DNA from: Myxococcota bacterium
GTDB taxonomy: Bacteria; Myxococcota; UBA4151
Assembly (NCBI GenBank): GCA_036338695.1
Contig: JAYZBQ010000012.1
Location: forward strand, 1 to 51,043
Length of the DNA: 51,043 bases
Reading direction: 5' to 3'
Shown here: positions 1 to 51,043 of the stretch, in pieces
Position numbering within the stretch: position 1 is the stretch's first letter
How the letters are laid out: every line of letters begins with the position of its first letter
Made by a program: the position numbers and the translations under genes
The notes under the pieces: generated by a model
The model's database searches: none
Told to the model about the DNA's origin: nothing
What the model saw: the letters and a program-made list of their open reading frames with translations, nothing else

Positions 1-177
1 GTCGCTGACTGGGATAACGACCACCGCCTGCACAGCGTGGTCTGTGTCGATTCGAGCTCCCCTCTCGACGCCAGGCCGAGCTGAAGCTTGCCCCCGACTC
101 GCCGTCACCCTTGTTGCTCCACGCGCTGTCCGCTCGCCCCACGGCGCTCATCAGCATCGGTGTAACCGCGGCTCGGT

Positions 178-357
178 TCAGGGCAGGGCCTTGGCCAGCT
201 TCACAAAGCTCTTCGGCATCTCAGTCATCGAATAGCCTCGACCGAGGTAGAGTTGTTGAAGCTTTGTGTTGTTCTCTTCGGTGTAGGTCGCCGCGACGGA
301 CAGGCCCTGCTCGAGCATCCACCGTTCTCCCGTCGCCAACAGGCGAATGGCCACGTG
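178..357 (-). pseudogene. C-terminal fragment of a GNAT acetyltransferase
   Basis: Translation VAIRLLATGERWMLEQGLSVAATYTEENNTKLQQLYLGRGY resembles the GNAT C-terminal N..(A)..LY..GY/F motif; the N-terminal half is missing, with DUF2200 immediately upstream. Confidence 0.5.
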
Positions 358-385
358 AATGGAGCCTCGGGAGGCACCTGTCCTC

Positions 386-736
386 CTATTCTCTGAGGAT
401 CTTGGCCATGGACTTCCCTTTGGCCAGCTCGTCAATCAGCTTATCCAGGTAACGGATCTCCCGCATCGTCGCCTCTTCGATCTCTTCCACGCGCACCCCG
501 CAGACGACCCCGGTGATCTTCGCCCTCAGGGGGTTCAGCCGGGGGGCCTGGTTGAAGAAGGTCTCGAGGTCTGTCTCCTCGTCCAGGCGCGCCTCGAGTC
601 CCCCCTGATCATACCCAGTCAGCCATTGGACGATCTCATCCACTTCCGCTTTCGTCCGGCCCTTTCGCTCGGCCTTCCCAACGTAGAGGGGATAAATCCT
701 GGCGAAGCTCATGGCGTAGATCTTGTGCTTACTCAT
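386..736 (-). CDS. DUF2200 family protein
   Basis: [42 protein letters not shown]...[15 protein letters not shown]...[15 protein letters not shown] is typical of the family; ATG at 736. Confidence 0.9.
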
Positions 737-744
737 CGAGACCT

Positions 745-826
745 CTGACTCTTTGAACAAGAGTGTGACCCGTTCCGTACGCCTCTACAATCGAGCCCTG
801 AGCCGGCACAACCGTCCCGGCGCTCC
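745..826 (-). repeat. att-like cassette boundary element (degenerate core)
   Basis: 753-791 matches 5389-5427 at 31/39 positions (ttgaac...agtgtgac.cgttccgta.gc..ct.caat); lies 8 nt upstream of the DUF2200 start. Confidence 0.7.
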
Positions 827-850
827 AGAGGTCGACCCGGCCAACCCGAT

Positions 851-2008
851 TCAGGGGTTGATGGTTGTACCGTTGAGTAGAATCCGCTCCCAGATCCGGA
901 AGCGCTCGGGGCTCAGAGCCTCCAGGTCTTCGAGGCTCCCTTCGACCAGACACTGGGCATAGATCCGTGAGAACTCGGCCATGTCTTCCCATTCGTTGTT
1001 ATTGCCGTACCCGGAGGTGCGGTTGTCGTCGCTGCGAATCGCGTGTCGCCAGATGGGGTTGAGGATGTTGTTCTGAGGTTCAAGGGTGGGAGGGTCGCCG
1101 ATCCGCGTGTACTGCTCGAACGTATGGCCCAGCTCATGAAGCAGGGTGCCCGCGCTCACGGTCTGGGTGTCGATATAGTTCATGCTGCCGTACGCCGCGG
1201 CGCCGCCACCAAAATACGACCCGTGTAGAAACTGAACGCCGTGGCCGAACTCGGTGATGATCTTCAAGCCATACCAGTACTCGACGGGGATCCGCTCCAG
1301 ACGGTCGAGGACGTCCTCAATGTGGGTGTAGGTGATGGGTGGGTCAGCGCTGATGTTCACCTCGAACGTCACCGTGTGGGACTCATAGGCGTTCGCACGG
1401 AGCTCCACGTGATACTTGGTGAGCGCGTGGTCCGCGTTGAGGTCGTAGGTGCAGGTCTCCGCGCCGCAAGCCTCCTCGCTGCAGGTGGCGCAGTCGACGT
1501 CGAAGCAGACGCACTTTTCGCTGTCGGACCAGCTCAGGATCTCCGCGGTTCCGACCTGTGGGAATCCCGCCCAGTCGAGGTCTTGCTTGGGAAGGGAGCT
1601 CGCGATCATGATCGTGCCGATCCCGGTCCAGGCGAAGTCTTCGTCTTCGGGGGTGGTGTCGGTGCCCTCGGGCGGCGGTATGGGGCCCTCTGGCACCTCA
1701 GGATCTACCCAGTCGGGGACCTCCGGCCCGGCATCGGACGCGGCATCGGAAGCGGAGTCGGAAGCGGAGTCGGAAGCGGAGTCGGAAGCGCCATCGGCCG
1801 ACGTGTCGGGCATGTCCGGCACGTCGCTCACCGAAGCGTCTACCGCGCCGCCGGCGTCTTCCAGGGCATCGTCCGCGCTCATGTCCGATGACACATCGTC
1901 CGCCGAGAAGGCGTCGGTCTCAGGTGCTGATTCGGGAGAAGGATCCGAACAGCCGAACAGCAGGAAGGCCAGAGAGATCAGATAAGGAGCCAATCGTGCA
2001 CAATTCAT
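851..2008 (-). CDS. Lipoprotein with zincin-like metallopeptidase domain
   Basis: Lipobox LFGC, acidic D/S/A linker, LLHELGH (HExxH) followed by YG..N..EDMAE; ATG at 2008 (TTG 2017 is an alternative start). Confidence 0.7.
   Translation of the reverse strand: MNCARLAPYLISLAFLLFGCSDPSPESAPETDAFSADDVSSDMSADDALEDAGGAVDASVSDVPDMPDTSADGASDSASDSASDSASDAASDAGPEVPDWVDPEVPEGPIPPPEGTDTTPEDEDFAWTGIGTIMIASSLPKQDLDWAGFPQVGTAEILSWSDSEKCVCFDVDCATCSEEACGAETCTYDLNADHALTKYHVELRANAYESHTVTFEVNISADPPITYTHIEDVLDRLERIPVEYWYGLKIITEFGHGVQFLHGSYFGGGAAAYGSMNYIDTQTVSAGTLLHELGHTFEQYTRIGDPPTLEPQNNILNPIWRHAIRSDDNRTSGYGNNNEWEDMAEFSRIYAQCLVEGSLEDLEALSPERFRIWERILLNGTTINP
1746..1790. repeat. 12-bp coding tandem repeat (tcggaagcggag, ~3.75 copies; SDSA)
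   Basis: Read directly; lies in the linker of the lipoprotein. Confidence 0.9.
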
Positions 2009-2056
2009 GGGAGCCAACCTAGCATTCAGTGCTCCTCACGCAAGGCGTCCGCCGGT

Positions 2057-2653
2057 TCATTTGCGGACAGAGGCCCCTTCAGACAGTCCCGCCTGACGGG
2101 CTTCCCAGTCAGGCCGCGTGATGGCGAGCAGCCACTCGTCAATCCAGGTTCCCTGCTTGAACACGCATCGTCGAAGGGTGCCTTCACACACGAACCCGAG
2201 CTTCTCCATCACGCGCCGAGAACCGTCATTGCCGACGAACGCCTTACCGAACACCCGCTCCGCGCCACGCTGACCAAAGGCCTCATCGACCAGGGCGCCA
2301 AGCGCTTCGGTTGCGTAGCCTTTCCCATGGGAATCAACGGCGAAAGCGAAGCCAAGATCGACCATTTGAGGGTCGCGCTCCACCGGACACAGACTGGCGC
2401 CACCAATGTATCTGCCCGATGTTCGCTCAATGACGGCGGTGTTCAGATTGAGACGGTAGTCCAATGGGTCGCACGAGGCGCTTTGCGCCCACCAATCGTG
2501 AAGCTCCTGGACTCCGGATGGACCATCCCACAGAAGGGTGTCGAAGATATTCGTGCCGATGATGGAGTGATAGAAGCCGTCGACCTGTTCAGGGGTAGGC
2601 CAGGTCAGCAGGAGACGTTCGGTCTCGATCAGAGGTGGCCGAAGTTCAGACAT
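2057..2653 (-). CDS. GNAT family N-acetyltransferase (RimJ/RimL-like)
   Basis: IETERLLL, HGKGYATEAL, GNDGSRRVMEKLGF.CEG motifs; ATG at 2653 chosen so the gene starts after the boundary core. Confidence 0.9.
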   Translation of the reverse strand: MSELRPPLIETERLLLTWPTPEQVDGFYHSIIGTNIFDTLLWDGPSGVQELHDWWAQSASCDPLDYRLNLNTAVIERTSGRYIGGASLCPVERDPQMVDLGFAFAVDSHGKGYATEALGALVDEAFGQRGAERVFGKAFVGNDGSRRVMEKLGFVCEGTLRRCVFKQGTWIDEWLLAITRPDWEARQAGLSEGASVRK

Positions 2654-2677
2654 CCTTAGACTCCTCAATGGGTCCGG

Positions 2678-2760
2678 GTCTCCTATTGAACCGTTGCTCA
2701 AGAACGACTCCAACGGCTTGTCCTTGCCTGTTGTGACGGCCGGTGTCTCCGTTTGTCACG
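2678..2760 (-). repeat. att-like cassette boundary element
   Basis: Partial core gtctcctATTGAACCG (2678-2693); CAAcggcTTG at 2711; arm TGTCTCCgttTGTCACG (2744-2760) containing the protease stop codon. Confidence 0.75.
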
Positions 2761-3697
2761 ATGTCTGCGCCAATGGCGCGATCGCCACCGCCAGGGGTTC
2801 TTTGAGGTGATGAACGTCTACGCATCTCCGATACCTGTATGGGTGATCTGGATAGAGGTCCTGGGAGCCACCGCCCCGGTAAATGCCCACCAGCTGCCCG
2901 TCGTCATTGAGCAACGCCGAACCACTTGAACCAAGCACAGCGTCCCCATCGGAGAACCACTCCCGCTGTCCTGCTCCTGCAATGACGAGGCCTGGGGAGT
3001 ATCTCAATTCGTGATTTGCTTCTTCAAACCCGAGGAACTCTCGCTCGGATTTCGACCTAAATGACCGATGTGGGTACCCCCATTGCCACACTCTTTCGTG
3101 GAGGGGTGGAGCGCTCCCGGTGATGGCGACCGGCGCGATGTGATCCGTGGGCTCTATCTTGAGGACCGCGAGGTCGAGCTCGGGGTCGACATAGCAGACT
3201 CGGACAGGACCGAGGTCATCTCTGTTGTCCGTGAGAATCCGCAGATGCGGAGCGGGCACCCCCTCGGTGTCAAAGCTTCGCGCGGGTATCCCGTGGGTCT
3301 TCTGGGGACCGGTCACGAGATGATGGTTGGTGAGCAGATAACCACTGCGGGAGACCAACGTCGCTGTGCCAAAACCCGTCAGCTCCGTTTGGTAGGGAAG
3401 CGTTCCGCCGTTGGCGAGATGAAGCACCAATTCGTGGCAAAAGCCTCTCGCCCAGTCGGGTCCTGGAATCTGGAGGTCAAGGTCGTCGATTTCCGGACGG
3501 GTCCACCCACAACGTACGGTCTCGACCCCGGAACCATCGACCTCGAAGCCACTCCACTGTCGGGCATCCTCAGGGCTGTCGAAGAGGCGATGGTGGAGCT
3601 TTCGACCCGTGTCCAGCCGGAGCACGGATGCCGTCGCTGCCAGAACCTCTGCCGGGACCGCCGAATTTTTCTGTGCTGAGAAGAAGCCAGTGCCCAT
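2756..3697 (-). CDS. Trypsin-like serine protease (S1)
   Basis: Triad motifs LLTNHHLV, LDLAVLK and GSSGSALL...GQLVGI. Confidence 0.85.
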   Translation of the reverse strand: MGTGFFSAQKNSAVPAEVLAATASVLRLDTGRKLHHRLFDSPEDARQWSGFEVDGSGVETVRCGWTRPEIDDLDLQIPGPDWARGFCHELVLHLANGGTLPYQTELTGFGTATLVSRSGYLLTNHHLVTGPQKTHGIPARSFDTEGVPAPHLRILTDNRDDLGPVRVCYVDPELDLAVLKIEPTDHIAPVAITGSAPPLHERVWQWGYPHRSFRSKSEREFLGFEEANHELRYSPGLVIAGAGQREWFSDGDAVLGSSGSALLNDDGQLVGIYRGGGSQDLYPDHPYRYRRCVDVHHLKEPLAVAIAPLAQTS

Positions 3698-3703
3698 GGG
3701 TCA

Positions 3704-3787
3704 CCTGAACATTGAGCCGAAAGGTAATCTGCTGGGTGAGGATCGGTAAGAACACGACTGTAGAAGTCACTCCCGCCCCTCGTCGCC
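3704..3787 (-). repeat. att-like cassette boundary element
   Basis: Core cctgaACATTGAGCCG (3704-3719); 44/56 identity to 6291-6346; CGTCGCC at +77 (3781). Confidence 0.85.
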
Positions 3788-3839
3788 GGACTTCCGTTGG
3801 AGAAGGAGAACCTCACGGGCGGCGACCTTAATCTATTGC

Positions 3840-3863
3840 GAAACGCTTGATATCAACAACTCG
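3840..3863. promoter_or_regulatory. Overlapping inverted pair of IHF-like sites
   Basis: gAAacgcTTGATA and TATCAAcaacTcG each differ by one base from the IHF consensus WATCAANNNNTTR. Confidence 0.35.
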
Positions 3864-4095
3864 GTGGCGAATGGGTCCATTGCCGGAGACATGGGCCTCT
3901 CGACAGGTCTCCCGGTCCATTGATTTCCGAGATCCCGAAAGAGGTGTGAGGGGCTTCTGAGGGTGTGGCGGGTAGAGAGAGCAGCGGCCTGGCGGCTCTA
4001 ACTCCCTAAAATTCGACACGATTGGGGCGCCAGCTATCCTCAATTCCAGATTTCGACCGTCTGTCGAAGTCCTGGATCGGGCTACGGAGGGAGCG

Positions 4096-4500
4096 ATGAA
4101 CACAAAGAATATACTCACGCTGATGGGTGTCGTTGTTGGACTGCAGGGCATCGGCATTTTTGCTGGAGCTGAGCCCATTACAACCGAGGCCTTCGCTGCG
4201 CTGAAGCCCGACGCTGTCGGCATCCAGATTGGAGCCATGCTACATGAGGCGATGGGCGTCATGATGCTCATGGTTGGCATCATTCTGTTGTTCGCCCGGA
4301 GTCTGGAGCCCGCCGCCGGCGCCCGGGTTCTGATGGGCGCGTCCATCGGCATCACGCTGACGGTCGGTCAGGGCTTCTACCACATGTTCACCACCGTGGT
4401 TGCGCCCCCGCTTCCTGTGCTCCTGCTGACGAGCGCGATGGCGGTGCTCGGCTTCGTGACAGCTGCAAAGGCAAAAGGCAGCGCAGAGGCCGCTGAGTAG
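4096..4500 (+). CDS. Small integral membrane protein (about 4 TM), unknown function
   Basis: 134-aa ORF with four hydrophobic segments; SD ggaggg upstream. Confidence 0.8.
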   Translation: MNTKNILTLMGVVVGLQGIGIFAGAEPITTEAFAALKPDAVGIQIGAMLHEAMGVMMLMVGIILLFARSLEPAAGARVLMGASIGITLTVGQGFYHMFTTVVAPPLPVLLLTSAMAVLGFVTAAKAKGSAEAAE

Positions 4501-4516
4501 AGGAGCGCATCGCCCA

Positions 4517-4537
4517 CGTTCCCTCTGAAGGGGAACG
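4517..4537. terminator. Hairpin between convergent genes
   Basis: cgttccc-tctgaag-gggaacg stem-loop; no U-tract. Confidence 0.35.
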
Positions 4538-4602
4538 CCGTCCGGGTCTCTGAAGCTCGACCACAGGATTATCCAGGTGTCGGCTTGCGGTCCCCCCGTT
4601 GG

Positions 4603-5370
4603 TTAACGCTTTTCCCAGGTCGAATTAACAGGCCCTCGGATAGCCAGCACTGTGACCACGCCGTCATGATTGTTCGAGTCCAGCGCCAGGTCTTCATCCA
4701 AAGTGCGGGTGGAGTAGGTCCAGTCTGTCGGAGCGGTGAAATAGGCCAGGGCGTCTTCGGATTGAAAATCAGCGCCCTCCAAATCATCGGTGTCGACATG
4801 GTGCGCAAAGAGCACGAATACATTGCCCTCGGGGTCCGTGAGCTCATGGACCCGCATACCGGTGGTAAAGACCAGGAGGGTATCCCGTTGAACCTGCACT
4901 TCAGCCACGATACCGGCGGGCCCATGTTCTACGAGCCGCCCGGAGTGGTTGATGGCGATGAGCCGGTACTCGTCACCTGGCACGTCATCCAAGAAGTTCA
5001 CGCTATCGCTATGGCCCTCAACGACAGGGTAGCTTCTCAAGGTGGAGTGTTGCTCGGAGAAGACCGCCACCTGAGCAGGCCCCTTGGTCCAGCCCTCCGG
5101 AGGGTCGATACTCGCCCACTGCTCAAAGGTGCACTCGGGGCATTCATAAGCCAATGATGCAAAGGGATTCTCGCCGATCTGCTTGATCATCTTATGGGTG
5201 AAGACCGAGCCGCTCTCCGCCGGTTCCATCGATGCATCGGCTTCAGTCGCAGGTCCTGTATCCGCTTGGGGGGCGTCTCCCGCTCCATCGCCGCTTTCGC
5301 AGCCCAGAAGAAGCGTCATCAAGAGAGTCAGGCCAAGGGCCCAGATAGGTTTCATACGTGTATCTTTCAT
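4603..5370 (-). CDS. Hypothetical lipoprotein
   Basis: Signal peptide with lipobox LLGC, acidic linker, then a globular domain; starts 10 nt after core 5381. Confidence 0.8.
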   Translation of the reverse strand: MKDTRMKPIWALGLTLLMTLLLGCESGDGAGDAPQADTGPATEADASMEPAESGSVFTHKMIKQIGENPFASLAYECPECTFEQWASIDPPEGWTKGPAQVAVFSEQHSTLRSYPVVEGHSDSVNFLDDVPGDEYRLIAINHSGRLVEHGPAGIVAEVQVQRDTLLVFTTGMRVHELTDPEGNVFVLFAHHVDTDDLEGADFQSEDALAYFTAPTDWTYSTRTLDEDLALDSNNHDGVVTVLAIRGPVNSTWEKR

Positions 5371-5380
5371 TGTGAGGTGG

Positions 5381-5465
5381 TCTATACGTTGAACCGCAGT
5401 GTGACGCGTTCCGTAAGCGCCTGCAATGACGACGCTTCTTGAACCCTGGCCCCGCGGGTGCTCCC
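5381..5465 (-). repeat. att-like cassette boundary element
   Basis: Core TCTATACGTTGAACCG reads CGG TTC AAC GTA TAG (RFNV*) on the minus strand; GTAA at +32; variant arm TGCTCCC at 5459. Confidence 0.9.
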
Positions 5466-5496
5466 GTTTTTTTCGGACGTTTCCGTTCTCGGAAGG

Positions 5497-6282
5497 CTAC
5501 GGGCCGGTTGACGATGCCGTCAGCCGCGCTCGAAACGCCTGGAGTCCAAGGCGTTTCCTCTCGAATCTCTCTTTGCTCGCCTCGTCCGTCGTGTTCGCGG
5601 CCTGCTGGGCGGCCCACTCAATGGCACGAAGAAACACCGCATCGGCTCCTTTCGGATATCGAAAGGGGCTGGGCGCATTGGCAAACACGGCTTCTTTTTC
5701 CTCATGGGAGAAAGGCTGGCGTTTGAACCCGTTCTTTTCGTACCGAGCTCGAAACTCGAGAAGATGGGAGAACCCGGTAAGGACGAGGACCTGCCCCGAC
5801 TGTGGGAGGACGGACAGCAGGTTTTCGAACATTTTGTCGTCCCGGTCATCGTTTGTTCGCCGACCCAGGTCCAGTCCCGCAGGCGTCCACCAGTCGATTC
5901 CAGCGACCGGGATGCCGACCTGTTGTGCGACAAGCGTGGCAATGGGCATTTCCACCGGTCCAGAGGCCGGGTTCTTTCGCTCCATTTCGCCGGGTTGAAC
6001 CTCGACGACCAGCAAGGTGGGTCTGAGATTCTCGATGACCGCTTGAAGGTGACCGAGACCAAATCCAGGCGTCTCTAAATGCTGTCCGTGGATTGTCCCG
6101 AGATGGTAGACCGTAGCGCCCGTGGACGCCGTGTACTTGTCAAAGGCCGCATTTCTGGTGGCCTCAGGAGCCAGCTTGTATCCGACAAAGTATCGCACCT
6201 CTGTCACGGCCATGCTGAAAACGACGAGCGCAATCAGGGCCAAGGCCACGTATTTCATCACGGTCTTTATGGGGAACCTCAT
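5497..6282 (-). CDS. Exported or membrane-anchored TraB/GumN-like protein
   Basis: N-terminal TM; LGTIH, VE, RDDKM.EN and VLVLTG.SH pattern of the TraB/GumN(TIKI)/EreA superfamily. Confidence 0.6.
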   Translation of the reverse strand: MRFPIKTVMKYVALALIALVVFSMAVTEVRYFVGYKLAPEATRNAAFDKYTASTGATVYHLGTIHGQHLETPGFGLGHLQAVIENLRPTLLVVEVQPGEMERKNPASGPVEMPIATLVAQQVGIPVAGIDWWTPAGLDLGRRTNDDRDDKMFENLLSVLPQSGQVLVLTGFSHLLEFRARYEKNGFKRQPFSHEEKEAVFANAPSPFRYPKGADAVFLRAIEWAAQQAANTTDEASKERFERKRLGLQAFRARLTASSTGP

Positions 6283-6290
6283 TGGCTCGA

Positions 6291-6374
6291 TCTAAACGTT
6301 GAACCGAAATGTAATCTGCTTGGTAACCATCGGTAAACCCACGACTTTCAAAACCGAAGTCACCGTTTGTCACC
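6291..6374 (-). repeat. att-like cassette boundary element
   Basis: Core TCTAAACGTTGAACCG with adjacent bases reads TTT CGG TTC AAC GTT TAG (FRFNV*); GTAA at +32; arm AGTCACCgttTGTCACC (6358-6374) containing the GNAT stop codon. Confidence 0.9.
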
Positions 6375-6986
6375 GCATTTCCGCTGGAACACGCTTGGCC
6401 ATGAAGAGCGTAAGATTTCGAACAGAACAACATCCTCATAGGCCCCGGTTGCGTCCTCTTGAAAACCGTTTGGTGTGATGCCTGTCATCGAGAAGCCGAT
6501 CTTTTCGTATAGTCGTCTCGCGGCTTGATTTCGGGCCAATGTGTCCAACTCGATCTTGTGTACAGCCAAGTGCTCAAATACATACGAGATGAAGCCATCA
6601 AGAGCCGCACTGGCATAGCCCTTACGCAGCGCATTTTGCTCGCAAATCTTGATGCCGATGGAGACCTTCCCATTGACCTTGTCCCAGCCTGAGTAATTCA
6701 ATTCGCCGATGGGCATCGTCGGTTTTACAGCCTCTATGATAAATCGTCGCTCCGCTCGGAATTCGTTATCGCTCCCCGTGGAGGCTGCGACGATCTTCTC
6801 CACCTCTATTTGGCTGAGGTTCAAACCATTGGGAAAACCGACGTGGGTCATGACATCGGGGTTGTTCCACCATCGATGGAGCAATGAGGTGTCGGCACTG
6901 GTGAGACCGCGAATAATGAGACCACCACTGCCCTTTGGCGCCGACGAACGAACAATTATAATAGGGTCGTATTGATCGTTACTCAT
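6360..6986 (-). CDS. GNAT family N-acetyltransferase (RimJ/RimL-like)
   Basis: LIIRGL, RKGYASAAL and NQAARRLYEKIGF motifs. Confidence 0.9.
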   Translation of the reverse strand: MSNDQYDPIIIVRSSAPKGSGGLIIRGLTSADTSLLHRWWNNPDVMTHVGFPNGLNLSQIEVEKIVAASTGSDNEFRAERRFIIEAVKPTMPIGELNYSGWDKVNGKVSIGIKICEQNALRKGYASAALDGFISYVFEHLAVHKIELDTLARNQAARRLYEKIGFSMTGITPNGFQEDATGAYEDVVLFEILRSSWPSVFQRKCGDKR

Positions 6987-7039
6987 GGGGCATAGGACCG
7001 CTTAGTCGTAGCGTGTTCGATCTGTCTCTTTTTCCCTGG

Positions 7040-7123
7040 TCTATACATTGAGCCGATAACTAAACATTGCATGTTATCAACGGTTTACAGCCATTGTCTC
7101 CATTGAACAACGTCTTTGTCGCC
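7040..7123 (-). repeat. att-like cassette boundary element
   Basis: Core TCTATACATTGAGCCG (RLNV*); exact IHF consensus TATCAAcggtTTA at 7075-7087; TGTCTCC at 7095 and TGTCGCC at +77 (7117). Confidence 0.9.
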
Positions 7124-7183
7124 AAAACCACCAGGGGAGTTGGTCATCCAGTAAGGGACCACCAACTCCCCTGGTGGTTTTGG
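7122..7183. repeat. Perfect 23-bp inverted repeat with 16-nt loop
   Basis: ccaaaaccaccaggggagttggt (7122-7144) and accaactcccctggtggttttgg (7161-7183). Confidence 0.95.
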
Positions 7184-7333
7184 GTATCTATTTGAGGAGG
7201 TCGTTGAGCACCGTATCAACGAGCTTCCGCTTCGACCGAGGTGAGAAATCCTGGTCGTGTTTGATGCCCGTCTTAGCCGGGTGTAACCTGATGGCGACGT
7301 ACTTTCGGCTGGGGACGATTGGGGTAGAGAACG

Positions 7334-8074
7334 ATGAAGAAAAGCTATTACGAAGGCCATGAGATCGCCTATCAAAACATCGAAGCAAAGGGTGGTAACG
7401 CCTGGCGGTGTACGGATTTTGATCAGCACCAAATCCGCGACTTCGTGATGGGCGCCCTCGACCGCATCGGCTTTGCTGATGGGACCGGACGACGGTGCCT
7501 CGTGATCGGTGTTGGTACGGGTCCAATGGCATGCGAGCTCGCACGCCTTGGTTTCGAGGTGCATGGCATCGACATCTCTGAAACAGCCATAAAGATGGCC
7601 GATAAGCAGGCGATTGAACGAGGATTGACCATCACGTATCGAGTCGGCGACATCTGCAAAGACGACCTTGGTACTGAACGCTACGACCTCATTTTAGACA
7701 GCCACTGCATGCATTGCATCGTCACGGACACCCATCGAGAGGCCGCGTTCACCGCCGTGCACCGTGCACTCAAGCCCAATGGCTTCATGGTCTTACATAC
7801 CATGTTGCTCGGCACCGCCCACGGGTATTACGGCGGACCTGTCGACGAGGATGGCATCCTCTGGATGAAACTGAATGAGCAAACCGGTTATGAGTATGTC
7901 GAGGCGGTGCAGCGTGAAGATGGGTGGTATGCGCCAACCCGACGACTCATCAAGGACGAAGACACCCTGAATCGCAGTCTAAATCAGTTCGGCTTTACCG
8001 TTACCTGGAGTCAAACAGTCCATGAGGCGTCAACCGGCCTAAACGACTACGAAGGCATCTGCCAGCGCGGATGA
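7334..8074 (+). CDS. Class I SAM-dependent methyltransferase
   Basis: LVIGVGTG motif I, GIDISE, GDI, YDLILDSHCMH, RALKPNG. Confidence 0.9.
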   Translation: MKKSYYEGHEIAYQNIEAKGGNAWRCTDFDQHQIRDFVMGALDRIGFADGTGRRCLVIGVGTGPMACELARLGFEVHGIDISETAIKMADKQAIERGLTITYRVGDICKDDLGTERYDLILDSHCMHCIVTDTHREAAFTAVHRALKPNGFMVLHTMLLGTAHGYYGGPVDEDGILWMKLNEQTGYEYVEAVQREDGWYAPTRRLIKDEDTLNRSLNQFGFTVTWSQTVHEASTGLNDYEGICQRG

Positions 8075-8288
8075 CAGCTCTGCCCGCAGTACTCGCGGCG
8101 TCTGATCCACCGCAGCTCGGACCCGGCGCTGAAAAGCGAAGCTTCAATACGAGGGATCAAGCTCTCGTGGCTTGATGCGTTCTATTTTTCGCTGTCCCCA
8201 GATTGTCGCCATCTTGAGGGCGATTGGGAGCCGATTTTGACGCAGGTGTTCGGCCTGATTGGTTGAAATGACGTGCTCAGGCAAGGGT

Positions 8289-8372
8289 TCTACACGTTGA
8301 GCCGTAGTTTCATCATGCTCGTAACTTGCTATGATTACTGCTTATCACAAGCCATCGCCCCCGTTTGTCACC
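8289..8372 (-). repeat. att-like cassette boundary element
   Basis: Core TCTACACGTTGAGCCG (RLNV*); GTAA at +32; TGTCACC at +77 (8366) containing the peptidase E stop codon. Confidence 0.9.
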
Positions 8373-9102
8373 GTTTGATATGAGGCGGCAGTTCGCGTGT
8401 GGGAATCGGAGTCAGCTTGGCTTTCTCCCCACCTGGGGTGACTCGATAGGCCCTCTTACCGGGCACCGAGCATACCGACTCCACCAACTGGGTTCCCCGG
8501 TAGAGAACACCACAGCTGTCGTCTACGGCAATCCCGGGCGGGAGGGTTCCGTTGGAGATGCTCTCTTCGTAGATCATCTGGCGTTCCGGGTCCCCGTCGT
8601 AGTGGGGGCAATAACTCTCCGGGAGAAAGCCCAGCCCATCACTGAGCACACGAAGAGGGCGCCCCCATGAGTCGGTGATGGAGCCGCTGAACCAGCACAG
8701 TGCACCTGCGCTGAGGCCACAGAGAATGGTTCCTTGTTCCCAGGCCTGTCGAAGGGTTTTGTCAATGCCGTGGGCCCGCCACACGAGCAGCATCTGAAAG
8801 GAGTTTCCTCCGCCCACATAGATCACGTCCTGGTCGAGCAGGTGCTCGTGGGGCTCGGGCTGGTTGTAGCGCGTCAGGCTCAAGTGGGAGTGTTCCGTCC
8901 CCAAGGTCCCCATGGCGGCGTGAAAGCGCTCGATGTACCCCTCGGCATCGCCGCTCGCAGTGGGAAGAAAGCAGACCTTGGGTCGCTCTTTGCCAGTCAG
9001 GGCTAGAATGTATTGATCGAGGGCCAGGTTGTCCGGCTCCATCGAGAACCCACCACCGCCCATGGCGAAGATGGTTTGATGCTCTGGAGGCGTCTCAGAC
9101 AT
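8368..9102 (-). CDS. pepE: Peptidase E (S51 family, class I glutamine amidotransferase-like fold)
   Basis: FLPTASGD, IYVGGGN, GLSAGA nucleophile motif, CPHYD; start ATG overlaps the end of ychF. Confidence 0.9.
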   Translation of the reverse strand: MSETPPEHQTIFAMGGGGFSMEPDNLALDQYILALTGKERPKVCFLPTASGDAEGYIERFHAAMGTLGTEHSHLSLTRYNQPEPHEHLLDQDVIYVGGGNSFQMLLVWRAHGIDKTLRQAWEQGTILCGLSAGALCWFSGSITDSWGRPLRVLSDGLGFLPESYCPHYDGDPERQMIYEESISNGTLPPGIAVDDSCGVLYRGTQLVESVCSVPGKRAYRVTPGGEKAKLTPIPTRELPPHIKR

Positions 9103-9109
9103 TGAACCG
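9094..9109 (-). repeat. ychF 3' end, putative attB/attL core
   Basis: ctcagACATTGAACCG reads CGG TTC AAT GTC TGA; prototype of the repeated cores. Confidence 0.85.
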
Positions 9110-10192
9110 GAAGTGCATCACGTCGCCGTCAGCGACGGTGTATTCCTTGCCCTCAATGCGGAGCTTGCCGACTTCACGGCAGCCCTTCTCGCCGCCATGG
9201 GCGACGAAGTCGTCGAAAGCCATGACCTCGGCTTTGATAAAGCCCTTTTCAAAGTCGGTGTGGATGACGCCTGCGGCTTGCGGGGCGCTGGCGCCTGCGG
9301 GGATGGTCCAGGCGCGCACCTCCTTTTCACCGGCGGTGAAGTAGGTCTGTAAGCCGAGCAGGGCGTAGCCCGTCCGGATCAGCCGGCTGAGACCAGGCTC
9401 TTCGATGCCCGCCGCTTCCAAGAACTCGGCGCGCTCGCCCTCGTCGTCGATCTCGGTGAGCTGCGCCTCGAACTCAGCGCTGATCGTCACGACCGGGGCG
9501 CCCTCCTTGTCGGCCAGCGCACGGACGCGCTCGACCAGGTCGTTACCGGTTGCCGCCTCTTCTTCGCTCACGTTGCATACGTACATGACCTTCTTGGCGG
9601 TCAGCAGATGCATCTCGCGCAAGGCTTCGTCTCGAGCGGGGTCGGCGGGCAGTGAGCGGTAGGTCTGCCCGTCATCGAGCGCCGCTTTGACCGCCTTAAA
9701 GTGCACCAGCGCCGCCTTTTTCTTGGGGTCGCCCGCTTTCGCTTCGCGCTCACCGCGCTCGACACGTTTAGCCATCGACTCCATGTCTTTGAGCAAGAGC
9801 TCGGTATCGATGATGTCAATGTCTCTTAAGGGGTCAACGGAGCCCGAGACGTGGTGAATGTCTTCGCTCTCAAAGCAGCGGACCACGTGGGCGATGACGT
9901 CGCACTCGCGGATGTTGGCGAGGAACTGGTTGCCCAAGCCTTCGCCTTTGCTGGCGCCCTCGACCAAGCCCGCGATGTCGACGAAGGTCATCTGCGTGGC
10001 GAGCGTGCGCTGCGGGTTGACCAGCTCGGTCAGCTTAGCGAGCCGTTGGTCCGGGACGGGCACCTGCCCGACGTTAGGCTCGATGGTGCAGAACGGAAAG
10101 TTGGCGCTCTCGGCGCGCGCGTTCCCCAGCGCGTTGAAGAGCGTCGATTTGCCGACGTTGGGGAGCCCAACGATGCCGCATGAGAATCCCAT
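9095..10192 (-). CDS. ychF: Redox-regulated ribosome-binding ATPase YchF
   Basis: GIVGLPNVGKST, NFPFCTIEPN, DIAGLV, TGS domain ending DGDVMHFRFNV. Confidence 0.98.
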   Translation of the reverse strand: MGFSCGIVGLPNVGKSTLFNALGNARAESANFPFCTIEPNVGQVPVPDQRLAKLTELVNPQRTLATQMTFVDIAGLVEGASKGEGLGNQFLANIRECDVIAHVVRCFESEDIHHVSGSVDPLRDIDIIDTELLLKDMESMAKRVERGEREAKAGDPKKKAALVHFKAVKAALDDGQTYRSLPADPARDEALREMHLLTAKKVMYVCNVSEEEAATGNDLVERVRALADKEGAPVVTISAEFEAQLTEIDDEGERAEFLEAAGIEEPGLSRLIRTGYALLGLQTYFTAGEKEVRAWTIPAGASAPQAAGVIHTDFEKGFIKAEVMAFDDFVAHGGEKGCREVGKLRIEGKEYTVADGDVMHFRFNV

Positions 10193-10257
10193 AGTGTGTC
10201 TCCTGAGTGTGCGCTTGCTCGCCTCGGTGTCCGCAAAGCAGCGGATGTAACCGGGTG

Positions 10258-11013
10258 TTAGCCGAGGATGTTGTAGCCGGCGTCGACGTGGAGGACCTCG
10301 CCGGTGACGCCGGTGTTGGTGAGCAGGAAGAGCGTCGCGGAGGCGACCTCCTCGGTGGTGATGTGGCGCCGCAAGGGCATGCGCGCCTCGGCGTCGCGCA
10401 TCAGGTCGCGAAAGCCAGGAATCCCCGCAGCAGCCAGCGTGCGAACAGGACCAGCGGACAGGCAGTTGACGCGGATGTCATCGGGCCCGAGGTCTTCGGC
10501 GAGGTAGGCGGCGGTCGCCTCAAGCGTCGCCTTGGCGACCCCCATGACCTTGTACATCGGCACCACCTTCTCGGCCCCGTAGTAGGTCATGGCGACGACG
10601 CCGGCGCCAGGGCTGAGCAGGGGCTTGAGGGCGCGACACAGCGGGATGAGGCTGTAGGCCGAGATGTCGACGGCTTGGATAAAGTCCTGCCGCGTGGTCT
10701 CGTGGAAGCGGCTGTCAAAGGCGTCCTTGTTGGCGAAGGCGATGGAGTGCACGACGTGATCGAGGCCGCCCCAAACGTCTCTGATCCCGTCAGCCAGCGC
10801 ATCGAAATGCGCCTCGTTGCAGACGTCGAGCTCGAAGTACTGGCTTACCCCGATGCGCTCGCCGAGCTTGCGGACGCTGCCCTCCATCCGCTCGTTGAGG
10901 TAGGTGAACGCCAGCTCGGCGCCGGCCTCGTGACAGGCTTGTGCGATCGCCCAGGCCAAGCTGCGCTGATTGGCGACCCCACAGACAAGAACTCGTTTTC
11001 CCGACAGATTCAT
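10258..11013 (-). CDS. fabI: Enoyl-ACP reductase (NADH)
   Basis: GVANQRSLAWAIA, HSIAFA, YKVMGVAKATLE, VNCLSAGPVRTLAA, HVDAG. Confidence 0.95.
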   Translation of the reverse strand: MNLSGKRVLVCGVANQRSLAWAIAQACHEAGAELAFTYLNERMEGSVRKLGERIGVSQYFELDVCNEAHFDALADGIRDVWGGLDHVVHSIAFANKDAFDSRFHETTRQDFIQAVDISAYSLIPLCRALKPLLSPGAGVVAMTYYGAEKVVPMYKVMGVAKATLEATAAYLAEDLGPDDIRVNCLSAGPVRTLAAAGIPGFRDLMRDAEARMPLRRHITTEEVASATLFLLTNTGVTGEVLHVDAGYNILG

Positions 11014-11169
11014 GGCTTTCTCCCCAAATCGCCTTCGGCGCTGCGCTCGTAGACACGGCCAGGCCTGAATCGCAAGCCTAGAGGAATCAGGGTGTACTAT
11101 TGATTGCATGGTGGGGCGGGGTTCGGTAGCACGCCGCCTACCAAGGCGTGCCTTGAGGAGGACAGCCTG

Positions 11170-12777
11170 ATGGCGAGTGGACACCACGATCTCTCCGCGT
11201 TGAACATCAACCCCCAAGGCGACGTGCATTGGAACCTCACGGGGCGTGAGTTGCTTGCGCACGCAGCACGCCGCCAAGAAGGTGAGTTTACCGCGCACGG
11301 CGCCTTTTTGGCGGTGACCGGTGAGCGAACCGGCCGGTCAGCGAACGATAAGTGGACCGTCAAGGAGCCGTCGACGGAGGACCTGATCTGGTGGGATGGG
11401 ACGGTGAACCGCCCGTTTGATGAAGAGCGCTTCGTGCTCCTGCGTGACCGAGCGGTCGCCTACCTTTCGGAGCGTGACGAGCTGTTCGTCCAAGACCTGA
11501 TCTGTGGCGCCGAGCGCAGCGAGGCGATCGAGTGCCGCGTGGTGACGATGAACGCCTGGCACGCCGCGTTTGCTCGCAACATGTTCGTGCGGCCAAGCGC
11601 TGAGGAGCTCGCCAAGCATCAGGCGGAGTGGACGGTGATCCATGCGCCGCACCTCGAGATCGAGGACTGGAAGGAGCTCGGCCTCAACAGTCACGTAGGC
11701 GTACTCTTCCACCCAGGGCTCAAGCAGGTGGTCATCTGCGGGACGCGGTACGCAGGCGAGATCAAGAAGTCGATCTTTAGCGCGATGAACCTGATGTTGC
11801 CGGGCAAGGGGATCCTGCCGATGCACTGCTCGGCGAACACCACAGGCTCGAACACGGCGGTGTTCTTTGGCTTATCGGGCACCGGCAAGACGACCTTGAG
11901 CGCAGACCCGAAGCGGGCGCTGGTTGGCGATGACGAGCACGGCTGGGGCGCTAAAGGGATCTTCAACTTCGAGGGCGGATGCTACGCCAAGATGATCAAG
12001 CTCGACGCCGAGGCGGAGCCTGAGATTTTTGCGACGACCCGCCGCTTTGGGACCATCCTTGAGAACGTGATCTTGGACGAGAACGGCGTCCCCGATTTTG
12101 ACGACAACCGCCTGACCGAGAACACCCGCGGCTCGTACCCGCTTGAGTTCATCGACAACCGGGTGGAAGAGTCCAAGGCCGGGCAACCACAAAACGTCGT
12201 GTTCTTGTGCGCCGATGCCTTTGGCGTGCTCCCGCCCGTCAGCAAGCTCACCCCGGACCAAGCAGCATACCACTTTATTTCGGGGTACACGGCGAAGGTG
12301 GCGGGTACCGAGATCGGTGTCAAAGAGCCGCGCCCGGCCTTCTCGGCTTGCTTCGGTGCGCCCTTCATGCCGCGCCACCCCTCGGTTTACGCGGACCTCT
12401 TGAGTCAGAAAATCGAGGAGCACGGCTGCAACGTCTGGCTGCTCAACACCGGCTGGATCCGCGGGCCCTACGGGGAAGGGGAGCGTATCTCGATCAAGTG
12501 GACCCGCACCCTGCTGAACGCTGCCTTAGACGGAACGCTCGACCGGTTGCCGATGGAGCGCTTTGATCGCTTCGGCTTTGAGATCCCGACCCGATGTCCG
12601 GGGGTCCCGAGCGAGATCCTCAACCCGCGTAGGACCTGGCTGGATCAAGCCGCCTACGATCGGCAAGCGGACAGCCTGGTGGGCATGTACCTTGAGAACT
12701 TTGAGGTGTTCGCAGACGGGTGTGATGAGGCGGTGCTCGCCGCGGCGCCTTCCGTGCTCGCAGATCAGCCCACCTAG
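11170..12777 (+). CDS. pckA: Phosphoenolpyruvate carboxykinase (ATP)
   Basis: YAGEIKKS, MHCSAN, FGLSGTGKTTLSAD, GDDEHGW, NFEGGCYAK; SD gaggagg before ATG 11170. Confidence 0.97.
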   Translation: MASGHHDLSALNINPQGDVHWNLTGRELLAHAARRQEGEFTAHGAFLAVTGERTGRSANDKWTVKEPSTEDLIWWDGTVNRPFDEERFVLLRDRAVAYLSERDELFVQDLICGAERSEAIECRVVTMNAWHAAFARNMFVRPSAEELAKHQAEWTVIHAPHLEIEDWKELGLNSHVGVLFHPGLKQVVICGTRYAGEIKKSIFSAMNLMLPGKGILPMHCSANTTGSNTAVFFGLSGTGKTTLSADPKRALVGDDEHGWGAKGIFNFEGGCYAKMIKLDAEAEPEIFATTRRFGTILENVILDENGVPDFDDNRLTENTRGSYPLEFIDNRVEESKAGQPQNVVFLCADAFGVLPPVSKLTPDQAAYHFISGYTAKVAGTEIGVKEPRPAFSACFGAPFMPRHPSVYADLLSQKIEEHGCNVWLLNTGWIRGPYGEGERISIKWTRTLLNAALDGTLDRLPMERFDRFGFEIPTRCPGVPSEILNPRRTWLDQAAYDRQADSLVGMYLENFEVFADGCDEAVLAAAPSVLADQPT

Positions 12778-12785
12778 CGCGCAGC

Positions 12786-13379
12786 TTAGTCCAGCTGCCG
12801 GCGTCCCTCGAAGGCGCGTGTGAGCGTTGGGGCGTCCAGGTACTCTAAGTCACCGCCGGCGGGTAAGCCGCGCGCGAGACGAGTGACCGTGCATAAGGGG
12901 CTCAGCAGCCGCGATAAATACACCGCAGTCGCCTCACCCTCAACCGAAGCTCCGGTCGCCAAGACCACCTCCGTGACCTCGCTCGATTCCATGCGGCTGA
13001 GGAGCTCGGGGATCTTTAGGTCGTCTGGGCCGACTCCGTCGAGTGGGGCGATGACGCCGTGCAAGACATGATAGACCCCGCGCCAGGCGCCGGCGCTCTC
13101 GATGGCGGTGACGTCCGCAGGGCTTTGAACGACACAGATCCGCTGCGCCTGTCGAAACTCGTCGAGACAGATGCGACAGATGGGCTCGCTGCTGAAGTTC
13201 TGACAGCTCGAGCACAGCGTCGTGTTCTGCGCTAAATCAACGAGCGCAGCCGCTAGATCCTGCGCGTAGCCTTCGCCGCGCTTGAGGATGGTGAAGGCGT
13301 GCCGGGTGGCGGTTTTTCGGCCGACGCCCGGCAGGCGGCTCAAGAGATGAATCACCCGGTCGAGGGGTTCCGAGCTCAT
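12786..13379 (-). CDS. recR: Recombination mediator RecR
   Basis: LPGVGRKTA HhH motif, C4 zinc finger, YHVLHG TOPRIM region, GDLEYLD. Confidence 0.97.
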   Translation of the reverse strand: MSSEPLDRVIHLLSRLPGVGRKTATRHAFTILKRGEGYAQDLAAALVDLAQNTTLCSSCQNFSSEPICRICLDEFRQAQRICVVQSPADVTAIESAGAWRGVYHVLHGVIAPLDGVGPDDLKIPELLSRMESSEVTEVVLATGASVEGEATAVYLSRLLSPLCTVTRLARGLPAGGDLEYLDAPTLTRAFEGRRQLD

Positions 13380-14410
13380 TGAGGTTCCAAGATGAGGTTC
13401 AGCACTTTGCCTTCACGGAGCACCTCGAGGTGGACCACCCCGGCGGCGCGCATCCGAGCCAAACTGAGCGGGTGACGCAGCGGGACGGTCTCGGCGGTCA
13501 GGATCAGATCACCGGTTTTGAGCTGACCCGAGTCGCTGATGACGTTCAGGCCGGGCTGCAGCTCGAGCTCTTTCTCAAGATCCCGACCACGCGCTGGGAT
13601 CTGGGCGAGACGAGCGAGTTCGTCGAGCGCGGTCAGGCGCCGCAGCGTGTCCGGGATCGCCATGGGCGATGCGAGCCCGGGTAGCTTCGTGCTCGCAATG
13701 GACGAAAAGCTCTCGCGCAGGTGGCTCGGGATCTCGGTGCGCAGGAAGTTGACACCTTTGAGCTCTTTGTTCAGTGCGACGGTCGCCTCGTCGAGGAGGT
13801 CCAGCCAGACCGCCTTTTCGTCCTCGAGGACGGCGAGATCCATCGGGCTCAAGGCGCGTTGAGCCACCACGCGCCCAACCGAGGCCTTACCGATAAAGAG
13901 GTTGAGCGTGACGATGTAGTCCGCTGCTTTGACGAAGACCGTCTGTCCATTTTGGCGGAGCTTCTTCTTTTGCGTCTGTCGGTCGATGACCGGCTCGATC
14001 AGGAGCAGCCGCGCGCTGTCGATGTTCATGCGCGCCGTGAGGTCGGCGAGGTTGCTCTGGTCACGCCGTGTGCCTAAGTCGGCGCTTTGGTCGTCACCGA
14101 ACTGGACCTCACGCGGGTCGATCAACCCAAGCTTCGCGCGATGCCCAAGGCCGACGAGGGTTCGATCGATCGCCGCCCACGCCTCGACACCGGAGACCGG
14201 CCAGGTGAAACGTGGCGGGAGGACGGCGCCAACCTGCGTCTGACGAACAGCCCCGGTGACACGCGAGCCAACAGGCGCTACGGTGGCGCACCCGAGGGGT
14301 ATCAAGAGGATCGAGAGGATACCGAGGAGGCGATGGCGCGCACACCACAGAGCATCCCGGCGGCGAGCGCCTCGGACCTCAGGGGTGGGGTGGATCTGGA
14401 TCGTCGTCAT
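13376..14410 (-). CDS. Hypothetical lipoprotein, possible C-terminal PDZ-like domain
   Basis: Hydrophobic stretch ending PLGC; C-terminal LKTGDLIL...LEVLREGK; stop overlaps the recR start; true start uncertain. Confidence 0.6.
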   Translation of the reverse strand: MTTIQIHPTPEVRGARRRDALWCARHRLLGILSILLIPLGCATVAPVGSRVTGAVRQTQVGAVLPPRFTWPVSGVEAWAAIDRTLVGLGHRAKLGLIDPREVQFGDDQSADLGTRRDQSNLADLTARMNIDSARLLLIEPVIDRQTQKKKLRQNGQTVFVKAADYIVTLNLFIGKASVGRVVAQRALSPMDLAVLEDEKAVWLDLLDEATVALNKELKGVNFLRTEIPSHLRESFSSIASTKLPGLASPMAIPDTLRRLTALDELARLAQIPARGRDLEKELELQPGLNVISDSGQLKTGDLILTAETVPLRHPLSLARMRAAGVVHLEVLREGKVLNLILEPQ

Positions 14411-15091
14411 CGTCTCATCATCTCGCTCGTTGTGGGAGCATGCCTCGGATTCACCTACTTGGCCATAAACGAGTTATCGTCGCGACTCAGTTACGATTTC
14501 AACGTCGCAACATCGTATGACTTCCGTATCCCCTTCGTACCCGAGTGGGTTTGGATTTATAATCTAAATATTCCCATGCCGCTGACCCTGATCTTGGTGG
14601 TCAAACACGCAGATCGTCTGCTCGAGGTCGCTGGAGGATTTTTCGCGATTTTCCTCGTCGCTGGGCTGATGTTTGTCGCCTTTCCGGTGCACGCCGATGT
14701 ACTGCGGCCGGATCTGTCGGTCCACGCATCGAGCGCATCGCTGGCGATGGTCGCAAGCTACTACGCCGTCGATGGTGTGGGAAACTGCCTGCCTAGTTTG
14801 CACGTCGCCTACAGTGTCTACGCAGGCTGGTGGGGGTTGATCTTGATGCCGCGCTGGATCGGTGTTCCTTACGCGCTGCTTGGCGTCGCCATTACCCTGT
14901 CGACGATGTTTGTGAAGCAACACTTCATCGCCGACGTCGTCACCGCTATCGTGCTGGCGGCGGTTGTCTTTGGGGCGCAGGTGGTCTGGGGGGTCTCGAT
15001 GCGCCGGTTCGTCCCCAAGCCTATCATGAGGCTGGTGCTCAGGTTCCGAAGAAGCTCTTCTTCGAAGCGGCTTTGGGTGGGTCCGACTTAG
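14333..15091 (+). CDS. PAP2-superfamily membrane phosphatase/phosphotransferase
   Basis: NCLPSLHVA and STMFVKQHFIADV motifs, multiple TMs; start at 14333 or GTG 14390. Confidence 0.85.
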   Translation: MARTPQSIPAASASDLRGGVDLDRRHRLIISLVVGACLGFTYLAINELSSRLSYDFNVATSYDFRIPFVPEWVWIYNLNIPMPLTLILVVKHADRLLEVAGGFFAIFLVAGLMFVAFPVHADVLRPDLSVHASSASLAMVASYYAVDGVGNCLPSLHVAYSVYAGWWGLILMPRWIGVPYALLGVAITLSTMFVKQHFIADVVTAIVLAAVVFGAQVVWGVSMRRFVPKPIMRLVLRFRRSSSSKRLWVGPT

Positions 15092-16592
15092 CGAGGCGCA
15101 TCTCGATCAGCTTCATGTAGCGCTCGGCGTCTCGGTGGTGCGGTCGGATCTTGAGCGCCGTCTTGAGCAGTTCCTTAGCCTCCTTGAACTGGCGACGGTT
15201 GAAGTGCTCAAGCGCACGCTCAAAGACCAGGTCCGCGTGGTTTGGGAACAGCTTACCAGCATCCTCTAAGCACTGCAGACGGTGCTCGGGGTCGGTTTTG
15301 GGGTCGCGCAGCGTGCACAACAGCTGCAGCGGACCTACCGCCGTATTTTTGGGGTCGAGCTGGGCGGCGCGTTTGAGGTGCAGCGCCGCCGTCCAGAAGT
15401 CCTTCTTGCGCATCATCACCTTAGCCTTTTGACACTCGAGCGCCGAGGCTTCCGGGCTGATCTCTTGGTTCCGAAACTGCCGACCGCTGTTTTGTTTGAG
15501 GTGCGCAGCGTAGGTCTCGCGCAGGGACGGGTCCTCGAGCGTGTCGCGCCCGTTGTTGAGCTTGGCGAAGAGCTTGGTGACGGATGCGATCAGCCGCGGG
15601 TGGCGCCCTTGGACGCGGTCCGGGTGCCATGTCTGCGCAAGGTCAAGGAAGGCTTTGTTGACCTTCTTTTTGTTGGTGTCGACGTCGAGGTCAAAGAGCG
15701 CAAAGAAGTCGAGTTCGAGGAGCGCTTCGACGTCCTTGAGCAGCTTTTGGTCGCGTGCCGGCACGGGCATATCTTGCAGTGAGATCCGCTTGGAGGGTGT
15801 CACCGCTGCGGCTGTTGTCGAGACCTCTTTTAGGATCCGACGAAGCTCGAGAGGGACGATGGCTTTGGCGCGTTTGACGTCGGTCGCCATCACCGCACCG
15901 AACAGCCGCATCGCCCGGATCAGGCGCGCTGCGCGCACGGGGTCAATCTTCTGCAGCTCGAGGAGGTCGGCGCTGCGCCGAGGGACCGACATGAGCTTGA
16001 GCACCACCATGTCTTGAGTCTGCAGGTCAAACCGATCACGCAGGCGGTCATGGGAGAGTCCGTCACGAAGCTCGACAGCGCCGAGCTCAAGCACGAGGTT
16101 GCGCGTGCGCGCAGCGTGCCCATCGTCGAGGATCATGCGCGTCACCAGCTGCGCAGGTTCGACCCCGAGCCGTCCGGTCGGTTCGGCGCGTGCGATGCGA
16201 AAGCGCCGGAGCTTGTCCATCACCTTCATCGCCGCCTCAAGGTCTTGCTCGACCTGGTGCTGCCGAGCCTTGGCGAGCACCTTGGTGTCGACGGCGCCCA
16301 TCTCTTGGAGCACCTGATCGAGCGCGAGGCCCTGCATCTGCTCGGCGCGTAGCTCGGCTTGTTTGAGCGTGGCGGAGTCGATCGCCTGGAGCGCCGTGAG
16401 CGAAGCCGAGAGCGAAGCCTGCGATTGCCCCTCGGTCGTGATCTGCTGAATCAGCCCGTTCTCAATAGCGAGCGCCACGATGGGTTGAGCCAGCGTCGCG
16501 CCGAGCTCGAGCCGAACGGTCGCCTTACTGCGCCGCAGCTTGACCAAAAGCTCAGGCAGCGGTTGCTCGAAGAGGCGCCCCTCGTGAATCAC
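15039..16592 (-). CDS. DnaJ-domain and TPR protein
   Basis: J domain with WHPD, C-terminal TPRs; GTG start overlaps the upstream stop (GTGA). Confidence 0.85.
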   Translation of the reverse strand: MIHEGRLFEQPLPELLVKLRRSKATVRLELGATLAQPIVALAIENGLIQQITTEGQSQASLSASLTALQAIDSATLKQAELRAEQMQGLALDQVLQEMGAVDTKVLAKARQHQVEQDLEAAMKVMDKLRRFRIARAEPTGRLGVEPAQLVTRMILDDGHAARTRNLVLELGAVELRDGLSHDRLRDRFDLQTQDMVVLKLMSVPRRSADLLELQKIDPVRAARLIRAMRLFGAVMATDVKRAKAIVPLELRRILKEVSTTAAAVTPSKRISLQDMPVPARDQKLLKDVEALLELDFFALFDLDVDTNKKKVNKAFLDLAQTWHPDRVQGRHPRLIASVTKLFAKLNNGRDTLEDPSLRETYAAHLKQNSGRQFRNQEISPEASALECQKAKVMMRKKDFWTAALHLKRAAQLDPKNTAVGPLQLLCTLRDPKTDPEHRLQCLEDAGKLFPNHADLVFERALEHFNRRQFKEAKELLKTALKIRPHHRDAERYMKLIEMRLAKSDPPKAASKKSFFGT

Positions 16593-17704
16593 TCGCAGAC
16601 TCCAAAGGTCGGGTTGGGGCCGGTCTCGCGACAGGTGGGCCGCTCGATCCCTTCCATCGGCGCGCACTCGACGTCCGGGTCGGTCAGCGAGCAGATCGGA
16701 CGGCAGGCAGCGGTCGCCGAGCACAGGGTGCCGTCTGGGCAGTCACGGTGACCGTCGCAAGGTGAGCCGACCGCGCAGAAGCCTTGCTCGGCGGTGGCGG
16801 GATCACAGGCTGTATTGCAGGCGCAGCCCATGCCGTTCGCGCCGCAGTTCCAGACTTGGGGGTTGGCGGGCTGGCAGCTGTACGAGGCTGTGTCGTCGCT
16901 GGTGCACTGTCCACGTTGCAGCGGGTCGCATGATGCGATGCAGACCCCGAGGTTGAGCTCCGGGCTGAGCCGTGCGCAGGTGGGGTTGGGCGCTGCGCAG
17001 GCTTGACCTCGGGCGCCGGATGGGTCGCACAGCTGGGTGCACAAGGCTCGGTTGGGGTTGTTGGCGGTCGGTTGATCCAAACAGATGGTTCCTGGCTCGC
17101 AGCTGCCCGAGCCGTTGTTGCACTCGGCGTCGACGGGGAGCGTACCCGCGACGTCGCAGGCTGCTTGGCTGACGTCGCCGAACCAAAAGGCGCAGCCGCG
17201 CCCTTCGCCGCACGAGGTAGGGTCCAACATATCGCACGCTTGGGTGCAGACTCCGGTGTTCTTCACGCGACCTGGATCCCGGACGCAGACCTCGCGGGCG
17301 TCGCAATCGCTGGCGGCGATACAGTTACCTTGCTGGCAGAAACCGCCACCCTGCGTGCTTGGCTCGCGCGCCGGGATGCACAGCTCATTGGGTGACGTGC
17401 AGGACAGCATATTGCCGGGTTCACAGGCGTTGCGGCAGACGCGCTCACAGCTGGCTTGACCCTCGGTGCAGAACGCATTGTCGCAGACCAAGCCCTCGGC
17501 GCACTGAATATTTCGTGAGCACGACTCCTCGAAGTTGCGGCTGCCGGGGACGACGCACTCGCCGCTGACGCCGTCGCTCGTGGCGCAGCTGTAGCCTGTG
17601 GGGCAGCCCTCGTTGATCCGACATGGGATCCCGCTGAGGTCCTCGAAGTCGTACACCAAGCTGCACCCTGAGCAGAGCAGAAACGTGACGATGAGCGCTC
17701 TCAT
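16589..17704 (-). CDS. Cysteine-rich repeat lipoprotein
   Basis: Lipobox CSGC and many Cys-rich modules. Confidence 0.85.
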   Translation of the reverse strand: MRALIVTFLLCSGCSLVYDFEDLSGIPCRINEGCPTGYSCATSDGVSGECVVPGSRNFEESCSRNIQCAEGLVCDNAFCTEGQASCERVCRNACEPGNMLSCTSPNELCIPAREPSTQGGGFCQQGNCIAASDCDAREVCVRDPGRVKNTGVCTQACDMLDPTSCGEGRGCAFWFGDVSQAACDVAGTLPVDAECNNGSGSCEPGTICLDQPTANNPNRALCTQLCDPSGARGQACAAPNPTCARLSPELNLGVCIASCDPLQRGQCTSDDTASYSCQPANPQVWNCGANGMGCACNTACDPATAEQGFCAVGSPCDGHRDCPDGTLCSATAACRPICSLTDPDVECAPMEGIERPTCRETGPNPTFGVCE

Positions 17705-18969
17705 GGTTGACCTCCAGCCAGCTTCTCAATGGCTGCGTTCTTGGTCCGCACGCGCTGCAAGAGGTAGGCGCCGGTCAGGTTGAGCAAAACCCCCGAGGCG
17801 AGCGTTGCGTCGGCGATCAAGGCATACTGTTGCCCAGCCGATTGCAGATCTGCGACGGCTGGATCGTGGCCAAGGGTCTCGCGGAGCTGTCCGTAAGTCG
17901 CTTCGGTCTGCAGGGCAGACCAGCCGGAAACCATCAGCGCGCTCGAGCCGAGCGCGATGCTCGTCCAAGCCCAGACCGAGCTGACGCGCGCTGGGTGACG
18001 CCCCGCATCGCCTGGGCTGATGGTGACCTCAAGCGGGGCGCTCAGGCCTTGCCAGACACGCTGAGCGTGGGCGCCGAGGGGCTCGCCGGGTAGAAACGAA
18101 GCGACCGCCGTGCGCGGCTCACTCAAACCGGTATGCAGGGTGCAGCGTGCGTCGTAGCGAGACGTGACAAGGGTCAGCGTACACAGCACCAAGCCGTCTA
18201 CCCCGAGACTTCGCCGGACAGCGTCCGCTTGGCTCCGGTCGCCTCGGGCACCTGCGCCGAGTTGAGCAGCCACCGGCGCAAGCTGCGCGGCCGCTTGCGG
18301 GAGCAGGGTCGCCCGCGTCGTGCTGGGCGAGATCGTGACCCATTGCCAAACGGGGACATGCCCCGTCTGGGTTGCGCCGATGAGATGGATGCCGGGCGCC
18401 ACGGTCGGGCTCGTCGGCCGATCCCAAGGCTGATCGTCAATCCACAGACGCGCACCGGGTGCGATGCGGATGGCGATCTCAACCCCGGCGGCAGCCGCAG
18501 CGTTTAGCTCGCCCCAGAGCTCAGCCAGCGTGTTGGTGAGGTCGGCTGGGAGCGACTTCAGGCCGAGGACGGAAGCCGCCTGCAGGGTGGCTCGAGCTTC
18601 GTCTGCCTGGAAGTTCATCACCTGCACACCGGCTCGGTAGGCGAAGACCTCCGCAAGGCGCGCCGCGTCACCTCGTCGGGGCTGGGTCATCAGCGCCCGC
18701 TCGGCTTGATCGAGGGTCGCCACGAGCGTGTCGAGCTGAACCTGCCGCCACGCCATCCGCGCCGCATTGAGGGCTTGACCGGCGAGGTCGGTGTCGTTGC
18801 TCCTGCCCGTCAGGAGCCGAAGCAAGTCGGTCGGCCCGGCGAGCGCTTGGAGCTCTTCGGCCAGCGCGGTGGTGCCCGCCTCTTGGGATTCAACCCACAC
18901 GAGGGTCGAAGCTGCCTCGAGCTGTCCGCTGCTCAGACACAGCGCGGTGATTAGTAGGGTGCGCCTCAT
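17701..18969 (-). CDS. Exported protein with PEGA-like domain and C-terminal TMs
   Basis: Signal peptide; PGARLWIDD...VAPGIHLIGA PEGA-like motif; stop overlaps the next start (ATGA). Confidence 0.7.
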   Translation of the reverse strand: MRRTLLITALCLSSGQLEAASTLVWVESQEAGTTALAEELQALAGPTDLLRLLTGRSNDTDLAGQALNAARMAWRQVQLDTLVATLDQAERALMTQPRRGDAARLAEVFAYRAGVQVMNFQADEARATLQAASVLGLKSLPADLTNTLAELWGELNAAAAAGVEIAIRIAPGARLWIDDQPWDRPTSPTVAPGIHLIGATQTGHVPVWQWVTISPSTTRATLLPQAAAQLAPVAAQLGAGARGDRSQADAVRRSLGVDGLVLCTLTLVTSRYDARCTLHTGLSEPRTAVASFLPGEPLGAHAQRVWQGLSAPLEVTISPGDAGRHPARVSSVWAWTSIALGSSALMVSGWSALQTEATYGQLRETLGHDPAVADLQSAGQQYALIADATLASGVLLNLTGAYLLQRVRTKNAAIEKLAGGQP

Positions 18970-19078
18970 CGAAGGACTCCAGACCACTTGGGTAAAACGA
19001 TTCTATGCGATTACCGAGCTTTTATAAACGTGCTCGGGTGCAATGAGCTAGACTCTGTTTTTGAGCGGGGGCGCCGAC

Positions 19079-19849
19079 TTACTCTTCGCAGCGTACCAAA
19101 ACCGCCGTGACGTTGTCGTGCCCACCGTGCGCGTTCGCCGAGTCGATCAGCCGGCGGCAAGCAACGTCGAGGTCGTCTTCGTTCTCGAGCACGAGGTCGA
19201 GAATCTGCTGATCGGTGATCATCCCCGATAAGCCGTCTGAGCAAAGCAGGTAGATGTCCCCCGGGCGGGGCTCGAGCGGCTGGATGTCCACCTCGACGAC
19301 GTCACGCATCCCGAGCGCTCGCACGATCACGTTTTTGTGCGGGAAGGCTTCGATCTCTTCCGGTGTGAGCCGGTTGGTGCGGAGATAGTCGTTGAGCAGC
19401 GAGTGGTCGCTGGTGAGCTGGCTGATCTCGCCGTCGCGGATCAGATAGCCGCGGCTGTCACCAACGTGCGCCATGTAGGCAGCGCGCGGGCTCACGAGGA
19501 TCACGACGACCGTCGTCCCCATGCTCTCACAGCCCTTCGTCGCCTGCGCTTTCTCGATGATGTGCAGGTTGGCGAGCTTGACCGAGGTCGAGAGCCGGTT
19601 GGCTTCGTAGTTGAGCTTCTTGTTCTCTTTGAACGGCCAGGTGCGATCTTGGTCGGCGCTCGTCTCCATGTAGAAGTCGCCGACGGTCTCCACGGCGATC
19701 GCCGAGGCGACCTCGCCGCTTGCGTGACCGCCCATGCCGTCCGCCAAAACGAACACGTTATGCTCTGGATACAGAGCGAAGGCGTCCTCGTTGTGGGCTC
19801 GCTTCTGACCGACATCGGTGCGGCCTGTCGCAGAGATTTTCATCGACAT
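19079..19849 (-). CDS. PP2C-type Ser/Thr protein phosphatase (Stp1/IreP family)
   Basis: RAHNED, ADGMGG, HVGDSR, CSDGL, GGHDN. Confidence 0.95.
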   Translation of the reverse strand: MSMKISATGRTDVGQKRAHNEDAFALYPEHNVFVLADGMGGHASGEVASAIAVETVGDFYMETSADQDRTWPFKENKKLNYEANRLSTSVKLANLHIIEKAQATKGCESMGTTVVVILVSPRAAYMAHVGDSRGYLIRDGEISQLTSDHSLLNDYLRTNRLTPEEIEAFPHKNVIVRALGMRDVVEVDIQPLEPRPGDIYLLCSDGLSGMITDQQILDLVLENEDDLDVACRRLIDSANAHGGHDNVTAVLVRCEE

Positions 19850-19883
19850 GGTGTTCTTTCACTTCGAGCGGGTAAAGTTTGCG

Positions 19884-20246
19884 TCATGGGTCGCCTAGGG
19901 TCAACTGATCTCCGAGCGTGAGGGCATATTTCCTGATGCCGCCGGCGGCGAGCTCGAGCGCAGCGCCTGCGCGATGACCGGCTGGACCGAGCCGCCACGG
20001 GCTCAGATTTTCTTGAAGGCTCAGGATCGTCCCCTGAGGATCGAGCATGACGACGTCGATCGGCCAGCGCATCCCCACCGTGTGGACACGACCGCACGGA
20101 TGGATCCATAAGCCGCGATCAGGCGGCAAGGGTGGGGCGTTGAGCAGGCCGATCAGGCGCTGCTTAAAGGTCGCTGCGACCTCGACGTGCAGCGCTGTGG
20201 GCGCGCCGCTGCGTTCGATGCGCCGCAGTCGGTCGTGGTGACCCAT
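19884..20246 (-). CDS. DUF192 family protein
   Basis: VEVA.TF..R..GL, VHTVGMRWPIDVV.LD, ALEL.AG. Confidence 0.85.
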   Translation of the reverse strand: MGHHDRLRRIERSGAPTALHVEVAATFKQRLIGLLNAPPLPPDRGLWIHPCGRVHTVGMRWPIDVVMLDPQGTILSLQENLSPWRLGPAGHRAGAALELAAGGIRKYALTLGDQLTLGDP

Positions 20247-20249
20247 GCG

Positions 20250-21938
20250 CTAGCCTTTGGGGTTCTTGGACATCGAGATGAGCAGGCCCGTACCCCAGAA
20301 ACCAGCGAGCAAGATGCCGGTCAAGCCGAGGTAGCTAAACGCCGTGGCGAAGGGCTGTGTGTCCACAGCGATCAGGATCGCCGAGGCGACGCTCAGGCCA
20401 GCGGTGACCACCGCGGAGGCGAGCCGGTTGGAGCTGAGTGATAAGGTCTCGATGAGCTGCTGACTGCGCCGCACGTTGAGATCGACCGGGACGGCGTCGT
20501 CGCCGAGGCGGCGCAGCGTCCTAAGGATCAATTCTGGCGCCTCGCGTCCAAGCGCGTAGAGGTCGAGCGAGGCACCCATCAGCTCACGCTGGAGCCTGTT
20601 CGGGTCGAAGCGCTGGGCGATGAGGGTCCCCATGTAGCCGCGCAGCGTGCCGGCGACGTCAAAGTCTGGGTCGAGTGTATGACCCATGTGCTCGAGCGTG
20701 AGCACCCCTTTGAAGAGGATCATCATATCTTGGGGCAGCATGATGTTGGCGCGCGCCGCAGCTGCCGAGCTCTCGAGCAAGGTTTGACCCACGTTCACCT
20801 CGCTCAGCGGACGCGTCCGCAGCGGTGACCAGAGGTTGCTGAGCTGGCGGCCAAACTGAGCGATCGCCATGGGCTGCTCAGGGTTCACCGCGTTGCCGAG
20901 CTCGGCGTAGATGCGCGACGCTCGGTGGAAGTCCCCGTTGACTAGACACAGCAAGAGGTTGGCGACCTGTTCTTGACCGCGCTCGTCCAGCCTGCCGACG
21001 ATGCCGAAGTCGATCAGCCCGAGGCGCCCATCCTCAAACACGAAGACGTTGCCGCTGTGCAAATCGCCATGGAAGACGCCGTGCTTGAAGATCAGGTCCA
21101 AAATCCGGAGCCCACCTTGGGTCGCGACCTCTTTCAGGTCACACGGCAGCGCTTGGATGCGCGCCTCATCGGACAGTGGGACCCCGTCGAGCAGCGACAT
21201 CGTCAAGACGGACTCACCGGAGAGGTGAGGGTAGACGGTCGGGATGACCATGAACGCATCGTCTTGTGCGAGGAAAAAGTTGCCGACCTCTTTGATGTTG
21301 GCGGCTTCTTCCCGGAAGTCCAGCTCCCGGGAGATGGTCTTGAAGAACTCATCGACTAAGCCGACGGGGTTAAAGGCGCGCGTCTCTGGGATGTATTTGA
21401 CCAAGGCATCGGCGATCAGGCTGAGCGCCCGAAGGTCCTCGTCGACCAGAGCTCTGATGCCCGGGCGGCGGATCTTGACGACGACCTCTTGCAGCTCGCC
21501 GGCTTCATCACGAAGCCGCGCTCGGTGCACCTGACCGATCGAGGCCGCTGCGAGCGGTTCGAGGTCAAAGGACTCATAGAGGTCCTCGGGCGGCGCGCCG
21601 AGCGTGTCGGTGATCACCGCGGTGATCTCGTCGGAGGCGATCGGTCGGACGTTGTCCTGGAGTTGTTTGAACTGCTCGATAAACGACGCGTCGATCAGAT
21701 CGGGGCGCATACTCAGGGTTTGACCGAGCTTGACGTAGGTGGGGCCGAGCTCTTCGAGCGCTGCGCGCAACCGCACGGGCATGGGCGCGTCTCGGTATTC
21801 CGGAGCGATCCCGCCGCCGCTGCGCTGGATCCCGAGCCGACTTAAGGTGGGACCGAACCCATACTTACCAAAGACCGTCACAGCCCGACGGACGGAGGCG
21901 ATAGAGCGTACCGCTCGTGTCAACGTAATCAGCGCCAT
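20250..21938 (-). CDS. AarF/UbiB/ABC1 family kinase-like protein
   Basis: LGPTYVKLGQ, AAASIGQVH, VVVKIRRP, FHGDLHSGN, IDFG; C-terminal TMs. Confidence 0.92.
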   Translation of the reverse strand: MALITLTRAVRSIASVRRAVTVFGKYGFGPTLSRLGIQRSGGGIAPEYRDAPMPVRLRAALEELGPTYVKLGQTLSMRPDLIDASFIEQFKQLQDNVRPIASDEITAVITDTLGAPPEDLYESFDLEPLAAASIGQVHRARLRDEAGELQEVVVKIRRPGIRALVDEDLRALSLIADALVKYIPETRAFNPVGLVDEFFKTISRELDFREEAANIKEVGNFFLAQDDAFMVIPTVYPHLSGESVLTMSLLDGVPLSDEARIQALPCDLKEVATQGGLRILDLIFKHGVFHGDLHSGNVFVFEDGRLGLIDFGIVGRLDERGQEQVANLLLCLVNGDFHRASRIYAELGNAVNPEQPMAIAQFGRQLSNLWSPLRTRPLSEVNVGQTLLESSAAAARANIMLPQDMMILFKGVLTLEHMGHTLDPDFDVAGTLRGYMGTLIAQRFDPNRLQRELMGASLDLYALGREAPELILRTLRRLGDDAVPVDLNVRRSQQLIETLSLSSNRLASAVVTAGLSVASAILIAVDTQPFATAFSYLGLTGILLAGFWGTGLLISMSKNPKG

Positions 21939-22004
21939 AGTGGATGCACGTTACGCCCGGTCGGTTCGCGGCGCAAAACTTTGCCGTAGCGGGCGTGGAC
22001 GGCT

Positions 22005-22448
22005 TTAGAAGAGATGCCCCACCGGAAACCCTCGGCGCGCGAGGCGTGCCAGCACCTTCCGTTTGGCCGGATAGCTGCCGTCGGTCTTGGCCATCCATTG
22101 ATCGAATAAGGCGCGACTGCGCGCCGCCTCGTTCTCGGCGCTTAGGAGGTCGTGGTCAGGAGCCTCGGATGGGTCGATCCCTTGGGTACGTAGCTTCTGC
22201 TCCATACGGCGACGGCTCCAGCCGCGTGCAGCGGCGCTGCGTTGAACCGCCTCGATGCACCGCTGATCGCTCTGCAGCCCTTCATCCACAAGTCGCTGGA
22301 CGACCTCTTCGGCGATGGCGTGTTCGAGCGCTCGCTGAGTCAGTTTTTTGATCAGCTCGGCTCGGCTGTACTCGCGCCGACCCAGAAGCCAGAGGCAGTA
22401 ATTCCTGCCCGCTTTGGCGTCCTCGAGCGGGCGCGCCTTTCTACTCAC
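22005..22448 (-). CDS. recX: Regulatory protein RecX
   Basis: LLGRREYSRAEL..KL, GLQSDQR, RLARRGF; GTG 22448 is the probable start. Confidence 0.88.
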   Translation of the reverse strand: MSRKARPLEDAKAGRNYCLWLLGRREYSRAELIKKLTQRALEHAIAEEVVQRLVDEGLQSDQRCIEAVQRSAAARGWSRRRMEQKLRTQGIDPSEAPDHDLLSAENEAARSRALFDQWMAKTDGSYPAKRKVLARLARRGFPVGHLF

Positions 22449-23628
22449 CGAAGCGTTCGATCCCATCGTCGAGGGGCGTTGGCGGCTCGGTCTTTGCCTG
22501 CGCCACAACGGTCTGCTCGAAGTCGTCCTCGCCCGAGCCGCTCACCCCACTGATTCGCAGCGCCAGGTCATCCGGCGAGTTCGCGTAGGCCAGCGCCGTG
22601 TCGTACGTGATCTTCCCTTCTTTGAGCAGCTGGAGCAAAGCCTGGTCAAAGGTCTGGGTGCGCAGCGTCACGTGGGTCTGCTCCATCGATTCTGGGATCT
22701 CATGCGCGCGCTCTGGATCTTGGATCAGCTCTTTGATGCGAAGGCTCGCCCGCATCACCTCACAGGCGGCGACGCGCCCTTTGCCGTCTTTTGTAGGGAC
22801 CAAGCGCTGGCTTACGACGCCTTTGATGATCTGCGCGAGCTGGCGGCGAATGTTCTCTTGCTGATGCGGAGGGAAGACACCGATCACGCGATTGATGGTC
22901 TCATAGGCGCCGTTGGTGTGGAGCGTCGAGAGCACGAGGTGACCGGTCTCCGCTGCCTTCATCGCGATCTCGACGGTCTCCATGTCCCGCATCTCACCGA
23001 TCAAGATGACGTCGGGGTCCTGACGCAGCGCCGAGCGAAGCGCCCTGTTGAAGTTGGTCGTATCGGCGCCGACCTCACGCTGGATGATGCTGCTCCGTTT
23101 GTCCTTAAACGCAAACTCGACCGGGTCCTCGATCGTCACGATGTTCAGCGCAGAGGTGGAGTTGATGTGATCGATCATCGCCGCCAACGTCGTCGATTTA
23201 CCGCTCCCCGTTGCGCCAGTGACCAGCACGAGCCCGCGTTTCTCCTCGCAGATATCATGGATGACCTCGGGCAGCTGTAGCTCGACGATCGAGCGCACGA
23301 CCGATGGAACGACCCGCATGACCATACCGACCGCGCCGCGCTGGTGATGCGCGTTGACACGGAAACGAGCCACGCCGGGCACTTGGTAGGCGAAGTCCAT
23401 CTCTAGGTCTTGCTGGAAGATGCCAAAGCGCTCCTTGCCCATCATGCGCAGCGCCCAGTTCTTGAGCAGCTCGGCGCTGAGCCCCGATTTGGTCCCGAAG
23501 GGGGTGAGCCCACCACGTAGGCGCACCTTGGGTGGGCTGCCTGCTTTGAGGTGGACGTCCGATGCGCCCGCTGAGACCGCTTTCTCCAGCAGCTGGTCGA
23601 GGAGCTCTTCGGGTTTACTCATGGTCAT
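22441..23628 (-). CDS. pilT: Type IV pilus retraction ATPase (PilT/PilU family)
   Basis: ASDVHL, GATGSGKSTT, TIEDPVE, ALRQDPDVILIGEMRD, TGHLVLSTLHT. Confidence 0.93.
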   Translation of the reverse strand: MTMSKPEELLDQLLEKAVSAGASDVHLKAGSPPKVRLRGGLTPFGTKSGLSAELLKNWALRMMGKERFGIFQQDLEMDFAYQVPGVARFRVNAHHQRGAVGMVMRVVPSVVRSIVELQLPEVIHDICEEKRGLVLVTGATGSGKSTTLAAMIDHINSTSALNIVTIEDPVEFAFKDKRSSIIQREVGADTTNFNRALRSALRQDPDVILIGEMRDMETVEIAMKAAETGHLVLSTLHTNGAYETINRVIGVFPPHQQENIRRQLAQIIKGVVSQRLVPTKDGKGRVAACEVMRASLRIKELIQDPERAHEIPESMEQTHVTLRTQTFDQALLQLLKEGKITYDTALAYANSPDDLALRISGVSGSGEDDFEQTVVAQAKTEPPTPLDDGIERFGE

Positions 23629-26600
23629 GATTCCTTCTCTGCGGCGGCGTGGACCACCTGATCAAAGCGATCGATGAGCGTCGCAAAGCGCGCGGTACGC
23701 TGTGCGATCGCCAGGTCCCAGGCTTGATCTGCTGCCTGACGTTGCTCCTCGACGAGCTGGAGGATCCGGTCTTCTTGAGCCTGGATCGAGCCGGCGCGTT
23801 CCTTCAGTGCTGCGACCTCACGCTCGAGCTTGTTGGTGTTGGCTTGTTGAACGTCCGCAGCGCGTGCCAGCGCCTGACGCATCGTCAGTTGGTGGTGTTC
23901 TTCGAGGGCATCTCGCTCTGCCGCCCAGTTCTCTTGCGCGGCTTCGAGCGCCGCCTGGGCCGCGTCGAGCGCACGCTTGAGCTCTTCGATCTGTTGGGCA
24001 TCCCCAGCCTTCGTCGGCGCTTCTCCCTCGCTGGCGTTTGCGAGCGCTTCTTCATCGGCTGGGTCAGCCAGGGCGCGCAGGGCGATGAGCTCGGTGTTGA
24101 GCCGCTCGCGCTGCGCCTCAGCAGTCGCCGCGCGTTCTTGCGCTTCAGCCAGCTGCTCTTCGAGGTCTCGCCGCGCCGCTTGGACTTGGTCCGCTGTATC
24201 TTGCTGGGTTCTGTGCTCGGTAGCCCGGCTCTCGTCGCGCTCTTCGAGCAGCCGTTGTGATCGTTCGGTCGCGTCCAGCAAGCGCTGCTCGAGCGCCTCG
24301 ATCAACGTGTCTTGATCGGCGGAGCGTGCCTCAAGACCCTGCGCGTGACGCTCGACCTGATTAAGTCGCTCAACTTCTTGACTCAGCGAGGTGCGATCGG
24401 CCCGCAACGACTCCAGCTCAGCTTGGGCTCCGTGGAGCCCCGCGAGTTGCTCTGCTTGGCGCTCGAATCGGACGCGCAAGCTGCTCAGCTCGCCCTCGAG
24501 CCGTTGCCGCTCTTGCTCACTCTGCGCTACGCGCGTCTGCAGCTCGACCACCCGGTCGGAGGGCTCATGCTTACGCGCAAGCTGGCTCGCCCTCAGGCGC
24601 TGGTTTTCGAGCTCGAGCCCACGCAAGGCTTGTTCGTTGGCTGCGGCCTCTGTGCCCTGCTGCTGCAGCGCCTCGAGGGTTGCTTGGTAGCGCTGCTCGA
24701 GGGTCTGCGCCTCTGCCTCAAGCGCTTGGATGCGGTCGCTCAGGTCGCGCTCACCGGCTGTCTGCTGCGCCACCTCGAGCTCTTTACGAACGCTCGTTGA
24801 GATCGCCTTTTGCTCGTCGAGCGACTGCGTCAGCTGGGTTACCGTCGCCTCGCGCTCAGCGATGGCCTCGACCTGCGCTGCCGTCTCTTGCTCGAGCACA
24901 TCCACTCGAGCAGCCAGATTGCTCACAGCCTCGGCGAGTTCGACACTGCGCGCCTTGAGGAGCTCCTCTCGCTCCTGAGACGCCTCAAGCGCTTGCTGCG
25001 CCGTCGAGCGCCCCTGGCTCGCAGCCTCAAGTTCCTTTTTGTGACGATCCAACTGTGCCTTGAGCAGGCGACGCTCTTGGTCGAACTGGTCACGCTCAGG
25101 TCGGAGCGCCTCAAGCTCGCTGAGCTGTTGACGCAAGCTCTCGGCGTCTCGGTCGGCGTCGGCGAGCTTGCGGCGCAAGGCGCTGCATTGCTCGTCGAGC
25201 GCTTCCTGCGCATGGATCGCCTCGGCGAGCTGCCCCTTGACGTGAGCGAGCAGGGTGGCGTCGTGACCCTCGTCCTTCTGGCGTGAGGCGGACTCCAGCC
25301 GGAGCTGTGCCTCGTTAAGCAGGTTCTCGCTTTGGCGGTATTGACCTTGCACGCGCCGGAGCTGTCCGGTCGCCTCCGCATGCTCTCGTCGCTGTCGGTA
25401 GTTGCTTTGACGGAGCCGGTAGCTGGCGGCTGCCATCACCTGGTAGTCGACGCGTGCCGCGGCGAGTTCATGCGCCACGGGGTCGCTTGCGCGCGCCGCC
25501 CGCTCGGCTTCGAGCAGGTCGGTGAGCGCGTCGCGCTCAGCCGTTAGTGAAGCGGTTTGTGCGGTGGCGTCAGCGAGTCGCTCGCGCAGGTCCTCACCGG
25601 CACACTCCAGCGCGGCCTGGCTCTCAAGCAGGTGATGTCGGGCGGCGGCTAGGTCAGCCCGCTCGGAGCGGATGAGCTCGAGCTCAGCCTCTGCCTGCTC
25701 AAGCGCCTTGTGCTGCTCGAACGCTTGGTCGACGAGAGCCTGGGCGCGTTGGGTCCCGTTGGCGATCAGGGCTTCGAGGTGGCTCCGGTCGCTGTCGGCT
25801 TGGCGCTCGAGGGCGGCGAGCGCGCGCTCTTGGACTGAGAGCTGCGCTGCAGCCTGCGTCGCCTCGGAGGTCTTGGCTGCAAGGCTCGAGTTGGCTGCTT
25901 CCGCCTCGACACGAAGGCGCTCGTGCTCAGCCTCAAGCGCTTGAAAAGCGGCGTCGGCGTCTTCGAGGCGTGCCTCGAACGCTTCGACGAGCTGGGCGTG
26001 GTCGGCTGCCGTGTGCTCGCGCTCGCCGAGTTGCGCCTTGAGCCCGTCGCGCTCGCGCTGCAAGCGTTTGACACGCTTGTCCGCGTCGCCACGTTTTTGC
26101 TCGGCCTGTTCGAGCTCTGCCACGAGCGAGTCGACGCGCTGCTCGAGCCTGCTGAGGCTGGAGTTGGCGTCGCGCCGGGTCGCCTCGCTCTCGGTCGTGA
26201 TGCGCTCGACCACGCGACCGACCCGCTCGCTGAGCTGGTCAAAGCTAAGCGTCGTGATTCGGTGACCTAAATCAGCGGGCGCCTTCTTGAAGCCGGCGAC
26301 GATGTGATAGATCGGCGGCTCGGCGGCGATGTCCGACAGGCGCCCATCAAACTGGATGGCGCGGTCCTCGCCGGTTCCGGTGATCAGGTAGCCGAGCAAG
26401 GGAACCTGTGCGATGGCCGTGACGTAATCGAAGCGCGTCTCAAGCGCCGTGATCACCTCAGCGTAGTCCAGGCGAGGCTGCTCGTCCCGATGGGCGATCA
26501 TATCCAAGCCGACGTGCTCGCCGTCTGTGGGGAGCACGCCAACGATGCGCCCATCAGGGGCCAGCAAGCGCTCCACGTCGACGAGGAGGTCCTGCTGGCG

Positions 26601-26885
26601 CGCGAGGCGAGCCCCGAAGTCTTGAACGATGACCAGATCGTGACGTTGGCTCGGCACCTCGCTCAGGCCGTCAGGTTCGAGGTAGACGTCGGCGCGCAGC
26701 CCTGCCGGGGGGCGCTCACCCAAGATACTCACTCGGCTCGCGCCGAGCCGATGCAGCCACTCGATCGACTCTTCGGCCGCCGGCCCAACCCACAGGACGC
26801 GTGCGCCCGTTATCCAGGGCTCCATCGCAAGAAGGCGTGGCGCCTCCTCGCTTTTTCGTCCTGAGTGCGGATTAAAGTCAGCCAT
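23625..26885 (-). CDS. Large coiled-coil protein with N-terminal methyltransferase-like domain
   Basis: N-terminal GARVLWVG...HDLVIV...VERLLAPDG pattern, then about 850 aa of E/Q/A/R/L heptads. Confidence 0.8.
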   Translation of the reverse strand: MADFNPHSGRKSEEAPRLLAMEPWITGARVLWVGPAAEESIEWLHRLGASRVSILGERPPAGLRADVYLEPDGLSEVPSQRHDLVIVQDFGARLARQQDLLVDVERLLAPDGRIVGVLPTDGEHVGLDMIAHRDEQPRLDYAEVITALETRFDYVTAIAQVPLLGYLITGTGEDRAIQFDGRLSDIAAEPPIYHIVAGFKKAPADLGHRITTLSFDQLSERVGRVVERITTESEATRRDANSSLSRLEQRVDSLVAELEQAEQKRGDADKRVKRLQRERDGLKAQLGEREHTAADHAQLVEAFEARLEDADAAFQALEAEHERLRVEAEAANSSLAAKTSEATQAAAQLSVQERALAALERQADSDRSHLEALIANGTQRAQALVDQAFEQHKALEQAEAELELIRSERADLAAARHHLLESQAALECAGEDLRERLADATAQTASLTAERDALTDLLEAERAARASDPVAHELAAARVDYQVMAAASYRLRQSNYRQRREHAEATGQLRRVQGQYRQSENLLNEAQLRLESASRQKDEGHDATLLAHVKGQLAEAIHAQEALDEQCSALRRKLADADRDAESLRQQLSELEALRPERDQFDQERRLLKAQLDRHKKELEAASQGRSTAQQALEASQEREELLKARSVELAEAVSNLAARVDVLEQETAAQVEAIAEREATVTQLTQSLDEQKAISTSVRKELEVAQQTAGERDLSDRIQALEAEAQTLEQRYQATLEALQQQGTEAAANEQALRGLELENQRLRASQLARKHEPSDRVVELQTRVAQSEQERQRLEGELSSLRVRFERQAEQLAGLHGAQAELESLRADRTSLSQEVERLNQVERHAQGLEARSADQDTLIEALEQRLLDATERSQRLLEERDESRATEHRTQQDTADQVQAARRDLEEQLAEAQERAATAEAQRERLNTELIALRALADPADEEALANASEGEAPTKAGDAQQIEELKRALDAAQAALEAAQENWAAERDALEEHHQLTMRQALARAADVQQANTNKLEREVAALKERAGSIQAQEDRILQLVEEQRQAADQAWDLAIAQRTARFATLIDRFDQVVHAAAEKES

Positions 26886-26980
26886 CTACGTCCTCGGCGT
26901 GGTCATCGAAAGGTGCACTGATCGCCGGTCTCCTGTACAGTGCCGACAACAGAGCGAAAACTGGCTGGTTTTCGGGAGGA

Positions 26981-27616
26981 ATGATGAATCCCTTGTCTCG
27001 ACTCGTGATCGGCTTCGGTTTTAGCGTGATTTTGGTAGGGTGCCCCACGCGCGATCCGCAAGCAGTTAACGGCAGCTGCCCTGTGGATGCGCCGTGTTTT
27101 CTCTCGGTTTTGGCGCCGCAAGGAGCGACAAGCGCTCCGGGGCCTTTCCACATCGTGGCGGAGGTCACGGGACCCCACCGTATCGAAGGTGTTGGCCTCG
27201 TCTTCTCACTGAATGGTGCGGCCAGCATCGACCTGCGCCTCGCACGCCTGACCAGCGGCAACTCGTTGTGGGGGGTCCCCGACCTCGAAGCGGACTCCGT
27301 TGAGCCGCCTGAGGCGATGGAGGCGGCGCAGGCGCTGGCTCGGCTGCAACCGGGTGACCAGGTGACGTACATCCTGTGGGCTTGGGACCAAATGGGGAAC
27401 CAGACCGAGTGGACCGGGACGGGGCGTCAAGACGCAGGTTCGCTGTCGTTTACCGTCGTCGACGGATCGTCTGATGACACCGTGCTCGATGCGGGAGCCG
27501 GTGCTGATAGCGGCGGGGGCGTTGACGGGGGCGATCGACCAGACGACGCCGGCTCAGGTGATCCCATCGGACCGGATGGCGGCTCTGTGGTCGTGACACC
27601 GTCCGACGCTGGCTAG
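26981..27616 (+). CDS. Hypothetical lipoprotein
   Basis: Lipobox LVGC; DAG-rich tail. Confidence 0.75.
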   Translation: MMNPLSRLVIGFGFSVILVGCPTRDPQAVNGSCPVDAPCFLSVLAPQGATSAPGPFHIVAEVTGPHRIEGVGLVFSLNGAASIDLRLARLTSGNSLWGVPDLEADSVEPPEAMEAAQALARLQPGDQVTYILWAWDQMGNQTEWTGTGRQDAGSLSFTVVDGSSDDTVLDAGAGADSGGGVDGGDRPDDAGSGDPIGPDGGSVVVTPSDAG

Positions 27617-28062
27617 TGCGCTGTGCCCTGCTCAGCGCGCTGGCCTGCGCAGCGGCTTGCGCCACCGCGCCCGATCGTGTCCCGAATTTCAGGCTTCAAT
27701 TCGGCGTCGCCCAGGCGCCGACGATCGTTTTGGTCTCGCCCAGTTGGTCGGATCGCGGGCTCGCCATGCTCGAGCAGATCCGGCGCTCGAAGCGCACCTA
27801 TCCGGAGCTTCAGGTCGTGATGGTGGTGATGGACGACTTGCCGCTCAAGGCGTGGAACGTGGCGGTCAAGGCGCTTGAAGTGCCTGGCGTCGCCAGGCGC
27901 AGCGCCGGGCTTGGGCTTGATCAACCGCCGCTTGGACCGATCCGTGAGGTCCCGATGATCTTTTGGGTCAACTCACGAGAAGAGATCATCGAGCGAGCGG
28001 TTGGCTTTATCGACGCGCAGTCGTTTGATGCGCAGACGCGTCGGTTGATGGAGGAGGGGTGA
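27616..28062 (+). CDS. Thioredoxin-like (TlpA-like) exported protein lacking CxxC
   Basis: Signal peptide ending AAC; IVLVSPSWS, VVMVVMD and cis-Pro-like EVPMIFWVN motifs. Confidence 0.55.
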   Translation: MRCALLSALACAAACATAPDRVPNFRLQFGVAQAPTIVLVSPSWSDRGLAMLEQIRRSKRTYPELQVVMVVMDDLPLKAWNVAVKALEVPGVARRSAGLGLDQPPLGPIREVPMIFWVNSREEIIERAVGFIDAQSFDAQTRRLMEEG

Positions 28063-28631
28063 TGGAGTGGCTCGCTCGCGCAGGCTGGATGGTCTATCCG
28101 ATCGGTCTGTGCGCCGTCGCAGCGCTTACTTTGTTCTTTGAGCGGTGGTTCTCCTTGTCACCGCGCCGGGTAGCGCCCGAAGGGTGGCGCGCTGAGGTGC
28201 TGGCGCAGATGAGGCGCGATGAGGCGCCCACCGGGCTCGAGCGCGCCGCCGCCGGGCGACTGGTCGTCGCCTGGCTTAAGTCCGCCGATCGCCGGCGTGA
28301 GCGCGTGGGCGAGGCTGGCCAGCGTTTGGTCGTTGAGATGGAGCGGGGGATCTCGTGGCTGGCGACGATCGCATCGCTGGCGCCCTTGCTCGGTCTGACG
28401 GGGACGGTGCTCGGTATGATCGAGGTGTTTCAGCGCATGACCGTGGACGCAGGCGCCGGCTCCCAGCTGCTCGCAGGGGGTATCTGGATGGCGCTCGTGA
28501 CGACTGTTTTGGGCATGTTGGTCGCCATGCCCACGCTGGTCTTGCATCGCCTGCTGCAAGGGCGCGTGCAAGCGCGCGTGAGCGACCTTGAGCGGTTCGC
28601 AGAAGACCTTCTCGATGGACCGAACACGTGA
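28062..28631 (+). CDS. exbB: MotA/TolQ/ExbB proton channel protein
   Basis: LAPLLGLTGTVLGMI and LAGGIWMALVTTVLG. Confidence 0.92.
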   Translation: MEWLARAGWMVYPIGLCAVAALTLFFERWFSLSPRRVAPEGWRAEVLAQMRRDEAPTGLERAAAGRLVVAWLKSADRRRERVGEAGQRLVVEMERGISWLATIASLAPLLGLTGTVLGMIEVFQRMTVDAGAGSQLLAGGIWMALVTTVLGMLVAMPTLVLHRLLQGRVQARVSDLERFAEDLLDGPNT

Positions 28632-29014
28632 AGTTTGAGCGTCAGTCGGTGGCGGCTCCGAGCGTCGACTTGACGCCGATGCTGGACGTCGTTTTCTTGC
28701 TGCTCATCTTCTTTATGGTCAGCGCCCGGTTTGACGCCGCCCGGGAGGTGCCGATCGACCTGCCCAAGGTCCAGGGGGCGGCGACTGCACAACCCAAGGA
28801 GCGGACGGTCGTCCAGATGCGCTCGGACGGTTCGATCGTACTCGGCGGTGAGTTGGTGGCGCGTGAGGCGCTGCCCGAGCGCCTCGGCGGCGCCCAGCGG
28901 GTCGTCTTGAGCGCAGACGAGGCGGTCAGCCACGGAGCGTTCATGGACGTGCTGACGGCGCTGCGCGCGCTGCCGCTTGAGGCGGTGACCGTCGAGGTCG
29001 AAGCGGCTCCGTAG
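28628..29014 (+). CDS. exbD: ExbD/TolR biopolymer transporter
   Basis: DLTPMLDVVFLLLIFFMV. Confidence 0.93.
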   Translation: MKFERQSVAAPSVDLTPMLDVVFLLLIFFMVSARFDAAREVPIDLPKVQGAATAQPKERTVVQMRSDGSIVLGGELVAREALPERLGGAQRVVLSADEAVSHGAFMDVLTALRALPLEAVTVEVEAAP

Positions 29015-29026
29015 CGCGTGGGCGCT

Positions 29027-29347
29027 CTAGCCTAAGATTTTGGGTAGCTTCAGGCTTAGAGCGAGATTTCCCGTCACCTTAATTTTGCCCAACATGAACG
29101 CCATCTGAGGGTTCGTGGTCCCGGCCACGACGCCAAGGAAATCCTGCTCCTTCATGGCGATCGTGCAATCGGCGGCCTCACTGACGCCTTCTTGGATCCA
29201 GTTGTCGGCTTGGGTCAGATCAACCGTCCACGAGCCGCCTCCGGCGCCGTCGATGTTGAACTGAAAGTGCGCACCGATCGCTGCGGCCAAATCGGGCGTC
29301 AGCTTGGCGGGCAGGGTCGACTCAAAGAACTCTCGTGCTGTGCTCAT
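29027..29347 (-). CDS. SCP2 sterol/lipid-binding domain protein
   Basis: QFNIDG.GGG.W.VD, ADCTI, NPQMAFMLGKIKVTGN. Confidence 0.92.
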   Translation of the reverse strand: MSTAREFFESTLPAKLTPDLAAAIGAHFQFNIDGAGGGSWTVDLTQADNWIQEGVSEAADCTIAMKEQDFLGVVAGTTNPQMAFMLGKIKVTGNLALSLKLPKILG

Positions 29348-29356
29348 AGAAGACTC

Positions 29357-31135
29357 CTAGCTCGCGTACATGTCGTCGAGGTACTGAGCGTACTTCTTCT
29401 CAACGACGCGGCGCTTCACTTTGAGGGAGGGGGTCAGCTGGTCACCGGCTTCAAATTCGACCGGTACCAGCGCAAACTTCTTGATCGTCGAGTAGCTTGG
29501 CAGGCCGGCGTTCACCGAGTCGAACAAGCCTTGGATTAAGGCGACGACCTTCGGGTGCTTGCAGGCCTCTTCTCGGTTCGCCACGGAGAAGCCCTCGGCC
29601 TCTGCAAAGGCGAGGATGTTCTCAAGGTCCAGCGTGACCAGCGCGCTCAGGAACTTGCGCTGATCGCCATGGACGACGGCGTGGCCGACGTACTGGCTGG
29701 CGGCGAGCTCACCCTCGATAGGCTGAGGCGCCACGTTTTTGCCGCCGGCGGTGATGATCAGGTCTTTCTTGCGGTCGGTGATGCGCAGGTAGCCGTCGGG
29801 GTCGAGCTCTCCGATATCTCCGGTGTGCAGCCAGCCATCCTGGATGGTCTCTGCGGTCGCCTCGGGCATGCGCCAGTATTCCTTCATGACGCCCGGGCCG
29901 CGCATTAGGATCTCGCCGTCGTCAGCGATTTTCACCTCCATCCCGGGGAGCGCAGCACCGACGGTGCCAATACGACCGACGCCCGGGAGGTTCACGCAGG
30001 TCGCTGCGCTCGATTCGGTCATGCCGTATCCTTCGAGGATCTCGACGCCGCAGAAATCAAAGAACCAGTTGATCTTCTTGGACAATGGCGCGCCGCCGCT
30101 CACGAAGAAGCGGAGCCTGCCGCCGAACTTTTCTTGTAAGCCTGCGCCGATCTTTTTGTAGACCAAGCCCTTTGCGATCGCCCAGCCAAGCCCTTGAGGT
30201 TTGCCGCCTGCCATGGCGACCTCCGCCATCTTCTCACCGTGGTCGAGGGCCCAGTTCGCCAGCTTGCCGGCGAGGCCGTCGCCGCCGCGGGCTTTGCCGA
30301 CCGCCGCCGTGTAGACCTTCTCAAAGATGCGAGGCACCGACGCCATCATGGTCGGTTTGACGGTCGCCATGTCGTCGAGCAGGTTGTCGATCCCCGTGAC
30401 AGCGAGCACGTGACCCGTGCTAAACCATGCGGCTTTGAGCACCTGCGCAAACACGTGCGCCAGCGGCAAGAAGAGCAACTGCACGTCGTCCTGGCTGAGG
30501 ATGTTGGTGCGCTGCACGACGTTGCCTTCGTAGGCAAAGTTCTTGTGCGTGAGCACCACCCCTTTGGGGCGCCCCGTGGTCCCTGAGGTGTAGATCAGGC
30601 AACACAGGTCGTCTTCCTCGATGGTCGCTTCGCGCGCCTCGAGCGCATCCGGGTTCGCCTGCGCGTATTCGTCGCCACGTGCCAAGAACGCATCAAAATT
30701 AATCGACCAGTCGCCGTCGCCGTCGCCGTCGAAGAGCACGACCCGCCGGACAGAGGGGATCTGCTCGCGGATCGACTGCAGCTTCGCCAGCTGCTCCTCG
30801 TCTTCGGCGAAGAGCACGCTGAGTTCGGAGTTCGAGATGATGTAGGCGCACTCATCGGCAGTGTTGCTCTGGTAGAGGGTCACCGTCGCTGCACCGGAGA
30901 GCACCGAGCCAAGGTCACCGAGTAACCACTCGGGGCGGGTGTTTGAGAGCACGCCCACGCGGTCGCCTTTGTTGATCCCATCTGCCAGCAGCGCGTTGGC
31001 AGCCTTCTGCCCGGTCTCTTCGACCTCGGACCAGGTCAGGTCGCGCCAGCCGTTGTCCGTCTTGAAGCGAAGCGCAGGGCGACCGGCTAGGCGGGACGCC
31101 GTGTTGTGAAATATCTGATTTAGCGTTTGGCTCAT
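29357..31135 (-). CDS. fadD: Long-chain fatty acid--CoA ligase
   Basis: YTSGTTGRPKG, EGYGMTE, GWLHTGDIG, DRKKDLIITAGGKNVAP. Confidence 0.93.
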   Translation of the reverse strand: MSQTLNQIFHNTASRLAGRPALRFKTDNGWRDLTWSEVEETGQKAANALLADGINKGDRVGVLSNTRPEWLLGDLGSVLSGAATVTLYQSNTADECAYIISNSELSVLFAEDEEQLAKLQSIREQIPSVRRVVLFDGDGDGDWSINFDAFLARGDEYAQANPDALEAREATIEEDDLCCLIYTSGTTGRPKGVVLTHKNFAYEGNVVQRTNILSQDDVQLLFLPLAHVFAQVLKAAWFSTGHVLAVTGIDNLLDDMATVKPTMMASVPRIFEKVYTAAVGKARGGDGLAGKLANWALDHGEKMAEVAMAGGKPQGLGWAIAKGLVYKKIGAGLQEKFGGRLRFFVSGGAPLSKKINWFFDFCGVEILEGYGMTESSAATCVNLPGVGRIGTVGAALPGMEVKIADDGEILMRGPGVMKEYWRMPEATAETIQDGWLHTGDIGELDPDGYLRITDRKKDLIITAGGKNVAPQPIEGELAASQYVGHAVVHGDQRKFLSALVTLDLENILAFAEAEGFSVANREEACKHPKVVALIQGLFDSVNAGLPSYSTIKKFALVPVEFEAGDQLTPSLKVKRRVVEKKYAQYLDDMYAS

Positions 31136-31309
31136 GATGGACTCCTGGTCGGGTGGCCGGCGAGCGCCTCTCGCACCCCAACGCAGGAGGCGACGAGACG
31201 TCGGTCCCTTGCGCTAAGTCTGCGGCCCTACGCTGTCAAGAACCACATGGGGCGATGAAAAATCTTCTCAGCCGTGGTAGGCTGCTGGCGAGGTAATGAG
31301 GAGTTCTTG

Positions 31310-32746
31310 GTGAGCTTGAGCAGAACGGTCTGGATGATCGGTTGGGGTGTGCTTCTCCTCGCTGGCTGCAGCACCAGTGAGGAGGTCTGCGCGAGCGATG
31401 ATCAGTGCGGTCCCACGATGGTTTGCCGGGCGTCCGCCTGTGTGACGCCTTGCGCGAGTGATTCCGTCTGCGGTGAGCAGGCGATCTGCAACGACGGTCT
31501 GTGCGAGACGGGCTGCCGCTCCGACGATCAGTGTCCGCTGGGGCAGTCGTGCAGCAGCGGCCAGTGCGCTAACGGATGCGCATCGAGCGATCGCTGCGAA
31601 GCCTACCAATACTGTGCCCCAAACGGGCAGTGTCTCAACGGGTGCGGACGAGATGGCGACTGCGGCGCTGGGCAATTCTGCGAAGACAATAAATGCGTCC
31701 CGATCGGCGGTGGCTTTGATGCCGGGGTCGCCTGCGCCGAGCATGATGACTGCCGTGTCGGTGAGTTTTGCAACCCTGAAGGGCGCTGTGCCGTTGGCTG
31801 CCGACCGGGCACCTGTCCGCGCAACCGGCGATGTGACGAGGCGACGGGCGTGTGTGTTGGCGGCGCCACGCCGCAGCCCGACGCAGGGCCGGTCTCGCCC
31901 GACACCGGCGCTGCGTCCGATGCGGGCGTTGAGATGGAATTCGGCGTCCGCTGCCGTCTCGAGCGTGCGGGGAACCCGGTCGACTCGTTGCAGGTCCGCG
32001 CCGACGCCGAACTGTCCCTCGAGGTCTTGCCCGAGCTCGACGCACAGATCGAGTGGGCGCTGGTGCGCGCACCGGGCGACGGAGGGGTGCTCTGGGAGGA
32101 TCGACAGGCTCGGCGTCAGCTGATCGCGCTGCAGCGCGTCGGGTCCTACGTCCTGCGTGGTGCGGTCACCTATGAGGGGGTGACCGAGCACTGCGATGTC
32201 GAGGTGGACGGCGTGGCGCCGCAGCGCGGCTATTGGGTCGAGTTGAGCTGGGACGGGGATCGAGACCTCGACCTACACCTCGCCCCGGTGCCCAACCAAG
32301 AGCCGTGCGAACGCGACGCTCAGTGTGTCCAGAACCAACTGCGACGGCAGCAATGCAACCTTGGCTACTGCAGCCGCTCGTTCAGCAGCCGCGACGGCCG
32401 AGATGGTGACTGTTGGGCCCGTAACGCCAACCCGATGTGGGGTGACCCCAACAACTCCTCCACCAACCCGCACTATTTGGGTGATGCGCGCAGCGGGGCG
32501 GGCACCGAGAACATCTCGTTGGGCGCGCTCGAGGCTGGGTGGGTCTACCGAGTGGCTCTGCGGGCGTGGGGTGAGAACACCAACCGGGCTTGGCTCAAGA
32601 TCTACCGAGATGGTCAAGCGCTGGTTGCGACCGACCCCTTGCGGATCGCACCGGAGCGCCCGACCTCATGGCTTTACCTCGGGCGTCTTAGCGCCGACGG
32701 GTACGCCCCGGTGACGGAGCTTAGCGCAGAGCCGCCGCGCAACTAG
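31310..32746 (+). CDS. Cysteine-rich lipoprotein with C-terminal YfaP/DUF2135-like domain
   Basis: Lipobox LAGC, repeated C..D..C modules, VELSWDGDRDLDLHL...GTENI. Confidence 0.8.
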   Translation: MSLSRTVWMIGWGVLLLAGCSTSEEVCASDDQCGPTMVCRASACVTPCASDSVCGEQAICNDGLCETGCRSDDQCPLGQSCSSGQCANGCASSDRCEAYQYCAPNGQCLNGCGRDGDCGAGQFCEDNKCVPIGGGFDAGVACAEHDDCRVGEFCNPEGRCAVGCRPGTCPRNRRCDEATGVCVGGATPQPDAGPVSPDTGAASDAGVEMEFGVRCRLERAGNPVDSLQVRADAELSLEVLPELDAQIEWALVRAPGDGGVLWEDRQARRQLIALQRVGSYVLRGAVTYEGVTEHCDVEVDGVAPQRGYWVELSWDGDRDLDLHLAPVPNQEPCERDAQCVQNQLRRQQCNLGYCSRSFSSRDGRDGDCWARNANPMWGDPNNSSTNPHYLGDARSGAGTENISLGALEAGWVYRVALRAWGENTNRAWLKIYRDGQALVATDPLRIAPERPTSWLYLGRLSADGYAPVTELSAEPPRN

Positions 32747-34176
32747 TCGCCCTCCGGGATCACGACCGAACCCGCGCTGTCGTCGATCTCCTCAGCCTCT
32801 GGCAGGGGCGCCGCCTCTGCCGCCGCAGTGTCCGTTTTTGAGCCTGCCTTTGCAGGCGCCCTGCGCGTTTTCGCCTGAGGGCGCTGAGGCTCCGGCATGA
32901 GCAGCCGCAAGTGCTTTGCGCTGCAGGCATCGAAGCGAGCGAGTCGCGCCGTGAGCCAGTCCTCTGGCTTGGTTTTGCGCATCGCTGCATACGCGAGCAC
33001 TTTGATCTGAGTGTCCTTGTGCTCAAGGAGCGCCGTATACCACGGCCGCTGGTCGAAGCGGTCCGACTGATCGACGAGTGCACGCAGGATCGGGAGCGGC
33101 CACTGACTGGGTAAGACGCGACGGATACGCTGGCTTGCGAGATCACTGAAGCGACGCAATGCCTTCGCGACCGTCGCATCGACGTCTGGAGGGCTTTTGA
33201 TCAGCCACTTGGTGAGCTCGTCATGATCTGCAGGGTCGGCGAGCGCAAGTCGTCCGATCATCCCCGCGCGTCTCAACTCCGGGACGTCGAGTTGGCTAAG
33301 AAACAGGAGCTGAGGACGCAGTTGTTTGAAGCCAAGTAACCCGGCTAGCGGCGCTGCGTGGACCGCCTCAGGGTGCTGACCCACCATCCGCTCCTTGAGC
33401 GCTTCGAGCGCCTCGGTTCCGCTGAGTCTGATCGACTCGATCGACCCCGCTGCCCGCGTCAGCAGCTCCTCCCCTTCGAGCCACAGGGTCGCCCGCTTCG
33501 ACGGCTCGGGGCGGATCGCCTCCACCGTAATGGGCCGCGTGGCGCGATCCGATAGGTGATATCCGACGCTGCGAGCGAGCACGCGCAGGCTGCTGACCAA
33601 GCCGCGCGGTAAGAGGTTGATGCGCCCGCTGTAGTCGGCGGCGATCTGTTCGGGCAAGGTGCTCGCCAGCCGCTCGTAGGGTGTGCGCACCAGCGTGATC
33701 AGCTCGGGCAGCACCTCCACGGCGTCGGATCGGTTCATAGACCGCAGCGCGCTCGTGTAGGATTGGAGTGTCTCTCGCTGGCGCGTGAGGATGAGTTGGC
33801 TCTCTTGCGCTGCGAAGAGCGCCACCCCCTGTTGCTGGAGACAAGGCTGCGTGCGCAGCGCACGCACCAGCCGCAGCCGTGCGCTGAGGAGGGCTTGCTT
33901 GGGCGGATCAAGTGACTCTAGCACACGCCGGGCTGTCGCTCGGAGACGCTTGCTCGGGAGCGCCTCTGACGTGAGGTGTCTGTGGATTGCACAGGCGTCG
34001 GCGAGCGCCGGTGCCGGCTTCTTGGTCGTACAGATGGGGTGCGGCCCCCGCCGGAACGTCAAGAGGGCTTCGGGGGTGGGCGCCTGCGCGTAGGGCGTGC
34101 CCTCTGGGAGAAAAAACGACGACGCTCCCTGCGACGTTGGCTCAGCGCTTGCTAAGACAACGAGAAGGAGCGTCAT
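32743..34176 (-). CDS. Hypothetical helical-repeat protein
   Basis: 477-aa ORF filling the gap, co-oriented with the upstream gene; no family recognised. Confidence 0.65.
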   Translation of the reverse strand: MTLLLVVLASAEPTSQGASSFFLPEGTPYAQAPTPEALLTFRRGPHPICTTKKPAPALADACAIHRHLTSEALPSKRLRATARRVLESLDPPKQALLSARLRLVRALRTQPCLQQQGVALFAAQESQLILTRQRETLQSYTSALRSMNRSDAVEVLPELITLVRTPYERLASTLPEQIAADYSGRINLLPRGLVSSLRVLARSVGYHLSDRATRPITVEAIRPEPSKRATLWLEGEELLTRAAGSIESIRLSGTEALEALKERMVGQHPEAVHAAPLAGLLGFKQLRPQLLFLSQLDVPELRRAGMIGRLALADPADHDELTKWLIKSPPDVDATVAKALRRFSDLASQRIRRVLPSQWPLPILRALVDQSDRFDQRPWYTALLEHKDTQIKVLAYAAMRKTKPEDWLTARLARFDACSAKHLRLLMPEPQRPQAKTRRAPAKAGSKTDTAAAEAAPLPEAEEIDDSAGSVVIPEGD

Positions 34177-34201
34177 CGATTACGTTCGAGCCAGCGGTCG
34201 C

Positions 34202-35260
34202 TTACTTTTTGGGCTCAGCCTTTTTGACCTGATAGCTGGCTTTGCCCGCCTCGAAGCTGATCAGCCCCGCCATGCCGTGGCTCACGCTTTTGTCGACCAT
34301 CGTCCACGGGGTGGCATCCGCTGGGCCGGGGTTGAGCACGAGCTCTTCGCTCGCTTCGCCCTGCTTGATGCCTTTACCGGCGACTGTCGCTGCGCGGCCG
34401 CCCGCCTCCTTGATGTTACCCACGATGGCGAACTTGGTGCCGGTCTCTGCCAGCATTTTGGCGATGCGCTCGTCACCGACGTTGGTGCCGTCCACCATGT
34501 AGTCAACACCCTCGGCTCCGGCTTGACGCGGCGAAGCGTGCGCCACGAAGACGCGCCCGCCCGCAGCCGCTTTGAGCAGCTTCCCGGTCTCATCCACTTC
34601 CGCCTGACCAAAGAGACAGGCTCCCGGCTCGGTGTAGTTTTTCTTTCCGTAACCCGGCAGGGTCACGAAGGTGATGTCGTTCAGCGTGAGCGAGCGGACT
34701 CGGTTGCCGTTGATGATCTGAGGATGATCTGCGGCGATGTTGGTCAGCGCCAAGTCGAAGTCGCGTGCGAGCTCCTTGTTGCCTGAGGTCACGAGCACCG
34801 GGACGCTGAACTCCGTCCCGAGGACGCGCAGCACCGACTCCATCTCCTTTTGGCTGTAGGCGACGTCGCCGTTGACGACGACCAGGCCAGCGCCCGCTGC
34901 TTTGATCCACGCGGCGAAAGCCTTCAGGTTGGCCACGGTCTCCGGCAGAAACTCTTTAATGTCACTGATGACGCCGACGGTCAGTTTACCCGAGGTCGTT
35001 GCGTCGCTCGCAGCTGCCATCGTGTAGCCGTCGCCTTTAAAGGTGAGGGGCCCGACCGTCAGCTCGCGGGCTTTGCCGCCGGCCGCGCCAAAGCACGCCG
35101 GGTTCTCTGCCTTTTCCTCGGCAGGCGCCGCCGCTGGCGCTTCAGCTTTCGGCGCCGCGGCCGGTGCAGGCGCGGGCTTCTCGGCCGCCGGCTTCGACTG
35201 GGTGCAAGCGATGCCGCCTAACGATACGGCGGCGAAAATTGGTAGCCAATTCAGCTTCAT
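34202..35260 (-). CDS. Metallophosphoesterase-fold lipoprotein with degenerate metal motifs
   Basis: Lipobox GIAC; motifs SDIK, NGD, GNKE, HASP, GNIKE. Confidence 0.8.
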   Translation of the reverse strand: MKLNWLPIFAAVSLGGIACTQSKPAAEKPAPAPAAAPKAEAPAAAPAEEKAENPACFGAAGGKARELTVGPLTFKGDGYTMAAASDATTSGKLTVGVISDIKEFLPETVANLKAFAAWIKAAGAGLVVVNGDVAYSQKEMESVLRVLGTEFSVPVLVTSGNKELARDFDLALTNIAADHPQIINGNRVRSLTLNDITFVTLPGYGKKNYTEPGACLFGQAEVDETGKLLKAAAGGRVFVAHASPRQAGAEGVDYMVDGTNVGDERIAKMLAETGTKFAIVGNIKEAGGRAATVAGKGIKQGEASEELVLNPGPADATPWTMVDKSVSHGMAGLISFEAGKASYQVKKAEPKK

Positions 35261-35404
35261 CAAGCGTGGTCTCCCGTGCCCGTTTCCCCACGGGCGCATC
35301 GGCCTATAGCAACAAGCGCATCACTGGAAAAGCCGGGTTGGAGTTCCAGTAATTGTGTCCTTCATTTGCGTCGATAACCTGAGCACGATGGAGACCGAGC
35401 CAAC

Positions 35405-36442
35405 ATGCTTCGCGAACAACTTGAAGAGATCGAACGAAACAGCCTGTGTGCTCAGGCGAGTCTGAGCGCTCAGTCACGCGGACGCCGGGTTCCCGAGACC
35501 CCGGACCCCATGCGCCCTGCCTATCAGCACGACCGAGACCGGATCATCCACACGAAGGCGTTTCGCCGGTTAGCGGGCAAGACGCAGGTCTTCCTGGCGC
35601 CCGTCGGTGACCACTATCGAACCCGGATGACCCATACGCTGGAGGTCACTCAGGTCGGTCGCACGATCGCACGAGCGCTGGGTCTGAATGAGATGCTCGT
35701 CGAAGCGATTGGGATGGGGCATGATCTGGGGCACACGCCATTTGGCCACGCTGGTGAGCGGCATCTGCGCAAGCTCATTCCTGGTGGCTTCCATCACGTC
35801 CGCCAGAGCCTGCGCGTCGTCGAGACCCTCGCACGCGATCGACGCGGGCTGAACCTGCACGAAGAGGTCCTCGACGGAATCGCCAAACACAGCAAAGGGC
35901 GCGGGCGGCTCATCACCGACAATCAAGCCACGCTGGCCATGACCCTCGAGGGGCAGGTGCTCCGCCTAGCCGACATCATCGCGTACGTTAACCATGACTT
36001 TGACGACGCATGCCGCGCAGGCTTGATGCAGCCTGATGAGCTGCCCGAAGCGATCGACGACGTGCTCGGTCAGCGAGGGCCTGCGCGCCTCGAGACGCTG
36101 ATCAAGGACGTCGTTTCGGCCAGTCGAGCGGCTGAGCTGAGCCGGATCACCATGACGGACGAGGTCTGCGCTGCGCTCGAAGCCTTTCGCGACGTCCTGT
36201 ACGAGCGCGTCTACCTGACCGAGACGGTCACGCGGGCCTTTGACCGCACCGGCCGTATCCTCGAGTTTCTGTGGGAGTATTTCATGGCGGACGAGGAGCG
36301 CTTCCGCTCCGTGTATTACCAAGGTGACCCCGACGAGCCGCATTGGCGCGCCGTGACCGACTTTGTCACCGGGATGACCGACCGTTATGCCTTGCGCTTG
36401 TTTGAAGAACTCTTCATGCCGCGCTCATGGAGCGTCGTGTGA
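35405..36442 (+). CDS. dgt: Deoxyguanosinetriphosphate triphosphohydrolase (HD family)
   Basis: DRDRIIHTKAFRRLAGKTQVF, RTRMTHTLEV, HDLGHTPFGHAGE, DFVTGMTDRYA. Confidence 0.95.
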   Translation: MLREQLEEIERNSLCAQASLSAQSRGRRVPETPDPMRPAYQHDRDRIIHTKAFRRLAGKTQVFLAPVGDHYRTRMTHTLEVTQVGRTIARALGLNEMLVEAIGMGHDLGHTPFGHAGERHLRKLIPGGFHHVRQSLRVVETLARDRRGLNLHEEVLDGIAKHSKGRGRLITDNQATLAMTLEGQVLRLADIIAYVNHDFDDACRAGLMQPDELPEAIDDVLGQRGPARLETLIKDVVSASRAAELSRITMTDEVCAALEAFRDVLYERVYLTETVTRAFDRTGRILEFLWEYFMADEERFRSVYYQGDPDEPHWRAVTDFVTGMTDRYALRLFEELFMPRSWSVV

Positions 36443-36840
36443 GAATCGTACTCGCCTCGGTCTGGCTTTGGATGCTGGCCTGCGCGGCAGAGCCAGAAGA
36501 GTGCCTGCTGCACTCGCAGTGTGCGGTGCGCGCGCGCTGCGTGCAGGGGCGCTGCGTGATCGCCTCACCGCTGCCGGTGGTCGATGCAGGCGTTCCGGAC
36601 ACAGGGGGCGATGCATCGATCGGTGATGCCGGTCACGTAGACGCAAGCCTCAGCGATGTCCTGCTCGGTGATGCGGCACACCCTGAGGCGGGGCATGTGG
36701 GTGATGCCGGGAACGAGGATGACGGGGGGCACCTCAGCGACGCCTCGGCGGGCGACGCGTTCGACGGTAGTCCAGACGCGAACGCACGCGGTGGCGATGG
36801 CTCAGCGCCAAGGCGCGATGGGGGCGCAACGCCTGACTAA
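36427..36840 (+). CDS. Small lipoprotein with one Cys module and a DAG-rich tail
   Basis: Lipobox MLAC, C...SQC....RCVQGRC; start could be GTG 36439. Confidence 0.7.
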   Translation: MERRVRIVLASVWLWMLACAAEPEECLLHSQCAVRARCVQGRCVIASPLPVVDAGVPDTGGDASIGDAGHVDASLSDVLLGDAAHPEAGHVGDAGNEDDGGHLSDASAGDAFDGSPDANARGGDGSAPRRDGGATPD

Positions 36841-36864
36841 AAGTGAGCAGCGTTGTTGTTTTCC

Positions 36865-36893
36865 TTGACAGCGACCCGAGGCGAATCTAGCCC
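36865..36893 (+). promoter_or_regulatory. Possible sigma70 promoter for tRNA-Ala/rpmB
   Basis: Perfect TTGACA, 17-nt spacer, weak -10 (TAGCCC). Confidence 0.45.
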
Positions 36894-36907
36894 CGACGCC
36901 CGCAGAT

Positions 36908-36983
36908 GGGGTCATAGCTCAGTTGGTAGAGCGCTAGAATCGCACTTTAGAGGTCGGGGGTTCGACTCCCCCTGACTCCACCA
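36908..36983 (+). tRNA. tRNA-Ala(CGC)
   Basis: 76-nt cloverleaf, G3:U70 pair, anticodon loop atCGCac, GTTCGA T-loop, encoded CCA. Confidence 0.96.
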
Positions 36984-37002
36984 TGGAAAGCAGGAGGACA
37001 TC

Positions 37003-37227
37003 ATGGCTGTTTGCACCTTCACCGGAAAGCGGGGGATGTCGGGGAACCGGGTGTCCCACGCGAACAACAAGAACAAGCGCCGCTACAGCTCGAACATTCA
37101 GTCCAAGCGGTTCTTCATCCCTGAGCAGAACCGCTGGGTTCGTCTCTCGGTCAGCACCCGAGCGATCCGCACGATCGACAAGATCGGGCTGCTCGCTTAC
37201 GCCAAGAAGGCGGGGATCAAGATCTAA
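37003..37227 (+). CDS. rpmB: 50S ribosomal protein L28
   Basis: C..TGK...GNRVSHANNK.KRR...N.Q...VRL.VST.A.RT. Confidence 0.96.
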   Translation: MAVCTFTGKRGMSGNRVSHANNKNKRRYSSNIQSKRFFIPEQNRWVRLSVSTRAIRTIDKIGLLAYAKKAGIKI

Positions 37228-37259
37228 GCTTCGGCACCCTGCCGCAGCAAAGCGCTGTC

Positions 37260-37288
37260 AAAACAGGCTCCGTTAGCGAGCCTGTTTT
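37260..37288. terminator. Bidirectional intrinsic terminator
   Basis: aaaacaggctc-cgttagc-gagcctgtttt between convergent genes. Confidence 0.85.
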
Positions 37289-37295
37289 GTTGTTT

Positions 37296-38510
37296 TTAGA
37301 AGCCGAGGATCGGGTCGTAACCGACAGCTTTTGGCGGTTGCGCTGAGAGGTACATGACCACCCCAGTGATCGCCGCTGTCCCTGCGAGGGTCGCCCCAGA
37401 GAGCGCCATCGTGCGCGGGCTGACCTTCGGTAGGCTCAGTTTCGGGAGACTCGGGAGCTTGGGTAGCCCTGGCTTGTTCTTCTTCCACCACTTGCCCAGC
37501 GAGGCGAACAGACCGATCGGTTGGACAGGCGGCCCGACGCTGGCATCGCTCGCCAGCGAAGCCTTGATGACCCCGAGCAGGTCGTCGTCATCCGGCGCCT
37601 CACTCATCGGTGTCACGCCTCGATAAAAGAGCGTGCCCCTGGGGACCACGCGCCCGCGAAGCGCCGCGATGCGATCCGCTCCGACGCGAAGCCACAGAAA
37701 CTGAGGCGCTGCGAACGGCTTGCGAAGATCCGAGAGCAAGACGTCCGCTTCCGCTTTCGGCGCGGTCCACAGCGGCTCGAGCCGGCTGAGCAGCTCCGCT
37801 CGTTTTGGGACCTGTTTGGGCTCGATGCGGACCGTGTCACCGCCTCGGTGAACGCCGCCGAGCGTCATGACCCCCGTCCCGGTTGCGCGCCACGGGATGT
37901 CGCCCGAGGGTAGCCCCTCGAGCGTGCACGGTGTCACGCAGGTGCGGTCGCCGACTTCGACGTGGACTCGACTTGCGCTCTCGAAGCGGACGGCGCGTTG
38001 TCCGCCCGGCGCGGCGCGCAGTTGGTCGATCACGCCCGCCATCTCGTCGCTGAGCTGGGTGCCAGGCGGCAGCGGCGTCTTGGGATGGAGCTGCAGCGTC
38101 TGTTCGACAAGCGGGCGCCCCTCTGGTTTGTCGAGCTCCCAAAGGCGGAGCCCAAGCTCGAGCCGGATACGCAGCCAAAGCGGCGTCCCTTTACGGCTCG
38201 CCAGTGCCTTGCTGACCGTGCCTTGAGCCGCCTCAAGCTGCTTGATCGCTCCCTCGACGTCGAGCTCGCCGTAGGCTTGATGAGCCTGCTCGAGCTGCTG
38301 CGCTGCCTGTTTTCGGAGCTTACCGTGGGGGGCGCGTTTGCCGCTGAGGTAGGACGACAGGCTCAGCACGCGGAACGTGTCGGCTCGATGAGCTCGCAGC
38401 ACCGCACGGACCTGGTGGTTGATCTGCGCTGCCCGCGCCGTGTCGTCGTCGGTCTCGGGCGAGACGATCACAAAGGCACGAGTGGCGAGCAGCGCGACGA
38501 GCATGTTCAT
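37296..38510 (-). CDS. Hypothetical exported protein (TPR-like and PEGA-like, C-terminal TM)
   Basis: 404-aa ORF; VEVGDRTCVTPCTLEGLPSG PEGA-like motif. Confidence 0.7.
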   Translation of the reverse strand: MNMLVALLATRAFVIVSPETDDDTARAAQINHQVRAVLRAHRADTFRVLSLSSYLSGKRAPHGKLRKQAAQQLEQAHQAYGELDVEGAIKQLEAAQGTVSKALASRKGTPLWLRIRLELGLRLWELDKPEGRPLVEQTLQLHPKTPLPPGTQLSDEMAGVIDQLRAAPGGQRAVRFESASRVHVEVGDRTCVTPCTLEGLPSGDIPWRATGTGVMTLGGVHRGGDTVRIEPKQVPKRAELLSRLEPLWTAPKAEADVLLSDLRKPFAAPQFLWLRVGADRIAALRGRVVPRGTLFYRGVTPMSEAPDDDDLLGVIKASLASDASVGPPVQPIGLFASLGKWWKKNKPGLPKLPSLPKLSLPKVSPRTMALSGATLAGTAAITGVVMYLSAQPPKAVGYDPILGF

Positions 38511-38549
38511 GCCGGGAGCGTGCGCTGTTGTGCCGAGAAGCGCAAGTTC

Positions 38550-40631
38550 TCAACGAGGTGCGCGTGGCGCCTGGCGGCCATAAGCCAGCGCCGCGCAGCG
38601 CGCGGGAGGTCGCTTCGGGTGCAGGCTCCAGCAGCGACTCGCTCGGTCGGCTACCTCGACGACGGCGCCGGCCGATCGCCACCGCTCGACGACTTCGGGG
38701 TGGGGGTGATGAAAGCGGTCATTCGGCCCTGCGCCGATTAATGCGATCTCGGCGGCTACCTCCTCGATCAACGCGTGGCTTGAAGACGTCCGGCTTCCAT
38801 GGTGGGGGACCTTGACGAGGGTCGCGGCGCCGAGATGACCACTCAAATCGAGCTCGCGATCGAGCCAGATGTCGCCGAGAAACAGCAGGTGATGACCGCT
38901 GACGCGGACCGAGACGGTCAGGCTCCGCTCGTTGCGCCCTTTGACCCAATCGTCTGCCGCATGAAGGCGGATGAGCTCTAGGTCGACGAGGGCGCGCTGA
39001 GCCTCCACGACAGGCGGCGGGCATCCCGTGACGCCCTCCTGCGCCCACAACGCAGCAGGAGGTGCCAGAGCGCACAGTGCGGACGCACCGCCGACGTGGT
39101 CATGGTCCGCGTGACTGATCACCAACACATCGGGGACGCCACGCAGGCGGGGTAGGAGGGTTTGGCGCACGCCGCGCGCGCTCGGTCCGGTGTCGATCAC
39201 GACCTGAGATCGCGGCGTTTGAATAAGCGCCAGATCGCCGTGACCGATCGGGAGCATCCAGACCTGAGCGCCAGGCTCGATCGGCGCTTGAAAGGTGGCG
39301 ACGCTTAGACAGGCTGCGATGGCAAAGGGGCGCCGTCTGAACGCCTCTGCGACGGCATATGTCAGGCTGAGCGCTGTCGTAATACTCCAGCGCAGCCCAA
39401 ACGGTTCCTGTCCGGTTCCAAGGTGGATCGCGCCGCATAGGTCGAGAAACATGCCGAGCAGCCGATCGGCTGCGATCGGATCGCCAAGCGCTAAGGAGAG
39501 TCCGCTGAGGGGAAGCACGATGGTAAAGAGTGGAACCATCACGAGGTTGGTCCCCACGCCGATCCAGGCAGTGGGTAATCCGACCAAGCTGAGTGCTGGG
39601 AGGCTGGCAAAGGTTGCGACGACCGGCACGGTCAGGACGTTGCGCCACCGGCTCGCTGAGTGCACGAGCGCGAGCGAGACGCCGTGGCTGAGGAGAAACC
39701 CGAGGTCGGCAGCGTGCGCAGGTGAAGCCATCATCATGAGGCACAGACTGATCCAACCGTTCACGGTGAGTGGTCGGTGCGGCGCCAGGCATGCCACGGC
39801 AGCCCAGACACAGATCCGTACCCCGCCGACAGGCCACGCACACCACCAGCTGATCACGAGCGCAGCGAGGAGAACGGCGCCGCCCAAGCGTGCGCCGGTC
39901 AGGTGGTATCCCGGCAGGAACAAACAAGGCGCGCACAGCGGCACCATGATCAATCCGAGGAACAACCCGATGTGGAGCCCCGAGACGGCGATGAGGTGGC
40001 TTAGGCCGAGCGGATTGAGTGTGGCTACAGCGTCTCGAAGCGGCGGCGTGCGCTGACCAAGGAAAAGCGCTGCGGCGAGCGCAGCTGTTCGAGGCGGGAG
40101 CGCGTCGCGCAGGACGTCGTAGGCGCCTTGCCGGAGGTGGCAGATCGCTTCTTGCCAGCTCGTCGGAGGGGCGCTGAGGCGCACCATGTGGACCGATTTG
40201 AGGTCGGCGATGACGCCGAGCGACCAGCGGTATCGGTCGCCAGCGAACAGGCCATGGTTTCCGTGGGTGACGGGCGGGACCAGCCGTGCGCGCACTTCGA
40301 CCTGCGCGCCGGCGCACCAGCGCCGCTCGCTGTAGCGCCAAAGAAACCGTTTGCCTTGATACGACAGCGTCACGTGCTGGCGCGCATCGACCGTGCTCTT
40401 GACCACGCGCACAACGCCGCTGAGCTGACGCTGGCGCGGCGCATCATCCACCCAGGCATGGTGTCCAAGGAGCCACCCGATGAGCGCACAGCAGATTCCC
40501 GCTCGCCGGTCCCACTGCGCGGTGATCAAGACCAGCGCCACCAGTTGACAAAGGCTGAGCCAAGCGCTGGGTCCCCAGACAGCGAACAAACAGCCGCAGG
40601 CGAGGTAGGTGATGCGAGGAGGGCGGAGCAT
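38550..40631 (-). CDS. comEC: ComEC/Rec2 competence protein
   Basis: GLSHLIAVSGLHIG, GFLLS, metallo-beta-lactamase SHADHDHVGG, KVPHHGSRTSS, HPHPEV. Confidence 0.9.
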   Translation of the reverse strand: MLRPPRITYLACGCLFAVWGPSAWLSLCQLVALVLITAQWDRRAGICCALIGWLLGHHAWVDDAPRQRQLSGVVRVVKSTVDARQHVTLSYQGKRFLWRYSERRWCAGAQVEVRARLVPPVTHGNHGLFAGDRYRWSLGVIADLKSVHMVRLSAPPTSWQEAICHLRQGAYDVLRDALPPRTAALAAALFLGQRTPPLRDAVATLNPLGLSHLIAVSGLHIGLFLGLIMVPLCAPCLFLPGYHLTGARLGGAVLLAALVISWWCAWPVGGVRICVWAAVACLAPHRPLTVNGWISLCLMMMASPAHAADLGFLLSHGVSLALVHSASRWRNVLTVPVVATFASLPALSLVGLPTAWIGVGTNLVMVPLFTIVLPLSGLSLALGDPIAADRLLGMFLDLCGAIHLGTGQEPFGLRWSITTALSLTYAVAEAFRRRPFAIAACLSVATFQAPIEPGAQVWMLPIGHGDLALIQTPRSQVVIDTGPSARGVRQTLLPRLRGVPDVLVISHADHDHVGGASALCALAPPAALWAQEGVTGCPPPVVEAQRALVDLELIRLHAADDWVKGRNERSLTVSVRVSGHHLLFLGDIWLDRELDLSGHLGAATLVKVPHHGSRTSSSHALIEEVAAEIALIGAGPNDRFHHPHPEVVERWRSAGAVVEVADRASRCWSLHPKRPPARCAALAYGRQAPRAPR

Positions 40632-40763
40632 GTCGCCACGGTCTGCACAGCGCGAGCCATGATAACACAATCGATTTATCAGGGGGTTGGCTGGGGGCGT
40701 TGTCGCCGGCGCAACAACTCGGCGTAGCGAAATCGACGAAAGCGTAGTAGGCTGAGAGCAACG

Positions 40764-41996
40764 ATGGAGGCTCTGGTGCGCAGCTTACTCTGGCTCACGT
40801 GTGTCGTCGCTGGGTGCACCGTCGCGCCCGCTGAGGTCGTGGACGCCGGTTCGCCTGAGGCGGGCGCCGCGCCGGACGCCGGCGTGACGTCTCCGGCTGA
40901 GGACGCGGGCGGCGAGGTGCTGGATGCCGGCGTAGCCGACGTTTCGGCGGAAGACGCTGGATCAGCCGATGCTGGGATCGATCCGGACTCGCCTGAGGGG
41001 CGAGGTATGGCGCTCTACACGGAGTATTGTGGATTTTGCCATGGAGCGAGCGGCGAGGGCTATTGGGCGGACAACGCCAACGCGCTGGCGAACCCCGAGT
41101 TCCTGACGACGGTGACCGACTTCTTCCTGTGGGCGAGTATCCTCGACGGCCGGCCTGGGACCCCGATGTCTCCCTGGGGGGCGTCGCACAGCGGACCGCT
41201 CAGTGAAGAGGACGCGTGGGACATCGTAGCGTACATCCGTCGCTGGCAGGATCTGCCCTCGGTTGACGTTCACGCCATGGAGCTGAGCGGAGACGCCGCC
41301 GAAGGCGAGCGTGTCTACCAGCGGATGCAATGCGCTGCATGCCACGGCGACTCGGGCGAGGGTGTCGTCGCCATGAGCCTCAACAACGCCATCTTTCACG
41401 AGCTTGCGAGCGACGGCTTCATCTATCACGCCATCGCCAAAGGGCGACCGGGGACGCCGATGCCTGGCTATGAGGAGACGCTGACCGAGGTCGAGATGGC
41501 TGACCTCGTGGCGTATATCCGGACGTTAATCGTGCCGCTTGCGCCGCCCGACGATGGGGACTTCGTACCGGACTGGACCGATCACCTGATCAACGCTCAG
41601 GGCGCGCCCGCAGCGTTTACGCCGCGTGTCGTGGAGCGTGAAGGCGCCGAGTTCGACGACGAGTTTGTCCCGGCGCAGCAGGTCTATGACGCCATGATGC
41701 GCGGTGAGTCCTTTGTGTTGGTCGATGCACGCGTGGCGCCCGATTACCTGTTCGGTCATATTGACGGCGCCGTCTCTGTGCCTTTCGACTCCGTCCAGCA
41801 GGCGGCTGAGGTCATCAGCTCAGACCGCTGGGTGATCACCTACTGCGGATGCCCGCACGCGGTGAGCGGGCGCGCCCGAGCTGCCTTCAAGCGTGCCGGC
41901 TTTGAGCGCGTGGCGGTGCTCGATGAAGGGTACTATTTCTGGACGGATGAGGGCTGGCCGGTCTGCGGCGGGCGCGAGCGCTTCTGCGAGGAATAG
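40764..41996 (+). CDS. Lipoprotein: diheme cytochrome c fused to a rhodanese domain
   Basis: Lipobox VAGC; CGFCH and CAACH each followed by GRPGTPM; VDAR...Y..GHIDGAVSVP...YCGCP. Confidence 0.88.
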   Translation: MEALVRSLLWLTCVVAGCTVAPAEVVDAGSPEAGAAPDAGVTSPAEDAGGEVLDAGVADVSAEDAGSADAGIDPDSPEGRGMALYTEYCGFCHGASGEGYWADNANALANPEFLTTVTDFFLWASILDGRPGTPMSPWGASHSGPLSEEDAWDIVAYIRRWQDLPSVDVHAMELSGDAAEGERVYQRMQCAACHGDSGEGVVAMSLNNAIFHELASDGFIYHAIAKGRPGTPMPGYEETLTEVEMADLVAYIRTLIVPLAPPDDGDFVPDWTDHLINAQGAPAAFTPRVVEREGAEFDDEFVPAQQVYDAMMRGESFVLVDARVAPDYLFGHIDGAVSVPFDSVQQAAEVISSDRWVITYCGCPHAVSGRARAAFKRAGFERVAVLDEGYYFWTDEGWPVCGGRERFCEE

Positions 41997-42218
41997 ACCC
42001 GCCGAGCCTGGACCGGTGCCGGCTTGTTTCAGCTCACTTCGGGTGCAGCGCGCTCGGTCCGAGCGGACCGCTGGTCGGTTGCGGGGCGGTGTTTAGGGAT
42101 TCGCATAGCCTCCGGATCGAGCGTGAGCTCGGGAATGGAACCTGAGTCCGCGCTGTCCCATCGGGCGAACCCTTGACCCTTCGGGTGGTATGGCCGATGC
42201 ACCACCCAAGGAGTTCCT

Positions 42219-43292
42219 ATGCGTAGCCCTTTATGCCTCAGCGTTGTCGTGGCGCTCGGTTGTACAGACCGCCCGGAAGCCGAGCCGCCACGCGACCCTT
42301 CGGACCCGAGCCGCATCGTCCGTGAGGCGGACGACGATCCGGTCGCTGCAAAGGTCGACGGCGTCGTCATCCTGCGCAGTGAGCTCGAAGAGCGGGTGCA
42401 GTCGCAAGTCGAGCAGTTTCGGAGCGCAGGTCGGTCGATCACCCAGTCATTCGAGCAGAGCACGCGCGTCGCGCTGCTCAACCATTTGATCGATCGTACA
42501 GTCTTGACGGCTGAGGGAAAGCGCCTGGGGCTGACGGTCGATGAGGGCGCGCTCAAGCACCACGAGACCCGCTTCAAGGAGCGCCTGGGAACCGAGCAAG
42601 CTTTCACTGGGTACCTCGCCCGAATCGGCCGCGATGAGGCGGGTTGGCGGGCAGATCAGAGGCAGCACTTGCTGCAAAAGTTGGTCTTTGATCGCTCGAT
42701 CAGAGCGAAGCCGGTTCGCGAGGAGGCGCTGCGCGCCGACTACGAGCGCCAGCAGCAGCGCTTCTCCAAACGCCGCCGGCTTCGCCTGGGTGAGATCCTC
42801 AAGCGCGTGCCGTCGGCGGAGGCGCTCCCCGACAAGGCGGGGCGTGACCGGGCGCGTAAGGGCGCTAAAGATTCGATCGAGCGGTTGATCAAGCAGGCGC
42901 AGCGACCCGGGCAGCGCTTCTCCAAGTTGGCGGCTGCCCAGTCGGAGTCCCCGAGCGCAAAGCGTGGCGGTGATATCGGCTGGCGGATTGAGGAGCGGCT
43001 GAACCCGTCGTGGCGCGGTCTGCTCGCCGGAGCGTCGAAAGGCCAAGTCGTAGGTCCCATCGAGAGTCCAGACGGGATGCGCCTGCTCAAGGTACTCGAG
43101 GTGGAAGAGGCGACGGTCTTGAGTTTTGATGACGTCCGGGGTGAGCTGCTGCGGACGGCTCAAGCGCGCCAGCGCGCAGAAGCGGAGCGGAGCCTGGTTC
43201 GGCGTCTGCGTCAGGCTGCGAACATCTCGGTGGTCGATCCTCGCCTGACCGCCGCATTTGCCGAGAGCCAGCAGCAGGCCGGGGCGCCATGA
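42219..43292 (+). CDS. Peptidylprolyl isomerase lipoprotein (SurA N-terminal and PpiC domains)
   Basis: AAKVDG..I...EL, FSKLAAAQSE.PSAKRGGDIGW, GPIESPDG. Confidence 0.88.
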   Translation: MRSPLCLSVVVALGCTDRPEAEPPRDPSDPSRIVREADDDPVAAKVDGVVILRSELEERVQSQVEQFRSAGRSITQSFEQSTRVALLNHLIDRTVLTAEGKRLGLTVDEGALKHHETRFKERLGTEQAFTGYLARIGRDEAGWRADQRQHLLQKLVFDRSIRAKPVREEALRADYERQQQRFSKRRRLRLGEILKRVPSAEALPDKAGRDRARKGAKDSIERLIKQAQRPGQRFSKLAAAQSESPSAKRGGDIGWRIEERLNPSWRGLLAGASKGQVVGPIESPDGMRLLKVLEVEEATVLSFDDVRGELLRTAQARQRAEAERSLVRRLRQAANISVVDPRLTAAFAESQQQAGAP

Positions 43293-45415
43293 GCTTTGGG
43301 ATCCTTGGACTCACGCTCCTAGCCGCCGACGTCGGTGATCTGATCGACGCGAAGGCCTACGAGAAGGCGTATGCGATGACCAAGCCTGCCCGGCTTGAAG
43401 GCGCGGCTTGGATCGGGTTCTTGTATGAGTCCGAGCTGCTCGATGTGGTGCGCTTTGGGCGCTCCGCCGAGGGGACGAAGCGTTACAGGCTGTGCCGGAT
43501 GGCCTTCGCCGCAGCCGCTCAGCGCGACGCCGTGCTGCGGACCGAATTGCTCGGGCGTGCCCTGAGCTGTGCTCAAAAGGGGCAAGAGGAGGAGGCGACC
43601 GGCCTGCTCGCCGGGCAACTCCTGAACACCGGCGAACAAGACCGAGCGCTCCTGGCGCTGGCGTCTCTTGAGAAGGGACCTCAGGCTGCCGAGGCACAGC
43701 AGAAGTTGCTCGAGCGCTGTGCCTCGCGCTGGTGTCGAGCGAAGCTGCTGGAGATGGCGTCGGAAGGGCTCAAGGGGGCGGCGCAGCAGAAGGTCGATGC
43801 GGCTTTGGTGCAAGGGTTCAGTGACCTGCGCGCAGGGCGAGCGGCGTTCCAGCGGTTACGTCAGGCGGTTCAGCCCAAGCGTAAGCGAAAGCAGCTGAGC
43901 CACTTCCTTGCGAAGGCGGTCTTGATCGGTCGAGCGCAAAAGCTGCTCGCCTCGCACGCAAACCAGGGAGCGCTCGACTCGGCGCGCGCAGCGGAAAAGC
44001 TCAAGCCGACCGTCGAGGAGCGCTGCGCGATCCTTGCGGTCAAGGGGCGCGCATTGCGTAAGCTTAGGAGCCACCGCAAGGCGATTAAAGCCTATCGCAG
44101 CTACCTGGCGGTTCCTTGTGACGACGAGTCGGCTCCCGGCGTCTATTATGGGTTGTTGTTCAGCCAAGCGGTGGTCGACTCGCGCCGGCTCGAGCCGATC
44201 GTCCGGGAGGCGCACAAGCGCTTTCCGGCGCACCGCTTGAGCGATGATTACCTTTTCTTTCTCGCCGAGGAGCACCAGCGCCGTGGTCGTCGCAAAGAGG
44301 CGGCGGCAGTCTACACGGACCTGGTCCGCCAGCACCCGGATGGCGACATGAGCGAAGAGGCGGCTTGGCGGAGCGCCTGGATGGCGTACCGAGCAGGTGA
44401 CCTGGGCGAGGCGAAGATGCGGCTCGATGCGTTTTTGCGCGATCGCGCCACGACCGCTGTGCACCCGACCGAGCATCAACTCAGAGCGCGTTTTTGGCGA
44501 GCGCGCTTGCAACCCAAGGACCGGCGTCGCAGCCAGCTCGAGGCGCTCGTGAGCGAGCACCCTGGCACCTGGCAGGCGCTTCTGTCCGCCGTTCATTTGG
44601 GCGATGGCGACCTCCCTCAACCGCTCAAGGGGGTGGTCGAGAAGGCGCAAGCGGTTGAAGAGACCAAGCTGCTGGGCAGCGACGTGCGCTACCAAAAAGC
44701 GGTGGCGCTGATTCGGCTCGAGCTGCGCGCTCAAGCGCTGAGGTTGCTTGAGAGCATCCCGATCAAGACCTTGGGCATCGCCGATCTTCTCCCGCTGACA
44801 GAGCGTTTGATCGAGGCGGGCGGAGCGTCGGCGGCGGTGGGGCGATTGCGTCACGCGCCGGCGTTGCGCGGCGCACCCCAAAAGGGGCTCGAAGCGATCT
44901 GGCGGCTTGCCTTCCCGCTCCCTCACAAGACCTTGATCCTGGCGGAAGCTAAGCGAAACGGGATCCCCCCTGCGCTGTTGTTCGGCCTCATCCGCGAGGA
45001 GTCGGGTTTTGACGCCGGGGTGTTGTCGTGGGCAGGGGCTAAAGGCTTGACGCAGTGCATGCCGCCGACGGCTCGTATGGTCGCCAAACGTCATAAGGTG
45101 CGCGGCTACTCATGGGCGCGTATGGACGAGCCTGAGCTCAACGTGCGCATCGGCGGTCTCTACCTTGGCGGACTGCTCAAGCGTTGGAAGGGGGTCCTCC
45201 CGATGGCGGTCGGCTCATACAACGCCGGTCCGGGCGCAATGAAGCGGATGCGAAAAAGAGCGCCCAACTTGCCCATGGATGTGTGGGTCGAAGAGATCTC
45301 GATCCGCCAGACTCGAGAGTATGTTCAGCGCGTCCTCGCTTCGGCTTGGACCTACGCACAGCTTTATCCTGAGCTCGGTGCGCTCGATCGCTCCAAGATA
45401 GGGATCGCTCGATGA
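43289..45415 (+). CDS. slt: Soluble lytic transglycosylase with TPR region
   Basis: IREESGF, SWAGAKGLTQCMP, YNAGPG, QTREYVQRV. Confidence 0.9.
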   Translation: MSFGILGLTLLAADVGDLIDAKAYEKAYAMTKPARLEGAAWIGFLYESELLDVVRFGRSAEGTKRYRLCRMAFAAAAQRDAVLRTELLGRALSCAQKGQEEEATGLLAGQLLNTGEQDRALLALASLEKGPQAAEAQQKLLERCASRWCRAKLLEMASEGLKGAAQQKVDAALVQGFSDLRAGRAAFQRLRQAVQPKRKRKQLSHFLAKAVLIGRAQKLLASHANQGALDSARAAEKLKPTVEERCAILAVKGRALRKLRSHRKAIKAYRSYLAVPCDDESAPGVYYGLLFSQAVVDSRRLEPIVREAHKRFPAHRLSDDYLFFLAEEHQRRGRRKEAAAVYTDLVRQHPDGDMSEEAAWRSAWMAYRAGDLGEAKMRLDAFLRDRATTAVHPTEHQLRARFWRARLQPKDRRRSQLEALVSEHPGTWQALLSAVHLGDGDLPQPLKGVVEKAQAVEETKLLGSDVRYQKAVALIRLELRAQALRLLESIPIKTLGIADLLPLTERLIEAGGASAAVGRLRHAPALRGAPQKGLEAIWRLAFPLPHKTLILAEAKRNGIPPALLFGLIREESGFDAGVLSWAGAKGLTQCMPPTARMVAKRHKVRGYSWARMDEPELNVRIGGLYLGGLLKRWKGVLPMAVGSYNAGPGAMKRMRKRAPNLPMDVWVEEISIRQTREYVQRVLASAWTYAQLYPELGALDRSKIGIAR

Positions 45416-46368
45416 CTTCACCTGGTCGCAGCGTCCACGACGGGAACATGACCTCGCATGTGGTCACGATCAGTGGAGAAGCGCTGCTGCGACCTTTGGG
45501 GTTTCGGCAGCGTGTCGCGCAGTATGCAGGGCTGGAGGTGCATTACCTCGAAGGGCGCGGGCGCGGTGGTCCCGACCTCGTCTTTCTGCATGGTTTAGGG
45601 GACCGAAATTCAACCTGGCATCGGGTGCTGTGGCGTCTTCGACTGGGTGCGTGGGGTCGTATTGTTTGCCCCGACCTCGTCGGTTTTGGTCGGACCTGCC
45701 TTCCCAGCGGGCGCGCCATGCCGTCGATGGACGAGGGCATGGAGATTATGAGCGGCGCGCTGGCGTCACTGGGTGTGGATCAGCCGATCATCGTCGGTAA
45801 TTCGCTGGGCGCATGGCTGGGCTGGCGGATGCTGGAGCGCTATCCTGATTTGATCTCAGGGTGCCTTATGCTGGCTCCTGGCGGGTTTATGACGGAGCCC
45901 GAGCTGCGTCAGCTTGTCGGCCGCTTTCTCGCCGGTGATCATGCCGAGATGACCCACGCGATCATCGGTGATGCCCGCCCGGAGATGATGTTTTTCGCTC
46001 GCCGCATCATCGGCGCCATGTTGGATAATCCCCTGCTTCAGACGGTGTGCCGACAGGATTCGTCGCATCTCTTGTACCGAGCAGGTGATCTGGAGGCGGT
46101 GGCGGGGCGGGCGCGTTGCCTCTGGGGGGAGCTGGACACGTTGATGCCTGCGAGCGGTGTCGAGATGCTCCGCTCCGCGCTCGGCGAAGGGTTGGTGATG
46201 GAGCGCGTCGGTCATGCGCCGCAGCAGACCCGGCCTGGGTTGGTCGCACGTGAGCTCGGGCGGCTGCGTGAGCAGCTCAAGCGAACACGACGCGCCGACC
46301 GAGACGCCGAGCGAGTGCATCGACCCGGCGAGCGAGCAGCCGCTCTTGAACCGACGTCGCCCGCTTGA
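45412..46368 (+). CDS. Alpha/beta fold hydrolase
   Basis: FLHGLG, PDLVGFG, GNSLG, WGELD, GHAPQ. Confidence 0.9.
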   Translation: MTSPGRSVHDGNMTSHVVTISGEALLRPLGFRQRVAQYAGLEVHYLEGRGRGGPDLVFLHGLGDRNSTWHRVLWRLRLGAWGRIVCPDLVGFGRTCLPSGRAMPSMDEGMEIMSGALASLGVDQPIIVGNSLGAWLGWRMLERYPDLISGCLMLAPGGFMTEPELRQLVGRFLAGDHAEMTHAIIGDARPEMMFFARRIIGAMLDNPLLQTVCRQDSSHLLYRAGDLEAVAGRARCLWGELDTLMPASGVEMLRSALGEGLVMERVGHAPQQTRPGLVARELGRLREQLKRTRRADRDAERVHRPGERAAALEPTSPA

Positions 46369-46543
46369 TGGTGATCGCTTCCGCGCCGATCTCGATCTGG
46401 AGCCCTGCGAGCACGCCATGGCTAAGCTCGAGCAGCGCGTGTTGGTCGTCTCCGAGCTCGGTGAGCTTGAGTGACAACTCCTCCCAAGGGTTCTTACGGC
46501 GTTTGAGGATGGCTTGCGCCAATGGGTATCTACGTCGACTCAT
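46277..46543 (-). CDS. Small hypothetical protein, possibly DciA/DUF721-like
   Basis: 88-aa ORF filling an otherwise empty gap; ITIKRATSV...LARRLGRRVVF resembles the DciA fold pattern; overlaps the hydrolase tail by 92 nt. Confidence 0.35.
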   Translation of the reverse strand: MSRRRYPLAQAILKRRKNPWEELSLKLTELGDDQHALLELSHGVLAGLQIEIGAEAITIKRATSVQERLLARRVDALARRLGRRVVFA

Positions 46544-46558
46544 CACGGACCGTTTACG

Positions 46559-47734
46559 ATGACCGCCTTCGACTTGCAAAGCTGGTTTGATCGCCACCTT
46601 GATGATCAGCCCAGCGTGCTGCTCGGCGCAGCGGGCTTCCCGGGCGGTGAACGCTCGGTGTTCGGTCACTCGCCTTCGCGTACCCTCTCGCTCGCCCCCG
46701 GTCAGGCTACTGCGCTCGATGAGGCGCTCGAGTCGACGCGTGGTGGCAACGGCGGTTGGATCGGCTACCTGTCCTATGAATTCGGTCTGCCCTTCGTCCA
46801 CGAAGCCCAGCTGCTTGCCTCACCCCGGGAAGAGACGGCCGGCGTCTTTCGCTATTATGATCGCCTCGAGCAGCTGCCCTCCGAGCGCATCGTTCGGCCG
46901 GCGGGGCGAACGCGACCGCAGCTCAAGCTGACACCGACGGTAACGGATGACGAGCACGCCGACCGCATCCGATCGCTAAAGGAGCGGCTCCGCGCAGGCG
47001 ATGTCTATGAGGCGAACCTGACGCGCACCTTCGCAGGAGCACCTTGCGACCCGAGCGAGCTGTTTCTCGACCTAGCAGCGCACGCGCCGGCGCCCTATGC
47101 AGCCTATCTTGAAGCGCCTCAGGGGGCTCTGGTGTGCAACTCACCAGAGGGTTTTCTGCGGTTGGATCCGAGCGGGCAGGTGCGCACCTTCCCGATCAAG
47201 GGCACGCGCCCGCGCAGCGACGACCCGGTGCTCGACGGGGCCTTGCGTGAGCAGCTGGCAGCGGATCCGAAAGAGCGCGCTGAGCACCTCATGGTCGTGG
47301 ACCTGCTGCGCAACGATCTGGGCAGCATCTGCAGCCCTGGCTCGATCACCTGTGGGCCTCTATTTGAGCTCGTTGCGTATCCCGGGGTTTGGCATATGGT
47401 GACCGAGGTGCGTGGACGGTTGCCCGCAGACATGACGCGCGCGCAGTTGCTGGCAGCGACCCTGCCTGCCGGCTCGATCACGGGCGCGCCGAAGCGGGCT
47501 GCGGTCCAACAGATCCACCGGCTCGAGCGCGCGGCGCGTGGAGCCTACTGCGGCGTCGTGGTGTTGGCCACAGACGACGGAGCGCTGACCGCCAACGTCA
47601 TGATCCGCACCGCGGTCTGCTCGCCTGAGCGGACGCTGGTTCAGACAGGTGGCGGCATTGTGCTCGGATCCGACCCCGGCCTGGAGTGTGCGGAAACTTG
47701 GCTGAAATTGAGCAATTTCGTTGGCAAGAGTTGA
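46559..47734 (+). CDS. pabB: Aminodeoxychorismate/anthranilate synthase component I family
   Basis: GDVYEANLT, SPEGFL, PIKGT (PabB-type), KERAEHLMVVDLLRNDL, GSITGAPK. Confidence 0.85.
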   Translation: MTAFDLQSWFDRHLDDQPSVLLGAAGFPGGERSVFGHSPSRTLSLAPGQATALDEALESTRGGNGGWIGYLSYEFGLPFVHEAQLLASPREETAGVFRYYDRLEQLPSERIVRPAGRTRPQLKLTPTVTDDEHADRIRSLKERLRAGDVYEANLTRTFAGAPCDPSELFLDLAAHAPAPYAAYLEAPQGALVCNSPEGFLRLDPSGQVRTFPIKGTRPRSDDPVLDGALREQLAADPKERAEHLMVVDLLRNDLGSICSPGSITCGPLFELVAYPGVWHMVTEVRGRLPADMTRAQLLAATLPAGSITGAPKRAAVQQIHRLERAARGAYCGVVVLATDDGALTANVMIRTAVCSPERTLVQTGGGIVLGSDPGLECAETWLKLSNFVGKS

Positions 47735-47784
47735 GGTGAGCACCTAAGCCGATGTCCGCGTGATCGCCCGTGAGGGAGCCCCCA

Positions 47785-48486
47785 ATGAGTGTCGCCTTTT
47801 CAAAGCTAGTGGGTTCGGCCTCGGAGGCGATCGCTGACCTGCGCGATGGCGCAAGCGTCATGTGCGGAGGCTTCGGCTTGAGCGGTAACCCTGAGACGCT
47901 CATCCGCGCTCTGGCGGCGTCCAAGGTGAGCGGTCTGACCCTGATCTCTAACAACATCGGGAATCAAGGGCGCGGGCTCGCTGTGCTGCTGCAGAACGGG
48001 CAGGTGCGGCGCGCCCACTGTAGCTTCGTTGGTGGTAATCCTGACCTTGAAGCAGCTATGATGGAGGGAACGGTTGAGGTCGAGCTAAACCCTCAAGGGA
48101 CGCTGGCAGAGCGGATCCGGGCGGGAGGTGCCGGGCTGGGTGGTTTCTTTACACCCACAGGCGCTGGGACCTTGATCGCACAAGGCAAGGAGACGCGCGA
48201 GATCGACGGCCGACTGTACGTCTTCGAGAAACCCTTGACGGCGGACTTTGCCTTCGTGCGTGCCCGCTACGGGGACGCGTCGGGCAACCTTCGATTTTAC
48301 CGCTCGAGCAGGAATTTCCACCCGATGATGGCGATGGCAGGCGGGGTCACCATCGCTGAGGTTGAAGAGCTCGTCCCCGTCGGTCACCTGGACCCGGATG
48401 ATGTGCACCTACCGGGCGTCTTTGTTCAGCGGGTGATCCAGGGCGGGCCGTACGAGAACCCCATCGAGTACCGCACGACCCGCTGA
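47785..48486 (+). CDS. scoA: 3-oxoacid CoA-transferase subunit A
   Basis: GGFGLSGNPE, PQGTLAERIRAGGAG, GNL, DVHLPGVFV. Confidence 0.9.
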   Translation: MSVAFSKLVGSASEAIADLRDGASVMCGGFGLSGNPETLIRALAASKVSGLTLISNNIGNQGRGLAVLLQNGQVRRAHCSFVGGNPDLEAAMMEGTVEVELNPQGTLAERIRAGGAGLGGFFTPTGAGTLIAQGKETREIDGRLYVFEKPLTADFAFVRARYGDASGNLRFYRSSRNFHPMMAMAGGVTIAEVEELVPVGHLDPDDVHLPGVFVQRVIQGGPYENPIEYRTTR

Positions 48487-48487
48487 G

Positions 48488-49810
48488 CTATTCGATCACG
48501 GGTCCCGCATCGCGCAGCCAGCCCTTCGGGTTCAGCACTTTGGGGGGGCGCGGCGGTTTGCCCTGTACAGGGGTCGGGCGCTCGAGCAGGCGCTTGTCGC
48601 GAATTTCGACACCCAAGCCATTGACCCCCGTGTCGCCTTTGAAGACCGGGAGGCGGTCATCTTGTTTTGGCGGCGTCGAGGTGTTTTGAGTCGCCGGCTG
48701 CCGTCCGGGAGCAGGGGGCGCCTCCGTAGGCCTGGAGCGCTTGCCAGCCCGCGGCGAGGGGGCACCGGTGAGCACGACCCGCAGCGGAAGGTGGTCACTG
48801 AGGACCCCTTGAGCGGGTGGGTTGACCCAGCCGTAGCTGCGAGACCAGGCGCGACCGGCGAAGAGGTGATCGAGCTGCCGGGTGGGGGCGCTCGCCGGAA
48901 AGGTAAAGACGCGGTCAGGGACTTTGAAGCGCATGAGCAAGTCAACGGTCGGCATGCCGGCCCGCACGGTGGCGATCGTGGTGTCGTTCGTGAAATCGGT
49001 CTCGGGCTCATCCGGGAAGCGGTTTTTGTTTGGCGCTTCCGGTGCCGTGGCGTTGAAGTCGCCAGCGACGAGGATGCGGTCATCTTGACGCGCATCGCGC
49101 CAGACGAGGTCTTTGAGCAGGCGGGCCTGCTGTTCTCGGTTGGATTGCGAGAAAGCCTCTAGATGCACGTTGAAGAGCTGAACGGGTTGCTCGCCCGGGA
49201 CGTCGAGCTCGACGATCTGAACGGCGCGGTTCAGATAAAACCAGTTGTACCAGAAGGGGTTCTCAGCTGGCTGTGGGAGCCGAACACGACGGTTACGGCG
49301 GATCGGAAAGCGGCTCAGAACGCCTTGCCCGCTGTGCATTCGACCGATCCATTCAGCGGGGCGCTCGATGGGGAAGGGGATGTAGCGCGCCTTCCACGTG
49401 GTCACGAACGCGTAATGGGGAAACCCTGCCTGTTCGGCGAGCCAGCGCAGCTGGTCGCGCTGGAAGGTGCGATCCGCGGCGAGGTCCACTTCTTGAAGCA
49501 TCACGAAGTCGACGTCGGCTTCTTTAATAAATTGAGCCAGCGCCTCGAGGGTACCATTGACCTCCACCTCGCTGTGGCGCGCAAAGTGATCGACCTCCCC
49601 GCCGTACCCATAATGCATGTTCCACACGAGCCCGCGCAGCTGCGTCGGGTCGCGCCGCTTACTGTTCGCTGCCGTCACGTTGGTGGTACCGATCAGCTCG
49701 GGAAACTCGGCGTCTTGAGCGCCGATATCGCTGCGAAGACCGAGGACGAGGATGAGCGCTAGGATGCCGAGCGCGGCCACGCCGAGCACAATGATTTGAA
49801 TCACTCTCAT
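48488..49810 (-). CDS. Endonuclease/exonuclease/phosphatase family protein, membrane-anchored
   Basis: WNMH, LQEVD, NVHLE, AGDFN, LDHLF, SDHLP. Confidence 0.9.
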   Translation of the reverse strand: MRVIQIIVLGVAALGILALILVLGLRSDIGAQDAEFPELIGTTNVTAANSKRRDPTQLRGLVWNMHYGYGGEVDHFARHSEVEVNGTLEALAQFIKEADVDFVMLQEVDLAADRTFQRDQLRWLAEQAGFPHYAFVTTWKARYIPFPIERPAEWIGRMHSGQGVLSRFPIRRNRRVRLPQPAENPFWYNWFYLNRAVQIVELDVPGEQPVQLFNVHLEAFSQSNREQQARLLKDLVWRDARQDDRILVAGDFNATAPEAPNKNRFPDEPETDFTNDTTIATVRAGMPTVDLLMRFKVPDRVFTFPASAPTRQLDHLFAGRAWSRSYGWVNPPAQGVLSDHLPLRVVLTGAPSPRAGKRSRPTEAPPAPGRQPATQNTSTPPKQDDRLPVFKGDTGVNGLGVEIRDKRLLERPTPVQGKPPRPPKVLNPKGWLRDAGPVIE

Positions 49811-50226
49811 TCCTTTTCCTGCTCGCTCGCTTCAAGCTCTTCGAGCTTATTTTGGAGGGCATCAACCGCTTTCTGGAGCTGGTCAAGCTGTTGGGTCATC
49901 TCTTCCATTTTGGCCAGGGGGTTCACGAGCGTTGAGCGGAACTGGCCGATGCCTTGCTCAAGGGTTTGAAGGCGACGCATCATCCCGTCAACTCCTTGAT
50001 TAAGGTGATTTGCGACGGTCTCCGGCAGACCGCGGACCGCCTGCTCGGCTTCGGCGAGTTTGAGGCGGGCGATCGTGATGCGTGTTAGATCTCTTCCGTC
50101 GGTGGTACTCACGACTTTCAAGGATTCTCCAGAGAGGATCATTTCGCGCAGGGCTTTGAGACTAACGTAGCGACTGTTTTGTACATCGTAGAGCTTCCGG
50201 TTAGGGTAGCGACGGATAAGGCGCAT
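49807..50226 (-). CDS. Polyhydroxyalkanoate synthesis regulator (PhaR-like DNA-binding domain)
   Basis: [20 protein letters not shown]...G..V.....GRDLT, then a coiled coil. Confidence 0.85.
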
Positions 50227-50289
50227 TTGGGGTCTCCGAATCGACGCGCTCGCTTCGCCGCGGGGCTTGGAAGAAAGGGCGACAGAAGG

Positions 50290-51043
50290 GTGTTCATACG
50301 CTGCAAGGCTTGCACTGCAGTACTTTCGGTTCCGGACGATGCACAAGGGCGCGTGTTTCGCTGCCCGCGGTGTCAGACGGCGATCCGTGTGGCAGCAGCG
50401 GCTACGGTCGATGCGCCGGCGCCTGCTCCGACTCCGCAGCCGAGCACACCTCCATCGCCGCCAGCGCGCCGTTCGAGGGTGATCGAAGAAGAAGAGTTCG
50501 ACGGGCCCATTGCGATGGGCGGCATGGGGAGCGGCCCGCCAGCGCAGTCAGATCGCTCCTCGGAGCCGGCAAACGGAGCCAACGAGGACACCCAGCCTGA
50601 GCCAGGACGAGCGCCTGCACCCGATCCGGTAACGAAACCGGCGCCCGAGCCGGAGCCTGAGCCGGAGCCGGAGCCTGAGCCGGAGCCGGAGCCGGAGCCG
50701 GACCCTAGCCCTGGCCCTGGCCCTAGCCCTAGCCCTATCCCTAGCCCTAGCCCTAGCCCTGGCCCTAGCCCTGGCCCTGGCCCTAGCCCTAGCCCTAGCC
50801 CTAGCCCTAGCCCTAGCCCGCCCGCTAGCAAGTCCGGCCACGCAGCGCCGCCGATATTCGGTATGGGTCCCCACGGACGGTGGCCAGGGCCAGGGGCAGG
50901 GCCAGGGCTAGGGCTAGGGCCAGGGCCAGGGCCAGGGCTAGGGCCAGGGCCAGGACCAGGGCTAGGACCAGGGCTAGGGCCAGGGCCAGGGCCAGGGCCA
51001 GGGCCAGGGCCAGGGCCAGGGCTAGGGCCAGGGCCAGGGCCAG
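50290..51043 (+). CDS. Zinc-ribbon protein (MJ0042-like finger) with Pro-rich linker, partial
   Basis: Read manually, not in the ORF track: [36 protein letters not shown], open to the window end through PE/PS/PG repeats. Confidence 0.8.
50645..51043. repeat. Hexamer tandem repeats (ccggag; cctagc/cctggc; then inverted ccaggg/ctaggg)
   Basis: Read directly from the sequence. Confidence 0.95.

Follow-up and report, generated by a model that had tools for sequence, protein, structure and literature searches.

The DNA that follows ychF in this genome (G000, an uncultured marine bacterium; assembly of 3,355,572 nt in 99 contigs) is probably a gene-capture platform, on which cassettes are stacked by site-specific, integron-like recombination with a recombinase acting in trans. 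The stacking of cassettes at the ychF end is well supported. The repeats at this place are restricted to the locus, two types of repeated element are common to two families, and the gene content varies among relatives. The array works like an integron, but without folded sites and without a recombinase gene alongside. We infer that single cassettes are mobile, with circular intermediates, co-transcription from ychF and an enzyme supplied in trans. The window (the whole stretch analysed, 51,043 nt) starts where its contig starts, so the array is described here without its distal end. The features are listed outward from ychF, and the E values of elements refer to an independent profile of six elements, all from genomes other than G000.

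9095..10192, − strand: ychF, 365 aa, intact (Pfam MMR_HSR1 and YchF-GTPase_C, full length)
9094..9119, − strand: native ychF-end core, ..GATGCACTTCCGGTTCAATGTCTGA; the pepE start is the ATG within CAATGT
8368..9102, − strand: cassette 1, peptidase S51, PepE-like (Pfam PF03575, E 1.4e-48)
8286..8378, − strand: element E8289, core 8289-8304 (E 3.2e-5)
7056..8285, + strand: cassette 2, SAM methyltransferase at 7334-8074 (Pfam), direction opposite to ychF
7037..7129, − strand: element E7040, exact core 7040-7055, left part atypical
6360..6986, − strand: cassette 3, GNAT acetyltransferase (G+C 0.514, the array minimum)
6288..6380, − strand: element E6291, core 6291-6306 (E 3.1e-22)
5497..6282, − strand: cassette 4, 261-aa membrane-anchored protein, possibly TraB/GumN-like
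5378..5470, − strand: element E5381, core 5381-5396, second type, common to G060 (E 2.6e-8)
3794..5377, − strand: cassette 5, 255-aa secreted protein or lipoprotein at 4603-5370 (−) and 134-aa membrane protein at 4096-4500 (+)
3701..3793, − strand: element E3704, core 3704-3719 with 2 mismatches, E6291 type (E 9.9e-8)
2756..3697, − strand: cassette 6, trypsin-like serine protease (Pfam Trypsin_2, E 9.2e-19)
2675..2765, − strand: element E2678, degenerate, box CGTGACAAACGG and CGGTTCAAT retained
851..2713, − strand: GNAT at 2057-2713 (Pfam) and 388-aa secreted protein at 851-2017 (relatives' synteny)
742..834, − strand: element E745, degenerate, E5381 type (79% identity to E5381 over 39 nt)
386..760, − strand: DUF2200 gene (Pfam)

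Scanning the window for the core pattern TCTAnACRTTGARCCG with up to two mismatches gave five matches against 0.16 expected, a number reached in none of 100 shuffles. All matches lie on the + strand; the cores at 5381, 6291, 7040 and 8289 have no mismatch, and that at 3704 has two. In the whole assembly, up to one mismatch gave four forward and no reverse matches, every one in the array, and the reversed-pattern control at the same threshold gave none. The original prediction had placed direct recurrences at these five positions, which the pattern scan confirms; its spacings between cores are correct, and its sites at 2678 and 745 are indeed degenerate. As for the genome-wide commonness of the 16-mer, on which it was to stand or fall, the core was found only in the array by both the pattern scan and the independent profile. 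The last 16 bp of ychF, named as the source of the repeat, do recur as the core, but the native end (9094-9109, CTCAGACATTGAACCG) has three mismatches to the 16-nt consensus, because the stop codon of ychF in G000 is TGA and the repeats have TAG. In three relatives (G002, G004 and L055) the ychF ends (..GTGTAGA) match the consensus in full. The last ~15 nt of ychF with the stop codon are the anchoring site, equivalent to attI or attB.

The genes are tightly arranged around these sites. Eight of the ten have the same direction as ychF, with starts 0-30 nt past a core, and the array has no excess of promoter-like (3 vs 2.6 expected) or terminator-like sites (7 vs 8.2 expected). The gene of cassette 1 has an 8-nt overlap with the ychF stop, and its own stop codon falls inside the GGTGACAAACGG box of the element that follows. 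Cassette 2 contains its own terminator-like hairpin (8156-8176) and a hairpin with 28-nt arms (7122-7183), and its ~60 nt directly behind the 8289 core are similar to what follows the core in G001, G004 and L055. The composition of the array is foreign: G+C is 0.584 vs 0.639 in the genome, and GC3 is 0.60-0.74 vs 0.79-0.83 in ychF, fabI and pckA. Pfam supports the gene labels given earlier for DUF2200, two GNATs, the trypsin-like protease, the methyltransferase and peptidase S51, but no family passes the cut-off for the two lipoproteins, and the TraB-like label has no Pfam match. This 261-aa protein of cassette 4 has no NCBIfam match either, and its Atlas lead is weak (0.81). The proteins of cassette 5 match no Pfam family; the 255-aa gene has a paralog on contig C25 (51% identical). 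The 388-aa secreted-protein gene possibly does not belong to the mobile part, given its synteny with a neighbour gene in G001 and G003 and its native-like GC3.

Each core is the end of a ~90-nt element, and the mimicry of the ychF end is confined to ~25 nt. Apart from the element of L055, likeness to ychF is limited to positions of about −15 to +9 around TCAA. The ~60 nt before that show no such likeness, yet they are conserved between two families in two types. The independent profile found only four matches in G000 (6289-6380, 5379-5469, 3699-3793 and 8286-8376), all in the array, and missed E2678, E745 and the left part of E7040. The E6291 type is common to G001, G004, G065 and G100, with 88% identity between E6291 and the G001 element. 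Unrelated genes precede this type: a GNAT and the 255-aa/134-aa pair in G000, DUF2200 in G001, G065 and G100, SelO in G004 and a DUF4386-like gene in G100. The E5381 type likewise follows the 261-aa gene in G000 and DUF3347/Cus in G060.

Small, mostly one-gene, co-oriented units between sites on a 57-141-nt scale, the size range of attC, would also be expected of a canonical integron or a CALIN (attC cluster without integrase) that merely adjoins ychF. GNATs and methyltransferases are common integron cassette cargo, and the array carries both. However, the absence of attC hairpins noted in the original prediction holds: the elements have 0 consensus pairs, and of 18 single-strand DNA folds, 17 stay above a z of −2, no better than shuffles. 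The site is moreover a copy of a coding 3′ end, and there is no integron-integrase; the only recombinase of G000 scores 129 bits against TIGR02249 (cut-off 265). An ordinary integron or CALIN is thus extremely unlikely. Since the elements lack a hairpin fold, the sites are presumably double-stranded.

We searched 151 genomes of the phylum with the model R1 (E ≤ 0.001) and found elements in six, namely three of the six scored in family f1 (G000, G001, G004) and three of six in family f24 (G060, G065, G100). All genomes are draft MAGs, and the two families are represented by 12 of them. Of the 22 genomes in the order containing f24, three have matches, all of them f24, and the 16 outside f24 have none; G005 has a weaker match (E 0.005). 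In G004, G060, G065 and G100, the elements share a contig with ychF and lie downstream of it; apart from one truncated copy (G060:C219), elements occur only behind ychF. Both types follow ychF in the second family, where ychF is only 56-58% identical.

The junctions are exact, and two genera with different cassettes share the chromosomal flank right after the core. G065 has one DUF2200 cassette with an E6291-type element, and G060 has 8.5 kb with a CusCBA-like efflux operon and an E5381-type element; in both, GTCCACCCT(A/C)AGTCC begins at the same base after the core, and the DNA behind is 78% identical. As the original prediction anticipated, gene content after ychF varies between relatives at core borders, and breaks in content between elements of close relatives fall at element borders. 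DUF2200 forms a ~0.5-kb single-gene cassette with a core at each side in G001 (whose contig terminates inside a core), G065 and G100, and, relative to the 388-aa secreted-protein gene, it is nearer to ychF in G001 and farther away in G000. Its identity between families is 86%, weak proof of transfer because DUF2200 evolves slowly; near-full-length homologs of 50-74% identity occur in 39 loci of other phyla, and a 40th match is partial. G005, L055 and G004 share ychF-SelO (94-96% identity) and diverge 10 nt past the SelO stop, and the distance from SelO to a shared GNAT is about 0.05 kb in L055, 1.6 kb in G005 and 1.85 kb in G004. SelO is followed by three different elements in these genomes, which fits poorly with each cassette keeping its own 3′ element. 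In G004, homologs of pepE, the methyltransferase and the 255-aa gene lie 15-22 kb from ychF in another order without cores, and the pepE (peptidase S51) homologs of G001 and G005 are also located elsewhere without cores.

Such variation could arise with no dedicated site-specific system, if the elements were conserved intergenic sequences (e.g. RNA-processing or regulatory signals of a ychF operon) and content changed when incoming DNA underwent homologous recombination between the elements and ychF. None of the arrays has a linked recombinase, the genes are mostly co-oriented and tightly packed, and elements 70-88% alike could act as short homology arms. Nevertheless, the elements have no conserved structure and no Rfam family above threshold, and they are confined behind ychF bar the truncated copy. 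The flank junction at the same base in two genera with different element types also argues against this explanation, as does the inter-family nucleotide identity of ychF (~70-72%), which should be too low for homologous exchange. We consider it quite improbable.

The array could instead consist of scars of larger integrase-bearing elements (phage-, satellite- or tycheposon-like) that integrated serially at the ychF 3′ end and lost their integration modules, leaving cargo and displaced ends in cassettes that are now immobile. In agreement with classical island integration, the L055 element is a plain, clearly ychF-derived displaced end of 51 nt (z 7.1). The distal cores are more decayed than the proximal ones, and the 8.5-kb unit of G060 contains many genes. 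Tycheposon islands of Prochlorococcus are described as showing serial integration, with new integrations pushing older elements inward and with degenerate remnants (10.1101/2020.12.28.424599). However, the upstream ~60 nt of the other elements are not ychF-like, and neutral scars should not be conserved between two families in two types. The DUF2200 unit is only 0.5 kb, with good cores at both sides in three genomes. Pfam on ORFs and genome recombinase scans revealed no integrase or fragment in the arrays of G000, G001, G004, G005/L055, G060, G065 and G100, in line with the earlier claim that the units lack one. Serial scars therefore seem rather unlikely.

The platform model requires an enzyme encoded elsewhere. 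No tyrosine recombinase was found on the array contigs and no serine recombinase in six carriers, and Y1 transposases occur in only two of five. Only Xer-type tyrosine recombinases were found consistently, in all carriers: one of Xer size in G000 (327.7 bits with the XerC model, cut-off 335), two each in G004, G005, G060, G065 and G100, and two plus a third 411-aa open frame in G001. A sub-case of the platform model would name host XerC/XerD as the enzyme, as with the dif modules of Acinetobacter plasmids or IMEX, and these Xer-size enzymes are the only site-specific recombinases in all carriers. On the other hand, the core has no 11-6-11 dyad and, compared by eye, no resemblance to the best dif candidate, on contig C58 of G000, and Xer enzymes are universal while arrays occur in only two of the families sampled. 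This assignment is unlikely at present.

In the model that we favor, site-specific recombination at the final ~15 nt of ychF (CGGTTCAAYGTnTAG) would build the platform. Each cassette would have a short leader, then one or a few genes that mostly run in the direction of ychF and mostly have too little space for a promoter, and finally a 3′ element of ~90 nt. This element would start with the GGTGACAAACGG box, often the source of the stop codon, continue with phased TTAC motifs ~12 nt apart and end in the ~25-nt ychF-end mimic. Recombination of an element core with the ychF end or another core could insert, remove or reorder cassettes and would leave ychF intact at every stage. Newer cassettes would adjoin ychF, and older ones would be displaced outward while their cores decay. 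Acting in trans, the recombinase would be encoded outside the array and its surroundings; among recombinase types, only the resident XerC/XerD pair was found in all carriers, though the core is not dif-like.

Independent public marine assemblies, of which X1 is possibly the source sample, bridge the cores at 8289 (X1 record 8, X2 record 14), 7040 (X1 record 6) and 2678 (X1 record 1). Three X2 contigs diverge at 6292, the core edge, with an agreement among continuations of only 0.59, and two X1 contigs diverge at 6353, the box edge. The proposed check for circle junctions and empty sites showed none in these contigs; the sole joint that goes back, from 6337 to 4057 in one X2 contig, is not core to core.

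Sedentary chromosomal integrons have IntI, attI and homogeneous attC sites. The ychF array shares with integrons a fixed anchoring site, stacked small cassettes (for the most part single-gene, promoterless and co-oriented), a ~60-140-nt recombination element at the cassette 3′ end with crossover at its very end, few element types among unrelated genes and a cassette order that varies between relatives. Unlike integrons, it has no adjoining intI and no hairpin-forming elements, it is anchored within the 3′-terminal coding sequence of a housekeeping gene, and a copy of this anchor closes each element. In staphylococci, SCC composite islands occupy rlmH. Tandem stacks bounded by target 3′-end copies are known, as in the tycheposon islands and the ssrA-specific integrative islands of Dehalococcoides (PMC3146451), and the earlier view that the system is not a described one is only partly right; a miniature, integrase-less, integron-like array at ychF was not found in the literature searched. 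As these islands are outlined in their reports, the array resembles them in the direct target-end copy at each border, the intact target gene, the displacement of older units by newcomers, scattered degenerate copies, accessory cargo and foreign composition. Their units are given as 5-60 kb, many with their own integrase and integration module, whereas units of the ychF array span 0.5-1.9 kb (8.5 kb in G060) and its sites carry ~60 nt of conserved non-target sequence. The dif modules and IMEX, as summarized in their descriptions, are likewise small non-autonomous one- or two-gene modules between recombination sites, moved by a host recombinase encoded elsewhere; they have 28-bp dif-like dyads as sites, which alternate in orientation on plasmids or lie at the chromosomal dif, whereas the ychF-array sites are direct, not dif-like, and at ychF. 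Pipolins are characterized as large self-replicating elements with their own recombinase, a large serine recombinase, whereas no serine recombinase was found in six carriers of the ychF array; they too use ychF as an integration site, the end of the gene being unspecified in that account (10.1101/2024.05.22.595293).

The window opens at base 1 of contig C12 of the source genome (G000), and ychF (9095–10192, minus strand) is intact. The consensus first derived for the repeats of its end, TCTAnACRTTGARCCG, was recovered at five places: without mismatch at 5381, 6291, 7040 and 8289, and at 3704 with two. The original prediction had called the sites at 2678 and 745 degenerate, and they are. All five matches lie on the plus strand, in direct orientation relative to the ychF end; 0.16 matches would be expected in the window, and none of 100 shuffles reached five. 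The 16-mer also proved rare genome-wide: with at most one mismatch, it occurs four times in the 3.36-Mb assembly, always in the array, and at the same stringency neither the opposite strand nor a reversed-pattern control gave a match anywhere in the assembly. The ychF end of G000 itself differs from the consensus at three of the 16 positions, because its stop codon is TGA where the repeats carry TAG. The ychF ends of G002 and G004, two other genomes of the same family (f1), and of L055, a metagenome contig related to G004 and G005, read ..CGGTTCAAYGTGTAGA and fit the consensus. A chimeric contig is an unlikely origin of the array, since the cores are bridged independently in public marine assemblies, that at 8289 in runs X1 and X2 and those at 7040 and 2678 in X1, which may itself be the source sample.

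Two alignments reveal that the core is the terminal part of an element of about 90 nt, read in the direction of ychF (the elements are named here by core position, from E8289 to E745). The element begins with the box GGTGACAAACGG, doubled in some cases, whose TGA is the stop codon of pepE, of the GNAT gene at 6360–6986 and of the protease gene. A type-specific stretch of about 55 nt follows, and the element closes with ..T(T/C)AC..CGGYTCAAYGTnTAG. In ten good elements from six genomes, counted from the invariant TCAA, the conserved positions include TTAC at −24 and T(T/C)AC at −12. In an anchored count over seven elements, likeness to ychF is limited to about −15 to +9 around this TCAA; just upstream, 6–10 of 15 positions are identical, and in the next 15 the number is 2–8 (2–4 in six of the seven elements). 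A semi-global test found the upstream 70 nt no more like ychF than shuffles are, except in one L055 element; this test is crude, and the anchored count is the basis relied on. At least two element types can be told apart: one, the E6291 type, is represented in the window by E6291 and E3704, and a second, the E5381 type, by E5381 and a remnant at 745. The elements had been expected to lack attC-type folding, and they do: RNAalifold gave a consensus structure of 0 pairs over seven elements, and just 1 of 18 single-strand DNA folds (both strands of nine elements) reached z ≤ −2. Rfam yielded no match on the elements, its sub-threshold matches being confined to a hairpin at 7122–7186 and to 5532–5661 inside the 261-aa gene, and no tRNA or tmRNA was found near the array.

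The cargo comprises a peptidase S51 (PepE), a methyltransferase, two GNATs, a trypsin-like protease, DUF2200 and four proteins without a family above cut-off. Peptidase E, the methyltransferase, GNATs, a protease and DUF2200 had been read from the DNA beforehand; the label "TraB-like" for the gene at 5497–6282 has as its sole basis a weak Atlas lead (0.81). Each core is followed by the next gene start within 0–30 nt, and the start codon of pepE is the ATG within CAATGT of ychF. Eight of the ten genes run with ychF, and promoter-like and terminator-like sites show no excess in the array, which shares with integrons its small, mostly promoterless and co-oriented cassettes. The methyltransferase gene is oriented opposite to ychF and has its own terminator-like hairpin. 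Between the 7040 element and the start of this gene lies a near-perfect hairpin at 7122–7183 (28-nt arms, 93% complementary, 6-nt loop; sub-threshold Rfam match to DUF1874 RNA, 28.1 bits, threshold 42), which may be a bidirectional terminator shielding the inverted cassette. The G+C content is 0.584 in the array against 0.639 in the genome, and GC3 is 0.60–0.74 against 0.79–0.83 in ychF, fabI and pckA; the far-end genes, DUF2200 and the 388-aa gene, have a native-looking composition. Within the 388-aa gene, a 12-nt tandem unit (CGGAGTCGGAAG-like) occurs six times at 1717–1812, and its coding strand encodes a short acidic/serine-rich repeat. Behind DUF2200, an 85-aa ORF (178–435, minus strand) resembles the C-terminal part of a GNAT; together with a weak core-like stretch near 246–266, close to the contig start, it may be what is left of a decayed element and cassette.

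Family f1 contains just five other species genomes. The contig of G002 ends 40 nt past ychF, the ychF contig of G005 ends 0.4 kb past it, within SelO, and the ychF of G001 was not found. Gene content behind ychF was predicted to change between relatives at the core boundaries, and it does vary at core or element borders. G001, from the same genus as the source genome, has a 7.5-kb contig with DUF2200 between an E6291-type element, 88% identical to that of the window, and a second core at which the contig stops. Relative to the 388-aa gene (its homolog in G001), DUF2200 stands towards ychF in G001 and on the far side in the window; in G001 and G003, the 388-aa gene is followed by a conserved neighbour without any element. 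The other genus is represented by G004, G005 and L055, in which ychF–SelO is 94–96% identical and divergence sets in 10 nt past the SelO stop. In L055, SelO is followed by a 51-nt displaced ychF end and a GNAT. In G005 the same GNAT comes after a long element, some 1.4 kb of other DNA and a second element. G004 carries an E6291-type element and two other genes ahead of a GNAT that is 78% identical. Homologs of the window's pepE (69% amino-acid identity), methyltransferase (45%) and 255-aa gene (54%) lie 15–22 kb from ychF in G004, in another order and without cores. Since the pepE of G001, at 60%, is less similar to the window's than that of G004, the comparison argues that the window's copy is not a vertical ortholog. 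Further down the same region, behind a thioesterase gene, G005 and L055 differ by a second indel of 956 nt (L145, contig C47 of G005, reverse complement 4662–5618, against L055 6137–6142), in genomes that are about 96–98% identical.

Contigs, not reads, of four marine runs were compared with the window, and their loose ends fall at element edges. Three X2 contigs match rightwards from 6292, the outer edge of the core, with leftward continuations that agree only 0.59 mutually. Two X1 contigs match up to 6353 and then carry different sequence, still with a box-like CCGTTT, and one X2 contig joins 6337 to 4057. Core-to-core circle or deletion junctions were not seen in the marine contigs, which alone say little. 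Several cassettes had no cover in X2, X4 and X6 though their neighbours were covered, which for contigs is not evidence of absence.

A profile scan of related genomes had been proposed for the elements. With a sequence-only covariance model built from seven elements (E ≤ 0.001), matches in 151 genomes of the phylum were found only in f1 (G000, G001, G004) and in a second family, f24 (G060, G065, G100). Three of the six f24 genomes have elements; within the order of f24, this corresponds to 3 of 22 genomes, all from f24, and 0 of 16 outside it. The ychF genes of f24 are 56–58% identical to that of the window. The array of G065 consists of ychF, a core, DUF2200 (86% amino-acid identity to the window's), an E6291-type element and the flank, and that of G100 of ychF, a DUF4386-like gene, an element, DUF2200 and an element. 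In G060, ychF is followed by two small ORFs, a CusCBA-like RND efflux operon with DUF3347 (8.5 kb), an E5381-type element and the flank. The operon is located as follows.

L167 (contig C371 of G060), 5169–12001: efflux operon with an outer-membrane factor, an HlyD-type adaptor with a metal-binding domain, an AcrB-type pump and DUF3347

Since this unit holds a heavy-metal-type RND efflux operon, cargo can be a whole operon. G065 and G060 differ in genus, cassettes and element type. In both, the core is joined at the identical base to an identical flank, GTCCACCCT(A/C)AGTCC, and beyond this shared flank their DNA is 78% identical. Such a shared exact junction is predicted by precise insertion between the ychF stop and the original downstream DNA. 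We consider a site-specific insertion hotspot at the ychF end highly probable, given this junction, repeats confined to the 3′ flank of ychF, a ychF that is intact and content that varies. An independent profile, built from only six elements of G001, G004, G060, G065 and G100, was run over the whole G000 genome and detected E6291 (3e-22), E5381, E3704 and E8289 alone; by this sequence measure, E2678, E745 and the left part of E7040 rank as weak members. On a contig of G060 distinct from the ychF contig (L168, C219), an E6291-type element at 2903–2976, behind a 375-aa ORF, is cut off at ..GATTAGATTTCG and has no core; either a rearrangement or a cassette at a secondary site could account for it.

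A loose core pattern run across 401 genomes of the phylum gave matches not above the reversed-pattern control. Among 80 metagenome ychF loci, only L055 is from a close relative; the remaining loci showed no elements. Copies of the ychF end downstream of ychF in other bacteria number 6 forward and 5 reverse (743,225 nt), so they are not a general property of ychF. DUF2200 is widespread and evolves slowly, which makes its cross-family similarity weak evidence of transfer; its structure has been solved but carries no annotation (3c9p). It was found nearly full-length, with 50–74% identity, in 39 loci of other phyla (a 40th match is partial) and adjoins ychF in 1 of these 40. Being widespread and so seldom adjacent to ychF, it was rejected as part of the recombination machinery and is treated as cargo. 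In L176, a locus of a Planctomycetota MAG, DUF2200 (3880–4720, 72% identical) lies 50 nt past the ychF stop, with no element after it.

Direct copies of the ychF 3′ end stand at the unit borders with ychF kept intact, as in tandem integrative islands, and the units could be scars of larger islands. We favour this explanation less than small moving cassettes. Against scars, the part of the element that is not ychF is conserved across two families and in two types, the element types follow at least eight genes that are unrelated to one another, and the 0.5-kb DUF2200 unit has good cores on both sides in three genomes. Moreover, neither an integrase nor an integrase fragment was seen in the arrays of G000, G001, G004, G005/L055, G060, G065 and G100, whereas at least some units of tandem islands carry an integrase or integration module of their own. 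For the small moving cassettes, an integron-like reading with a recombinase acting in trans appears moderately probable. It is weakened because the L055 element is a plain displaced ychF end, because SelO carries three different elements in three genomes, because the G060 unit is large and because DUF2200 evolves slowly. More tentatively, the array could represent a second, independent integron solution. The last codons of ychF would then be the capture site (the attI equivalent), and a few types of double-stranded elements of about 90 nt, with phased TTAC and a ychF-end mimic, would be the attC equivalents. Another locus of the host would encode the recombinase, which may be XerC/XerD or belong to an unrecognised family, and horizontal transfer would make the cassette pool common to at least two families of one phylum.

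The units were thought too small to carry their own integrase, and no recombinase is found among the ORFs of 1–12,777. No intI, a defining part of an integron, adjoins the array. The array contigs of the carriers have no tyrosine recombinase, the regions upstream of ychF in G065 and G100 have no recombinase gene, and no serine recombinase was found in six carriers, G000 among them. The only PF00589 match of the G000 assembly (93.6% complete) is a XerC/XerD-like tyrosine recombinase on contig C53, which scores 129 bits with the integron-integrase model TIGR02249 (cut-off 265). A TIGR02232 (myxo_disulf_rpt) protein adjoins this Xer gene and hints at Myxococcota as the phylum. Two Xer-size tyrosine recombinases each are present in G004, G005, G060, G065 and G100, and in G001 a 411-aa open frame adds a third to such a pair; the single enzyme in G000 is probably due to the incomplete assembly. 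XerC/XerD is present in the host, as in Xer-dependent modules (dif modules, IMEX), and Xer is the only recombinase candidate found in all carriers, with nothing positive in its favour. The best dif candidate of G000, obtained with a simple pattern and a consensus as template, lies on contig C58 at about 79831 and contains the XerD-arm-like TTATGTAAAGT. A dif site has two arms of ~11 nt around a 6-nt spacer. Compared by eye, the candidate has at most a 6-mer in common with one element type, and on this comparison the core is probably not dif-like.

Other sources of activity were rejected. The 13–15 kb around each of four larger integrase genes of G001 and G003 contain no ychF-like site. The invariant TCAA and the TTAC motifs resemble the cleavage sites of IS608; a Y1 transposase, of IS200/IS605 or REP-RAYT, was rejected because of the lack of hairpins and by the occurrence of PF01797 in two of five carriers (absent in G000, G001 and G065). 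Viral contigs contain two exact core matches, both inside ORFs (1,143 and 1,325 aa) and taken as chance.

Bacteria accumulate and reshuffle single genes in integrons, the textbook device for this purpose, whose defining parts are IntI and folded attC sites. The closest functional counterpart of the array is a sedentary chromosomal integron, but the array falls outside integrons on both intI and attC folding; as regards CALIN, an attC cluster that lacks an integrase, the folding tests of its elements argue against attC-type sites. Each border carries a copy of the target gene's 3′ end, and by this site logic the array groups with tandem integrative islands, to which SCC, at the 3′ end of a gene, also belongs. 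It has neither the integrases nor the size of the tycheposon, ssrA and SCC islands. Tycheposons are tandem integrative islands with target 3′-end copies at their borders (10.1101/2020.12.28.424599), and ssrA islands have the same site logic (PMC3146451). Xer-dependent dif modules are likewise non-autonomous modules moved by a host enzyme, but the array sites appear unlike dif. Some pipolins with serine recombinases are reported to use ychF as integration site (10.1101/2024.05.22.595293), and a pneumococcal satellite prophage is reported to integrate upstream of ychF; neither resembles the array. Full-text searches of an open-access library gave no description of such a ychF array, which is not proof of absence. 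The array arrives at an integron's architecture without a recombinase of its own and through unfolded sites, which duplicate the end of an essential gene. If this holds, the diversity of gene-cassette platforms exceeds what integron-finding software detects. Such an array would explain accessory-gene exchange in small-genome marine bacteria without visible mobile elements, here of peptidases, acetyltransferases and a metal-efflux operon, and it would supply a concrete short DNA site for finding an unknown or moonlighting recombinase.

Two loci from two further families of the phylum, L046 (G021) and L038 (G036), have tandem duplications of the ychF end directly past the stop, within their first 130 nt. 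The last ~15 nt of ychF are repeated as CGGTTCAACGTGTGA-TG-CGGTTCAACGTGTGA in L046, and L038 likewise reads GTTCAATGTGTAGAAC-GTTCAATGTGTGA. These duplications could represent minimal empty units, or else footprints that the same recombination left behind.

Follow-up and report, generated by a model that had tools for sequence, protein, structure and literature searches.

SCC and SCCmec composite islands lie at the 3′ end of rlmH (orfX), where they insert into the final codons of this conserved gene and form tandem units, some without a recombinase; their movement depends on the Ccr serine recombinases. Elements of the CIME/ICESt1 type accrete in tandem at the 3′ end of fda, and the ssrA islands of Dehalococcoides are reportedly another case of tandem accretion of integrative elements at a gene 3′ end. 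Much smaller, recombinase-less units, namely IMEX at dif and the pdif modules of Acinetobacter plasmids, are moved by the host Xer proteins. In integrons, the members of a lineage share element families, as in the Vibrio cholerae repeats, and this is also so for the array described here. With respect to the target gene, Actinomycetota pipolins with large serine recombinases integrate at ychF (PMC11551731).

The window, by which we mean the whole stretch of 51,043 nucleotides analysed here, comes from a marine Myxococcota bacterium. The boundary elements within it probably serve as attachment sites in an integron-like array of gene cassettes, for which the 3′ terminus of ychF is the docking point. 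The array begins at the stop codon of ychF itself and runs to the contig end, with the following parts.

9095..10192, minus strand: ychF, 365 aa, the anchor gene (Pfam YchF-GTPase_C and MMR_HSR1).
9095..9115, minus strand: probable attB/attI-like docking site where ychF ends; its core, ACATTGAACCG on the plus strand, spans 9099-9109, and the stop codon occupies 9095-9097.
8305..9101, minus strand: cassette 1, S51 peptidase ORF (listed as 8368-9102; true start probably near 9060); a contig of run X3 spans 9005-9934, across the ychF/cassette 1 junction.
8289..8390, minus strand: boundary element, type C, core 8294-8304 (E 1e-20 with the type C model in nhmmer); its left box, TGTCACC at 8366, contains the S51 stop codon.
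7056..8296, minus strand: cassette 2, in which a methyltransferase is encoded in the opposite direction (7334-8074, plus) and a long perfect hairpin is present (7126-7183).
7040..7123, minus strand: boundary element without a match to the type A, B or C models (nhmmer), the one copy of a fourth type; core 7045-7055, TGTCGCC at 7117 as left box.
6360..6986, minus strand: cassette 3, GNAT acetyltransferase (Pfam), whose stop codon falls inside the left box of the element that follows; its start is also found in L094 and L108 (cluster 20).
6291..6395, minus strand: boundary element, type A, core 6296-6306, GTAA at 6323 (nhmmer E 2e-30); direct pair at 6358-6374; 88% identity to a copy in genome G001.
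5497..6282, minus strand: cassette 4, 261-aa ORF, no Pfam match; its start is also found in L048 and L058 (cluster 10).
5381..5487, minus strand: boundary element, type B, core 5386-5396, GTAA at 5413 (nhmmer E 2e-28).
3830..5380, minus strand: cassette 5, 255-aa ORF at 4603-5370 (minus), no Pfam match.
4096-4500, plus strand (opposite): second ORF of cassette 5, 134 aa, no Pfam match.
3704..3807, minus strand: boundary element, decayed type A, core 3709-3719, with CAG in place of the stop codon (nhmmer E 3e-13).
2756..3697, minus strand: cassette 6, trypsin-like peptidase.
2678..2763, minus strand: boundary element, type C-like, core 2683-2693 with 2 mismatches, left-box pair at 2744-2760 (nhmmer E 5e-5).
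851..2713, minus strand: cassette 7, two ORFs with no element between them, a GNAT (listed as 2057-2713) and a 388-aa ORF (851-2017) with a weak M60-like match.
745..850, minus strand: boundary element, decayed type B, degenerate core near 753-760 (nhmmer E 7e-4).
1..744, minus strand: cassette 8, DUF2200 gene (386-760), and the start of an older, decayed array, in which the contig end is reached; in G001 the DUF2200 gene also lies directly behind a core.

The relation of the cores to ychF is the main point, and it was overlooked in the earlier note: the cores are copies of the last codons of ychF. The tail of ychF is translated as Arg-Phe-Asn-Val-stop, and these codons form the first core of the array. 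Every core, when read on the gene strand, encodes Arg-Phe/Leu-Asn-Val-stop. The 11-mer core has exactly 6 copies in the window, all on a single strand, from 3709 to 9109, and a longer form, TYAAYGTNTAGA, has 4 copies in the 3.36-Mb assembly, every one within this array. Full-length ychF stands at the head of arrays in 5 metagenome loci and 4 genome loci, and its gene body is found on the left side of 13 of the 117 collected junctions. The cores decay with distance from ychF: the four closest to it are exact and retain the stop, whereas the core at 3709 no longer has one, that at 2683 carries 2 mismatches and that at 753 is degenerate.

Each cassette starts, on the gene strand, with AAY-GTN-stop, a replacement Asn, Val and stop for ychF, and continues with a short leader and usually one gene. 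It ends in a double-stranded element of ~105 bp, whose final letters are CGGTTCAA and whose landmarks, a GGKGA pair 10 bp apart at ~69 and ~59 nt ahead of the core, TTAC 21 nt ahead of it and a short arm ACAYT opposite AAYGT across 7 bp, may serve as protein-binding sites. We propose that a site-specific recombinase acts within CGGTTCAA, where it would exchange strands of a free cassette, which is probably circular, with the identical letters at the end of ychF. The incoming cassette would land right behind ychF and restore the gene with its own Asn-Val-stop, while older cassettes would be pushed away from ychF, with decay of their sites.

Comparison of shared cassette starts maps the putative exchange point to CGGTTCAA, which would fit the 7-bp overlap that had been suggested from the window alone. 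On its left, the core arm is ACATT in 35 of 58 type A copies, ACACT in 11 of 14 type B copies, AAACT in 14 of 21 type C copies and CACTT in 12 of 13 ychF ends; these arms stand opposite AAYGT across 7 bp, where the right arm is also constrained by coding. In type A, where ACATT faces AATGT, the core is the 5-bp inverted repeat around 7 bp that was described at the outset, and the quoted example ACATT-tcggttc-AACGT is present at the 6291 site. On the right of the exchange point, conservation is of the coding type over three codons, a feature that the first reading missed. The stop codon after Val is kept in 100 of 104 internal junctions (TAG in 55, TGA in 34, TAA in 11), with TGG in this position in just one of the 104, all four Val codons are used, and conservation ends right behind the stop codon. 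This conservation is that of the genetic code and not a DNA-binding pattern. The right half of the site is unconserved past the stop; a classical double-stranded core with two arms would not be expected to look like this, and the point counts against the docking reading.

Cassettes are found in different contexts. Identical or similar cassette starts form 21 clusters, in which the left neighbour is ychF or an element of type A, B or C, varying by contig, and the similarity always begins within or just past the core. The cassette start at the docking site of the window, for example, is also found behind a type A element in L030 (cluster 6). The AAY variant is uniform in 17 of the 21 clusters, and in 9 of the 11 whose left neighbours differ in type. 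One cluster pair (cluster 21, window 8294 and G001) speaks against the docking reading, in that both variable core positions differ despite common downstream sequence. In the relatives G001 and G004, cassettes hold other genes, and their elements belong to the same families. Contigs of runs X1 and X2 depart from the window sequence exactly at cores 5392, 6292 and 6296 and run on into different sequence; these run data consist of assembled contigs, which can break at repeats, and no excised circle or empty site was seen in them. Neighbouring cores lie a median of 799 bp apart (range 277-2686, n=50), 39 of 51 ORFs are oriented the same way as ychF, and promoter-like sites occur at the expected frequency in a weak test (3 found vs 2.9 expected); together these values describe an array whose cassettes are small, co-oriented and for the most part without promoters. 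Their cargo consists of diverse accessory genes, many of them GNATs.

Exchange of this kind could in principle proceed without a dedicated recombinase, if the elements were conserved intergenic repeats with another role (protein-binding, insulating or regulatory) and the cassettes were swapped by homologous recombination after DNA uptake. Identity within one element family is 75-88% over about 93 nt, enough for some RecA-dependent exchange, and no dedicated recombinase was found in the window's assembly or among the ORFs beside related arrays. However, the ychF junction has only about 11-18 bp in common with the elements, and the same cassette is found behind ychF and three element families, joined at exactly one point. 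Asn-Val-stop would be needed on every cassette only if a cassette can land directly behind ychF, and its presence on all of them speaks against plain repeat-to-repeat exchange. The elements also show no Rfam match and no structure. We consider this explanation quite improbable.

The fixed layout was extended to a larger set by a two-box search of metagenomes in which 21 gap lengths were permitted between the boxes. The gap is exactly 57 nt in 84 of 106 metagenome matches, so that the earlier observation of constant spacing with diverging sequence in between is borne out; among the genome matches, 8 of 27 have the 57-nt gap and the remaining 19 are spread over 15 other lengths. TTAC, which is the +32 GTAA motif on the other strand, had been left out of the search pattern, and its enrichment supports the claim made for this motif: it occurs at -21..-18 from the core in 53 of 58 type A, 13 of 14 type B and 11 of 21 type C copies, with TTAG in the same position in 7 further type C copies. 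In type B, copies of which were collected by the core alone, the left box lies at -70 in 12 of 14. A second GGKGA follows 10 bp past the first in 58 of 58 type A and 19 of 21 type C copies, and the pair lies at -69 and -59 in 57 of 58 and 17 of 21, respectively. From its fixed distance to the core and its spacing of about one helical turn, this pair may represent the arm-type direct repeats that were predicted. The three family models match one another in cross-hits, and the elements are 75-88% identical across hosts whose ychF DNA is only 64-72% identical. The seven sites of the window are themselves not independent samples, since 6296/3709, 5386/745 and 8294/2683 pair up in three families.

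The motifs that had been reported in the window are all in place: GTAA at 8321, 6323 and 5413, gtac at 777, gtga at 3736, the heptamers TGTCACC (8366 and 6368), TGTCGCC (7117), CGTCGCC (3781) and TGTCACG (2754), and the two 10-bp direct pairs. The positions given in the earlier note are correct, and most of its motifs persist in the larger set, but the IHF consensus fails. TATCAAcggtTTA is present at 7075, but the IHF consensus WATCAANNNNTTR is found in just one element out of 104, namely that at 7045 in the window itself, and has 2 occurrences in the whole 51-kb window. Similarly, the part of its interpretation that concerned recombination-site-like cassette boundaries with fixed landmarks is supported, whereas the IHF site and the arm-binding tyrosine integrase are not.

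The elements are about 105 bp, of fixed length, and do not fold. This bears on the explanation that the array is a classical integron or a CALIN, in which attC sites cluster away from any integrase. The elements would then be attC sites, imperfect palindromes that fold in single-stranded form by pairing of R''-L'' with L'-R' and are the substrate of an IntI integrase. The cassettes resemble those of integrons in size, co-orientation and cargo, and the plus-strand core GTTGARC agrees with GTTRRRY. However, DNA folds of the seven elements of the window, on both strands, give z values of -1.6 to +0.6, that is, no folding signal. An alifold of 77 copies yields -0.4 and 0.0 kcal/mol, compared to about 0 for shuffled columns, and stays near zero on both strands with DNA and RNA energy parameters; the mean single-sequence z of these copies is -0.21 and +0.14. 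Moreover, the GTTRRRY-like word sits at the wrong element end relative to the genes, and no integron integrase (IntI-type, with its extra domain) is present; the lone tyrosine recombinase scores 129 bits against the integron-integrase model, the cut-off of which is 265, and 328 bits as XerC. A classical integron is accordingly most improbable.

This protein is the only tyrosine recombinase recovered by a PF00589 search of the window's assembly (93.6% complete), and is XerC-like in the NCBIfam comparison from which these scores come. No match to the serine recombinase models PF00239 and PF07508 was obtained in the same assembly. PF00239 is matched in one of six genomes of the order (G003) and in 2 of 5 further array-bearing bins, both times by small resolvases. 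The other five genomes of the order, whose assemblies are incomplete, show Xer-like or phage-like matches only, with just an XerC/XerD pair in G004 and G005, and in several array-bearing bins no site-specific recombinase other than XerC/XerD was seen. Beside the arrays, 230 ORFs from 83 related loci include just one IS66 transposase, and neither piPolB nor a large serine recombinase was found with these single-gene cassettes. Every one of the genomes is a metagenome bin, however, and could lack mobile DNA for that reason alone.

One locus, L174, is an exception, in which a resolvase and a truncated tyrosine recombinase lie 6-9 kb away. There, two cassettes follow a 72-nt tail of ychF that lacks the gene body and lies downstream of the resolvase, a GIY-YIG protein and the truncated recombinase. 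This arrangement would suit the view that the units are shrunken remains of larger islands (pipolin-like or SCC-like) integrated serially at ychF by their own integrase, with the elements as functionless fossil att sites. ychF is a published integration site of Actinomycetota pipolins that encode large serine recombinases (PMC11551731), and the distal cores of the window are decayed. Against it stand more than 100 units of equal element length, mostly with one gene and with a median of 799 bp, elements that are more conserved than ychF, and the same small cassette behind different neighbours; in addition, 401 Myxococcota genomes contain no relative of the tyrosine recombinase from L174 at E <= 1e-10. 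We regard such an origin as unlikely.

As for the enzyme that would act on these sites, an arm-binding tyrosine recombinase supplied in trans could be put forward tentatively, and a lambda-type tyrosine integrase is possible. A serine recombinase seems doubtful, XerC/XerD would be a still weaker candidate, and the rest of the probability falls to something else. A search with the dif motif, in which two 11-bp arms flank 6 bp, located a dif-like site at C58:79838 of the window's assembly, with a counterpart in G004, and neither resembles the ychF core.

Compared with integrons and CALINs, the array shares small, mostly one-gene and mostly co-oriented cassettes, each of which terminates in a recombination element; a single fixed site at the head appears to receive new cassettes, conservation ends a few bases beyond the exchange point, and the cargo is rich in GNATs and genes of unknown function. 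In contrast to integrons, cassettes would enter where the coding sequence of a housekeeping gene ends rather than at an attI beside intI, the elements are non-folding and of fixed length with no IntI, and each cassette must give ychF two codons and a stop. As in SCC/SCCmec, the end of the target gene recurs as a direct repeat at every junction and so delimits the units, but they measure 0.3-2.7 kb instead of tens of kb and end in a conserved 105-bp element, and the window's assembly lacks a serine recombinase, which one of six genomes of the order has. Pipolins use the same target gene, but they are large self-encoding elements of another phylum (PMC11551731). With tandem accretion elements the array shares the target-end direct repeat at all junctions, even those of units without an integrase; unlike these integrase-derived elements of kb to tens of kb, its units are uniform and miniature and have their own conserved terminal element. 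Like Xer-dependent modules, the units carry no recombinase gene, and XerC/XerD occur in several array-bearing bins, but the core is not dif-like and, unlike in IMEX and pdif, the cores are in direct and not alternating orientation. Unlike lambda-type att sites, the elements have no IHF site between arm and core (one case in 104). Collectively, the units could be viewed as small swappable gene cassettes stacked behind a housekeeping gene, integron-like without the integron enzyme or hairpin sites.

The 11-nt core ACRTTGARCCG occurs in exactly six exact copies in the window, all of them on the plus strand between 3709 and 9109, and four copies of its longer form, TYAAYGTNTAGA, are present in the 3.36-Mb assembly, all four inside the ychF array. 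The minus strand carries the genes of the region, and on this strand the core reads CGG-YTC-AAY-GTN followed by a stop codon, that is, Arg-Phe/Leu-Asn-Val-stop. Because ychF itself ends in the core at 9099, the array begins at the ychF stop codon and extends to position 1, the end of the contig. Consecutive cores are separated by one or two ORFs, and the cassette genes encode an S51 peptidase, a methyltransferase, two GNAT acetyltransferases, a trypsin-like peptidase, a DUF2200 protein and several unknown proteins. The four cores closest to ychF are exact and retain the stop codon; among the distal cores, that at 3709 has CAG in the stop position, that at 2683 carries two mismatches and that at 753 is degenerate. 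Within the 388-aa ORF at 851-2017, a 12-nt unit, ggaagcggagtc, is repeated in about four tandem copies (1741-1796), a short repeat within the coding sequence of a protein that looks secreted.

The ychF gene and the boundary elements of the window, as grouped by profile search
9095-10192, minus strand: ychF, with the Pfam domain YchF-GTPase_C; its core copy at 9099 is the genuine ychF end
6296 and 3709: type A elements
5386 and 745: type B elements
8294 and 2683: type C or C-like elements
7045: ungrouped element that stands alone

Since the profile searches pair the window sites into families, the seven sites are not independent of one another. No further array was detected in the window's assembly, in which nhmmer searches with the three family models match the window's own contig only.

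A larger set of sites was collected by scanning metagenome contigs for the left box (the heptamer at +77 from the core start, GGKGA on the gene strand) and the core, separated by any distance from 50 to 70 nt. The scan returned 102 stretches with 106 matches, and the gap is exactly 57 nt in 84 of the 106, the remaining 22 being spread across 12 other gap lengths. When the same two-box scan was run on 596 billion bases of species genomes, 27 matches were obtained, eight of them with the 57-nt gap, and six of these eight belong to bins titled Myxococcota, Myxococcales, Bradymonadia, Polyangiaceae or 'Deltaproteobacteria', titles on which the phylum name used here partly rests. The other 19 genome matches show 15 other gap lengths and come from unrelated taxa except for one more Myxococcota bin, which amounts to about one chance match per gap length. 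After the addition of further cores on the collected loci, 117 distinct junctions were available (58 type A, 14 type B, 21 type C, 11 unclassified and 13 ychF ends). TTAC, the gene-strand form of the GTAA motif at +32, stands at -21 to -18 from the core in 53 of 58 type A, 13 of 14 type B and 11 of 21 type C elements, with TTAG in seven more of type C. A second GGKGA follows the first after 10 bp in every type A element (58/58) and in 19 of 21 type C elements, and type B elements, which were collected via the core alone, have a left box of their own at -70 in 12 of 14 cases. Most type A and C copies were selected by the two-box pattern, so that the independent evidence consists of the gap length, TTAC, the second GGKGA and type B only. 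The earlier note had named a lack of enrichment of the +32 and +77 motifs in a larger set as one result that would refute its proposal, and the features listed here bear the enrichment out.

The family models match one another's members, indicating that families A, B and C are related. Between bins that share 64-72% identity in their ychF DNA, element copies share 75-88% identity and are thus better conserved than their hosts; all genomes analysed here are metagenome bins. A stop codon in the left box was considered as a general rule and discarded, because a long upstream ORF ends there in only 14 of 84 elements. The earlier note had read the layout as that of a lambda-type tyrosine-recombinase att site with core, IHF and arm sites, and every motif that it quoted was recovered at its position in the window. 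The anatomy of the elements is compatible with this picture: ACATT is present in 35 of 58 type A copies, where it faces AATGT and forms a 5-bp inverted repeat around 7 bp, and direct repeats about one helical turn apart lie at a fixed distance from the core. The IHF site, however, is not a general feature, its consensus being found in one of 104 elements, with two occurrences in the window, and the enzyme class is putative.

Clustering of the 36 nt behind each junction gave 21 clusters, which show the same cassette in different surroundings. In clusters 1, 4, 6 and 15, one cassette start stands behind ychF in one contig and behind a type A, B or C element in another; in clusters 3, 7, 9, 11, 16, 20 and 21, one cassette start stands behind elements of differing families. 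Three cassettes of the window recur in this way on other contigs.

Window cassettes recurring at related array loci, by cassette-start clustering
S51 peptidase cassette: recurs in locus L030
261-aa cassette: recurs in loci L048 and L058
GNAT cassette: recurs in loci L094 and L108

Similarity to the left neighbour stops before CGG, and the AAY and GTN variants travel with the cassette on the right; the AAY variant is the same throughout in 17 of the 21 clusters, and in 9 of the 11 whose left neighbours are of different type. Together, these two observations place the exchange point within CGGTTCAA. At 104 internal junctions, all four Val codons are used and the next codon is TAG in 55, TGA in 34, TAA in 11 and TGG in one, with no conservation beyond the stop codon. 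Such coding-type conservation to the right of the exchange point is expected if each cassette is selected to complete ychF on landing directly behind it.

Five seawater runs (X1-X5) were compared with the window as assembled contigs, in which circles and rare forms would not show; uncovered parts of the window carry no information. Contigs of two runs depart from the window sequence exactly at cores 5392, 6292 and 6296, and a contig of a third run spans the point where ychF meets the S51 cassette; these contigs count as weak support, since assembled contigs are breakable at repeats. Two unusual junctions were also observed. At L153 (4150-4230), the left flank joined to the ychF end is of the element type and falls one base short of the gene's own flank, and a 13-nt tandem duplication of the core then restores the Arg-Phe-Asn-Val-stop frame, as if a mis-recombination at the docking site had been repaired. 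At L159 (60-260), just 43 nt, containing neither an element nor a gene, separate two cores, and this pair is an 'empty' unit or a deletion remnant.

Folding of the window elements on either strand yielded z-scores from -1.6 to +0.6, and an alignment of 77 copies gave a consensus energy of about zero with both DNA and RNA parameters. In Rfam, no family matches the elements, the only hits being below threshold, at the 7122-7186 hairpin and at 5532-5661. The elements are therefore neither attC hairpins nor structured RNAs. A promoter scan showed no enrichment. Just within cassette 2, adjoining the 7045 element, the window carries a perfect inverted repeat of about 58 nt (7126-7183), for which the Rfam matches are likewise below threshold.

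The GTDB order comprises six genomes, and a BLAST search of all six with types A and B found clear copies in only two relatives, G001 and G004. One contig of G001 starts exactly at a core, behind which come a DUF2200 gene, a type A element that shares 88% identity with that of the window, a second core and more cassettes. In G004, ychF is followed by SelO and a 290-aa ORF and, further on, by GNAT and SnoaL genes, with a type A element (73% identical) after SelO and a type B-like element after the GNAT gene. Contigs of the relatives G002 (C197) and G005 (C72) end 40 nt and about 400 nt past ychF, respectively. Several bins, these two and G241 (C35 and C154) among them, break within a few hundred bases past ychF or exactly at its last codons; such breaks are expected if a repeated, variable array follows. 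In seven other families of the phylum, the genome's own ychF tail is not recopied within 10 kb downstream. A strict Phe-Arg-Phe-Asn-Val-stop pattern, which is blind to type B and C cores, gave no match or one match in most of 401 genomes of the phylum (G195 included). Eleven other genomes have two or three matches, which are on different contigs in the nine with listed positions (all except G060 and G065). GNAT acetyltransferases are the commonest cargo, with about 18, in metagenome loci L023-L115, among the 230 ORFs scanned beside related arrays and two in the window (2057-2713 and 6360-6986), and restriction-modification and PD-(D/E)XK nuclease genes are also found among the cassettes (L048, L056 and L087).

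The search for the enzyme covered the window's assembly, its relatives and the surroundings of the arrays. The assembly, which is 93.6% complete, has one tyrosine recombinase and no serine recombinase; the tyrosine recombinase scores as XerC with 328 bits and reaches 129 bits with the integron-integrase model (cut-off, 265). XerC is here without XerD, and the relatives carry both; G004 and G005 have the XerC/XerD pair only. As a candidate for the array enzyme, the relatives' XerD was rejected because its gene sits in a conserved housekeeping neighbourhood away from the arrays. Xer action at the core was also rejected: a canonical-looking dif-like site lies near a contig end at position 79838 of another contig of the window's assembly (C58), with a counterpart at position 2077 of contig C240 in G004, and is unlike the core. 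Extra integrases of the relatives G001 and G003 have no core nearby. Of five more bins with arrays, G403 contains two tyrosine recombinases and lacks a resolvase, and the 230 ORFs beside related arrays, scanned for an enzyme, yielded one IS66 transposase. Locus L174 (1-11550, the same DNA as L170) has a 5'-truncated tyrosine recombinase where the contig starts, together with a resolvase (3663-4340) and a GIY-YIG protein. All three are 6-9 kb upstream of a 72-nt ychF tail that lacks the gene body and heads a GNAT and a DUF4386 cassette; elsewhere in this bin, on a separate contig, ychF is present at full length. L174 may represent one end of a larger element with ychF as its target. Its tyrosine recombinase was dismissed as the enzyme of the system, having no relative in the 401 genomes. 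Two scans of viral collections for an attP in a phage or plasmid gave 27 matches and one match, none with the element and all in unrelated AT-rich genes or due to chance.

On balance, we regard it as probable that marine Myxococcota possess an undescribed, integron-like mode of gene capture, in which cassettes enter at the last codons of ychF, fixed-length, non-folding elements of about 105 bp in at least three related families terminate the cassettes, the Asn-Val-stop of each cassette repairs ychF, and the enzyme is not IntI but a repurposed host enzyme or an unrecognised recombinase acting in trans. Conservative site-specific recombination would join a free cassette to the ychF end by exchange within CGGTTCAA, and the 105-bp element would act as the arm of the cassette site to which protein binds. 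Oddly, conservation of the site is confined almost entirely to one side of the exchange point.

To our knowledge, integrons are the sole well-understood bacterial route for stacking and swapping single genes at a fixed site. If a second system follows integron logic with other sites, another entry point and another enzyme, such gene capture would have evolved more than once, and a large pool of accessory genes of marine bacteria would become accessible to cassette-targeted sequencing. The recombinase would have a long, asymmetric, double-stranded site and could be a possible tool. The three codons in every cassette provide an unusually clean natural record of insertion position.

In the literature on ychF with cassettes, integrons, attB or islands, mostly outside subscription journals, no ychF cassette array was found. 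Pipolins with large serine recombinases integrate at ychF in Actinomycetota (PMC11551731) and a pneumococcal satellite prophage is located upstream of ychF (PMC10383233). The array departs from integrons, SCC-like elements and Xer-dependent modules in a defining feature of each. The integron is the closest system by logic, and SCC at rlmH and the tandem islands at ssrA or fda, which insert into gene ends, are the closest by target.
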